From assembly GCA_965287045.1 (NCBI GenBank), contig OZ336885.1:61938001-62002000 (forward strand): a stretch of 64,000 nt of DNA. Reading direction: 5' to 3'. A model generated the notes under the pieces. The model worked only from the letters and a program-made list of their open reading frames with translations, did not search any database and was not told the DNA's origin. Each line of letters opens with the position of its first letter. Positions within the stretch are counted from its first letter, which is position 1. The translations under genes and the position numbers were made by a program. The DNA comes from Carcharhinus amblyrhynchos. Its lineage: Eukaryota. Below are positions 1 to 64,000 of the stretch, one piece after another.

Positions 1-1078
1 AGGGGGAGGAGGGACCTACGGGAGCAGCCAGCCAGGAAGGCGGAGGTTTACTTGAGGAAGCGAGCTCCGTCAAGGGTGGCGAGAGTCAATCAATCTCCAG
101 CCGACTCCGTAAACATGACAAAAGGGGGCCAGAAAAGGCAGAGGCCGATTCTACACTTGAAAAACATAAATACCAGGCTCAGAACCCCAGGATTATGATA
201 GGCGAAACCCCTATTTTAAAACCCTGGACCCCGGGCGAAGCCCGGGATATGATTTCATCAGCCCCTGTTCCAGTTAAAAAGCCAGTGGCCTTTCACAATT
301 GGCTGGAGCAAACCTGTACTATCTATAATCCTTACCTGGTGATATGAGACTGTTGCTGCAGGCAGCTTACGGAGCCTCGTGGCACAGTGTCCGAGACTCG
401 TTCCCAATCCCAGTAGGAGAGAACGGGGACTGGAGGCAGGATAATGAATTACTGGATGAGGGAAATGAGTCTATGGAGCATTGGCTGAAACATAGAGGAA
501 GGGAAGCGATGATGCAGGGGGCTAAGAGACATGGGGACATAGGTGAGGTGACCAGGTGCCGACAGAAAGCTGACGAATCAGTCATGGACTTTGCAGTTAG
601 ATGGAGGGATGTTTGGGAAGAGAATGCCGGGATACCTTTAGATCAGAACCAACCCCTGGCAGTACAGACCCTGTTGAACTGCATGCTCCCCGAGCATGCT
701 AGTACCTACAAAATGAAAGTGTTAGATTGGCAAGGAAAAACATGGACAGAGACGATTACGGTACTAGCTAACCTAGACAGGGAGGGACTGCTCACTCGCA
801 CAGAGGACAGGCTGAGAGTGAGTCAGTTTTACCAGCACGGGGGGAGGGGGAGACCGGGACAGAGAGCAGGAAGCTCTGGACGAATAAAAGGAAAAGGGGG
901 TCGGTGGCCAGCAAAAGACCGGTCCCAGGACGAATGCAGGAATTGTGGAAAAATGGGACACTGGGCTAGGGACTGTAGACTCCCCTCAAAGCGTCACACA
1001 GAAGGGCAGGGTGGGCTTCCCGAGCCCCAGATGGCTCCCCAATTCACTTTTACACAGCCGAACCCCCTCTCCGCATAG
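1..1078 (+). pseudogene. gag: ERV-A gag (capsid and nucleocapsid), partial, frameshift near 330-340
   Basis: KPWTPGE capsid-like start at ~218. ORF 344-1078 contains a single CCHC knuckle CRNCGKMGHWARDC and ends at TAG. Confidence 0.92.
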
Positions 1079-4000
1079 GGGTGCCCCGGGAATGAGGTGG
1101 TACAAGCGGCTGCAATCTGTTTGTCATCTGATACAGAGGAGATACCCATGGCTACCGTGAAAATAGGGGATAGCCATTTGCAGCTGCTGGTGGACACCGG
1201 CGCTACAATGTCCTCCGTACCACTCTCCGCGGGGTTACCAGTTAGCGATTCTACCATAGTCAGCGTGGGAATTGCCGGAATCGCTATGCGCGAATCCCTG
1301 TCCTTACCCGTAGATTTAGAGATCCGAGGTAATAAAATAACAGATACTTTTATCGTTTCTAAAACAGCTCCTATTCCCCTACTGGGAAGAAGCGCTCTCT
1401 GCAAATTAGGGGCCACAATTTACTGTACAGAGGAGGGAATGTTCATGGAACTACCCTCAATACGAGCACACCAGTACTATGCAAATGTTGCCCGACCCGC
1501 TATTCCTGATACTAATAAACCAGAACCGATTTTATATTGCTGGCAGTTGGATGGCAACCCCTATTCACAGCCAGTGCAGAGACTGCTGCTAGCGTTAGAC
1601 CAAATTACGGGTTCGCTATTTGAAGGATTGAAATACATCCTCCAGACGAGCTCCGAAAAAGCACGACTCCACTGTACTGCCCGCTTCATGTATGAAGACA
1701 CGGCAGAATATACTCAGCTGGTACAGTCGCATCTGGGCGCAGAGGACGGCTTGGAAGGATCCCCCCACATATATTTTGGACCCCAAGGGGTGGGGACTGA
1801 GGTCTACCTAACGAAACAACAGCAAGCGCGATTTTGGGAGAACGACTCGATCCCTCATCTTACAATAGCCACAAAACCCCCGGCTGAGAACAGAAAGATC
1901 GGACCTATGATATACCGTTTACAGCAACAGATGCAGGCAGCGGGGTATCAACCTTGGGCGCAGGCTACAGTACCCGTGGGCAGAACTGTCTTCCAGATAG
2001 TCTTTGTTACCCCGACTAGCGGAAGGATCACGGGAATAAAACATTATCATGACGCCATTTTTGAACGACAACAGCCCCCCGGACAGGATGACTGTAAGGT
2101 TCCCCATGCTCTTGTGCAGGTTCCATCCGAACTATGGGCAAAACATAAAAATCACGTCGGAAAGGTCCATTCAGCCATACCCAATCAGGTTACACTCGTA
2201 AAGGGGGCCGTCCTACCCTGTATTTGACAATATCGACTGTCCCCTGAGGCTGAGGACGGAATTGCCCCAGTAATACAGGCGCTGATACAGCAAGGAGTTT
2301 TAGTGGAGACACAAAGTCCTTGCAACACTCCTATTCTGCCTATACCGAAGATTAATAAGCCGGGAGAGTGGCGGTTTGTGCAAGACTTACGGGCCATTAA
2401 TAAGATAGTGACACCCATTGCTCCCGTGGTACCTGACACCAACATGATTCTTTCTTCTATACCGGCGGCAGCGGGGGCATTTTCAGTGGTCGATTTGTGT
2501 TCTGCGTTTTTCTCGATTCCCCTACACCCCGGCAGTCAGTACCTGTTCGCGTTTACCTATAAGAAACGGCAGTACACCTGGACTAGGTTACCTCAAGGGT
2601 ACACTGAGAGCCCCGCCGTATACGCGGCAGCCGTGAAACGGGATTTAGAAGACTGTTCCCTGTCTGACAACTCGGTGTTATTACAGTATGCTGATGATTT
2701 ACTGATTGCTTCCACAAATGGGTTCAGCTGCATGCGGGACACTCTCATTCTGTTGACTCACTTAGCGCAGCGTGGCCATAGGGTGTCCTTGGACAAACTA
2801 CAATTCTGTCAGGAGCAGGTGACCTACCTGGGTTTCTGTTTAACTAGAGGCCAACGGCGGCTGGGGCCAGAACGAATCCAAGTAGTTGTAAATGCCCCCA
2901 TTCCAAAAACTAAAAAGGATGTTTTGTCCTTCCTGGGTATGGTTGGATATTGCCGCCAGTGGATCCCAGACTTCAAGGAATGGGATGCAGTTTTACGCGC
3001 GGCCACAGTCAAGGAAGCCCCTTCCGATATCCGATGGACCCCTGAGCGCGCTGCCGCCTTTAAACAGCTTAAGGAGGCTATGATCAGTGCGCCCGCCCTG
3101 GGGTTGCCCAACTATGTCAAACCCTTTCAACTATTTGTAAATGAACGCCAGGGTTTCGCTGTTGCGGTCCTTACACAGGAACACGGCGGACGACAACGGC
3201 CAGTCGCATACTATTCAGTACTACTCCCTGCGGTGGTGCGAGGGATGCCTGCTTGTCTGCGGGCTGTTGCCGCCACAGCTATCATGGTGGAGAAATCAAT
3301 TCCCATTGTACACCCCTGTACTGTAGTTACGGCTCATGCAGTACTGCTGTTGCTTAACTCTGCCGCCACCCAGCACTTCACAGCATCTCGGCGAACTGGA
3401 TATGAAGTGATCCTCCTCTCTCGTCCCAACTGTACCTACAAGCGGTCGCCCGTAGTTAATCCAGCCACCTATGTGCCCTCACCGGGGGATAGTACAGACA
3501 CTGACACCCATGATTGTTTATTAACGATTCAAACTGCCATTGTTCCCCGGTTGGATTTACAGACTGAGCCTTTTGATAATCCAGATCTTATTTTTTATAC
3601 TGATGGCTCCTCTCACCGGCCAACTGACGATCAACCCCTCGCAGGCTACGCCATAGTCAGCCCGCATGAAACTGTTGAGGCATTCGCTCTTCCCCCTGGC
3701 ACATCAGCCCAGGCAGCAGAATTGTTCGCACTGACACGGGCATGCGTATTGGCCAAAGATACAACCATCAACATTTATACTGACTCGCAGTACGCATTCG
3801 GAGTTGTGCACAATTTCGGTCAGCTGTGGAAAAATCGAGGTTTTATCACCTCGGGGGGGGGGGGGGGGGGGGAAACAAATTAAACACTCTAGATTAGTGC
3901 TGCATCTGCTGGATGCCATCCAGCTGCCATCTAAACTGGCTATAGTGAAATGCCAAGCGCACACACAAGGTGATGACGAAGTTTCCCGGGGAAATGGGCG

Positions 4001-5284
4001 AGCGGACGAGGTTGCCCGTGCTGTCGCGTTGCGGCAATGCCCCATATTACAGATGGTCAACCTCCCCGCGCCCACTTCACCCCCCTCGATGATAAGTGAC
4101 GACCAGCTCATGACAGCCCAGCAGCAGGTTTCCCCCCAGGATCGTCGGTCCTGGGAGCGCGCGGGATGCGGCTTAAAAAACGGGGTCTGGACACACCCAG
4201 ATGGCAGGGTAGTTTGCCCGCGATCTCTGTTTTTGCCCTGGCTCGCCTGGCCCATGGCCAGGCTCACATGGGCAAAGGAGGGATGACTTATAACATAACA
4301 ACACAATGGTATGCACCTGGGGTAACGGTAACTATTGATAAGGTAGTGAGAACATGCCAAATCTGTCAGGTCAATAGCAAGGGGAATACACCGGCCAAGT
4401 ATGATCATTTGCTACAGCCCAGCATGCCATTTGAAAATTTACAAATTGATTTTGTTCACATGCCACTAGCAAGTGGGTATAAGTATCTCTTAGTAATAGT
4501 GGGTATGTTCACCAGATGGGCGGAGGCACACCCTACTAGAAGAGATGATGCCAGGACAGTGGTAAAAACATAATTAAAAGAACTAATACCCAGATACGGA
4601 ATACCAATGGGAATTAATAGCGATAGGGGAACACACTTTACGGGAAAAATAGTGAAAGCTCTAGCCGAAACTTTGGGATTCCAATAGAAGTTGCATATAC
4701 CATACCAGCCCCAGTCAGCGGGAATCGTAGAGAGAGTGAATGGGGAAATAAAAGCAGCATTGAATAAGACCTGTCAGGAAACCGGATTGAAATGGCCTGA
4801 GGCACTTCCCATAGTGATGTACATGCTCAGAAATCAGAAAAACCGAAACACCGGTCTAACACCCCATGAGGCTTTAATGGGTAAGCCAATGCCCACGGGG
4901 ATAAAACCCCCTTTAACACCTGAAAATGTGGCCCTGGTTTGGACGGATGAGACCACCTTAAGGTTTGCTCAGGCCATGTGTGAAACAGCAGCCCGGCTAC
5001 ATACCAAAGTCAGAAAAGCGCAGGCGCCCCTGACAGGGGGAAATATGCATCCTTTTAAACCAGGAGATCAGGTCCTCGTAAAAACGTTAATGAAGGATTC
5101 TTTCTCCCCTAGGTGGAAAGGACCATACCAAGTGCTGCTAACTGCCAGAACTGCGGTGAAGCTGGAGAAGCATCCCGATTGGGTGCACGCCACTCGCTGC
5201 AGACCATACCGCCCAGACATCCGAGCCGGAGAAGAAGGAAGCAGGACAGAGTGTGTAGAAACCTCCAAAAGACACAGAGACTAA
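1079..5284 (+). pseudogene. pol: ERV-A pro-pol: protease, extra domain, RT, RNase H, integrase; disrupted
   Basis: Same frame as gag after the TAG. LVDTGA (~1190), PLLGR, LPQG, YADD (2687-2698), YTDGS/AELFAL/TDSQY RNase H, HHCC, IDF, SDRG, ERVN and WKGPY integrase motifs. Stops at 2225, 4571 and 4686; frameshifts at the poly-G ~3853-3872 and near 4230-4250. Confidence 0.96.
1520..2050 (+). other. Putative 2H phosphoesterase domain in ERV-A Pol
   Basis: LHCTA (His 1670-1672) and PHLTI (His 1856-1858), 62 aa apart; homologous to the ERV-B insert. Confidence 0.8.
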
Positions 5285-5334
5285 TTGAACTATTGCCGTA
5301 CAGAAAGAAATGCTGTACCTGTAAAACTGGACAA

Positions 5335-5487
5335 ATGTATGATCACTGGATTTGCATGCCAAACTGGGTCTTTTACATGTGGATGATTGTGACTTTCTTA
5401 GTTTGCTGTGTGTATTACTCGCTGATAGCAGTAGAAGCTTTTAAGCAAAGGAAAAGGGGGCCGGAACACATTCACTTGATAAAATAA
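5335..5487 (+). CDS. Small 50-aa putative membrane accessory protein between pol and env
   Basis: MYDHWICMPNWVFYMWMIVTFLVCCVYYSLIAVEAFKQRKRGPEHIHLIK: hydrophobic segment followed by a basic cluster; frame differs from both pol and env. Confidence 0.45.
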   Translation: MYDHWICMPNWVFYMWMIVTFLVCCVYYSLIAVEAFKQRKRGPEHIHLIK

Positions 5488-5528
5488 GAGACATTTGTCT
5501 AAAAAAAGACACAACAGGTAAACAAGAC

Positions 5529-7588
5529 ATGATCGGGGCAATTTGGCTATTTTTGGGCTGCCTGCTAGGGGTAGGGGATAGCAGTAACCGCACGACTCTG
5601 GAAAACCTACCCGTAGCCAGGACTAGTTTTGAAGGCAAACTACCTTGCTCGGCCGGTAGATGGATTGCTAACTGTTCAGGGGGATGTGAGATGATAAAAG
5701 TGGGTGGAGGCAGAATTAAGTTTGTAATCCAGCGGAATGGTAGTATGACATTGCGGGTTACTACTACTGGAGGGAATATGAGCTGTCAAGTGGAAACAAA
5801 TGTAAGCAGAACAGGAGATATTGGGTGGTTAAGAGAAAATTGGGTCCACAATTACACGAGAAATAATGAGACCAAGGAATTCCTGGAGGCAGAATTAGAT
5901 CGCACACACTGGTACGGGTGTCAGAACAGCACCCCGAACAAGGAAAGGGATAGTGATAGCTTATGTCTAAAAGGCAACCGATATGGTAGCTTATGGTGGC
6001 TGGAGGAAACAATACAAGAAGAGACGAATACGGGACATATAAGAAGGATGTTTGCCACTTGCACTCCAGTAGTGAGATCCCCCAATGTGCTAAACCTGAC
6101 AGTGGTGATCAGATATGAGAAGCCGAGACCTGATAACTGTAATGTGACCCGGTTGGACATGGTTTTGAGAAAGGAGGGGAAAAGGAAAAGGAGAGACCTT
6201 GTAGGGACTGTGCTAGGAGGTATAGGGACAGGGATGGGGGCCCTAAACTCCATAGACATAGAAACCCTTCAAAACAAAATACAGGCGGTGGGGGGTTTAA
6301 TAGGAGAAGGAATGAAGATAAGAAATGCACGGACTAAAGGCTTGCAAAAGGCACAACTATCCGGGTTCTTAACTAACGAAATGACTTGGAAACACAACGA
6401 AGCGGTAGAAAAAGAAATAGACAAGGTATTGATGAGCCTGACAGCCTTAAACTCCCGGTATACTTACTGTATGATGAAGGAAATAGTACGCCAGCTATTG
6501 CGGGCAGAATTAGAAAGAAAATTTATATCTTTCCATGCCGAAACATGGGAAGGAATGTTGGGGTTCAGACAGAGTAGTGCTTGCAATATAACTGTCAGGC
6601 CTCGCCCAAAGTACACTAGGTGCAACCTGGAGGGATGCAATGTAACAATGGAAGTAGTGAACAGTACTAGGAAGGAGGTCTGGTGCCAGTTCCAAGTACT
6701 ACCCCATTTATTCGGTGCCAATTTTTGGTACCCTATATTTAAAAGGAGCTGGTTGGACGAAAAGAACCTGACCCATTCCTCCACAGGTTGTATTAGCTGA
6801 CCTTTCGGGATGGTATGTCCGTACCAGACCGCTGTTTACGAACCCTGTTCTATGCAACACTCTACCGGGGTATGCCAGTGGGAACTGAGACCCTCTAATG
6901 ACACGGTAATATCAGAAATCGGGGAAAATGAAGTCTGTGTTTCTGGGATCTGGACGGACTCCTGTATAAGCCACCTATTAACAAATGTGTAAAGGGAGTA
7001 TTTACCCTGTACGAACCTCAAAGCCAGCGAACCTATCAATTCGGGCAATGGGAGCAAATGCAGCAACACCTAATGATTCATAACATAGACCCTTTGCCTC
7101 CGGTAGTAAATTTGACAAAACTACATGCATTAATCAGAGAAAGTCGAAAAGTAACAGAGGCCTTTGCTAAGGAGGGGCGAGCCCTTCACCAACTAGTGGT
7201 TGAAATGAGTTACAAGGAGGGACAGTTAGTACGAATATCGGATCGGGTAACCTCCCTTACGACGCACCACTGGTGGGGCGTATTCTATGGCTGGTCCCCT
7301 AAGGCATCAGCCATCTTCAGACTGGCCATTCATCCAATTGTAATACTGGGAGTGGGGCTCCTGCTATTGCTCATAATCATGTGCATCACTTGGGTAAGAG
7401 TGAAGAGGCTGGTAGGACAGGTGCTGGGTTTAATAGCTCAAATGGACGGAAGGTTAATGGCAGTAAGAACCCATGTAGCCAGAATAGGCGAACAATATGA
7501 GGAGTACGACGAGGAAGAGTGTCTAAAAATGAGACCATTCCCCGAGGGATATGACCCTCCCTTTGCCAATTGTACGCCAAGATCTTAG
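5529..7588 (+). pseudogene. env: ERV-A env, about 685 codons, disrupted
   Basis: Signal peptide MIGAIWLFLGCLLGVG, many NxS/T sites, furin site RKRR (6183-6194), fusion peptide DLVGTVLGGIGTGMGAL, TM helix IVILGVGLLLLLIIMCITW. In-frame stops at 6798 and 6990, and a frameshift before 7058. Confidence 0.9.
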
Positions 7589-7611
7589 ATAATCTGTTGA
7601 TCAAAATGATC

Positions 7612-7625
7612 AACAAGGAGGGAAC
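7612..7625 (+). promoter_or_regulatory. ERV-A polypurine tract
   Basis: AACAAGGAGGGAAC directly before the LTR TG. Confidence 0.8.
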
Positions 7626-8227
7626 TGTAGAAGAAATTAGATTCATATAAGCAATTAGGTTGCATAGAAAAGTAAGTCTGTTTTAAACGGACTTACTATA
7701 GTAGGGGCTAAAGCTGCAGCAGTAGCTAAAGAGTTAATGGTTCACTATATACTCACCATTATACCGAAAATCAAGAAACTAGCTGAAGCAGGCAGGGTTA
7801 GAAAAACAGGGCCTAGCAGACACTCAAGGTCTAAAGGCCAGATAACGGGCCATCTGCCTTTAGGAGGATAGAAAATTAAACCACCATTCTTCTCCCCTGT
7901 CTAGTTACGGTAAATCACAAGGGACAGGGACTGTAGGATGATTTAGACCAAGGACACTATAGATAAGTCCTAGGACCATAGTTTTAATTCATGGGACAAT
8001 GATTAAAGGGGTAATAGAGATAGTAAAGATAATAGGGAGTATTGTAACCTGCTTGCAGAGTTGTTTATTTCACTGTATAAAAATAGCGCGGGTTTGTTCA
8101 GAAAATTCAGAGTTCTCTCGGTGTTGACTGAGGTGTACTCTCCGTGATATCACGACAATAAACTCTCCTGACGCCTGACTCTGAACGTCTCTGCCTGAGT
8201 TATTCTGAGCTAGGAATTTCCTCGACA
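7626..8227 (+). repeat. ERV-A 3' LTR (602 bp)
   Basis: Starts TGTAGAAGAAATT and ends AATTTCCTCGACA (11/13 inverted match); TATAAAAA 8076-8083; AATAAA 8157-8162. Confidence 0.9.
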
Positions 8228-8344
8228 CCAACTATTCCCTTTCAACTGGCTCAGGGTGCCAATTGTTTTATTGGAGTGAAGGTAGCCAGCTACAAACACA
8301 ACAATGATGTGGAAATACCTATGCAGCACACAGAAAGGTGTCTC

Positions 8345-9790
8345 AAATATTAGGATAAGGTGCAACAACTTTATTTGAAATCCTGAGCTTTGAGAGCGCT
8401 GCTCCTTCATCAGGTGACTGGAGAGGTACGACTCACAAACATATATGGACAAAAAGACAATTGCATTATAATGGTTAGAATGAGAATCTTGTTTAGACAA
8501 TGAAGTCTATACAGTTACAGACATGTGTGAGAGGAGAGTAGGATAAGTAGAGATTTAAGGGGTGAGAATTGAGTCACGCCAGGGCAATTTTTAAGGTTTC
8601 GCAAAGTGAGACCATATAGTGTGGGTTACACGTAGTGTGACATGCCTTAGGAAGTTGGCTATCAGTTTCTGCTCGACAATGTCCCGTTGCCGTCTGTCTT
8701 GGACACCCCTTACAGAATACTTACCTGAAGATGGGAGGCTGAATGCTTTACACTTCTGAAGTTTTCCGCGACTGGAAGAGGGCAATCTTGTCTGGCGTTT
8801 GTCGTGCGTGATAAATGGGTACTTTGTCATAGAGACTGTATGGCCTCTCCGATGTACTATGACTTGGGACATTCTTTCTTACAGCGTATCAGGTGAACAA
8901 TGCTGGCCGAGTCGTATTAATACGTGCGGTATGCTTGGTGAATGGTGTTATCACGCGTGATGTTTGTATCCACTGAGATGACCCGGCACATTTTGCAAAA
9001 GTTGCTGCAACACGGTTATATGCTGTAGTTGCCACTGTTCTCCTGACGGTTGCGTGGTTTGTTGTGAACAATAGTCTGTTTTAGTTTTCGTGGTTGTTTG
9101 AAGGTAAGTAGTGGCAGCGCGTGGATAGCATTGGTGAGATCTTCGTCTTTATCTATGCCATGTTGAAGGCAGTGAAGAAGGTATCACCGTTTCTCCGCCC
9201 GAGAGAAGTACTGCACGACGAAGGTACTCTGTTGTTCATGACCTTTGCTTGTCTTTTGAGGACGCCAATGCAGTTTTTGTTTTGCTGTATCTCTTCGGTA
9301 CTGTTGATCGATATGTCTACCGTAATATCGCGTTCATACGATGGCCTCTTTCAGCGTCTGTAGATGTTTGTTGTATTCCAAATTACCTGAGAAGATCCTC
9401 CGCATATAGTGTGCTTTTCCGTAGAAGATGGCATTTTCAACATGTTTATTGCGGAAACTGAAGAAGTGCAGCTTCAAAGGTTTATCCAGTGACTTGTGGT
9501 AGTTTGAGTTGTGGAGTTGACCATCCTAGATAAAGATGCCTCTTTCCAAAAATGCAACCGATTCTGGAGAGTAGTGCACGGCGAGTCTGATGGTGGGTTG
9601 GAGCTTGCCCATGACATCATGTAGCCGTTTCAGTTATTATTCGCCCAGAGTCCAAAGAAAGAAAATATCATCGATGTCTGCAATCTATAACGTCCATTAA
9701 GGTTCTATGCAGTGAATAGTTCTTGCTCGAATTTGTGCATGAAGGTATTGGCGTATTGAGGTGCGAATTTGCTTTCCATGAGTAGTCTAT
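8345..9790 (-). mobile_element. Penelope-like element, 3' part (RT C-half, GIY-YIG, terminus), decayed
   Basis: Minus-strand MESKFAPQYANTFMHKFEQE, IDDIFFLW and YIGE (GIY-YIG); terminal CTGATGAAGGAGCAGCGCTC motif at ~8395-8413. Confidence 0.85.
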
Positions 9791-9809
9791 TGTCCTGGAA
9801 CAATAATTG

Positions 9810-11450
9810 GTTTGATTTGATTCGACTTATTACTGTCACATATATTAATATATGGTTAAAAGTGTTGCATCCTGCGCACTATGCAGACGAAGCAGAACCT
9901 TCACATGGAAGGACATGAAAAAGTGCAGAATGTACCGTTACAGTCAGAGCTAGGTTGAAGAGAAATGTTTGCTTAATGTGAGATAGGTCCATTGAAATGT
10001 CTGATGGCAGCATTGAAGAAGCTATTCTAGATTTGGTTGGCACGTGACAACAGATTTTTTTTTCGTTTTCCCGACGGAATAGGGATATACTATATCCGCG
10101 GTGCGTGGGTGGCTTAACCATGTTGACTGCTTTGGCGAGGCAGACGGAGGAGTAGACAAATTCAATGGATAGGAGGCTGGTTTGCATGATAGTTGGGCTG
10201 CATTTACAACGTTTTGTAGTTTCCTGTAATCTTGGGCCAAGCAAGAGCCTTTCAAGCTGTGATACCATCGTAAATAAAAGTTTCCATGGTGTATGTGTAA
10301 ACGTTGGCGAGATCCGTAATTGGCATGCCAAGTTTATTGAGTGTTCTGAGGAAGTAAAGGTGTTGGTGGGCATTCTTAACTATAGTTTTGCTTGGGGGTG
10401 GGGTGGGAGTCTGGGGGGGGGTGCTTTGGAGGAGGTGGAGAGGGGTACGTGTGTTTGAGGACAGGATAATGCTGATCTGAACGCCTAAAAACATGGGTCT
10501 CAACTCTTTCTACTGAGTGCCCGTTTACACAGACAGGGATACGATCGAATCTACATTTTCTGAAGTCGTTCATAATTTCCCTCTTTTTGTTGACGTTGAA
10601 GGAGAGATTATTATCGTCGCATCGGTTCAACAGGTTTTCTATATCATTCCTGAATTCTGCCTGATTATTCTTAGACGTCTGAGACACTACAATGGTATCA
10701 TGAACAAACTTGGAAATCGAGTTGGTTGGAAATTTGACCACAGAATCCAATTGCATAGGGGATATAGTTGGCGTTGGGGTTGGGCGCTTAGTGAACAGCC
10801 TTGTGTGGCATGAATGTTGAGAATGACCCTGAAAGAGTTATTGTTGCCTTTTCTTTCTGACCGTGGTCTTTGTGATAGGAAATACCAGATCCAGGCACGG
10901 AAGGAGGAGCCATGCCCCATGCCATGGTGTTTAGGGATGAGTTTCATTGGTATAATGTTGTTGAAAGCTCACCTGTAGTCAACAAATCTAAATCTGGTAT
11001 CGGTGTCTTTGTTATCTAGGTGATCCAGGCAGTGTGCAGAGCCAGGGAGAATGTGTCTGTTTGGACCTGTTCCGGCTGTAAGAAAACTGAAATTAATCCA
11101 GACTGTCTGGATGGTTGGAATTAAGTAGCATGATGATTAGCTTTTCGAAGCACTTCATAACTATCAATGTCAGGCTCACTGGATAGTAGTCATTAAGACA
11201 CACTGATTTGATTTTTTTTTATATGATTGTGATGTTGAAAATACCTGTACGTACCCCATCCAACTAATCCACGCAGAGTACAATTGCTCGTCCGGGTACC
11301 TTTTCTGAGCCAGTCACTATTTGCGGGCCGATCTTCGAGAAGGCTGCTCTGACATCTGCAACTGTCAGCTCAAACTGTTGGCTTCTAGGCTAAAGGGCGT
11401 GTGTTCTCTGATCTCCCATTCGAAATGTGGATAGAGCGCCTTGACGGCAT
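9810..11450 (-). mobile_element. Rex1/Babar-type LINE RT fragment inserted into the Penelope element
   Basis: SISKFVHDTIVVSQ...CDDNNLSFNVNKKREIMNDFRK and AHQHLYFLRTL, matching Rex1-type RT. Confidence 0.75.
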
Positions 11451-11454
11451 CATG

Positions 11455-11930
11455 TTTGTCGAAAGTGAAGACATAATTGTCCATGCCAAAGCACACGACT
11501 TGTAGGATTGCATCTGGAGATTGGCGCTAGCTGGTGTTCAGCACTGAGGCTGTTGCAGCAATACTGGCCCCATGGGGGACGGTGTTGCAGAGTACTGAGA
11601 TGTCTATGGTGAAGAGTAGGATTTCTGGTTCAGTGGGCCATGGGTGCTATATTTCTGTAAGAAGCCTTACTGACGCGAGAGAAGCTGGTATTTGCTTGTG
11701 TGCTGGGTTTCAGGATGCCCTCGATGTAGCCAGAGAGACTCTCCGAAAGGTTCCCATTGTCTGATACGATTCCCATTGCCTGATATATTGACCTTGTGTA
11801 TCCTCGGGAGGCAGTAGAGACCTCCAAAGCGCGGAATACTTGTAATTAGAGGACCTAAGTTGTTATGAAGGCCAGGATCAACGTGCATGTGGCATTGCGG
11901 GGTAGGGGCACTGAGGCACAAATATTTCTG
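11455..11930 (-). mobile_element. Penelope-like element, RT N-half (upstream continuation of 8345-9790)
   Basis: LYCLPRIHK, ESLSGYIEGILKP and DNYVFTFD motifs, collinear with the downstream piece. Confidence 0.8.
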
Positions 11931-11952
11931 TCTTTGAAAACATGTTCCTTAC

Positions 11953-12246
11953 GTGACACTGAAAGTAAACGTGAGTACTGACGTTTGAATTTTTGCTTGT
12001 CGGGACTTTGCAGTGTTTCACACTAAGCAATGATATTTTTAGGAATACTTTCTGCTTTGTTCTGTCTCCTTCCGTTGGTATTCTTTTCGTATTATGTCTG
12101 CGGTATCATGTTTCCGTCTGTCAACAGTGCGCCTACAATTGTATTGTTATTTCCCAATCTCCATTTCGCGAAAGATTAACTTTTCTACCTTCAAATCCGT
12201 CGTGACGTTCTCCCTAACAGTAACATGCAAGCTGAAGGATGCAGAG
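11953..12246 (-). pseudogene. Candidate decayed Ig-superfamily V-type exon
   Basis: TTTTTTTTCTGCTCAG acceptor and GTAAG donor, 294 nt, compatible with phase 1-1; fragments VTVRENVT, KWRLGNNNTIV and VFLKISLL in shifting frames. Confidence 0.35.
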
Positions 12247-12261
12247 CTGAGCAGAAAAAAA

Positions 12262-13050
12262 ATGACAGGTGGAGTACAACCCTAATAAGTGCAAGGTTAT
12301 TCATTTTCGTAGGAGAAACTTGAATGCGGATTACAGGGTCAACAACAGAGTTCTGAGGGATGTAGAGGAACAGAGAGATCTTGGGGTTCATATCCACAGA
12401 TCCCTGAAGGTTGCCACTCAAGTGGATAGAACCATGAAGAAGACTTATAGGGTGTTAGCGTTTATTAACGGGGGAGGCGCGGGGGGCGGAGGGGGTGCTG
12501 AGTTTATGTGCCGCGGGGTTATTTTGCATCTAAACAGGATCTTGCTGAGACCTCATTTGGAATATTGTGCGCAGCTGTGGTCACCTCACCCTAAGAATGA
12601 CGTGGAAGCATTAGAGAGAATACAGAGGGGATTTGCCAGGATGCTGCCTAATTTGGAGCGTAGGTCTTATGAGGAAAGGTTGACGGAGCTGGGGCTTTTC
12701 TCTTTAGAGCGGAGGAGGATGAGAGGGACTGAGAGAGGGGACGTGCAGAGATTATTTCCTCGAGTGGATGTAACTGTGGACGTAACTACAAGGTTCTCGG
12801 TGGGAGATATAGGGGGAATGCCCGAGGTTGATCCTTTACTCAGAGAGTGGTTGGGGTTGGAATGCACTGTCTGTTGTCATAGTAGACTCAGTCACTTTAG
12901 GTACTTTCAAGCGGGTATTGGATAGGCACATGGAACACACCAGAATGATAGGGAGTGGGCGAGTTTGTTCTTGGATTTGGAAGTAGCTCAATACAACATT
13001 GAGGGTCGAAGGGCCTGTACTGTGTTGTATTATTCTATGTTCTATATTAT
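12262..13050 (+). mobile_element. CR1 LINE 3' fragment
   Basis: NPNKCKVIHF, RDLGV, RPHLEYCAQLWSP, LFSLERRRMRG and a CR1 3' tail. Confidence 0.92.
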
Positions 13051-13402
13051 AAGTGGAATTAAATGATTTTCCAAAGCATAATGAAAGTTTAAATATTCAA
13101 GATTTGGATTAGAGATCCATGATCTGCCTCTCTGGGCACACAGTCAGCACATACACACGATGACCAGCATTTTTCAGATTTCCGGTTTCCATGATTTCAC
13201 TTAAGTAAATACAACAAGTAACATTACGCAGGTCTGCTTTCCCCTGTGGAGCAAGGTAAAATAACTCCACGTGAAACTGATTCTCAAATGAAGGATTCCA
13301 AATATTAATGCCTCATAGCATTATTAGCTCAATGACGATTCTTCGGACAGAGGATGGTACAGGATGGCATAGTGGCACAGTGGTTGGCACTCCTGCCTCG
13401 CC

Positions 13403-13620
13403 GCCCCCGGAACCCTGCTTTACTTACTGTCTGTGTGGAATTTGCACGTTCGCTCCGTGCCTGTTTGAATTCCCTCTGAATGCTCCGGTTTCCTCCCACA
13501 GTTCAAACGTTGTGCTGGTTAAGTGGATTGACCCAAGTAGGCGCCGGAGTGTCGTGACTAGGGAAGTTTCGCAGAAATTTCATTGTTGTGTTAAGATAAG
13601 ACTTATTTGCGACTGATACA
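13403..13620 (+). mobile_element. tRNA-derived SINE, decayed
   Basis: GGCACAGTGGTTGGCACT head, TGTGTGGAATTTGCACGTTC and TTTCCTCCCACAG core; tail shared with 16845-17130. Confidence 0.75.
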
Positions 13621-14360
13621 TAATGTTTCCTTTAAAGATTGTCAGAGAGATGGGAGGAGGGGTGTCGTGGTGAAGCCGTCGATGTTGGTCGGAACAATTA
13701 ATAATGGGAAATATAAATAATAATATATGCTTGATTACAACATTAAAACAATGCCTTAATAAAACTTCGATCCCTCACTTCCAATATAAAGGATATGAAA
13801 TGAAAAAAAAGGCGACTTCTGTCTACACAGCCGGCTACTCCCAGTAGTTATCGCTGTTCTGAGCGAACTTAGCTATCTGACATCTGAGACATTCATGTTT
13901 GTAACTGTTCCTTCAAGGTCTGCATTTCATTTTGTCATTTTTACCTTACGACTTGACATCATTTCCTTTACAACTCAAACATTGCAAATTCAGTTCCTCG
14001 TATATGCATGCGGCAAGACATGTTTTTGTTTAATACATTACCGTCATAATGAACACTGGCAACTGTTTTCAGATATTTGGCTAATTTATTTAAACCATGC
14101 CAATGCATGTTTTGAGAGCACACATTTTGACTTGTGGCAAATATGCTGCAAATCACTTCCAAGCCAAACAAATATTTTAGTAATGAAGCTCATAAGCAGG
14201 AACAATAATATTATTAATCAACTGACTGATAACAGTCTAGCAAATGAGTATTGCTCGAAAACTGCATTTTGACATTTTTCACTTTATTAATTCGCGCCAA
14301 ATTTAATGGAGTGTGCACTTACTCAGCACAAAGGCGACTGACTCTGTTTGCACAACTTAC

Positions 14361-14412
14361 CATTCTGAGATTGCTGGAGTTTTAACTCTGCAGAGAAAAA
14401 CATGAACTTCAT
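14361..14412 (-). pseudogene. Candidate leader exon, possible partner of 11953-12246
   Basis: ATG...MKFMFFSAELKLQQSQN-G, then GTAAGT; 52 nt, phase 1. Confidence 0.25.
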
Positions 14413-14579
14413 GCAGCAGAAAGCAACATTTTGTGCATTTGAATTGCACTGTTTCTATTTAATGAGCCGAAACAGCTCTTCCAATATCAATTGTCTGATT
14501 CAAATGTCGATTACTGCTAAATAACATTGCGTTCGCTCAGCAGGTTAAATGCCAGAGTCATGGTATTGTCGTTAGACAA

Positions 14580-15276
14580 ATGTACAGTGTGTGTTTTTTT
14601 AAAAGGTCAGCTTCTGGCATTGTAGGCCTATTAGAAGGTAGGATGATAGCCCTCTCTTTTTAATTGTCAGTCAGTTGTTTTGGTGTTTCCTCTTTGCGCT
14701 TTGGAGAAATATAATGGAACTGAATCATTATAACAATGAAGATTGTGAATGGGTTCGACAGTTGCATTGCACACCACATGATTCATATGCGCTAACTGAA
14801 AAGAATAAAACATCGTTTCAATATACCTGGTAGAATTTTTCCCATGAGGGTGAAAGGCCCTTGCGTCATTCAGGCCCCGTTAAACAGAGGCATTATGCTT
14901 GAAGGGTAAAAATGTATCAGTTTTTCTTTTGTTTAGTGAAAATGTTTTAAGCGGAGAACATTCTGAAGATAAACGGTCACATTTGGAGGATTCGTGTAGA
15001 TTTTGTTTTGTGGATCCGTATTATCATTCAACCGATTGACGGTGTCTATCTTAAAAGAATCACTGATAACGTAATTGAAAATGTTCGTCCCTAAGCTGAA
15101 TGGAGAGACAACATACAAGACAGACATAGACAAAATCGAATAACGGACAACATCGATTCAGATAAACTCACAATCAATTGTGAACGGAGATGGAAGAAGC
15201 AGAAGAACATCGTATGCATCTCAAATAAGCAATGGCACTAATTTCAAATTGACGAATCATCGTGTCAACGACAAAG
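14580..15276 (+). pseudogene. Candidate decayed CD2/SLAM-like gene: leader exon 14580-14637 and V-type exon 14937-15276
   Basis: MYSVCFFKRSASGIVGLLE-G then GTAGG (58 nt, phase 1); 299-bp intron ending TTTTTCTTTTGTTTAG; exon with ING-TFGGFV, NRIT...KLTIN and EMEEAEEHRMHL; phase-1 donor AAAG/GTAAT. Confidence 0.4.
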
Positions 15277-16844
15277 GTAATAATCCGACCACTACCCCCA
15301 CCCCCCCACCCCCCACACTCCCACCAACACATTTTCTTTCATATCGTTTATATTTACTACAAAGGAAACTTGGAACAGCAGTAGCTACAGATCTCCATTT
15401 TGAAATTCACATTTGCATCGCTTTTCGTTGTTTCCTCTAACCAAGCCAGCTGAATATCCCCCAGCCAGTTCGCCTCGAGTCCGCAGCATTTTTTAAAAAA
15501 AAGTTTCGACCAGTCTGTCGTGTGGGACCTTGTCATATGCGTTACTAAAGTCCACATAAACTTGCCTGATCAATTATTTTTGTCATATCTTCGACAACCT
15601 CAATTACGTTGGTAATACATAACATTCAAATGCAAAATCACCCTGTCTATCACAAGCGAGTCAATTTTCTTCCAAATAGGCACGTACACTGTATCTTCGT
15701 TTCTTCTCCAAAAGTGTTCCCACCACAGAAGTCAGGTTCACCGGTTTGTAAATTCCTTGTTTACCCCTGCCTCTTTTTTTTCAACAAGAGAAAAACGTTG
15801 GCTACATGGAGTCCTCTCCAATCTCACCTGTGGTCTAAGAGAATAAGAAAATATGCAGTAAGACCCCAACTATAGTTCCTTTGCCCCTACAGTAACCTGG
15901 GATAGCTGACTTCAGGCCCCAGAAATTTGTATACCTCAATTAGGAGAAGGATGGTTTAATTGGACATTAGTGGGCGTATTCAGTTTGTGAGTAGTCGGTG
16001 GATGTCATAGGGCTCTGTGCATCTGTGGTTGTGGAATCTGATCCTTTGATATTTTTGTGTTCATGTGTGGAGGTCATTGGATTTTTACTGGTAGAAAGGT
16101 ATTGTTTATCTAAGTTACGGAGTAGCCAGAGTAGGTATCGGTGTTTCTCTATATGTGTAGGGGAGAGGAGGACGTGACAGTAGACAAGGTTATGTGGACT
16201 AGATTGCGCAATGTGGTGTGGGTTTGAGATTGTGAAGTGACAAATCATTGTCGTGTGTGAGATGGTCAGTGGTACGTCAAGTGGTTATAGTATATTCACA
16301 CTGAGAGATTAGATAGTGGATCGTTAGATTGGTTGAAGTTTATCTCATGGAGTGTGGGTGTACCTAATATAGCAGACCGCTTGAAGAGCTAATTGTTTGT
16401 TTAGCACGGTAGGACTATGAAGGCCGGTGTTATATGGGTGTTAGTTGTACTTGAGTCTTGCAGAAGAAATGCAGGGTGGAAGGTGTAGGGATCACGGGAG
16501 GTAGGGTGGCGGCGATGTATGCAGTTATGCAACTGGACGGCAGGTATGGAGAATGTGTGCAGACACACGAGCGAAACAGAGGGTTGATTGGAATAATTAA
16601 CCTTAGGGAGGACGGAAAGAAAAGCTGAAGATAGAGTTTGGGATGACAGTGGTTGAGGAATATGATTGGTGTTGCAAGAACAGAAAGCTCGTTATTGCAG
16701 ACCCTGGAAGTAAATGGCGAGACTCCATAAAAGCTCTGTGAATGTCAAAGTGTGCGTCAGTTGTTGGGCGGGGGGTGGTGGAGCGGTGGGGGGCGGTGGA
16801 AATCGCGATGAACCAAGTATGTTGTCATTCACGTTGGTAATTAG

Positions 16845-17130
16845 ATCGCACAGTGGTTACTACTTCTGTGTCAGGGTGCCAGGGACACGGCTTCCAAACC
16901 GAACTTGGGTCACTGTTTCTGTGGAGTTTGAAAGTCCTCCCTGCGTCTGTGTGAGTTTTCTTTCGGTTCTGCAGTTTTCTCCCAGAGTTCAAAAGACGTG
17001 CAAGTTAGGTGAATTGGTCATGATGAATTCTCCCTCACTGTACGGGACAAGCGCCGAATGAGGCGACAAGGAGATTTTCACAGAAACTTCATTTCAGTGT
17101 ACATGTAAGCCTAATTGTAATTCATAACAA
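16845..17130 (+). mobile_element. tRNA-derived SINE, decayed
   Basis: CACAGTGGTTACTAC...CCAGGGACACGG head and GATTTTCACAGAAACTTCATT tail. Confidence 0.75.
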
Positions 17131-18227
17131 AAAAACCCACAACTTTAATGGAACAATGTTTTCCAATGGAAGTTAATAGATGCTGACAACTTTTTCGGTA
17201 TTAGAAATTTCCGCATCGACTTGACACAATTTTTTAGTGGGAAAAAAACACATTGCTCTGCATTGGCATTTGTCTAAGTTTGGTTAAATTTTCGTGCAAA
17301 GTATCTTTTAGAGGAATTGAATTGTTTAATTAAATCCCCGAATCGCATTCGCCACAGGGAATATTGCAGTTTACTGGACTTCGTGCCATGACACAAAATA
17401 CATTTCAAACAACAATTTTACATGAAATGAAAGCGATGAAAGCAAATCAATTGACGTCATAAAAACGTGACTTTTTTAACATACCTATTGGCTCAGAAAA
17501 CAACAAAGTGCAAATCGCCACTGGTGGACAGAGAGACGATTGGATTGGAATGGAGAATAGTTTATAAGAGCTATATTATTCGTTTTCACATACCACCTCT
17601 GCAATCTCATGTTGTGGTTTATTTCATCTCAGTAATTGTATTTAGGGAGAAATAAAATGAACGGCTTTGCTAAAAAAAAACATTATTCTGTAGTATGCTC
17701 AAAAAAATGATAATTTGCTTCAATACTGATGTGTTCTTCAGCACTGAAAAATCCAGTAGTTTACCTTTTGAATATCACTGAGAAAATGACAGTGACATAA
17801 TAGCAAAACAAAACAAGTAAGCTCATACGAGAATATTTCGGCTGGTAGGCTGATTGCATGATGAGTGAAACGGCTTGAACCTGACTGGAATGATGACTTG
17901 CATCGTTTAATTATTTCCTGCTTCTTAATCACAATTTATCCAGAAGTTAATAATGCCCTCCACTCTGAGCGAAGTAATTGTTTACAGCACCTCATATTAA
18001 CTTTGCGCATGTTCTGCATTATTTCCGTACATATCCATCTAATTTCGACTTAACTACGGTAACTCTGACCTCGACTGGTAAATTGATCCCATTCTCTCTG
18101 TAAACACATCTTCAAATTTACACTATAACTTTACCTTTTCCTTCATAAACGCTCTTTAAGTGAATTTTTCGGCCCAGAAAAAATATTTTATGGAAATTCC
18201 ATTGGGAAATTGGCCTGTGCTCCCTTG

Positions 18228-20560
18228 ATAGAAACATAGAAATACAAAAGTTAGGAGCAGGACGAAACATGCCATTTGGTCCTTCGAGCCTGCTCCAGCA
18301 TCCATAATAATCATGGTTGATTATTCATCTCAATAACCGAATCCTGCTTTCTCCAAGTACGCTGCGATCTCATTCACTCCAAGTGCTTATATCCAGCCGC
18401 CTCGAGGATGCGTTCAATGTGTTGTCATCCAATACTTCCTGTGGTGATGAATTCTACAGGCCCACCACTCATTGCGAGATGTTGTGTCTCCTCACCTCGG
18501 TAGTAAATAGTCTGCCCGTTGCTGGACTCACCCACCAGCGGAAATAACGTCCCAGTATCTAACTGCCTCGTCCTGTTGGGATTTTATAAGTCTTCACGAG
18601 ACACACTCATTCTTCTGGACTCCACCGAAAAATAAAGAAACAGTTCATCGATCTCCTCATTCGCGAGGGCATCCTCCATCCCCGGAATCAGTTTGGCAAA
18701 TGTTCGTTGCACTCCCTCGAAAGCAAGAACGTCCTTCTTGAAGACCAGAACTACACATAGTACTTTATGTTCTTTATAATTGCAACAAAACATCCGCGCT
18801 CCTGCAGTCAAAATTTATCGATTTAAAGGCCAACATACATTTTGCCTTCTTTACAGCCTGCTACACCTGCATGGTTGAGTTTAGTGACCGGTGCACAAGG
18901 ACACCCAGGTCCCACTGCACACTTCCTTCTCCCAGTATACAGCCATTAATATAGTAATCTGCCTTTTTGTTTCACAAATATCCAAGTTATACTGCATCTG
19001 CCATTGATTTTCCCCATCAACCAACCTGTACAGGTCATTCTGAAGGATTTCTGCATCCCCGTCACAGTTCACATTTCCGCTCAGCTTGTTATCATCGGCA
19101 ACTTTGAGACATTACATTTTGTTCTCTCATTCAAACCACTGATATATTTCGGAAATAGCTATGGTCCCAGCACCAATCCATCTGGCACCCTATGAGTTAC
19201 TGCCTACCAATTTAAAATAAAATAACCCCCATTAATTCTGAATTTGCGTTTCCTCTCTGTGAACCAGTTTTTTTTTGTCCATCCTCCACTGCGTGCCTTC
19301 ATCTGTCCTGTTTGTGATCAGAACTCCCCACTCATCTGACGAAGGAGCAGCGCTCCGAAACTTAGTTACGTTCTCTACCAAATAAACCTGTTGGACTTTA
19401 ACCTGGTGTTGTGAGACATCATTCTCTCTGATCCTGACAGCGTTTTTGAAACGTTCTGCTGTGAAATCGTTCCTAATACATTGGATATTTTCCCCACTAC
19501 TGAATTTAAGTTTACTCGTCGATAATTCATTTTTTTTCCCCTACCTGCCTGCTTGAATATTGGAGTGACATTACCTGCTCTCCAACCTACAGAACCTGTC
19601 GCAGAGTCGACAGGATCGTGGAAAATGATCAAAAAATGCAGCCACCATTTCTAGCGTCACTTCCTTAAATACATTGTGATGTACATTATCAAGCACTGGG
19701 AAGGCATCCGCCTTCAGTGCCATCAATTTTCACAGCAACATTTAACTGAAAGTATTGATCTCCCTAAGGTATTCTTTCTCACTCATTATTGCATTCCCCA
19801 ACATTCCTGGCATCTGATGTGCCTCTGTTTATTTTTTTTTATGAAGACAGAACCAAATATCTTATTCAAGTCCATTTTCTTTGCCCCCTATTTTATGTTC
19901 CCCTTTTCCAATGTGTAGGGAACCTACATTTGTCTTCAGCAACCTCTTCCACTTAACGTATTAGTAAAGACTTCTAGTGTCCATCGTTATGTTTCCTGCA
20001 AGCTGACTTTTGCGTTGTCCCCCCCCCCCCCCCCGCGCAATTAATCCATTGGCCTCTGTTGAATTCTAATCTGTGTTCAGTCGTCAAACCTACATTTTTT
20101 TTCTGGCCAATCGGTATGCTTCTTCTTTACATTGGATCGTCTCTCTAAGTCCCATTGTAAGCCATGGATTGGCCTAATTTTCTGTTTCATTTTCGCACTT
20201 GATACAAATAAACAGTTGCTGCAGTTGCCCGATGCGTTCCCTGACTGTTTATCGTAACCATTCACACTCATACCTTCAGGTAAATCTCCCCAATTTATGA
20301 AAGCCAACTAACGCCCCATATCCTGCGATTGTCGTCTCATAAGACTGAGCACACGAGCCTCTGAATCAACTACTTCATTCTCCTTCCTGATAAGTAGTTC
20401 TGCCTTGTTATTGTCGCTCATCTCCAAGGTCTGGTGAAACCAAATTTACAGTTATTCCTTTCACTTCATGGAGCATCCATTCTAATTTGCTTTCTAGTTA
20501 AGAGCTACACATGTTGAGCAAGAAAACCATCCCGCAAACGCTCCACGAATTTGGCAAATC
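18228..20560 (-). mobile_element. Old CR1 LINE, fragmented
   Basis: 3' tail ATAGAAACATAGAAA; KKDVLAFEGVQRTFAKLIPGM; WRAGNVTPIFKQ...NYRRVNLNSVVGK. Confidence 0.85.
19322..19418 (+). mobile_element. Penelope terminal fragment with a hammerhead-ribozyme-like core, inside the CR1
   Basis: CTGACGA-A-GGAGC-AGC-GCTCC-GAAA (19336-19360), followed by AATAAACCTGTTGGACTTTAACCTGGTGTTGTG. Confidence 0.75.
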
Positions 20561-20764
20561 TATGTGCACAGGAATTCAGATATTACTTTGCCACATGCAT
20601 CTCTAATTTCGTGTTTTATGCCATAACCTCATTCGAAATCTAAATGTCCCAGGTCTTCAATAATGGACTCTTTTTTTTCCCGGAGAATCCAATGCAATGC
20701 ATGCTAAATTTCAATCGAGCCGAGCTTTCTCTTATTCTATGCTAATTCTGTTCAGTTTCATCGA

Positions 20765-21095
20765 ATCATAGAAACCCTTCAATGCAGAAGAAGTCCATTC
20801 AGCCCATCGAGTCTGCGCCGACCGCAATCACACCCAGGCACGACCTCTATCCCTACATATTTACCCGCTAATCCTCTAATGTACACATCTCAGACTCTGA
20901 GAGGCTATTCGTTTAGCATGGCCAATCAACTTAGCCCGCACATCTTTAGACTGTGGGAGGATACCGGACCACCCGGACGAAACCCCATGCAGACACGAGG
21001 AAAATGTGGAAACTCGACACAGACAGTGTCGTGAATCGAACCCTGGCCGCTGAAGCTATGGCGCAACAGTGCTAACGGTTGAGGTACAATGCCAC
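20765..21095 (-). mobile_element. tRNA-derived SINE with CR1-like tail (HE1-like)
   Basis: Plus strand reads CATTCAGCCCATCGAGTCTG...CACATCTTTAGACTGTGGGAGGATACCGGACCACCCGG...CAGTGCTAAC. Confidence 0.8.
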
Positions 21096-21519
21096 CCTTT
21101 ACAGTTTCACAGGATAGTGGGAGTCATCAGCTGATTGCTACATGCTGTTATGTTACAGGGAAGTCAAAGACTTATTGCTACATAGTATTAGTCTGTTTTT
21201 CCATCCGTTGGGAACAATGATTGTGCACCGTAAACTAACAGTTTTGAGCAGGATGAGTTGGCATACTAGCGTAACGGACACAAGAAAGAATATTTCAAAC
21301 TCGCATTCTGTAATCACGTCTACTGCCTCCATTTTCGTTCTTTCGAGCTCCAGCATAGCTTGTCATAATACTTATGCGTTGACAAATGTTTTGTTTTATA
21401 GTGGAAAAGATTTACAGAAAACGTGTTATGGGGTATCCAAATGATATCAACACTGCACATTGCCATACGAAACAATATGTTTTTGCTTTGAATGGAAAGT
21501 CATATCATTAAAAAAAAGA

Positions 21520-22735
21520 TTGAAATTTTGAAGGGGGTAACAACGAAGGTCGATGAAGGAAGTACATTTCATATTGTCTACACTGATTTCGCAAGGCCTT
21601 TGACAAGGTATCACATGATACGTTGTTGCATGAGATTAAACTGCATGGGCTCCAGGGTGAGGTAGCCAAATGAATACAGAATCGGCTTGATGACAGAAGA
21701 CATAAAGTGATTGTAGAGGATTGTTTTTCAAACTGGAGGCCTCTTTCCAGAGATATGCCTTAGGTTTCGATGCTGGCCCACTGTTGTTTGTCATTTAGTG
21801 ACTTGGAGGCGAATTTAGGCGACCTATTTAGTAACTTTGCAGATGACACAAAGATTGGCGGCATACTGGACAGTTGGGAAAGTTATCTCGGATTGCAACA
21901 GAATCTTGATCAATTTGGCCAGTTGGCTGAAGAATGGCAGATGGAGTTTAATTGAGATACATAGGAGCTGATGCATTTTGGTAGATCGAACCAGGGCAGG
22001 ACTTATTCAGTTCATGGTCGAGCGTTGGGGAGTGTTATAGAGCATAAAGATCTACGTGTTCATACTTCATGGAAAGTTGAGTCAGATATGGACAGAGGGT
22101 TGAAGAAGGCATTCGGCATGCTTGGTTTCATTTGTCAGAACATTGAAAACGGGAGTTGGGACGTTCTGTTGTAGTTGCAGAAGACATTACAAGGGCACTA
22201 TTGGAATACTGTGTACAGTTCTGCTTATCCTATAACACAAAGGTTATTATTAAACAAATAAGAGTGCAGAACACAATTAGCAAGATGCTGCCAGGACTTG
22301 ATGGTTCGAATTGTAAGGAGATCGTGGATAGACTGCAATTTATCGGACGCTGAGTGATGATCTTACAGAGGTCTACAAAACAGTGAGGAGCATAGATCAG
22401 CTAGATAGTATATTTTCCAAAAGTTCAGGGATTTTTAAATTTGAGAGCACACTTTTCAGTTGAGAGTGGAAAGATACAGAAGGGTCCAGAGGGGCAACTT
22501 ATGCAATAATGGAGTGGAGAATGTGTGGAAACAGCTGTAGAAGTAATAGCAAAGCCAATACAATTTTGAATTATAAAACACGTTTCGACAGTTACGTGAG
22601 TGGAATGGAGGTCGAAGGAAATTGACCAAACATGGGCAGTTAGGGCCTTCTTGGTTGTTAAAAGAAGAGCAACATGTACAAGCACGGAAAAAGTGGGCGG
22701 AAATTCGTGTTTCCATGCTCGAGGCTTTTATGCCC
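21520..22735 (+). mobile_element. Old CR1 LINE RT fragment
   Basis: KAFDKV, FADDTKIGG, WQMEFN, LEYCVQF. Confidence 0.9.
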
Positions 22736-22959
22736 TATGACTTCCTGAAATCAATAATGCGAAAGCTTCGAGTTGTTATAGTACCTGGATTAATGTAGAG
22801 TAGAAAAAAATGATTTAAATACAGGCATAACGAGGGGACAGAGTTAATTGTAAGTAAATGTCGTGAAACAGTGATACTCATCCATCCCCCTACTCCCTTC
22901 CATCACCCCCCACTCCCCCCCCCCACTCCCCCTCACCTCCGCGCCGCTCCGAGGACTAA

Positions 22960-25560
22960 CCCCAAGAATCCCAAAGAGGAATATCAGACCTCATAATCTG
23001 CAACAGTGAGTGTGCTGTTTTACGACATGCTCTTCAGAAACTTTCAGTGGGTACACAGAAAAAAAAACTCCCTGAAACGCTTTAAATCCCTTGACAAATA
23101 TGTCTTAGCCTGAGTCTTCCTCACTTCGAGATGACCTTCGTCGGGTAATTCGTGTGCGACCAACAGTACTTCTTGTGTCTATTCTGCCGGCAACAAAATC
23201 TGTTGAATCTCTGCACATTTCTTATTTGCACTAATGTGCCAATGACTCCGTTATCACTTCAAGAGTTTGTCCTTATATAGGAATCTGGAATATGCAATGA
23301 TGTCTTTTTTTTTCAAGTTGGCTTAATGCTATAATTCATTTGCCATCTCATCTATTTGTTGCAACTGTACCAACCCTTCAGAGCTCACCACGTCTGCCTA
23401 ATATTTTGCCTGCGCATCTTTATTTTCGTTTAGCATCTCATCGAACAGAGTTTCAGATTACTGAACCTCGACTCTTTCATCTTCAATTTTTTGTTCCCCC
23501 CTCCTGTTTTAACAAACGGCTTGGAGCCTTGTCACAACACAGTCCAGAAAAAAAAATGCACTACTTATAAACGTATAAACTTATAAACCGACTTTTTATG
23601 TGTCTAAGTATGGACGGCATACTTGAGTAGCCAATTTTCTATTGCTCCCACTGTCACTTTCAAAGTCTTGGTTGCACTTTCTTGTTGTATTTTACACAAC
23701 GGAATATTAATTCTTTCTCCATTTATTTCACAAATTACCACTCTCTCTGGGACTATTTCAGAAGGAGTCCATTTTTCTCTCTCCCACTCTTAGAGATAGT
23801 CTAGGTCCCTTATCGCTCAATATTTTAACGATTTTAGTATCACACTGGACTCCCCTCCCTCCACCCACTCCCCCGCACCCACCCCTCTCATCCTGCCTAA
23901 GTCGAAACTACCCACACAGATGAACTCTTTGAAAACATCGGGTGCCGTCTCACTATGCAAACTCCGTTAGGCTGCACACTCTCCTTCAGCTAATAGACTT
24001 CTATCGAGATTTTATTCACCGTCTTAACTAATACGGCTTGCAAATTCTTTTTTTACAACACTGTTTTCCAGTGCCTTTCTTAAGCCAGCAACTTGTGCTT
24101 TTGTGTGTCCCATCTTATTGCAGGGAAGACAGCTGAGGACTTTCACCTCTGTCCCGTTTCCTTTTTTTTGACAGGTTCTGAACTGTTCCCAGTGTGTTCT
24201 ACTTTTGTATTTCATTGAAGGTTTTCCCTCTTTCCGAATTTCCATCCCTCATGGGATGACGTTGATGTCCAAAGCTTAATTTCTCATTTTTGCAATAATG
24301 TTCATTGATCTGCCATCACTGGAGTTCTTCTCACTCTTTCAACTTCCTGTTCTACGATACATCCTCACATCATTTCTGGAAGTAAGACTTTCATTTTCTC
24401 CAAATGGAGTAATATCTCCAATAGTCTTTTTTTTGTTATATCTTAACTGCTCCCAGCCATCTATCGAAATTGCTCCGTTTATGCCTATCAAATGCGATAT
24501 AAACCTGACCTGGTTTCTTTCTTACATTTCTGAAACGCTTTCTGTATGCTTCTGGTACTCATTCGTACGCTTTCAAAATAGCCCTAATTCATTTTTTATA
24601 CACACACGGAAACATACTCTTACACCGTTGCAAGCACCTCCGTAGCCCTATTTTCCACCTTGGTCCGAATTAGTATTACCCACATCACCACTGGAGACTT
24701 TGTCTCTGCAGCCAATCTTTACAATGAATTGAAAAGTTTAGTGCATATTCTTGGTCAAATTTCTGTAATGTTTGGACACGTTTGTATTTATCCCTGATTG
24801 GTTGTTGACTACGAGGAGCATGTTCATCCTCACATAAATGGTACCCTTTCACTTCTGTTATGTTCAGTCGTTTTGTTTCAAATTCCAACCTCATGTAGTC
24901 CAAATAATAAAATAATAATCAAAACTTTCACTTTTTTCCCTTCCCTTTCCTTCATCTTTCTTCCTCTTTCCTTCGCTATGGATTCTGTCAGGTTTCCCGT
25001 TCCTCTTTCATCTTTCTCTTTCCCCATCCCTCCTTTTTCTATTTGTGAAGTTTAAGATCACGTTCTAACTTCAGTTGTTTCAATCAAAATGTATTTCTAC
25101 TAACCCCGCTGCACTTGCCTCTGTCTGATATTCCTAAATGTTCGGCTTCTTCCGCTACAATGTCAGCATTTCCTTTATCCCTAGTTCAACCCAATTTCAT
25201 TCCGTTTCCTAATTTTAAAAGTTTGACATTTTTGTTCGCGTCTTTCTAAAATTCTTTGGTAAATTTTGGAGGTATCTTCAAACTCCCGAACATTTTTAGC
25301 AGGCTACGAGCAAGTCCGCGACTTTTGACTCAGCCAACAATATGCAACCAAAGTTAAACATGTTTTCGACTTTGCATTTAAGTGTCATTTAATGATATAT
25401 AACTGTACAAATCGACCAATCTGTTAGAAGGAGGTTCTCCTCCTACCCGCGACTCGACTCTGAGAACTAACTCCGAACGACTTAGCAAGATGTGCCTAGA
25501 CTCATAATCTGTAAAAGTGAGTCTGACGTTGTATGATGTTCTCCAGCAATTTTAAGGGTT
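22960..25560 (-). mobile_element. Decayed Gypsy LTR retrotransposon, Gmr1-like
   Basis: Minus strand: zinc knuckle CLPCNKMGHTKAQ (~24100-24130), protease remnant VKILSDKG (~23805-23830), integrase Zn motif QILLP..EVLLVAHELPDEGHLEVRKT (~23110-23205); similar LTR-like remnants at ~22990-23035 and ~25500-25545. Confidence 0.7.
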
Positions 25561-26599
25561 AAATCGAATTAACTTGCTTCATTTTTTTTTCCAAAGTCAA
25601 CAAGATTGATTTATTTAACATTGAAATCAGGTAACTTCACTATTAACAGAGCGGATAAAAAAAAATCGAATGGAATGCAATTCTGATAAGGCCAGTTCCC
25701 GTTTGTGAACAAAAAACAAAGTATTTTAGTCACTGCAAAATATAACTAGATTTCACGTCTTCTAGAATATTCTGGGATTTTATGTTGACTTTTCGGCGCG
25801 CAACTTCTGTCATTTTTGAAATCTTTTCTACTGAGTTAAGGCTTTGGGTTAATCGGTGTGATATGTGGGAGATGAAAATTCGTTTCCTCTTCGGTCGCAC
25901 TGCCCCTCGCTTTTATAGCAGTGATGAAATGTCATGTCACCCCACAATCTGCTTGGCGCCTGGTTGGCAAATCTGGATAGCCTAAATTATTATTTTATGT
26001 ATACAAATACCTACTTCCAATATCATTAGCATGCCTGATAGGCTTTTTTTGTCTCTTAAACCCTGTTGTTTTACTTTCCTATACAAATGTTTCATATTTT
26101 TGGCAATTTTAATGCATTCAAGTTAACACTGTGGACATTTGAACGGATGGTACGCGCAATGATATCACTTTTATTTTGTTGCCGAAGTAGCCACCCGCGA
26201 TGAATTGACAAAAATGTGGAGGAAGAATAATGCATCCAAATTTAGAGACTCCCCCTCAATACGCAGACGACCCGAAATAATTTACCTCCCTTTATGACTT
26301 ACCATTTTCTTTCAACTCGCCCTTCCATTCGAGACTTCCTAGAAATGAAAAAAAAAATGGATGCACATAGTTCTGCTGGCATAATTTGCATTCACTGCAT
26401 TCAGAAAATGGAGATTTTCTGTCTTTTCCCCAGGTAACGGCATTGAAATTGTGATAAGCATGGCAATTGTGTTGAACATGAAGTGCAGTATTGAAATGTT
26501 GAAAAGAGACCTCAACTTCTGCTCCTGCTGAAGTATGAGTTAGGTGAATGGCTCACAGTTACATGGTGTAAATAAGTTCGAGATGATTTGCGTAAGATA

Positions 26600-27090
26600 G
26601 AGGTTTCTTTTAATCATTCGTGGAACATGGGGCGGAGGAGGGGGTGATGGCTGACCAGTTTATATTGCCCATCCCTAGATGCCCTTCAGAAAGTGCTGGT
26701 GAGCTGTCTTCTTGAGTCATTGCCTTCTGTGTGATTTGGACTGACCCACAACGCCATTAGGGAGGGAACTGCAAGGTTTCGATCTAGAGACTGCAAAGTA
26801 ATGACGATATATTTCCGAGTTTGAATGATAAGTGGCTTGGAGTGGGCCTGGCTGGTGCCGGTGTTGCCATTTATCTGCTTTTCCATCTAGATGATACTGG
26901 CCGTGGACTTCGAAGGTGCTGCCGAAGGATCTTTGGCGAATTGTTGCAGTGCATCCTGTAGACAGTACACACTGCTGCCTCTGAGCTTGGCTGGTAGAGG
27001 GATTGAATGATTTTAGGTGTGATGCCAATCTAGCGGGACGCTTTGCCGTGGATGGTGTCAAGCGTCTTCAGTGTTGTTGGAGCTGTACCA
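26600..27090 (-). mobile_element. CR1/L2-group LINE 3' fragment
   Basis: Minus-strand APTTLKTLDTIHGKA and 3' end AAGGGCATCTAGGGATGGGCAAT. Confidence 0.7.
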
Positions 27091-27934
27091 GAAATTCGGC
27101 ATATTGTGGGTGAAATTCAAATGAGTGGTTAGGAACTGCTGCTGACCTTCACGCCCGGGATTTTTTTCTGTTCACCATTCCTGCTATTGACACGCCTGGG
27201 GGACACTCTATTCTGTATTGAGTGAGTCATACGACAGAGAAAGATCTCACATGGCTCAGAATCATGGGAGCAATACAAATATCGAAGAATTATATTTTAC
27301 CTTCCAATTGAAGGGGGATTTTTTGTTCTGCAAAAGAAAAAAAAATCAACTTACTGGCATTTTGACAGTTCTACCAAAATAAATATTTGAAACATAATTT
27401 GATGTGGCACTTTAATAAATTCTGTATGTCATTCTGCGGATTGCATTTCTCCCGTTGTTAATGCCAATACTCGATAGGCACATGGATCATGGGTTATAAT
27501 TTGGATATGGTTTGACATAGTGGGCAATGCCTCAGAATCTGCCTTTTTGCTCATATCAGTTTGAGCAATACACTGAAATCATCATTGTATTCCGGTTAAG
27601 TATACATCTCGAATTAGCTATGGATGAAACAAAAAACTTAATTAAAAAACATGTTAAATAACCTTTCGACTTGTTAACTTTAGCATCAAAATGGTCGGCA
27701 AATATTTCGAGGGACAACTTATAGCAGCATGGAACCTTACATATAAAAACTTTTTGACCAACTGAAATAAACCTCAGTCGAATGCCCAGAATTTCTGCAA
27801 AAATAATTTTATTTTGGCGGCCGTTTACTCGGTAGGGAAAGATTTCACATGGCATAGTTGGTGTGGGATTTTGAAGGAGCCAATTGATTGATTGATAATG
27901 AAGGAAAGCACGAGGCAAGTTTTCCGGGAGGGAT

Positions 27935-28085
27935 GACAGCACAGTGGTTATCCCTGCTGCCTTAGAATACCAGGGATCCGGGATCAATTCCCACCTCCAG
28001 TCACTGTCGGTGTGCAGTTTTCACTTTCTGTCCATGTCTGCGTGGGTTTCCTCCGGATGCTCCTGTTTCCTCTCACGTGCCAAAC
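27935..28085 (+). mobile_element. tRNA-derived SINE 5' part
   Basis: GCACAGTGGTTATCCCTGCTGCC...CAGGGATCCGGGATCAATTCC...GGGTTTCCTCCGGATGCTCC. Confidence 0.8.
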
Positions 28086-28199
28086 ACGCTCAACTCCGGA
28101 ATCAACCTAGTGAACTTCTCCTGAACCACGTCCAAGGCAACTATATCCTTCCTCAAGTAAGAGGAGCAAAAATTTACAAGATATTCTAATTCCCACCCC

Positions 28200-28700
28200 C
28201 ACTAATATCACGTGGAGTCACAAAAACAGATCACTTCTTTTGATCTATTCGTTGACACATTTGTGTCATTCAATCGTGAAGGCCCTTGTATCACATTGCA
28301 AAAACAGGTTCCCAAATTCCACTTGGATAATAATATACCTTTGCAGTTTCTAAACCAAATCGATAAGTTCATTCTTATCGACATTGAACTTCCAATTTCA
28401 AATTTTCCCACAATCTCTAAACTTCTTTTTTTTTACTTCATCATCGGAACTTCCTGCCCCACCAAATTTAGTGTCAGCTGCAAAGTCAGCTGTGGCACCT
28501 TGCATGTCTTTATGCAATTAATTAATGCGAAATTTTAAATAGCTAGGGAAAGAGGGAAGAACCCTTTGGTAACACGTCAGTTACAACTTGCCAACTAGAA
28601 TATCATAAATTTTTTCACGACCTTCTATTTATTTTGCTCATTCAATCCTCCATCCGAACTAACCAGTTGTCCGCAGTCCAACGTGAGTTGAGTTTTTGTT
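28200..28700 (-). mobile_element. Very old CR1 RT fragment
   Basis: Minus-strand FAADTKFG (FADDTK motif) at ~28460-28485. Confidence 0.55.
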
Positions 28701-29974
28701 TTAAGTATTTGCCCGTGATTTTTCAAAACAAGAGCAAAAAGCAAGATCATGCCAGCTGAAAGAGAACTACCTGTATTCAGGTATGATCATAATTAACCAG
28801 AAGTAGTATTCCCAGCATTAAGTGACTTTATTGGCGTCGGATGCACTTCTCCAAAGAAAACCAGTATGCGTTGTTGCTTATCCCCGAAACAATCCTGAAC
28901 AATCCTGTTCATTTGCAATACTAGTACGAACTTTCAGTTTGCCCTGTCCTCAACGTAATTTTACAAAGTTTTCCGCTTTGTGGTGCAATTTTGGTGGTAT
29001 GGTCTACATGGTATTGTTTATTGCGTCTCTTTTTTTTTAAATTGTTATCATATTAAAACGTGAGAACATGTTTTTTCCTTCTCCATTTTGTACATTCAAA
29101 ACTGGCACAAATTTTCCACATATCCCAAAGCAGGATTGATATCGGGATTATTTATTTGCACGCAACTTCCCTGCAGCATTAATGCTTACTGAAAAAAAAC
29201 CCAAATATCTCGATTTCTTTTTGTCCAATGATGGCTACACTCTCCATTTTTGTATTGATTATGTACGAAATTAAAGAGTTATCGGCAATATTCCGTGGAA
29301 TATTCATTGAAAACTTTCGCGGGTTTATATTCACGGGTCAGACAGGGAACAAAGCATCTGATTTGAAGCAGGAATGTAGAAAAAAATGAAGTTATGGAAA
29401 CACAATGCTGAGTAGAACTCTAGTTTCAAATCCACGAAAAAAAAGGTAATTGTGTTTTTTTTTTAACTGAATTTGTCCAGCATAATTTCAGCAGATGTTT
29501 TTGACACCATAAAATGACCACAGATTTTTAGAGGCCAATCGAGAGTACCGCATTCGAATGCTCTCGTTTGCCGGGACGCTGACGAGTGTGTAGCCGGGAA
29601 TGAAGGACAAGAACATTTGCAATTGTAATTTTGTAAATGCAGCCTAATGTTTAATAACATTCGAAGAATTACCTTGATGTAAAGCGGTAAGCGCCGGACG
29701 TCAACTGCCTAAAGGCGTCACATTGCGTCGAAGTCTTGAATTCTGAACACCTTTCATTCCTCCAAGCCCCCTTTTTTGATTTTTTTTTTGACCGACATAA
29801 ACTTAGTGATTACTCCTCCAGGTAGTCTTTGCAGCAATTGGCATTAAAAAGTGAATATACTTCGTTGATGCCACAGCATAATAAAGTGCAAGACAACGAG
29901 CAGGACTACTGTTCAGTAATAGCTCCCTTCATGTCTTCGTCTAACGCATGTAAATACTGCTGGAGGTGTCATTC

Positions 29975-31690
29975 ATAAGAACATAAGAAATAGGAGCAGG
30001 AGTAGGCCATCTAGCCCTTCGAGCCTACCCCGCCATTCAATAAGATCATGGCTGATCTGTCGTGGCTCAGTTCCACTTTCCCGCCCACTCCCCATAACCC
30101 TTAATCCCCTTGCCTATCAAAAACCTATCAACCCGCGTCTTAAATATATTTAACGAGGCAGCCTCCACCACTTCAACGGGCAGAGAATTCCAGAGATTCA
30201 CCACCCTTTGAGTGAAGAAGTTCCTCCTCAACTTCGTTCTAAACCGCCCCCCCCCCCCCCCCTTTGTCTTGTGGCTGTGCCCTCTAGTCCTACTGTCCTT
30301 TCTGAGCGGGAAGAGCCTCTCCACCTCTATCCTATCCATCCCATTCATCATCTTATATGTCTCAATGAGATCTCCCCTCATTCTTCTAAACTCTAACGAG
30401 TACAAGCCTAGTTTATTCATCCTCTCCTCATAGTTCAACCCCCTCAAATCAGGTACCAGCCTAGTAAACCTCCTCTGCACTCCCTCCAAGGCCAAAATAT
30501 CCTTGCGTAAGTGCGGCGACCAAAACTGCGCTAAGTATTCCAGCTGCGGCCTCACCAGTGCCCTGTACAATTGCAGCAAGACCTCCCTACTTTTATATTC
30601 AACCCCCCATGCTATGAAGACCATCATCCCATTTGCCTTCCTGACCACCTGCTGCACCTGCAGGCTGGGTTTTTGCGACTCATGCACAAGGACCCCGAGG
30701 TCCCTCTGCACCGTTGCATGCTGCAGTTTTTCGCCATGTAAGTAATAGTCCTTCCTACCATTATTCCTACCAAAGTGGACCACCTCGCACTTGCCAACTT
30801 TAAATTCCATTTGCCCGTTCCTGGCCCATTCGCCCAGCCTATCTCGATCCTTCTGCAGACTCTCCACACCCTCCGCACAATTTGCCGTTCCACCAATCTT
30901 GGTGTCATCAGCAAATTTCGACACCATACACTCAGTTCCCTCCTCCAGATCATCTATATAAATGGTAAATAGCTGAGGCCCCAGCACCGACCCCTGGGGC
31001 ACTCCACTAGTCACCTACCGCCAATCCGAATAGCACCCATTGACCCCCACTCTCTGCCTCCTATTTGACAGCCAATCCTCTATCCACGCTAATACCCTAC
31101 CCCCAACTCCATGCACCCTAACCTTCTGTAATAACCTCTTGTGCGGCACCTTATTAAACGCCTTCTGAAAATCAAGAAACACCACATCCACCGGCTCTCC
31201 TTTATCCACCGCCCTAGACACATCCTCATAGAACTCCAATAAATTCGTCAGACATGACTTCCCCTTAATGAAACCGTGCTGCATCTGCTCTATCAAACAA
31301 TTCTCCTCAAGATGCCTCGCTATTTTTTACTTGATCATGGATTCTAACATTTTACTTACAACAGACGTTAAACTAACCGGCCTATAATTCCTTGCCTTTT
31401 GCCTGCCACCCTTCTTAAAAAACGGCGTAACATTAGCCGTTTTCCAATCTTCCGGCACTTCCCCGGAATCCAGCGATGTTTGGAAAATAATCATCAAAGC
31501 ATCCACTATCACCTCCGCCATTTCTTTCAGAACCTTTGGATGCATTCCATCTGGTCCAGGGGACTTGTCCACCATCGGTCCCTCCAGCCTTTCGAGCACT
31601 GCCTCTCTAGTAACAATAATGTCATTCAGGCCCTCCAATCCTACCATCTTTCCATCGCTAACACCCGGGATCATTCCCTGGGATCCGAAT
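29975..31690 (-). mobile_element. Young 5'-truncated CR1 LINE (ORF2 C-half nearly intact)
   Basis: ORFs 31327-31701, 31015-31296 and 30067-31014: KSPGPDG, NYRPVSLTS, DFQKAF, GVPQGSVLGP, FADDTK; 3' tandem ATAAGAAC tail. Confidence 0.97.
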
Positions 31691-34399
31691 GAGATGAACA
31701 TATCGCATTTCTGAGCTGGACTGTTCGGATGGTTTCAGCTTGTAGTCTATTAAGTGCAACCAGAAACCCGCTTCCGTTGGTGGGAAAAGTGGATAAGCTG
31801 CTGCACACAGCAGGATTAAGTGAAAAGGTGTAGTTAAAACGAAGTGACGCGCATGATGAGTTGCTTCAACCCCAATGTGGAAACAAAGAGGACGTGTAAC
31901 ATTTGTGTAACACTATCGTGCAACATTCTGGTTGGAATCATTGTGGAAGAACTCTGCGAAGGGCCTGTCTGCTTTTTTTTTCCGTCAATGAAGCCCCTGA
32001 AGTTGCAAATACACCCTCCACTCCCTCATTTTCATACGATTCCAAGCCAGTTGCCCAGCTGAATTACCTGAACAAGGCACGGTATTCTATTTGACGGTTT
32101 TGCATTGTTTCAGCCATTATTTGTGAGAATGTGACGTAACTTGAAGCAGGTTAATTTGATTGCGAAACTATTATCTGAACATATACCTATACTCATGCTC
32201 ACTTGTCCGTGTTGCTTGTGGTCACCTTCTGCAGCCCAGTCTCCTTTCTCCTTCTTGCTGTTTTGATGGTGATTGACCAAACTTATCCTTCTGTGCGACT
32301 CTGCTTCCTGCATTACTTGGAAATGTATGTAGCCATGCATTCTGATGATACCACTTGACAACATTAAACAAATAATATAATTGATGAAATGGGGAGGGGA
32401 CGTTGTAGCAAACAATTACGACACCTGGGAATCAATGAGGATGCAAGTATCATGAAAAAAAAAACACTGGAAAATATAAGACACACCTATTTTTGTGCCA
32501 CGTTGATCACAGGTCAGATGATCAATCAGAGAGTTAAATATATTTCGGCCTATTAATGTTTCTATTCCCGCTCAAAGATTTCCCAGCAGGGCGTATGTGC
32601 AACAAATTAACCATTCGACATAATTGAAACACATATCCATCAATCACAATCCGGCTGATGCAAACCCTGCCTCTCGAGGATTTGTGAAACGTCATGGATT
32701 TATTGATTTTCGTTGGCAAGCGATTTGTGGCCATGCTAATCATTTGGCAAGTAACTCACTGCAAGGTGCTCAATATTTTCTGAGAATTTGATTGGAATGT
32801 TGTTTCATTGTCTACACCATCTCGACTATGTATCCGCTGTTGCCCTTGAGGCTGCGACAATGGTGAGCCTTCTAACAAATCTGCACTCTAACTTATGAAG
32901 CAGTCCGTACATGACCACACAATGATACATGAAATTTATTGTCACAGAAACTTGCACGCCCATTAGCATTGTATTGCCTTTGCGTACAGTAGTTCCTGCT
33001 CACAAATATGGTACTGGTGAGAAATAAAAATATTTGCCATCATTTGGTCCCTGTTTCATTGCACGACAAGCATTTCACTTTTCAGCCAGCTGTGACAGAT
33101 TCAGTTATGCTAAATGCCTCATCGTCACACACACCTCACTGCGCTCAGCATGATCCTCTTAATCCTTTGTTCACGCCACATAGCCGTCGCTTTGTTTGGC
33201 CCTTGCAACAACACCTGACGGTGTTTCAAAACCAGAGCTGTAAGAACCAATTGTCTCATTTTCTCCAACTGATGTAAATAAAAAAAAATAGCAGGTACTC
33301 AAAGATCCATTCATCTCAATGTTTGGCGCTATTTGTGATCAGTATAGTGCGTTGTGCGCAGCTGCCGCCACAAGCGAGACTCCAGGCAACTGCAAACACC
33401 ATCCTTTTCCGTTAAACAGTTTTTTTTTCTCTGAAAAGGAATCACTGAACATGTATATCTTGAGCGAGGAAGTAGAAGCCCCCACTTTGCAATAATCGTG
33501 AATCACGTATGAAATGTTTTTTTTCATGGCACACGATCCATCCTGCAAAACATTTGCTTCGCCATGTTAATCTTGGTTCCGTGGAATTCAGTATTGGTTT
33601 TCTCTGTACAAATCTTGCTAAAGTCGCCACGCCCGCCACCCCGCACCCCCCACCCCACATGCGAGCAATGTGCCACTTCAGTAATTCTGCCATTCGGTAT
33701 TAATATTAATTGATTTGTCAGCTTTCTGACACAGAGTTTCATCCTTGCAATACTTCATTTATATGGCAAGTCTCTCCTTCTCCATGGCTCAGCTAAAATG
33801 GCATTTGCATTTGGAAGTTACCAGCATCCTACAAATAAAATTGCTCTTCCTAATTGTTGCACAAAGCGCCGAGAGAAATTGAACAGTTCATTTTTCACTC
33901 CAATGCAACACGATGACTATTTGCTCAATGAAGTGCATTTCTATGGTATACTGAATCTGAAGACCGACATTTATCTTTCCTGAAAAGGTCATACGGTACA
34001 AAATGCAGTTAAAATATGGGCAGTTTGTATTTCCAAGAGACAAATGTGTCAAGAAATACAATAATTTGGTTGCTTATTGTTGGCACACTCCTTTTGCATC
34101 CAAATGATCTCCAGCATCACATTGTGTTGTAAAACCTCTTACAGGAGGATATTTTGTTTTAATAATTTCTTTCTCCAGAGCCCCGACTATTAAGTATGTC
34201 CAATACCCTTGTTTCCTATGGCAGGAATCCAAACAATGCACCAACATGAGATTTACACTCAACCTGGGATGATGGCGACAGCGGAAAACAGACAGGATGC
34301 CATATGTTAATCTTTCCTGTCAATGGATTGATAAGAACAGTAGAGAGAAAGCTTGAAGCAATCAGTTCCTGTTGCAGTTTTGAGCGGCAATTGAGTACA

Positions 34400-34830
34400 T
34401 CTGCAAAACATTTTCACTCTTTTCATTGAGAAATATGCGATTTAGAACGTGATATAATTTCCATTGCAGTTATATTCGGGAGCAATGCAGCAAAAATAGT
34501 TGAATAGCAGTCAATATTGCACTAGGAGCTCAGTATTCAGCCAAGAAAAAAAATACAACGGGCAAAGATCATTCCAAAATTTGTTGGGTAATTACCCGAC
34601 GAGCTATGGGGTGTTGAGCAGAGTAGGAAGTCAGCTATCAATTACTCAATGGGATTGCTACATGCGAGCAAATTGCTGGCAATGAAAGCCTGAAAGCGAG
34701 CTGTTCAAATTCATGGTTTCAGCTTACATAGCTTACACATCTTATTTTGCTGTACTGACATAAACTGCAACAATGTTGGGTACCAAACAAATAGAATATT
34801 GAAGGACAGGGAGAACGTTCAGTAAAATAA
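34400..34830 (+). mobile_element. Very old CR1-like RT remnant
   Basis: Degenerate QGSVLGP-like GGAGCTCAGTATTCAGCC with weak downstream similarity. Confidence 0.35.
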
Positions 34831-36124
34831 CCAAGGTCCTCATCTTATCATTTGACCTAATAATGAAGAGACAATTTATTTTAGACGAGGGCGTTCCGTT
34901 GCAAACCTACAACTATGGAACTGTAGGGAACCTATATTGGAGAATGAGCGTGATGATCCCATTGTCCTTGTACCAGCAAACATTTCCCAAATCAACGTTT
35001 TCGCATCTCCTGGTCCACAGTCATACAAATTATTGTGCGTCAGCCCGAGGCATCATTTTAAATCAGCTCACTTTCCAAAAGTAGCCAGCCGGATAGGCAA
35101 TGAAAATCACGTGGGTCCGATACTGGCCACGAGTTTTGACACCTTACCTTTCCTTTTCCTCACCAAATGACCTTCCATCCATCCTGTCTGACAATTGATT
35201 TCCCAAACGCGTTGGGATGAGGGGGGGGGGGGGGGGGGGGAGTGGTGTGATATCTTGCCTGTTAATCTTTTTTTTTCATAACATCTAACTTTGTACAGCG
35301 CAAATATTTTTGAACTTCCCTCTTCAATCCTGAAGTAGGCAACCAAGCATAACCAATTTCTCTGTGGAGGTCCAAATTTTAAGTTTAGAAATCACACTTG
35401 CATGTGCTAATTAATGGTGTTAATTCTTCCAAATAATGTTATATCCAAAAACGTACATGAAACTGCAGCTAAGGCCTTGAAAAATGATGGACATTGTTGC
35501 ATCAACACATATTGACTTGCATTGGACATTTTGCCATCAAACAAGAGTAATGCTTTCTTTGAGCGGCTGATCAAAGTGCCCTGCAAATTTTACACAATAA
35601 CCGATATTGATTCAATTATCTCTCGCTTCTGAATATCCACTTAAAATGTTTCAACTCATTGAGTATTTCTCTGTATAGTTTTCGCTTCGCAAGTATGTTC
35701 AATAAGATGTTGCTTTTCATTGAACTCCATTTCCCAGCTTCCTGCTCACGCAGTCATTCTTGAGACAGCTGTTTGCCTCTCTGTACCAACAACGTGGTCA
35801 TTTGTGATACATATTATATATATGGCCATCACACTTATATGTTGCCACATAAACCTTTTAGAACAAGCACTGGCCTACGTAAAATTCCAGGGAGAACAGA
35901 ATTGCAGTCGTAAAACCTTTCATCAGTTTTCATCTGGTCATGGACCAAAAACTCGCTCCTACTTCCGACGATACATTGCTTAAAATTAAATTTGATTTAT
36001 TTTCAGTCTGGGACAAGGGAACATGTCAAGTTTCATACTAAATCGTTTAACAGCTGTGTGCACTACACTGTGACTTGCAATCCTCCTTAGCAATTGCCAA
36101 AAAACAAAAACATTTATTATTTAG

Positions 36125-36480
36125 ACTTGATCATCCCGGAAGAAAGACATGCTGACTATGCCAGAGCAATCAGTGACACTGCAGTCTGATCCTCAGGGGA
36201 TTTCGAACGTACGGTGGAGAGCCAAAGCAAAATCGGCAGTCGTCTCATTTTGGTTAGCTTCCCATAGCAGCATTTTTTTTTGCAAAAGTACAACTTGCCC
36301 GGACTTCTAAGCCCAGTGAGCCTGAATGGAACCCTGCAACGGTTATTAAAAAAAAAACATCCACCATTTCCTCCGTGGCTTTCTGCTGCAGCCCGAAATG
36401 CAATACATCGTGCCCGTGTTGGATAACGATTTTGAAGAATGTTAGTCCCTGACGTAATCCATCTCCCACATTGCTTGCTT
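36125..36480 (+). pseudogene. Candidate decayed Ig-like exon
   Basis: After TTATTATTTAG: EQSVTLQS (TCT, one base from Cys) DPQGISNVRWR, and later TISSV. Confidence 0.25.
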
Positions 36481-38569
36481 TGTCAAGTATTTCACATTAA
36501 ACAATAATAGAATGCTTGCATCTGCACCATACTTCGGGAGGGCAGAGAAAAAGTAATTACAAAATTTGCTCACAGCTTTAAAACAAACAGAAAGGAAGAA
36601 ATGTGATCTGCATCTCTTGCGGGCAATATTGTACCTTTAATTATTCTCTTTGATACATTCCCACATAAAACAAAATCACAGAACAAGCCAGCTCGCCAAG
36701 TTAAAAAAAAACGTGCAAACATTCCTTGTTCGCTGCCTCCCACAATCATTCACCAAACTTCAACTCGCTCAAGAGCACAACCCATTTCCAAACAGATCTA
36801 CCATTCCTTGGCATATTCGTCGTCGATCCAATGATGTATCAAATAAGTTAATTTGTTTAATCACGTTTCAACATTGCCAGAGACAGAAATTAGAACACTA
36901 CAAGCGATGCAAACATTAACCTGGTCAACTTGTTCTGTTCCGCTATTCAGCTACATATCATTCTGCAATTCATGCATCCCCAGCTAAGTATCAATCTACA
37001 CTAATATCCAACACACCAAGTCAGATACTGTCCAAATAACTCCCCTATTCAGCTAAGGTCCAACATTATTTCGTCTTGCACATTGAAACAATCAGTTTCT
37101 GCCTCAGGCAATTACCTAAATAATAATCCAGCATCGTACTCAACTCAATATTCTGCGCCAATTGATGTGGCGCCATTCCAATCTATTCAGCAAGTCACAG
37201 CGTTCCAACGTGCTCACCGAATGTCCATTAAAAAAATCTCGATGTAACTGAGGGTCTCATCAACGCACCTTAAAAAAATGCACATGAGCATGTCTCAGTT
37301 AACCATCTGCATACTAATAGTACACGTCACACCAGCATTCACTCTTTCCACGGTCACAATCTGACTCACATAATTATGCATCTTCGAAAATTAAACGACT
37401 ATCTATAGAGTCATGTAAAACGCATGGACGTTCTACCTACGTAATCACATACAACAAAAAATATCAACAAAAATATACTTTGAAACATACAGCACAGCTA
37501 TCAGGCGGCGAGATAAATCCAGCCTTGAAAAAAATTTGGTGTTAAAGTAATGTTGAGTCGCTGTAAATATTGGAACATTCCCGCAGAGGCTTGAATGCTA
37601 CTGTGTCTCGCAACTGGTGGACAATCTGTGCGACAGGCATGCATAACACCTTAGTTTCACGAAAGCTTTAGTCCAACAGAAACACTACAAATTTAATAGC
37701 ATGACGTTTTGCAAGCGTTACACGTTCACAGCAATAATTGTTACACATGCTCATCATGGCACCCAAATAACGCACAATCATATGATTGAACGGAAAAAGT
37801 ATGCTCTCCTAACCGCTATGAAGGGAATCAATGCAAATCAGTCATGAACGGACAGGGAACCAATTTATCAAAAGAATCAGCTATATTTTGACAACGTGCT
37901 TACTCACGCAACAGTTAAGCGATTGCAACGGGAAACAGTTCAATTTGACCTTATTGCCGAAGTCATGCGTTCTCTTTAAAAATAAACTTTGTTAGGTTCT
38001 CGTAACCTTAGTGGTGATAATGGATCAACTTTTTTTGTTGTATCATGGAATGAATATAAATATGAAGTAAAAATTAGCAAGAATCATCACAATTGGAAAG
38101 CACAATTGGAAAAACGCAATTTGATCCAAACTTCCCACAACATAGAAATACGCCCAAAAAGTAAATATTCTCGATTAAGCACTTTATCAAGAGCTGCTAA
38201 CGAGAATTGACGTGAATAACGTAGACATGCGGAGGAACATCACCTTTAAAGGCTTGCAATAATAAAAAAAGGACATGTGGAAAGTGCAAATTAATTTAGC
38301 TGTACTTACGCTCATGAGACAAGTGAAATCCGAATATAACTATCAGCAATGCGGTGCTGACATGTCAGTTCGACCGACCTCTTTGGTGTCAGCATCCGAA
38401 GACGCCCACAAGGCCTCAGCGCAGGCACACATGGGCGGATTAGGGATGTTTCAATCCATTGGAAGGAGGAGTTGAAAGGAAGGAGGGAGAGGACGCATGG
38501 ACTTACAATAGCCATCGAATTAGAAAACGTGTAAGACTAATGAATTTCGAATATAACGAGACAGGCTAG

Positions 38570-38765
38570 CTGCAAGAACGACATTCTCGATGGTAGAGGA
38601 GAACAAATCAAGGGGGAATGTTCTGATGTTTCGGGGTAGGCCATTTAGAATGGAGATGAGGAGCATTTCTTCACACAAATCGTGGTGGCCCTGTGCAATT
38701 CATTACCACAGGAAGTGGATGAAGCCAGTGTATTATATATATTCAGGAGACGGTGCATGTCAGTT
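38570..38765 (+). mobile_element. Old CR1 3' fragment carried in each module copy (also ~45140, 47340, 49900, 50905)
   Basis: GRPFRMEMRRHFFTQSVVNLCNSLPQEV consensus across copies. Confidence 0.85.
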
Positions 38766-41199
38766 GGGTCCGATGTGGTTTTCACTGAAGTTACACGAAA
38801 TTTGCAAATGTTTAATATTTATTTATTTATTGGCACTTTCAGCGCTACTACCAGAGAAACCGTGCTGAAACTATAATAATTTTATCGTGCTTGTCAGTTT
38901 CCACCACATTTTGGATTAGGAATAGGTAATGAAAAATCGGCAGTGTACTTTCAAATATAGGAATCGAATTATTGGAAGCCAGAACTAAGTTTCCTTAATG
39001 AACAAGGGAGATGTCGAATTATTTTGAATATTTGTGTACAAAAGCATTGCGCAATTACAAGTGGAATTTCACCCATGCATTTACATCGAATGAGTTCTGT
39101 TTCATCCCCGTAAGTAAAATTATAGTTTTCAAATCCTTCATCTTTTTTCGGTGTGTCTCCTTCAATGGGTGTGTGAGTTGACATCAGCTGAAAAGCTCAT
39201 AGAGGCTGCAACATGAATGTTTGCTTTGAGACTTCCATAGTTTCCTGATTTCTAATTTGGATTCCTTACTGAGCGTAAGATAGTTAAGATGGGAAATATA
39301 CATGCGTTGAACTGTATTGAATATAGACGACTTAATGCATGCGATGATGGTTTCAGCCCAGCCTGTGGCGCCGTTGGAGGCCTGTGGAGACTCTTGGTAG
39401 CTTCAAGGCGTGAGAATCATCTGGGTAAGAGGAACTTGGGCGCTTGAATTGAGGTTTGGACCTCTTCGGTGTTCGGCCTGTTGTGGCTGCGTGAGCAGGG
39501 CGGTTGTGTGTTCTTGTTGCAGGCGTAAATCCAGTTGGCATTCTGTGTGGGTGAAAACCAGTTCGGTCTGGACCTAATCGATAATGTTAGCTGGACTGCG
39601 AATCAAACATGTTCCAGTGATGTGGGCGGAAGTGGAGGTGGTGCGTGAGTGTTTTGGGTCGCAAAACAACAATGAGTCCGTTATTGCTTGTGGATGACAG
39701 GATGTCAGAGGACTGGATGGAGTTGCTTGAGCGAATCGAGCAAAGCTGTAGATACGGATCTCGGCGATTAAGCTCAGGCACTAATACGATCACCCACATT
39801 GGCAAGTCGAGCTGTGGAAACTGGGGAGTCGGGGGTGGGGGTGGGGGGGGGCGTGGGGGGCAGAATTCTTTGATCTTTTTGGCGTAGCAGTACTGATGTA
39901 AGAGTATCTGTTTGGCTGTGGACTCATGACTCTTCAGTTGAAAGAAAAGTCATATTTTCTGCAACGCTTTCACGATGACTGCTGTATAAACGAGTGGAAT
40001 CCATCAAAATGTTCCCATGAAAAATGGGTATTCCGGAGTGTTACAATTGGCTGGAGCCAGAGTTTACAGTTTGTGTTTCAATGAAATTGCATTGCAACTT
40101 TCACTCGGGAATTTTAGAAGGCGTTCAGCAGCGCAACCTGGAATACCCTAGCTGACCACAACCGCACAAAAGGCAATTTCTTCCCCGTCCCACCCCTATT
40201 GCAAGCCTCTAACATGGAGAGCTTTTAATTTGCATTCAACTGTAGCTTGCTCGCTTTTTAATCATCAATCGACATTTTATTACGGAGAACTGAATTGTTT
40301 CATTTCCTTCTTCATTATCTTGATGCTAAAGAAAACAATATGTTATCGTGATTATGACACATCATGGAACTTCAACGGTTGTTGATCAATTTGTTTATCC
40401 GATAAGAAGGCATTGCTTGGAGGTAATGCAATGACATAGTCACGTCATTTTTATTTTATTCTCACTTTTTTAAAGCTGATCTTTAAGTTTTCTCTTTTCT
40501 ACGTGGGATAGAAAAGTTCTGGTTTGGTTCGGAATTCAGCAGATGTGCATCAATTTAAACCTCTCCATCAATTTCCTATTTCAGGCCATTAACTTCCTGT
40601 TTTTTAGAGTTCACAATTTGCAAAATTAACCTTTGATTTTGTATTAGCAGTTTTCATTTGTAACTGAGAGTTTTGGTCGGCTAAAGTGATGTTTCGCTTC
40701 CACAAGATGTTCAGTGTTCTCTCCATCTCACATTTCGTTATGAAAAATGAAATCAGGCACTTAATTCTGCAGTCCGCATTGAGTGTGGCACACAACATTG
40801 TGGCTGGCGAATATTATCTTATTATTTCGATTAAATATCCCAGCTGGCATGAAATGTTTTGACACTCACCCAATTGTTCCGAGCCAGATTGCTTTAGTTT
40901 TTTTTTCTGGCGTCGAGTTTCGTCCTCAATCTAATGTTGAAATACTTAATGTGGATATCTCTAATTATGCAAACAAACGCTTTCATATATTAGTTGGGTA
41001 ATAGTCTTATCTTTTGCATGTGATTTATTCACTGTATCTACACAGTCCTTCTGTTGCATCATTTTGCACTGCACGATTAATGGGACTCCCACAGTGTGGA
41101 TTGAGACAATTTGGCCTCTTGAGGGTTCATCAACTCTCTGAAAGAATATCTCACCTATCCCATCAAGCCGCCGAATTCCCGAAATTCGTCACCAGTTAT

Positions 41200-42500
41200 T
41201 ATAACTTTTGTTGTTCGGAATTCATTGAAAGTCATCAGCAAATATTTAGTAACGGAACAACTGGAAAATCAAAACACAAGCAGATATGATCAGAATGATT
41301 TTATGAAAAATATATCGTGTTTGATTATATTGCTAGATTTCTTCGAATGTGTCAAAGGGAACATGTATAATGATGTTTAAATGGTTGCATTATATCAGAT
41401 CTCGGGAAAGCATTCAAAAGGATGTCCAGGAAAACATTGATATACAAGGTAAGTTCACACAGGTGTGTGCTAAAATATTTTCATGAATAGAGATATTCTA
41501 ATTGACAAAATGAGCTAACAGGGATTTTTATTATCTTTAAGTGAGCACACTGAAACTTGTGTTCAGGACGGTTCGGTCATCTGGCTCCACCTATTTGTAA
41601 TCTATTTTAATAAAGCAGGTGAAGGAATAGTGCATAGTATAGTCAAATGAGAAGAAGAAAATATACATGTTAATGCAAATTGCTTGAATTTGATAAAAAT
41701 GCTAATAGTTTTGTACAGATTAGATAAGTGGACATAAAATTGGCAGGTGAAATTTGGCGTGGATAGTTCTGACGCTGTCTGTTTTGGTAAGAGAAATAAC
41801 AATGCCACTTGTTACCTAAAGGGGCAGATTGTAAAAAAAAAAGTGTTCAATGCAAATGGGTTTGGATATTTTTGTGCATGAATTGGAAAATGATAGTATT
41901 CATGCTCAGCAAGTGTTAAGAAAGGCAAATGGGATTTTGGCATTCATTGGCAATGCAAGGAGGTTCAGAAGGACAGCGTGTGATTCCAACTGAGCACGAG
42001 AGACTGTGTTGACCGAGTAACTGGAGAGTAAAAAACAGTAAATCATGAAGGCTGTTCAGAGAAGAATCGTTAGTTTTATTCAGAGGTGAAGGACTTTTCA
42101 TATAATTAATGACTGCGTAACTTCGGCCTGTCATCCCGTGAATATTGAAAATTAGAGGAGAGCTAAATCTTTTTTTTTACGATTCTAAAGTGATTGCATT
42201 GACAATTGTAGAGCGAATCTTTCAACCTGTTGTTCATTCTCGAACGAGAGAGCATAACTGAAAGCTAACAGTCACAGATTAAAAACATACATGAAAAAGT
42301 GCTATTTAATTCGATGACTTGTGATTTTGTGGAATTCTCTATCGCAGAGTGTACTGGACACTGGGAAACTAAACAAAGGAGGAGAAAGATGGGTCGGAAT
42401 TAGTCGCGGAATGATGGGTTATTGGGAGAGGTCAGGAAAGACGATCTGAGGGACAGAAAAGATTAGATATGATCGTACTGAATGGCAGAGTAGGCTTTCT
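41200..42500 (+). mobile_element. Old CR1 RT-to-3' fragment (duplicated at ~52490-53800)
   Basis: Degenerate QHGFMKGKSC-like start, WQVKF, KANGILA and CR1 3' tail. Confidence 0.7.
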
Positions 42501-45500
42501 TATCTCTTGCTGCACATGAATACGAACTTTCTCCAAATCATGTCCAAGGATATCCAAAGTCATTTGCATTTTTTTCTGTGATTTTTTCACTATCTGTCCA
42601 TTTCGGTAACAGGTGGCATTTTTATTTGTCTCACCGAAAAAAAGACAACATCAGAATTAGACACGTCAAATTCCAGTTGCCAGTTTTAGGCTCTCTTACT
42701 TGTACAAAACAATTTGCATTTTGTTTTCATCACACTAAAGAACTTGCATTCACACGAAGGACCAGATTGCCTATCGTATGTCCTAATTCATGTTCTCCTG
42801 TACAGTGGAACACACAGATACCTGTCACAGCCCAACGTGCACACAGAACTTTGGAGATCCCATCAGGCACTTCCGTTGAACACTTCACATAAGACCACAT
42901 TTTGCATCCAAAATAACTCACAATAGTATACTAAATCGGTGTCCTTCATTTGCAATTCAGCAACATGTGAGTAAAGCATTCTGTGAACCATCAGAGAATG
43001 AGAGACAATGCAAATATATCATCTTTTATTCTTCCGTGTTTTAAGCATTCCTTTGGAGGTCCGTGGAATTCTGTTGAAATTACTTGGAACGAATGAAAAA
43101 CCATACTGGAAATCCCTCGTATTGCAATGAAGTAATCACATCAGAAGAGGAAAGTGATATTTCTCACCTTGTTCGATGTTCACTTTTTTCCCATCTAGTG
43201 GGACGTACAGAAGTCATAGCATTCAAAGAATTCAATGCAAAACGTGCAGCTTCTCAGGATCAAATTGTTACCATGGCTGTTTATCTAAAACCATTTTTTT
43301 TAACGTGATGTTACCACGAAGAAATCATTACGACATTTTTTTTTAATTATTCCGGCTTCTCACTGACGCAGCTGTTAACATAGAAGGGAGGCAAAATCCT
43401 TACCTATAGGCAAGTTAACTGGCTCTATTTTCTTGGATCGATGTTGGCATCAATAATTGAGGAAGTGAGGAAGCAAACAATAAAAACCGGAATCTGATGA
43501 AAATTGCGTTAACAAGACTTTATCAAAGGGACATTATGTGCGAAAATGTAATAGTTGTTTTTTAACGGCTGTATTACAATTGAGATGAAACGACGTAACA
43601 AGCAGAAATCCACTTGTTCTGATCTTTGATCTTCCGAACGTCAGGTCACTGATGCTTAAATTGTAAGAACCCACGTAGGTAATTAACACCCAACGAGAAT
43701 TGATAAATGTGCTCGCAACAGCGCTTGAGATTACAACCCAATTTGCAGTTTAGCGACATGCTACCAGTGAGTTTATGCACTGAACTGCGCCGGAACAACA
43801 ACGTTTTAGAAGATATAAGTTATTTGGAGGAAGGAATTGAAGGTACTGCAGCAAAATTCGCAATACATTGAAAGATTTGAGAGCCTTCAGGATATTTGAC
43901 AAGATACTGATACCTAACAGAGTAGTCCTGAAATTCAGAGAGAAGAAAGCTGCAGAATGTTATCACCCGAACTGAATTGTGGACTCTTGCGCATGGAACA
44001 CAGAATGCTTTCACACAACTACAACAGCTATACAATGAAAATCTTGGAATGATGGCCATTACATTGAGGTGGTTGGTTTAAAAAATGTGGTGACATCTAT
44101 CTGCAGCTCTGCATTGGTAATATTGTGTGCTGTTATCATCCCCTGATATCAAGAAATGCAATGCATTACTGGTGGCAGTTCAGAGAAGCTATGCCAGGGT
44201 GATTTGAGATGTGCAGCGAAGGTCTGAGGAGAAAAGGTTAATCATGTTAGGACTCACTGAAATTTGACAGAAGCCAAGGTGATCTTCATTCAAACATATC
44301 GCATTCTTAAAAGACTTGGCAGAATTGTCGGGGAATAGAAGGCATTATCTCTGAAAAAAATCGCAAATGTATTATTGAGGTGAGGAGGAATTTATTCTAT
44401 CAATAAAGAATAAACTTTTCAAAGTCCTTGCAGCAGAGAACTGTGCAGAAGAGTCCTTGTGCATGAGACTGAGTTGCATTTTTTTTATTAATAATGGAAT
44501 TAAGGTTTACGGTGAATGTGCAGACAAGTGGTCATCAGGAACATCGCTTCAGTGCTGAAAGGCAGACCACATTCCAGGGGATTATGAACATTGATATTTA
44601 TCATGAAGCTTTACTATTATTCTTTCAACCACTCTTTTTTTTGTATCAAGCGAAAATGAAGTTCGGCCATTCAAATTTAAGGTTGATGTTGATGTTCAAA
44701 GTCACAAATTTTGAGGAATCACTGATGAAATGCAATTGAGTTTGATTGGAAACACGTTGGATCTTTGCTTCTGAGAACTTCCATTACGATCTCTAATGTG
44801 AAAGGAAATTTTCTTGCCACTATCAGCCCAACATTGAAGATTGCAAGGGCGATATTCAAAGCGTACAGGTATTCCTTCGTTGCCTCGACAGCTAATATGT
44901 TAGCCAAAGTATCTTCTGATGGAGCTTAATGATATTTAAATACATTGACTGCATTCCAGGATCAATACCTGTCAAATGTCCTCAGCGCAGGCACACATTG
45001 GCGGATTAGGAATGTGCCAATCCCTGGAAGGAGGAGTTGAAAGGAAGGAGGGAGAGGACGCATCGACTTGCAATATTCATTGACATAGAAAACGTATAAG
45101 ACTAATGCACTTCTAATATAACTAGACGGGCTAGATTCAAGGACGACGTTTCCGATGGTGGAGGAGAACAAATGAGGGGAAGTGTTCTGATGTTTCGGGC
45201 TAGGCCATTTAGAATGGAGATGACGAGACATTTCTTCGCACAAAGCGTGGTGAACCTATGCAATTCATTACCACAGGAAGTGGATGAAGCGAGTGTATTA
45301 AATATATTCAGGAGACGATGCATGTCAGTTGGATCCGATGTGGTATTCACTGCAGTGACACGAAATTTGCAAATATTTAATACTTATTTATTTATTGGCA
45401 CTTTTAGCGCTACTACCAGAGAAAAAGTGCTGAAACTATCATAATTTTATCGTGCTTGCGAGTTTCCACCACATTTTGGAGCTGGAATTGGTAATGAAAA

Positions 45501-47825
45501 GCCGGGAGTGTGCTTTCAAATATAGGAATCGAATTACTGGTAGCCAGAACTATGTTTTCTAAATGAACAAGGGAGGTATCGAATTATTTTGAATATTTGT
45601 GTTCAAAAGCATTGCGCAATTACAAGAGGAATTTCTCCCATGCATTTACATCCAATGAATTCTCTTTCATCCCCGGAAGTTAAATGATCGTGTTCAAATC
45701 CTTCACCTATTTTCGGTGGGTCTCCTTCAATGGATGTGTGAGTTTACCTCAACTAAAAAGCTCATAGAGACTGCCACATGAATGCTTGCTTTGAGACATC
45801 CATAGTTTCCTGATTTGTAATTTATGTTCCTCACTGACCGTAGGATAGATATGATGCGAAATATACATGCGTTGAACTGTATTGAATATAGACGACTTAA
45901 TGCACGCGATGATGGTTTCAGTGCAGCCAATGGTGCCGTTGGAGGCTTGTGGAGACTCTTGGTAGCTTCGGGGCGTGACACTCATCTGGAAAAACGGAAC
46001 TTGGGCACATGAATTGAGGTTTGAACCTCTTCGGTGTTCGGCCTGTTGTGGTTGCGTGAGCAGGGTGGTTGTGCGTTCTTGTTGCAGGCGTAAATCCAGC
46101 TGGCATTCTGTGTGGGTTTAAACTGGTTTCGTCTGGACCTAATCGATAATGTTAGCTGGACTGCGAGTCAGACATGTTCGAGTGATGTGGGCGGAAGGGG
46201 AGGTGGTGCGCGAGTGTTTTGGGGCGTAAAACAACAATAATCCCGTTCGTGCTTGTGGATGACAGGATAGCGGAGGGCTGCATGGAGTTGCTTGAGCGAA
46301 TGGAGCAAAGCTGTAGAAACGGATCTCGACTATTCAGCTCAGGCACTAATTCGATCACTGATATTGGCAAGTCCAGCTGTGGAAACGGGGATTGGGGGAG
46401 GGGAGATTTCATTGATCTTTTTGGGGTAGCAGTACTGATGTGAGAGTATCTGTTTGTCTGTGTACTCATGAATCTTCAGTTGAAAGAAAAGTCATATTTT
46501 CTGCAACGCTTTCACGATGACCGTTGTATAAACGACTGGGAACCATCAAAATGTTCCCATTAAAAATGACTATTCCGTAGTGTTACAATTGGCTGGAGCC
46601 AGAGTTTACAGTTTGTGTTTCAATGAAATTGCATTGCAACTTTCACTCGGGAACTTTAGAAGGCGTTCAGCAGCGCAACCTGGAGTACCGTAGCTGACCA
46701 CAACCGCACAAAAGGCAATTTCCTCGCCGTCCCATCCCTATTGCCAGCCTCTAATATGGAGAGCTTTTAATTTGCATTCAACTGCAGCTTGCTGGCTTTC
46801 AAAACATCAATCGGCATTTTATTACGCAGAACTGAATTGTTTCATTTCCTTCTTCATTATCTCGATGCTAAAGAAAGCAATATGTTATCGTGATTATTAC
46901 TCATCGTGGAACTTCAACGGTTGTTCATCAATTTGTTTGTCCTATAAGAAGGCATTGTTTGGACGTAAAGAAATAGGATTGTCACGTCGTTTTTATTTTA
47001 TTCTCACCTTTCTCTTTAAGCTGATCTTTAAGTTTTCTCTGTACTATGTGGGATATAACAGTTCTGGTTTGGTTCGGGATTCAGAAGACGTGCATCAATT
47101 TAAACGTCTCCATCAATTTACGATTTCAGGCCGTTAGCTACCTGGTTTTTAGTGTTCACAATTTGCAAAATTAACCTTTGATTTTTTATTAGCAATTTTC
47201 TGTTGTATCGGAAAGTTTTGTTCGGCTAAAGTTATGTTTTGCTTCCAGAAGATGCTCAGTGTTCTCTCCATCTCACATGTCGTTGTGAAAAAAATAATAT
47301 CAGGCAGTTAATAATGCAATCCGCATTTGGTGTGGCTAGATGCAAGGACGACGTTCTCGATGGTGGAGGAGAACAAATCAAGGGGAAATGTTCTGATGTT
47401 TCGGGGTAGGCCCTTTAGAATGGAGATGAGGAGACATTTCTTCACACAAAGCGTGGTGAGCCTGTGCAATTCATTACCACAGGAAGTGGATGAAGCCAGT
47501 GCATTGAATAGATTCAGGAGACGGTGCATGCCACTTGGATCCCATGTGGTATTCACTGCAGTAATCCGAAATTTGCAGATATTTAATATGAATTTATGTA
47601 TTCGCACTTTTAGCGCTAGTACTAGAGAAGCCACGCTGAAGCTATCATAATTTTATCGTGCTTGTCAGCTTCCACCATATTTTTGGTTCAGAATCGGTAA
47701 TGAAAAATCGGGAGTGTACTTTCAAATGTAGGAATCGAATTACTGGAAGCCAGGACTATGTTTTCCTAATGAACAAGGGAGATATCGAACTATTCTGAAT
47801 ATTTGTGTTCAAAAGCATTGCGCAA

Positions 47826-48147
47826 TGGGCTGGGGGCCAAGCCTCAAGATAAAGGGGGGGGGGGGGGGCGGTTTAGAACGGAGTTGAGGAAGAACTTCTT
47901 CATTCAAAGGGTGGTGAATATCTGGAATTCTCTGCCCGTTGAAGTGGTGGAGGCTACCTCGCTAAACATTTTTAAGACGCGGGTTGATGGGTTTCTGATA
48001 AGAGAGACGATTAAGGGTTATGGGGAGAGGGCGGAAATGTGGAACTGAGCCGCAACCGATCAGCCATGATCTTATTGAATGGCGGGGCAGGCTCGAAGGG
48101 CCAGATGGCCTACTCCTGCTCCTATTTCTTATGTTCTTATGTTCTTA
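47826..48147 (+). mobile_element. Young CR1 3' insertion, present only in module copy 3
   Basis: RFRTELRKNFFIQRVVNIWNSLP and a CTTATGTT tail; interrupts GCGCAAT/TACAAG with a possible AAT duplication. Confidence 0.93.
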
Positions 48148-51100
48148 ATTCCAAGAGGAATTTCACCCATGCATTTACGTTCAATGAATTCTGTTTCATC
48201 CCCGTAAGTTATAGTGTTCAAGTCCTTCATCTATTTCCGGTGGTCTCCTTCAATGGATGCGTGAGTTTACCTCAACTAAAATGTTCATAGAGACTGCCAC
48301 ATGAATGTTTGCTTCGAGACTTCCATTGTTTCCTGACTTCTAATTTGGATTCCTTACTGACCGTCCGATAGTTATGATGCGAAATATACATGCGTTGAAC
48401 TGCATTGATTATAGACGACTTAATGCATGCGATGATGGTTTCAGCCCAGCCAGTGGTGCCGTTGGAGGCCTGTGGAGACTCTTGGTAGCTTCGGGGCGTG
48501 ACAATCATCTGGAAAAGCGGAAATTGAGCGCTTGAATTGAGGTGTAGGCCTCTCCGGTGTTCGGACTGTTGTGGTTGCGTGAGCAGGGTGGTTGTGTGTC
48601 TTTGTTGCACGCGTAAATCCACTTGGCATTCTGTGTGGGTTAAAACTAGTTCGGTGTGGACCCAATCGATAATGTTCACTGGACTGCGAATCAGACAAGT
48701 TCGAGTGATGTGGGCGGAAGGGGAGGTGGTGCGTGTGTGTTTTGGGGCGTAAAACAACAATGATCCCGTTAGTGCATGTGGATGACAAGATAGTGGAGAA
48801 CGAGATGGAGTTGCTTGAGAAAAGGAGCAAAGCTGTAGATAGGGATCTCGGCGATAAAGCTCAGGCACTATTTCGATCACTGATATTGGCAAGTCAAGCT
48901 GTGGAAACTGGGGAGTGGTGGGTGGTTGCGGGGTGGGGGGGGGGAGGGGGGGATGTGGGAACGATTTCATTGATCTTTTTGGCGTAGCAGTCCTGGTGTG
49001 AGAGTATTTTTTTGTCTGTGTACTCATGACGCTTCAGCTGAAAGAAAAATCATATTTTCTGCAACGCTTTCACGATGACTGCTGTATAAACGAGTGGAAT
49101 CCATCAAAATGTTCCCATCAAAAATGAGTATTACGCAGTGTTACAATTGGCTGGAGCCAGAGTTTAGAGTTTGGGCTTCAATGAAATTGCATTGCAACTT
49201 TCACTCGGGATCTTTAGAAGGCGTTCAGCATCGCAAGCTGGATTACCCGAACTGACCACAACCGCACAAAAGGCTATTTCCTTCCCGTCCCACCCCTTTT
49301 GCCAGCCTCTAATATGGAGAGCTTTTAATTTGCATTCATCTGTAGCTAGCTCGCTTTTTAAACATCAATCGAGGTTTTATTTCGGAGCACTGAATTGTTT
49401 CATTTCCTTCTTCATTATCTCGATGCGAAAGAAGGGAATATGTTCCCGTGATTATTACTCATCATGGAACTTCAACGGTTGCTCATCAATTTGTTTGTCC
49501 TATAAGAAGGCATTGCTTGAAGGTAATGCAATAAAATAGTCTCGTCGTTTTTATTTTATTCTCACCTTTTTCTTTAAGCAGGTCTTTAAGTTTTCTCTGT
49601 TCTACGTGGGATAGAAAAGATCTGGTTTGGTTCGGGATTCAGCAGATGTGCATCAATTTAAACCTCTCCATCAATTTTCCGATTTCAGGCCATTAGCTTC
49701 CTGATTTTTAGTGTTCACAATTTGCAACATTAACCTTTGATTTTGTATTAGCAAATTTCTATTGTAATGGAGAGTGTTGGTCAGCGAAAGTGATGTTTTG
49801 CTTCCGCAAGCTGTTCAATGTTCGCTCCATCTCACGTTTCGTTACGAAAAATAAAATCAGGCATTTAATTCTGCAATCCGCATTGGGTGGGCCTAGATGC
49901 AAGGACGGCGTTCTCAATGGTGGAGGAGAACAAATGAAGGGGAAATATTCTGATGTTTCGGGGTAGGCCATTTCGAATGGAGATGAGGAGACATTTCTTC
50001 ACACAAACCGTGGTGAACCTGTGCAATTCATTACCACAGGAAGTGGATGAAGCCAGTGTATTGAATATATTCAGGAGACTGTGCATGACAGTTGGATCCA
50101 ATGTGGTATTCACTGCAGTTACCCGAAATTTGCAAATATTTATTATGTATTTATTTATCGGCACTTTTAGCGCTAGTACCAGGGGAACCGTCCTGAAACT
50201 GTTACAATTTTATCGTGCTTGTCAGTTTCCACCACGTTTTGGAGTCGTAATTGGTAATGAAAAACCGGGAGTGTGCTTTCAATTGTAGGAATCGAATTAC
50301 TAGAAGCCAGAACTATGTTTTCTTAATGAACAAGGGAGATATCGAATTATTGTGAATATTTGTGTTCAAAAGCATTGCGCAATTACAAGAGGAATTTCAC
50401 CCATGCATTTACATTGATTGAATTCTGTTTCCTCCCCGTAAGTTATAGTCCTCAAATCCTTCATCTATTTTCGGCGTGTCTCCTTCAATGGATGTGTGAG
50501 TTTACCTCAACTAAAAAGCTCATAGAGACTGCCACATGAATGTTTGCTTCGAGACTTCCATAGTATCCTGCTTTCTAATTTGGGTTCCTTACTGACCGTC
50601 CGATAGTTATGATGCGAAATATACATTCGTTGAACTGTATTGATTATCGACGACTTAATGCATGCGATGATGGTTTCAGCCCAGCCAGTGGTGCCGTTGG
50701 AGGCCTGTGGAAACTCTTGGTAGCTTCGGGGCGTGACTGTCATCTGGAAAAGCGGAACTTGGGCGCTTGAATTGAGGTTTGGACCTCTCCGGTGTTCGGC
50801 CTGTTGTGGTTGCGTGAGCAGGGTGGTTGTGTGTTCTCGTTGCACGCGTAAATCCACTTGGCATTCTGTGTGGGTTAAAACTAGTTCGGTATGGACCCAA
50901 TCGATATTTCTTCACACAAAGCGTGGTGAACCTGTGCAATTCATTACCACAGGAAGTGGATGAAGCCAGTGTATTGAATATATTCAGGAAACGGTGCATG
51001 CCAGTTGGATCCGATGTGGTATTCACTGCAGTTACCCGAAATTTGCAAATATTTAATAAGCTCGGGCACTAATTCGATCACTGAAATTGGCAAGTCCAGC

Positions 51101-54100
51101 TGTGGAAACAGGGGCGTGGTGTGGGGGCAGGTTTCTTTGATCTTTTTGGCGTAGCAGTACTGGTGTGAAAGTATCTGTTGTTCTGTGTTCTCATGACTCT
51201 TCAGTTGAAAGAAAAGTCATAGTTTCTGCAACGCTTTCACGATGACTGTTGGACAAACTAGTGAAAACCATCAAAATGTTCCCACTAAAAATAATTATTC
51301 CGTAGTGTTGCAATTGGCTGGAGCCAGAGTTCACAGTTTGTGTTTCAATGAAATTGCATTGCAACTTTCACTCGGGAACTTTAGAAGGCGTTCAGCAGCG
51401 CAACCTGGATTACCCTAGCTGACCACAACAGCAGAAAAGGCAATTTCCTTCCCGTCCACCCCTATTGCAAGCCTCTAATATGGAGAACTTTTAATTTACA
51501 TTCAACTATAGCTTGCTCGCTTTTTAAACATCAATCGACATTTTACTTCGGGGGACTGAATTGTTTCATTTCCTTCTTCATTATCTCGATGCTAAAGAAA
51601 GTAACGTGTTACCGTGATTATTACACATCATGGAAATTCAACGGTTGTTCATCAATTTGTTTGTCCGACAAGAAGGCATTGTTGGAGGTAATGCAATACA
51701 TTAGTCACGTTATTTTTCTTTTGTTCTCACCTTTCCCTTGAAGCTGATCTTTAAGTTTTCTCTGTTCTACGTGGGATAGAAAAGTTCTGGTTTGGTTCGG
51801 GATTCAGCAGATGTGCATCAATTTAAACCTCCCCATCAATTTCCGATTTCAGGCCATTAGCTTCCTGGTTTTTAGAGTTCACAATTTGCAAAATTAACCT
51901 TTGATTTTGTATTCGCAATTTTCTGTTGTAACTGAGAGTGTTGGTCGGCTAAAGTGATGTTTTGCTTCGACAAGATATTCAGTGTTCTCTCCATCTCACA
52001 TTTTGTTATGAAAAATAAAGTCAGGCAGTTAATTCTGCAATCCGCATTGGGTGCGGCACACAACTTTGTGGCTGGCGAATATTATCTTATTATTTCGACT
52101 AAATATCCCTGCTGGCATGAACTTGTTTTGTCATTCACCCAATTGTTCCGTGCCAGATTGCCTCAGTTTTTTTTTATTATTTCTGGCGACGAGTTTCGTC
52201 CTCAATCTAATGTTGCAATACTTAATGTGGATATCTCTAATTATGCAAACAAATGTTTTCTTACATTAGCTGGGTAATAGTCTTATCTTTTGCATGTGAT
52301 TTATTCATTGTATCTACACAGTTCTTCTGTTGCACCAATTTGCACTGCACGATCAATGGGACTCCCACAGTGCGGATTGAGACAATGTGGACTCCTGAGG
52401 TTTCATCAACTCTCTGAAAGAATATCTCACCTACCCCATGAAGCCGCCGAATTCCCCAAATTCGTCACCTGTTATTATAACTTGTGTTGTTCGGAATTCA
52501 ATGAAATTCATGATCAAAAATTTAGTAACGGAACAATTGGAAGATCAACACAGAATCAGATATGGTCACAATGCTTTTATGAAAGATAAATCATGTTTGA
52601 TGTATTGCTAGGTTTTTTCGAATGTGTCAAAGGGAACATGAATAATGGTGTTTCAAAGGGTGCATGATATCTGATCTCGGAAAAGCATTCAAAAGAATGC
52701 CCAGGAAAACATTGATGCACAAGAAAAGTTCACACAGGTGTGGAAGGAATATATCTTCATGAATAGAGATATTCTAACTGACAATATGAGCTAAGAGGGA
52801 TTTTTTTTCTTTCAGTGAGCACACTGAAATTTGTGTGTAGCAGGGTTCGGTCATCTGGCTCCACCTATTTGCAATCTCTTTTAATAAAGCAGGTGAAGGA
52901 AGAGTGCATAGTACAGTCAAATGCGCAGAAGAAAATATATATGTGAATGCAAATTGCTTGAATGTGATAAAAATGCTCATAGTTTTGTACAGATTAGATA
53001 AGTGGACATAAAATTGGCAGGTGAAATTTGGCGTGGATAGTTCTGATGCTGTCTCTTTTGCTAAGAGAAATAAGAATGCCACTTGTTACCGAAAGGGAGA
53101 GTTTGTTAAAAAAAAGTGTTCAATGCAAATGGATTTGGACTTTTTTTTGCATGAATTGGAAAAAAAAGGTACTATTCATGTGCATCAAGTGTTATGAAAG
53201 GCAAATGGGATTTTAGCATTCATTGGCAATGCAAGGAGGTACAGAAGGACAGCGTGTGATTCCAACTGTATTCGGCATTTATGAGGTCACAAACGGAGCA
53301 CGAGAGATAGTATTGACCCATTAACTGGAGGGGAAAAAGACAGTAAATCATGAAGGCTGTTCAGAGAAGAATCGTTAGCTTTATTCCGGGGTGAAGGATT
53401 TTTCATAAGATTAATGATTGCACAACTTAGGCCTATGATCCTGTGAATATTGAAAAAATAGAGAGCTAAATCAGTTTTTTGTTTACGATTCCAAAGTGAT
53501 TGTATTGGCAATTGTAGTGCTACGCGTTCAACCTGTTGTTCATTCTCGAACGAGAGAGCATAACTGAAAGCTAACAGTCACAGATTCAAAACATACATGA
53601 AGAAGTGCTATTTAATTCAAAGAGTTGTTATTTTGAGGAATTCTCCACCGCAGAGTGCACTGGACACTGGAAAACTAAGCAAAGGAGGAGAAAGATGGGT
53701 CGGAACTATTAGCGGAATAATGGGTTATTGGGAGAGCTCAGGAAAGACAATCTGAGGGACAGATAAGATTAGATATGATCGTACTGAATGGCAGAGTAGG
53801 CTTTCTTATCACTTGCTTCACATGAATACTAACTTTCTCCAAATCATGTACAAGGATATCCAAAATCATTTGCATTTTTTTTGGTTATACTTTCTGTCCA
53901 TTTCGGTAACAGGTGGCATTTTTATTTGTCTTACCGAAAACAAAAGACAACATCAGAACTTGACTCGTCAAATTCCATTTGCCAGTTTTAGACCCGCTTA
54001 CTTAACCTGTACAAAACAATTTGCATTTTGTTTTTACCACATTAAAGAACTTGCATTCACACGAAGAACCAGATTGCCTATCGTATGTCCTAATTCATGT

Positions 54101-56624
54101 TCTCCTGTACAGTGGAACACACAGATACCTGTCACAGCCCAACGTGCATAAACAACTTTGGAGATCCCATCAGGCACTTCCGCGAAACACTTCACATGAG
54201 ACCACATTTTGCATCCAAAATAACTCTCAATAGCATACTAAATGGGTGTGATTCATTTCGAATTCAGCAACATGTGAGTAAAACATTCAGGGAAACACCA
54301 GAGAATGAGAGACAATGCAAATATATATTTGTTTTTATTCTTCCATGTTTTAAACATTCCTTTGGTGTTCCGTGGAATTCAGTTGAAATGATTTGGAACG
54401 AATTAAAACCCATATTGGAAATCCTTCATATTGCAATGAATTAATCATATCAGAAGAGGAAAGTCATATTTCTCACCGTGTTTGATGTTCACTTTTTTCC
54501 CGTCTAGTGGGACGTACAGAAGTCATAGCATTGAAGAAATCAATGAAAATCGTGCAGCTTCTCAGGATCAAATTGTTGCCATGGCTGTATAGCTAAAACC
54601 ATTTTTTTTGACGTGATGTTATCACGAAGAAATCATGACGACATTTGTGTTTTTTTTTATTCCGGCGTCTCACTTAGGCAGCTGTTAACATAGAAGGGAG
54701 GCAGAATCCTTACCTACAGGCAAGTTAGCCGGCTGAATTTTCTTGGATCAATGTTGGCATCAATAATTGAGGAAGTGAGGAAACAAACAATAAAAACCGG
54801 AATCTGATGAAAATTGCGTTAACAAGACTTTATCAAAGGGACATTATGTGCGAAAATGTAATCGTATTTTAACGACTATATTACCACTGGAATGTAATGA
54901 CGGAACAAGTAGAAATCTACTTGTTCTGATCTTTGATCTTCCAAACGTCAGGTCACTGATGCTTAAATTGTAAGAACCCACGGTATGAGACGTAGTTAAT
55001 TAACATCGAACGAGAATTGATAAATGTGCTCGCAACAGATCAGGAGATTACGCCACAATTTGCAGTTTAGCGACATGCTACCAGTGGGTTTATGCACTGA
55101 TCTGCGCCGGAACAACAACGTTTTAGAAGATATAAGTTATTTGGAGGAAGGAAGTGAATGTACTGCAGCAAAATTCGCAATACATTGAAAGATTTGTGAG
55201 GCTTCAGGATATTTGACAAGATACTGGTTTCTAACAGAGTATTACTGAAATTCAGAGAGAGAAAAACTGCAGAATGATATCACCCGAAATGAATTGTGGA
55301 TGCTTGCGCATGGACCACAGAACGTTTTCACACAACTACAACAACTATACAAAGAACATCTTGGAATGGTGGCCATTACATTGAGGTGGTTGGTGTAAAA
55401 AGAATGTGGCGACATCCACCTGCAGCTCTGCATTGGTAATATTGTGTGCTGTTATCATCCCCTGATATAACGAAATGTAATGCATTATTGAAGACAGTTC
55501 AGAGAAGCTATATGAGGGTGATTTGAGATGTGTAGCGATTGTCTGACGAGGAAAGGTTAAACATGTTAGGACTCCTTGAAGTTTGAAAGAAGCCAAGGTG
55601 ATCTTCATTCAAACATATCGCATTCTTAAAAGACTTGGCAGAATTACCGAGGAACAAAAGGCATTATCTCTGAAAAAACGATCGCATATATGTTACTCAG
55701 GTGAGGAAGAATTTATTCCATCAAAAAAAGGGAACTTTACAAAGTCCTTGCAGCAGAGAACTGTGCAGAAGAGTCCTTGTGTATGAGACTGAGTTGCATT
55801 TTTTTTTAAATAATGAAATTAAGGTATACGGTGAAAGTATAGGCAAGTGATAATCAGGAACATCGCTTCAGTACTGAAAGGCAGACCAGATTCTGGGGGA
55901 TTATGAACAGTGATATTTATCATGAAGCTTTACTCTTACTCTTTTAACCACTCTTTTTTTTTCTACCAAGCGAAAATGAAGTTAGGCCATGCAAATGTAA
56001 GGTTGATGTTGATGTTCAAAAGGACAGATAAGATTAGATATGATCATACTGAATGGCAGAGGAGGCTTTCCTATCACTTGCTGCACATGAATACTAACTT
56101 TCTCCAAATCATGTACAAGGATATCCAAAGCCATTTGTTTTTTTTTGCTTTTACTTTCTGTCCATTTCGGTAACAGGTGGCATTTTTATTTGTCTCAACG
56201 AAAAAAACACATCGTCAGAACTAGACACGTCTAATTCTAGTTGCCAGTTTTAGGCCCACTTCCTTAACCTGTACAAAACAATTTGCATTTTGTTTTTATC
56301 ACATTAAAGAACTTGCATTCACACGAAGAACCAGATTGCCTATCGTATGTCTTAATTCATGTTCTCCTGTACAGTGGAACACACAGATACCTGTAACAGC
56401 CCAACGTGCACACACAACTATGGAGATCCCATCAGGCACTTCCGTTAGACACTTCACATAAGAACACATTTTGCATCCAATATAACTGACAATAGCATAC
56501 TAAGTCGGTGTGATTCATTTGCAATTCAGCAACACGTGAGTAAAGCATTCAGTGAACAGTCAGAGAATGAGAGGCAGTGCAAATGTGTTTTTTTTTAGTC
56601 TTCCGTGTTTTAAACATTCCTTTA

Positions 56625-57020
56625 CGTATAAGATGTTGAATGGCATGGATAGGATAGAGGTGGATAGGCTCTTCCCGCTCGGGAAGGACAGTAGGTCTAG
56701 AGGGCACAGCCTCAGGATAAAGGGCGGGGGGCGGGGGGGGGGGTGGCGGTTTAGAACGGAGTTGAGGAGGAACTTCTTCCCTCAAAGGGTGGTGAATCTC
56801 TGGAATTCTCTGCCTGTTGAAGTGGTGGAGGCTGCCTCGCTCAATATTTTTAAGACGCGGGTAGATAGATTTTTGATAGGCAAGGGGATTAAGGGTTATG
56901 GGGACAAGGCGGGAAAGTGGAACTGAGCCACTTCAGATCAGCCATGATCATATTGAATGGCGATGCAGGCTCGAAGGGCTAGATGACCTACTCCTCCTCC
57001 TATTCCTTATGTTCTTATAT
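56625..57020 (+). mobile_element. Young CR1 3' fragment at the duplication boundary
   Basis: TYKMLNGMDRIEVDRLFP...RVVNLWNSLP; same family as 29975-31690. Confidence 0.93.
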
Positions 57021-57849
57021 TGCGTATCCACAAATGTTGGTCATAAGATCGGATAATGATAAATATTATGCAATATTCAAGGGATATAGAAACTCATGTT
57101 TTTTTTTTGTTTTTACGTTTTTGCTTGTGAGGGAGTTAAAGATGAAAAGTCCGGAAATGTTTGTTCCTTGAAACTACATTAAGGAGCAAATATGGACAAT
57201 GGCCATCGGACAACTGCATTCATCCGTCCTGATTTGATAATTTGTGCTTTCTTTAAACGTCTATTCCCAACTTGCCTGACTTGCCACCAGAATCTGTCAT
57301 CCCCGACATAATCTGCTGGCTGCTTCCAGCCCCGCTAGTCCACAATCTCAGCTGTTGTCTGAGCCACCCATGACCACCTGGTCCAGATTGATTGTAAACA
57401 TTTGGCAAGCCTCAGCAATTGAATTGAATTGGCAATTGAAACGATAACGCCGTCACCTCTGACTTTCAACAAATCGCCTCAGGCGTGTTCTTTCCACACT
57501 ACATTTTCATATTTTAACATGCCATGTTACTACCTCATCTACATAACTCGCTCACTATTTCCCTACTAACAAAAAGTGGAATCAGATTTACATACCGGCC
57601 TTCGACCCATCTTTACAATGTTTTCTATACTTCTCAGATGTTTAATTGTATTGGAATACGGCAGCTAGAATACTGTGACATTTCCTGTTCAACACATTCA
57701 ACCGATGAAGACATTCTTAACATTTTTTGTGGATGTTCGCTTCAGGTGTACGAGCTAGATTCCCAGCACAATGGAATTAAGTTTAACTTATGTAGCAACC
57801 CGACAATGATTTTCTTTCATCGGAAGGGAAGGTCCAAATATATTTTCAA

Positions 57850-58170
57850 AGAACAAAGAACAAAATCAGCCCGGGAAACAGGCCATTCGGCCCAACGAGC
57901 CCGCGCCGCCATCTCAACACCACCAGTCCACCTCTCTACCCACGACCCCTATCTAATGTTTTATGGCCATCCAGATTGACAGAAACTGATTTAGGGACAA
58001 ATTATTCCTGCCAATCAGCCTAACAGCACATCTTTGGGGTGTGGGAGGAAACCGGAGCACCCGGAGAAAACCCACGCAAGCACGAGGAGAATGTGCAAAC
58101 TCCCACAGACACCGGCCCAAATCCATGCGTCTGCACAGCAATCAGCGATAATCACCGAGCTGTCGTCTTG
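57850..58170 (-). mobile_element. tRNA-derived SINE
   Basis: GAACAAAGAACAAA tail; CACATCTTTGGGGTGTGGGAGGAAACCGGAGCACCCGGAGAAAACCCACGCA core. Confidence 0.85.
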
Positions 58171-58389
58171 CCCAGTATCTTATCCAGTTTAGGCACACAC
58201 TAACGACATGAAGCACTAGGCCAATCTCGAACAACCAAGAGCAGCCCCAGTACGACCCATCGCGTGTATGCCCCTCGTTGGACACGAGGTGGACCGACTT
58301 AAAACCTGTGAATGAAAAGAGAAAAACATTATTATTATACTATACCCATTTACATTACCAGGGACGTCCCAATGCAAACGGCCCTTATT

Positions 58390-58672
58390 TAAAAGTTTCT
58401 CCTATACCCACCCATCTCCAACTCAGTCATGTGCCTGTCTAAGTTACTCTTAAAGGACTCTAGCGTGTTTGCCTCCACCACCTTACTTGGCAGAGCATTC
58501 CATACCCCCACTACCCTCTGTATGAAAAACCTCCCTCTAGTATCTGTGTTGTACCGCTCCCCCCTCACCTTAAGTCCATGGCCCCTTGTCCTACGTGTCT
58601 CGATTATAGGAAATAGCTTACCTCTGTTTACTCTATCTATACCCTTCATAATTTTGTATACCTCTATTAGAT
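58390..58672 (-). mobile_element. CR1 3' fragment
   Basis: LIEVYKIMKGIDRV...RGHGLKV...FIQRVVGVWNALP. Confidence 0.9.
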
Positions 58673-60092
58673 TTTCAAGCCTCGTTGCTATCTCGAGCAC
58701 GATTTCAAACATTCTCCATGATTTTTATCATGATTTTTGGTGGATATCGCGTATACTTCAAAGGATAAAATGGATAACGTTTGAGTTAAGTCATCTGGCA
58801 CTTCAACATAAATGTACTAAATAAATAAATACGTAAACAATGACACACGAAATAAAACTTTCCAGTTCGACATAGCGTTATCTGAAAAATATAATGGTCT
58901 TGATTTTGGAAAAAAAAATATTGGGGCCGAACACAGAGAGAAGAAGGTGTTAGATGAACGAGTAACATCTGTACACAGTGTGTCGCTTGTTTGACACTCT
59001 TCTGACGAATAGAACCATTAAGTAGATGCACTACAGGCACTGTTTTGGGAAGGGAGATAATCTTCGAAATGATGTGCATATTGTCGTGTTTTGCAGAAAT
59101 AAATGTCTATAGATTTGGCCCTAAAGGCGTGAAAAATGTCAGAGTTGCGTGTTTGAGGGGTACGTAATCGACGATAGCCTGTCCGAGTATTATCAGTTAC
59201 GCAGGTCGAGGCATGGTGTTGCTGATCTTTCCCGGAAGAAGGTCTTCCGTGCTAGGAGTGTTCCGGTGTTCATGATTGCTCATCTTCCTTAAATCGTCAC
59301 GATACGTCACCAGGTGTTCTTAACCATTGCTCAATGTCTATCATTAAAAATGTGCTAAATGATTCGAATTTCATTTCTAAAATACAGACATTAAACTAAA
59401 TATCGTTCGCTTAATTCAAGGTAAACTTCATCAGTATGGGTTTTAGATTGCATAGCTATACTCATGTGAACTTAAATTTGCTGCGTGATTTTGTTATATA
59501 TGGGTCGGAAATATGAAATCGGAACATAATTTGTCTCTTGAGACACACGAGCAGGAATGGCACCTCGTTTACACCTATTGTCGGATATTTCCGTGCATTA
59601 TGCTGGATGTCGCACATATTGTTTTTCAAGTTTTCCATGGTTTACTTGCTGACTCCATTTGGTTAAAAAAAAATCATCGGTTCACGAGAGAGATGGAATT
59701 CAATATTCGAAGAAGAGGGATAGAAGTCTTGCCCAGGCAGGGCAACATTTTTTTTTGCGTATGATGTTCACTATGCAGATAACTGTAAGGCGCATGAACG
59801 TCAGGTAGTGTTTTTTTTTCAGTTTAATCTTAGGTATCCTCATTATTTATTTCTGATTCCATACTTCTGTTTCCAACATTAACGTACAGACCCTCTGATA
59901 AAAATAACGCATTTTTTTTTCATAAATGCCACTCTTAATTGGCCATTGATGTTTAATGAAACATGGACAGAGATACAGATCCATGCTAATTGGGAAAGAG
60001 GAGACAAAACGTCAATTTGTATGCTTTGTCAGTTTTGACAAAGGTAAAATTAAAGGTATAGTCGCATTTGATTACATGAGATTGGTGGAAAC

Positions 60093-60789
60093 TGTCGTGG
60101 TTCCCCAAGACGACAACTTATTTAACCCGATTGAAACAGAGAGTCTGAGTTGTAATCCTCCAAGCAGTAGACTTTATTTTCCAGTACAAGAGAAATAAAG
60201 CCGGGAGGTCCGGAACACTCCAACGAGCCATCGGCTTACAGTCTTTTTAAGCACATTTCAGCTCCATACCTCAAGATCCTTATCTCGCTTTTACGACCCA
60301 CTGACCCTTTATCTGTTTTGCTTGAGATTGGTCACTCCCTGTTTCCTCTCTTTTCTTCTTGAAACCATGGTGGTTACATCCCTTGCTTTTATCTTTACGA
60401 CTCTGCTTGTACACTAATAGTGGTTTAGCTGACTTAGGCCGAATGTGACGAAAAACATGCTCACTTTATTACTTCCTTTTTATTACGGTCAATCTCAAGC
60501 TGGACAGCTGGGTTGTGTCCATTGTCCCCTAAGGGACTATTGGTTGCATTTGCTAGTAAGTAACTGCTATACTGCTTCTCTGGGCCTCCTGCTTTGATCA
60601 CATTTGCTACACTTGATTATATTAGGTTACAAATCAGCTATACTTGATTACCCATCCTAATTCTACTTCAAGGAAGACATTCTAATACTATCCGTGATTC
60701 CGTATTTCATATCCAGTTTAGGTACAATTATTCAGTACAAATTCTCTAAGTACTAACATGCTTACATATTGAGTACAAATTTCCTTACA
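60093..60789 (-). repeat. ERV-B 3' LTR (~697 bp)
   Basis: Follows PPT AAAGGGGGGATA (60801-60790); starts TGTAAGGAAATT; AATAAA 60178-60173; ends CCACGACA, similar to the ERV-A end CCTCGACA. Confidence 0.8.
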
Positions 60790-61147
60790 TATCCCCCCTT
60801 TGAGACTATCCCCTAGTCTCATCCCAATTACCAAGGCCAGCTCAGATAGTCCCCCTTGTTTGACCCCGTTCACATGCACATATTTAATCACACTTGTAGG
60901 CAACGTGGGGGAGCCAAGTACTTTGGTCAGGGATCAATGTCCCCATTCTAGTCTTATCATGGCTTGTCTAGCAAAAGTCCTGATTTTTAGGTTGCTCCCC
61001 CAGATTGCCTGCCCCTAACAGTCATCAGCCAAAAACCTTCCCACCCTTGTCTAGGGAAGGGAAAAAGACTGATTCCTGTGTACAGACTAAGTCTCTTGGT
61101 CTCCGTAGGCATCGGTGAGGTTGTAGAACGATCCTCCACTAGTGCAG

Positions 61148-61438
61148 CTATTTCGCAAACTGACAGGTTTCAATTTCGACCAGGGTCATTGTGAATTCAT
61201 CCAGCGGGGGCAGTTCAATGTTTCCCCATTCCTTAGTTGTCCCTCCCGAACGTGGGTTGCCTGTCACTTGTGTCACCATTTGTCGCACTGCCAATCTAGC
61301 AAGGAGGGATCTCAAGACAGGTAAAAAACAGCAAAATATTAATCCCAGGATGGTTATTGTCATGGCTGTCACAACTCCAGCTTTAGCAAACCAGGCCCCC
61401 ATCTTCCTAACATATTGTCCAGCCAATTCCATACCCCA
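61148..61438 (-). pseudogene. env: ERV-B env C-terminal remnant (membrane-proximal region, TM, tail)
   Basis: GVWNWLDNMLGRWG, then a frameshift into AWFAKAGVVTAMTITILGLIFCCFLPVLRSLL. Confidence 0.85.
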
Positions 61439-63581
61439 TTGTGACTGTGGCTGCCTTTTCGTATGCCCACCAAGCTGCTGCCAGACCTTGATAGCAAGGA
61501 GGATACCCCATTGCTACGTCGTCTAGCTTGGTGCTGTAATATGCTACAGCCTGCCTTCGTTTGCCCTTGCAATTTTCCTGCATTAACACTGCTGTAGCAA
61601 ACCCTGCTTCTCTGTTACTCACAAATAATTCAAAAGGTTTGTCATAGGTTGGTAAAGCCAATGCTGGTGCCTGTGCCATTTCTTTCTTTATATTCTCAAA
61701 TGCTTCTGAAGCATCTTTGTCCCATTTTAGTTTGGCTTTTAATTCTTCACACCCTGCCTCTTGCATTATCTTTCGTAGTGCCTGTGTTTTTTCTGCATAG
61801 CTTTCCACCCATTCGGAACTGAATCCTGTCATTCCCAAAAATGTCATCATTTGCCCCACCGTCTGTGGTTTCGGAACTTTTAATACTGCTTCTATTTGCT
61901 GTGAAACTATCCCCTTGTGCCCTGCTGATATCTCTCTCCCCAAGTATTCTACTTTTTCCTGGCACAACTGCAGCTTTTTCCTGGATACTTTGTGACCCCC
62001 TTCTGCTAATCTTTCGAATAGTTTTAAACTGTCCTTCCTGCATTGCTCTCTTGTCTCTGCGCATAATAATAAATCATCCACATACTGTATCAATGTTCCC
62101 TCCAACTGTATCCCCTCCAAATCTGCCCTCAACACCTGGTTGAATGCATGTGGGGAATGCTTGAATCCTTGGGGCATCCTGTTATACGTGTATTGTTTCC
62201 CTTCAAACGTAAATGCAAAGAGATACTGGCTTTCTTGGGCTAGCGGCACGCTAAAAAATGCTGAGCATAGGTCTACTACAGTGAACCATCTGCTTTCAGG
62301 CGGTATATTAGTCAACAGGGTGTAGGGGTTGGGAACCTCTACTGGCATGTCTTCCACTACCTCATTTACTGCCCTCAAGTCATGCACCAATCTCCATTTT
62401 TCCCCATCCGCCTTTTTTACCGGTAGCAGTGGTGTGTTACACTTGCTCCGAGTTTCCTTTAATACCCCTGCTTCTATCAGTCCCCTAATTGTTCCTCTAA
62501 TTCCCTCAATTGCTTCTGCCTTAATCGGATACTGTGGTCTGTAAGGTCCTTGTCGTCCGGTCTTTAGTCTAACCTCCACTGGATTAGCATTTCTAACCCT
62601 CCCCACATCAGTGTCCTGTCTGGACCACAACTCCTGTGGGAGGGAATTCAAATCCTCTTCTAAGCTCTCTCTCCACTCCTGCTCCTGCTTCTCAATCTCT
62701 GCCTCTATTTTTACCTGTTTTGTCTTCCCGATCATTTTAACATCCACGATTATCTTCAACATTTGTCCATTACTGGACGTCCAAATATCTACGTTTTCTG
62801 TCTGAACAAATTCTAATTCCCGTGCCCTCAGTACCATTGGTCCTAGGTCTTTTGATCTGTGTCCCGGATTCACTTTTAATGTAACATGTGGTTCCGACCC
62901 AGATACAGAGAACCATTTGTTAACCCATTCATCCCTCACGACCGTGAGGGCCGCTCCCTCTGGGCCAACTAAAATACTTTCCGACCTTATCTCCTGTTCT
63001 CGTCCTGCCTCCTTTTCCCATTTCTCCTGTATCTCGGGTTTCTGTTCTTCATCAAATATCATTGTGCTGTGCAGTTCTGTCCTTGGCCATTCGGCCTGTG
63101 GAACCCAAGTATCTATCAGCTCCCCCCAAACTTCCCATACCTGTTTTTTAACTTGCTCCTCTATGTCTCCCAACCAGTACACATTAACCCCTTCCTTTCC
63201 TGGTACTCCGAGTAAATACACTCCCATCAAACCAATTCCTTGTTCTGTACATTCTAATTTTAGTCCTAAACCTAAGATTGCATCTCTTCCTAATAAATTT
63301 AATGGCGTTCTATCACACACTAATATAGGTACATGAGTAGTTTTGCTTCCAATGGTGACAGGTACCGGCGTTGTCATCTGAGTTAACGTTACTTTCCCCG
63401 AGAACCCCACAGTTTTCACAAACTGGTTTGATAATGGTAGGTGATTCGCATATTTTGTTTGTATGCACGTACACGTGGCGCCGGTGTCTATCATCATGGG
63501 GACCTCAACCCCTCCTACTCTAACACTAATTATGGGTTCCTGATCTGCTGTATCTGTTATTTGTACGTACTGTCCTACCAT
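61432..63581 (-). pseudogene. pol: ERV-B pro-pol (protease, 2H-like domain, RT, connection), truncated by deletion
   Basis: Open ORF 61407-63581: MIDTGA, NLLGRD, MPQG, YVDD (62084-62073), VAYYS; RNase H and integrase absent. Confidence 0.95.
62720..63190 (-). other. Putative 2H phosphoesterase domain in ERV-B Pol
   Basis: LHSTM (His 63071-63069) and PHVTL (His 62888-62886), 61 aa apart. Confidence 0.82.
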
Positions 63582-63601
63582 TTCAGGGTTCTCTGGGCCC
63601 C

Positions 63602-64000
63602 CTATAGGGAGCTCTGAAAATTCACAGGTCCCTGCAGCACGGGGGTGTTATTCAACGGCATTTGCGCCATTTGCTGGCCTATCTGCTGCTGGTTTTCTCC
63701 CTGCCTGTAAGAGTTCTGTGGGCAATTTCTTTTTATATGTCCTGCTTCCCCGCACCCCCAGCATACGCCTGGAGGGCCAGGCGGCGGTCCCTGCCTTGGA
63801 AGCTGCTGATTTCCCTGTCCCTGTCCTCTCTGATTCTGATAGGGTGGCCTACCACCTCCTTGTCCTTTCCCATTTCTATTCCAGTCAGTCTGATTTTGTG
63901 GGGTATAAGGGTGTTGATAATTTAAGCCATAGCCTCCTGGGTTCATGGACAGCGGGAAGGCAGAAATGTTGTAGGTTATGATGGGCTGGCCTCCATCTCC
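63602..64000 (-). CDS. gag: ERV-B gag C-terminus (nucleocapsid), partial
   Basis: Q/G/P-rich region, CCHC knuckle CWGCGEAGHIKRNC, TAG stop. Confidence 0.9.
   Translation of the reverse strand, partial: GDGGQPIITYNISAFPLSMNPGGYGLNYQHPYTPQNQTDWNRNGKGQGGGRPPYQNQRGQGQGNQQLPRQGPPPGPPGVCWGCGEAGHIKRNCPQNSYRQGENQQQIGQQMAQMPLNNTPVLQGPVNFQSSL

Follow-up and report, generated by a model that had tools for sequence, protein, structure and literature searches.

The presence of a 2H/CNPase domain in fish retroviruses is already known. One article attributes the 2H domain of these viruses to Mazumder 2002 NAR (passage in PMC9503650), and another attributes the CNPase domain of teleost endogenous retroviruses (ERVs) to Basta 2009 J Virol (passage in PMC4977317); these citing passages bear out the statement, in the original prediction for this DNA, that 2H domains had been noted before in fish retroviral polyproteins. 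A further article (PMC8672886) cites Basta and leaves CNPase unmentioned. Our literature search, which covered only a minority of subscription journals, found no study that tested the function of such a domain from a retrovirus.

Several other systems are relevant. Full-length cellular CNPase carries an N-terminal kinase-like domain and a C-terminal lipid anchor. The viral 2H phosphodiesterases (coronavirus ns2, rotavirus VP3-CTD, phage Acb1, and the poxvirus cGAMP phosphodiesterase) belong to LigT/AKAP7-like branches and not to the CNPase branch. Extra enzymes are rare in retroviruses, and the best known is the dUTPase, which occupies a site in pro or pol in betaretroviruses and in non-primate lentiviruses and exposed a host pressure on reverse transcription. 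Here, we describe a CNPase-like domain found twice in the window, i.e., the whole stretch of 64,000 nucleotides analysed, whose source genome is probably that of a cartilaginous fish.

The provirus and the position of the insert

The 5' end of the window (about 1-8227, plus strand) is occupied by a dead, broken endogenous retrovirus. Its 5' LTR lies 5' of the window (G000:C16:61936429-61937033), and the LTR pair is 605 bp long and 98.0% identical (blastn). The features of this provirus, together with the domain of a second ERV, are as follows:

1..1078, plus strand: gag, beginning 5' of the window and ending with the TAG at 1076-1078
1136..1420, plus strand: retroviral aspartic protease (match to Pfam RVP over aa 19-113 of frame 1082-2224, E 1.4e-08)
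1496..2080, plus strand: CNPase-like, predicted 2H phosphoesterase domain of about 195 aa (relatives, PDB profile, fold search, dN/dS)
1664..1687, plus strand: motif 1, RLHCTARF (His198 codon at 1670-1672; codon of the aromatic residue at His+5 at 1685-1687)
1847..1870, plus strand: motif 2, SIPHLTIA (His260 codon at 1856-1858)
2225..2227, plus strand: in-frame TGA splitting Pro-Pol in the window copy (frame translation)
2228..3883, plus strand: reverse transcriptase and RNase H (Pfam RVT_1, E 2.1e-25; RNase_H, E 2.8e-15)
3735..5284, plus strand: end of RNase H and integrase (Pfam Integrase_H2C2, rve, MLVIN_C)
5445..7588, plus strand: env, split between frames 5445-6800 and 6932-7588, assigned mainly by position
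7623..8227, plus strand: 3' LTR (blastn to the 5' LTR)
62643..63188 (about), minus strand: homologous CNPase-like domain of the second ERV (PR-RT gap, profile A3)

The gag frame is disrupted near 329-347, with the frame change and the upstream part visible in copy L014, and other genomic copies read through the break point; a zinc knuckle (PF00098) was matched by Pfam within gag 329-1075. The end of RNase H and the integrase are spread over three frames (3735-4286, 4100-4573, and 4688-5284). The assignment of env is mainly positional, since its sole domain support is a weak GP41 match in the second piece (Pfam, E 0.015, under the cut-off).

The Pro-Pol frame opens directly 3' of the gag TAG and runs from stop to stop over 1079-2227, so that the end of the open reading frame first predicted (1097-2227) is retained and its start moves to 1079. 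It encodes a protease with a DTG motif at 1184-1207, followed, in the same frame, by an insert of about 195-210 aa between protease (PR) and reverse transcriptase (RT). The domain is located where it had been placed (1520-2050), with a slightly wider extent of about 1496-2080. At the site of the TGA, copies L002, L003, L008, and L010 have a sense codon and their frame runs on into RT, indicating that the CNPase-like stretch belongs to one Pro-Pol frame between PR and RT. All four stretches read originally in this insert occur in the predicted order in frame 1079-2227, namely the two motifs listed above, IYFGPQGVG (1769-1795) between them, and IGPMI (1898-1912) after them. The domain thus has paired H-x-[TS] motifs of the 2H type, H198-C-T200 and H260-L-T262 of ORF 1079-2227, separated by 62 residues.

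Relatives, kinship to CNPase/RICH and predicted fold

A phmmer search of 1.84 billion representatives identified a protein of PR-X-RT order (44% identity, E 6.7e-37) and nine further true relatives; the closest relative of the window lineage is a sawshark sequence. The family profile was matched by 85 of the 89 proteins retrieved. The order PR-X-RT was observed in all relatives with visible flanks, among them P0002, P0005, P0013, P0017, P0025, P0027, and P0028 (alignment A4), and in 48 longer Pol proteins retrieved by a profile search (precomputed Pfam RVP/RVT/RNase H/rve), where a word-indexed search for longer proteins with a single sequence as query had returned none. A single-protein query of IMG/VR viral contigs gave 53 pattern matches and no relative, a result of little weight given that this collection consists mostly of phages.

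Within the host genome, at least 17 matches to the domain were found, all of them in an ERV context where examined. A homologous domain lies in the second ERV of the window, on the minus strand, which looks unrelated to the first. Its open frame (61410-63647) has Pfam matches to RVP (aa 35-131) and RVT_1 (aa 410-572), and the gap between them matches profile A3 with an E of 7e-25 and contains LHSTMIF and PHVTLKV. This second family, with at least 120 copies in the host genome, is far more abundant than the first and has recently expanded.

Of the 71 relatives spanning both H-x-[ST] motifs, 65 retain the pair. At motif 1, the His, the Thr, and an aromatic residue (Y or F) five positions past the His are each present in 80/83 relatives, and at motif 2 the His is present in 72/73 and Ser/Thr in 71/73. 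Between sublineages, dN/dS of the insert ranges from 0.10 to 0.28 overall (window copy against L006, 0.25; L008, 0.21; L007, 0.20; L009, 0.10), in comparison with 0.10-0.14 for PR. The value of 0.91 obtained for the insert in the young pair L008/L007 is expected from decay after integration. These sequence comparisons show a real, conserved domain on which purifying selection has acted in numerous lineages of fish ERVs.

Kinship to CNPase was assessed with profiles A3 and A6, domain-only alignments of the family that replaced A2, whose full-length flanks gave PDB matches only to reverse transcriptases, derived from the RT tails. All 22 PDB matches of A3 at E<=10 were CNPase or goldfish RICH (best, 2i3e, E 0.0018, and 1woj, E 0.019), as were 23 of the 24 matches of A6, with sequence-level E-values to CNPase that are marginal (0.0018-0.08). 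Comparison of A3 with the last exon of the host CNP gene by hhalign (E 1.1e-4, probability 56%) placed motif 2 on SHITLAC, and the host gene has LHCTTKF at the motif 1 position. Pfam gave no match at E<=10 on the window domain, and the gathering threshold of the CNPase family PF05881 (25 bits) was reached by no relative, the best being P0012 with 15.7 bits (E 0.011); precomputed PF05881 assignments were absent from all 77 database matches. Only noise was obtained with the single domain against PDB sequences (phmmer, E 0.8 and 1.4) and with a profile of six sequences from the own genome (Nip7, Ycf48; E>=0.19). The feature neighbours in the ESM Atlas are 2H clusters (tRNA_lig_CPD and 2H-SAK, scores 0.94-0.96).

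At individual positions, F203 of the window domain occupies the place of CNPase Phe235 (H-x-T-x-x-F), a residue described in a passage of PMC4643303 as required for substrate stacking, on the base. The position of CNPase Arg307, ahead of the second His, is Pro in 71/73 relatives. A first-strand Tyr beside a Trp is found in 72/75 relatives, one residue off the equivalent of Tyr168 in the host YYFGWFL.

Structure prediction with six near-identical sequences was unusable (pLDDT 37), and AlphaFold2 with a 45-sequence alignment gave a moderate model (pLDDT 60.3, pTM 0.62) in which motif 1 falls within a stretch of pLDDT <50 (residues 66-78). Foldseek against PDB returned no match at E<=0.001; among the matches listed, ranks 1-48 were all CNPase/RICH (best E 1.2e-3, TM 0.47; TM-scores 0.40-0.49, rmsd about 8 Å), followed by other cyclic phosphodiesterases. 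In a VIA-align search of 48,161 chains, a Z>=5 was reached solely by the catalytic domain of mouse CNPase (2xmi_A; Z 8.9, rmsd 3.8 Å over 160 residues), a score to be read knowing that best Z-values of 7-8 are common even for models without a clear match. The aligned ranges (model 14-186, 2xmi 160-357) cover both motifs on each side. Ranks 2-18 (Z 3.2-4.3) were nearly all chains that we take to be 2H enzymes. The weaker matches include the ns2/VP3-CTD/AKAP7-like branch (4z5v, Z 4.3; 4rpt and 2vfk, 3.8; 6o3v, 3.6), with MHV ns2 at 4.3 and rotavirus VP3 at 3.8 and 3.6, phage Acb1 (7t27, 3.5), and the penguinpox cGAMP phosphodiesterase (9bkq, 3.0).

The model predicts a two-lobed alpha+beta 2H fold, in agreement with the 2H-like character first proposed for the insert, and the H-x-T motifs extend family-wide. 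The profile matches to CNPase/RICH, together with a Z of 8.9 against 4.3 for the next family, point to the CNPase/RICH catalytic domain, and not the viral 2-5A phosphodiesterases, as the predicted nearest solved relative. On this model, the matches to viral 2',5'-phosphodiesterases at Z 3.6-4.3 show no more than the common superfamily fold. Among the kin named originally (CNPase, LigT, and viral 2H proteins), CNPase is thus predicted to be nearer than ns2, VP3-CTD, and Acb1, the viral nucleases matching only at Z 3.0-4.3.

Proposed function and competing explanations

We consider the domain to be a distant relative of the CNPase catalytic domain and likely a polyprotein-borne 2',3'-cyclic phosphodiesterase, a reading to which we give a probability of about 0.6. 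Its source would be a CNP/RICH-like gene of the host, taken up by an ancestral fish retrovirus. The domain would be made only within Gag-Pro-Pol, via read-through of the gag TAG, implying few copies per particle, and, being polyprotein-borne, would probably be carried in the virion. It may act on nucleotides or RNA ends that bear a 2',3'-cyclic phosphate, opening the ring to leave a 2'-phosphate and a free 3'-OH. The virus could gain by reversing what metal-independent RNases of the host produce, or by removing a nucleotide signal, with an action timed to entry and reverse transcription. More tentatively, and we regard this as rather doubtful, cartilaginous and bony fishes might harbour a retroviral CNPase-derived enzyme that serves as a virion-delivered counter-defence against the 2',3'-cyclic phosphate ends or signals generated by antiviral RNases, for example by restoring a usable 3'-OH on a cleaved primer tRNA or genomic RNA. 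If so, it would rank alongside dUTPase as a class of retroviral accessory enzyme, and a young family with more than 100 copies in the host genome would still carry it in active form.

Other activities of the 2H fold have to be weighed against this. A 2',5'-phosphodiesterase that degrades 2-5A and blocks OAS-RNase L, as coronavirus ns2 and rotavirus VP3-CTD do, finds support in the viral 2H kin seen in the fold search (MHV ns2, Z 4.3; rotavirus VP3, Z 3.8 and 3.6), and the sensor of the OAS pathway is present in the host, as indicated by seven matches to OAS1_C exons (on C20 and C5). However, the match to CNPase is far stronger (Z 8.9 vs. 4.3), the sequence profile retrieves only CNPase/RICH, and the domain is common in ERVs of teleosts, which are not known to possess OAS; this activity is accordingly judged unlikely. 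A nuclease that cleaves cGAMP-type immune messengers (cyclic di- or oligonucleotides) is likewise considered improbable. Acb1 shares the predicted fold (7t27, Z 3.5), as does the penguinpox cGAMP phosphodiesterase (9bkq, Z 3.0), and a cGAS-STING antagonist in the virion would be sensible for a reverse-transcribing virus, but these matches are weak and not above those to other 2H families, and no sequence feature indicates cyclic-dinucleotide binding.

A domain without catalysis, whether it provides a spacer or fold that Pro-Pol processing needs or acts as a decoy for host CNP, would be in line with the lack of the N-terminal domain and C-terminal tail of CNPase. For the decoy, it is relevant that CNP is listed in a review table as binding HIV-1 Gag (MA) and inhibiting particle formation/assembly (PMC7471995). 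Nevertheless, such a role needs neither conserved catalytic motifs nor the stacking aromatic, and these are kept in 65/71 and 80/83 relatives, respectively, making this explanation quite improbable. Only the missing Pfam match speaks for a non-viral origin, with HxT motifs paired by chance or an exon of the host misassembled into the locus. We regard this as practically discounted: it is refuted by the 17 matches in the same genome, in ERV context where examined, by the second ERV family with its at least 120 copies, and by relatives occupying the PR-X-RT slot in many fish species.

Returning to the 2',3'-cyclic phosphodiesterase, a selected CNPase-like domain suggests that infection exposes the virus to a host pressure acting on nucleotides or on RNA ends with a 2',3'-cyclic phosphate; our literature search did not identify such a pressure in retroviral infection. 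The putative pressure would reach a recently expanded ERV family of the host genome. As the domain is small and easily expressed, its function is directly testable.

Comparison with known systems

With cellular CNPase, the viral domain shares the two H-x-T motifs and their order, a motif 1 of the form H-C-T-x-x-aromatic, and a G-x-x-V-x-L-T-x-x-Q stretch past the central strand. It differs in being only about 15-18% identical and under the Pfam threshold, in having Pro for Arg ahead of the second His, and in its location inside a retroviral polyprotein, where, in the absence of the full-length architecture, with neither the N-terminal kinase-like domain nor the C-terminal membrane anchor, it adjoins the protease and runs into RT. 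The ERVs of teleosts and other fish retroviruses carry the same 2H/CNPase-like module, and the teleost Pol proteins retrieved use the same PR-X-RT slot, although identity between the window lineage and the teleost domains is about 20%. The viral 2H phosphodiesterases (MHV ns2, rotavirus VP3-CTD, Acb1, and the poxvirus cGAMP phosphodiesterase) are, like it, virus-encoded and combine the H-x-S/T pair with the 2H fold that is predicted for it, but their fold match is weak (Z 3.0-4.3) and they give no sequence-profile match. Like the retroviral dUTPase, the domain would be a small, cell-derived, nucleotide-metabolising enzyme packaged along as an extra domain of the polyprotein, whereas its fold and chemistry are unrelated and its insertion point is another.

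The first provirus and the additional Pol region

The window opens with 8.2 kb that hold most of one copy of a plus-strand endogenous retrovirus (ERV); its gene order, according to stop-to-stop frames and Pfam matches, is gag, protease (PR), RT/RNase H, integrase and env. A second ERV lies on the opposite strand.

Retroviral features of the window
329-1075 (+), gag with zinc knuckle (Pfam)
Residues 19-113 of frame 1082-2224 (+), retroviral aspartic protease (Pfam)
2228-3880 (+), RT and RNase H (Pfam)
4100-4570 and 4688-5281 (+), integrase pieces (Pfam)
After the integrase (+), env-sized frame (stop-to-stop frames)
7623-8227 (+), 3' LTR (direct repeat; partner at G000:C16:61936429-61937033, 1.0-1.6 kb upstream of the window)
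61410-63647 (-), open frame of the second ERV, with PR at residues 35-131 and RT from residue 410
About 62643-63188 (-), homologous domain of the second ERV between PR and RT, with LHSTMIF and PHVTLKV

The 605-bp direct repeat pairs window 7623-8227 with the upstream stretch at 98.0% identity and thus represents the two LTRs of the first ERV, whose divergence (about 12 of 605 positions) indicates that integration was not recent. This copy is dead; gag shifts frame near 329-347, a TGA at 2225-2227 interrupts Pro-Pol, the RNase H/integrase region is spread across several frames, and env is split in two. Elsewhere in the window, a 315-aa open frame at 30070-31014 (-) shows a partial RVT_1 match (E 1.8e-09) and is probably a fragment of a LINE or other retroelement.

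Frame 1079-2227 starts directly past the gag TAG (1076-1078) and encodes the protease, about 200 residues in which Pfam detected no domain, and the N-terminal lead-in of RT. The original prediction of an extra Pol stretch at this place was confirmed, and its quoted motifs were located at 1664-1687 (RLHCTARF), 1769-1795 (IYFGPQGVG), 1847-1870 (SIPHLTIA) and 1898-1912 (IGPMI). Other copies in the same genome carry a sense codon at the position of the TGA and continue uninterrupted into RT; therefore, the insert is a domain of one Pro-Pol polyprotein.

Relatives, sequence kinship and predicted fold

The insert has 17 matches in the host genome (2.9 Gb), with identities from 100% down to 36%. The most distant (locus L013, G000:C2:13160000-13167000, domain at 3249-3689 of the locus) belongs to a third ERV lineage, which has diverged and decayed further and has the layout of the first ERV; its motif 1 reads C-C-T, not H-C-T, and motif 2 (PHLTIA) is retained. 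Run exhaustively over 1.84 billion representative proteins, phmmer returned 14 matches at E<=0.001, ten of them true relatives, headed by a PR-X-RT protein (E 6.7e-37, 44% identity) from a sawshark according to the database source. The other four were rejected as repeat-protein noise. With a domain-only profile of 13 sequences (A3), 29 proteins of comparable length were found and 48 that are longer; those with names are nearly all teleost proteins called "uncharacterized" or Pol-like, with RVP, RVT_1, RNase H and rve as precomputed Pfam domains. The family profile was matched by 85 of 89 retrieved proteins, and both H-x-[ST] motifs are kept in 65 of the 71 that cover both (exceptions: P0005, P0009, P0015, P0048, P0084 and P0085).

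Neither the single insert sequence nor a shallow profile of own-genome copies yielded anything but noise in the PDB. With A3, all 22 matches at E<=10 were CNPase catalytic domains or goldfish RICH (2i3e, E 0.0018; human 1woj, 0.019; mouse, about 0.08), in alignments spanning motif 1 (lhcT..f on LHCTTKF) and the strand-turn-helix vGpxGvaaevrLTkeQ. A second profile of 17 sequences (A6) retrieved CNPase or RICH in 23 of 24 matches, a weak second segment placing motif 2 on HVTLG of RICH. The host CNP gene (G000:C27:29377286-29386137, minus strand) has exons reading YYFGWFL, LHCTTKF and SHITLAC, and hhalign aligned A3 with its last exon, motif 2 included (E 1.1e-4, probability 56%). A gene of this type is the likely donor of the viral domain, although the host's own CNP has diverged much too far to have served recently as the source. 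One relative gave a below-threshold Pfam CNPase match (E 0.011; 15.7 bits where the cut-off is 25), and the ESM-Atlas feature neighbours of the insert are clusters with other 2H families.

AlphaFold2 gave no usable model from own-genome copies alone (pLDDT 37). An alignment of 45 sequences, comprising the window's copy, four more from the host genome and 40 relatives from the databases, and leaving out the four noise matches, incomplete or duplicate proteins and most of the Pol proteins >700 aa, yielded pLDDT 60.3 and pTM 0.62, strongest at residues 100-160 and below 50 around motif 1 and toward the C-terminal end. Foldseek returned no match at E<=0.001 for this model, and ranks 1-48 were all CNPase or RICH (best E 1.2e-3, TM 0.40-0.49, rmsd about 8 A), followed by a fungal tRNA-ligase kinase/CPD structure and Arabidopsis cyclic phosphodiesterase. 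Among 48,161 representative chains, VIA-align, whose top Z commonly lies at 7-8, placed mouse CNPase first (2xmi_A; Z 8.9 and rmsd 3.8 A over 160 aligned residues, 14-186 of the model against 160-357 of the chain), and no other chain reached Z>=5. All but one of the proteins at ranks 2-18 (Z 4.3-3.2) are recognisable as 2H enzymes, namely MHV ns2, Usb1, drCPDase, a phage phosphodiesterase, ASCC1, rotavirus VP3, AKAP18, Acb1, LigT, a phosphoesterase (4qak) and plant CPDase. The CNPase match is credible because it stands well apart from rank 2, covers the domain and agrees with the independent sequence profile. Thus, the originally proposed 2H fold is also what modelling predicts, with CNPase as the nearest relative.

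Selection, recombination and the second family

Nine of 12 own-genome loci were aligned (L010-L012, frameshifted or partial, were excluded), and Nei-Gojobori dN/dS was computed for 9 pairs out of a possible 36, with gapped codons and stop codons ignored. Between sublineages, the insert gave 0.25, 0.21, 0.20 and 0.10, the protease 0.10-0.14, and RT 0.02-0.03 with saturated dS, whereas the insert of the young pair L008/L007 gave 0.91, a value expected of integrated copies that decay neutrally. The domain was thus subject to purifying selection during virus replication. Locus L006 (G000:C52:2391187-2394771) is near the window's copy in protease and insert (dS 0.17-0.31), whereas its RT is near L008 (dS 0.07) and distant from the window's copy (dS saturated), an apparent mosaic that suggests recombination between ERV sublineages.

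The second ERV shares the PR/CNPase-like domain/RT layout of the first, with A3 matching its domain at E 7e-25, but the two are only 23% identical over PR and insert. Its domain has at least 126 genome matches, the last few being cross-matches to the first family, and many of the matches reach 95-99% identity and lie within long open frames; these features indicate an abundant family, much younger and larger than the first.

Putative role and comparison with known systems

An ancestral fish retrovirus may have taken only the catalytic part of a CNP/RICH-like host gene, leaving behind the N-terminal domain and the membrane anchor. The viral domain would be made solely within Gag-Pro-Pol, by read-through of the gag TAG, and few copies would therefore enter each particle, as for PR, RT and IN. 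Its putative activity is 2',3'-cyclic phosphate hydrolysis, opening these to 2'-phosphates, and the favoured benefit would be the clearing, at entry and during reverse transcription, of 2',3'-cyclic ends or nucleotides left by host metal-independent RNases.

Action on 2-5A would be compatible with a host that has OAS1_C exons, present at G000:C20:17137609-17176115 (at least two OAS-like genes) and C5:82169466-82169669 (one match), and that thus possesses the sensor, at least, of this pathway; this reading is nevertheless disfavoured, the domain's kinship to CNPase being much closer. A cGAMP-type nuclease is possible, as is a non-catalytic or decoy role. A functional test of a retroviral 2H/CNPase domain was not found in the literature searched.

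According to PMC4643303, the chemistry of CNPase is done by two His-X-Thr-X motifs, the base is held between Phe235 and Val321, Tyr168 touches the ribose and Arg307 tunes binding. In the window, motif 1 reads H198-C-T200-A-R-F203. The viral relatives resemble CNPase in having an aromatic residue where the enzyme has Phe235 (Y or F in 80/83) but differ in the residue preceding the second His, which is Pro in 71/73 and not Arg; the candidate counterpart of Tyr168, in a near-invariant first-strand Tyr-Trp pair, is offset by one residue from YYFGWFL of host CNP. CNP itself appears in a table of PMC7471995 as a protein that binds Gag and inhibits the formation of HIV-1 particles. The original remark on 2H-type domains in fish retroviral polyproteins agrees with PMC4977317, which, citing Basta 2009, records a CNPase or macro domain in some ray-finned-fish ERVs. 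The insert is thus a further case of an already reported domain type, and its host group, probably the cartilaginous fishes to judge by the closest relative, may extend the published host range.
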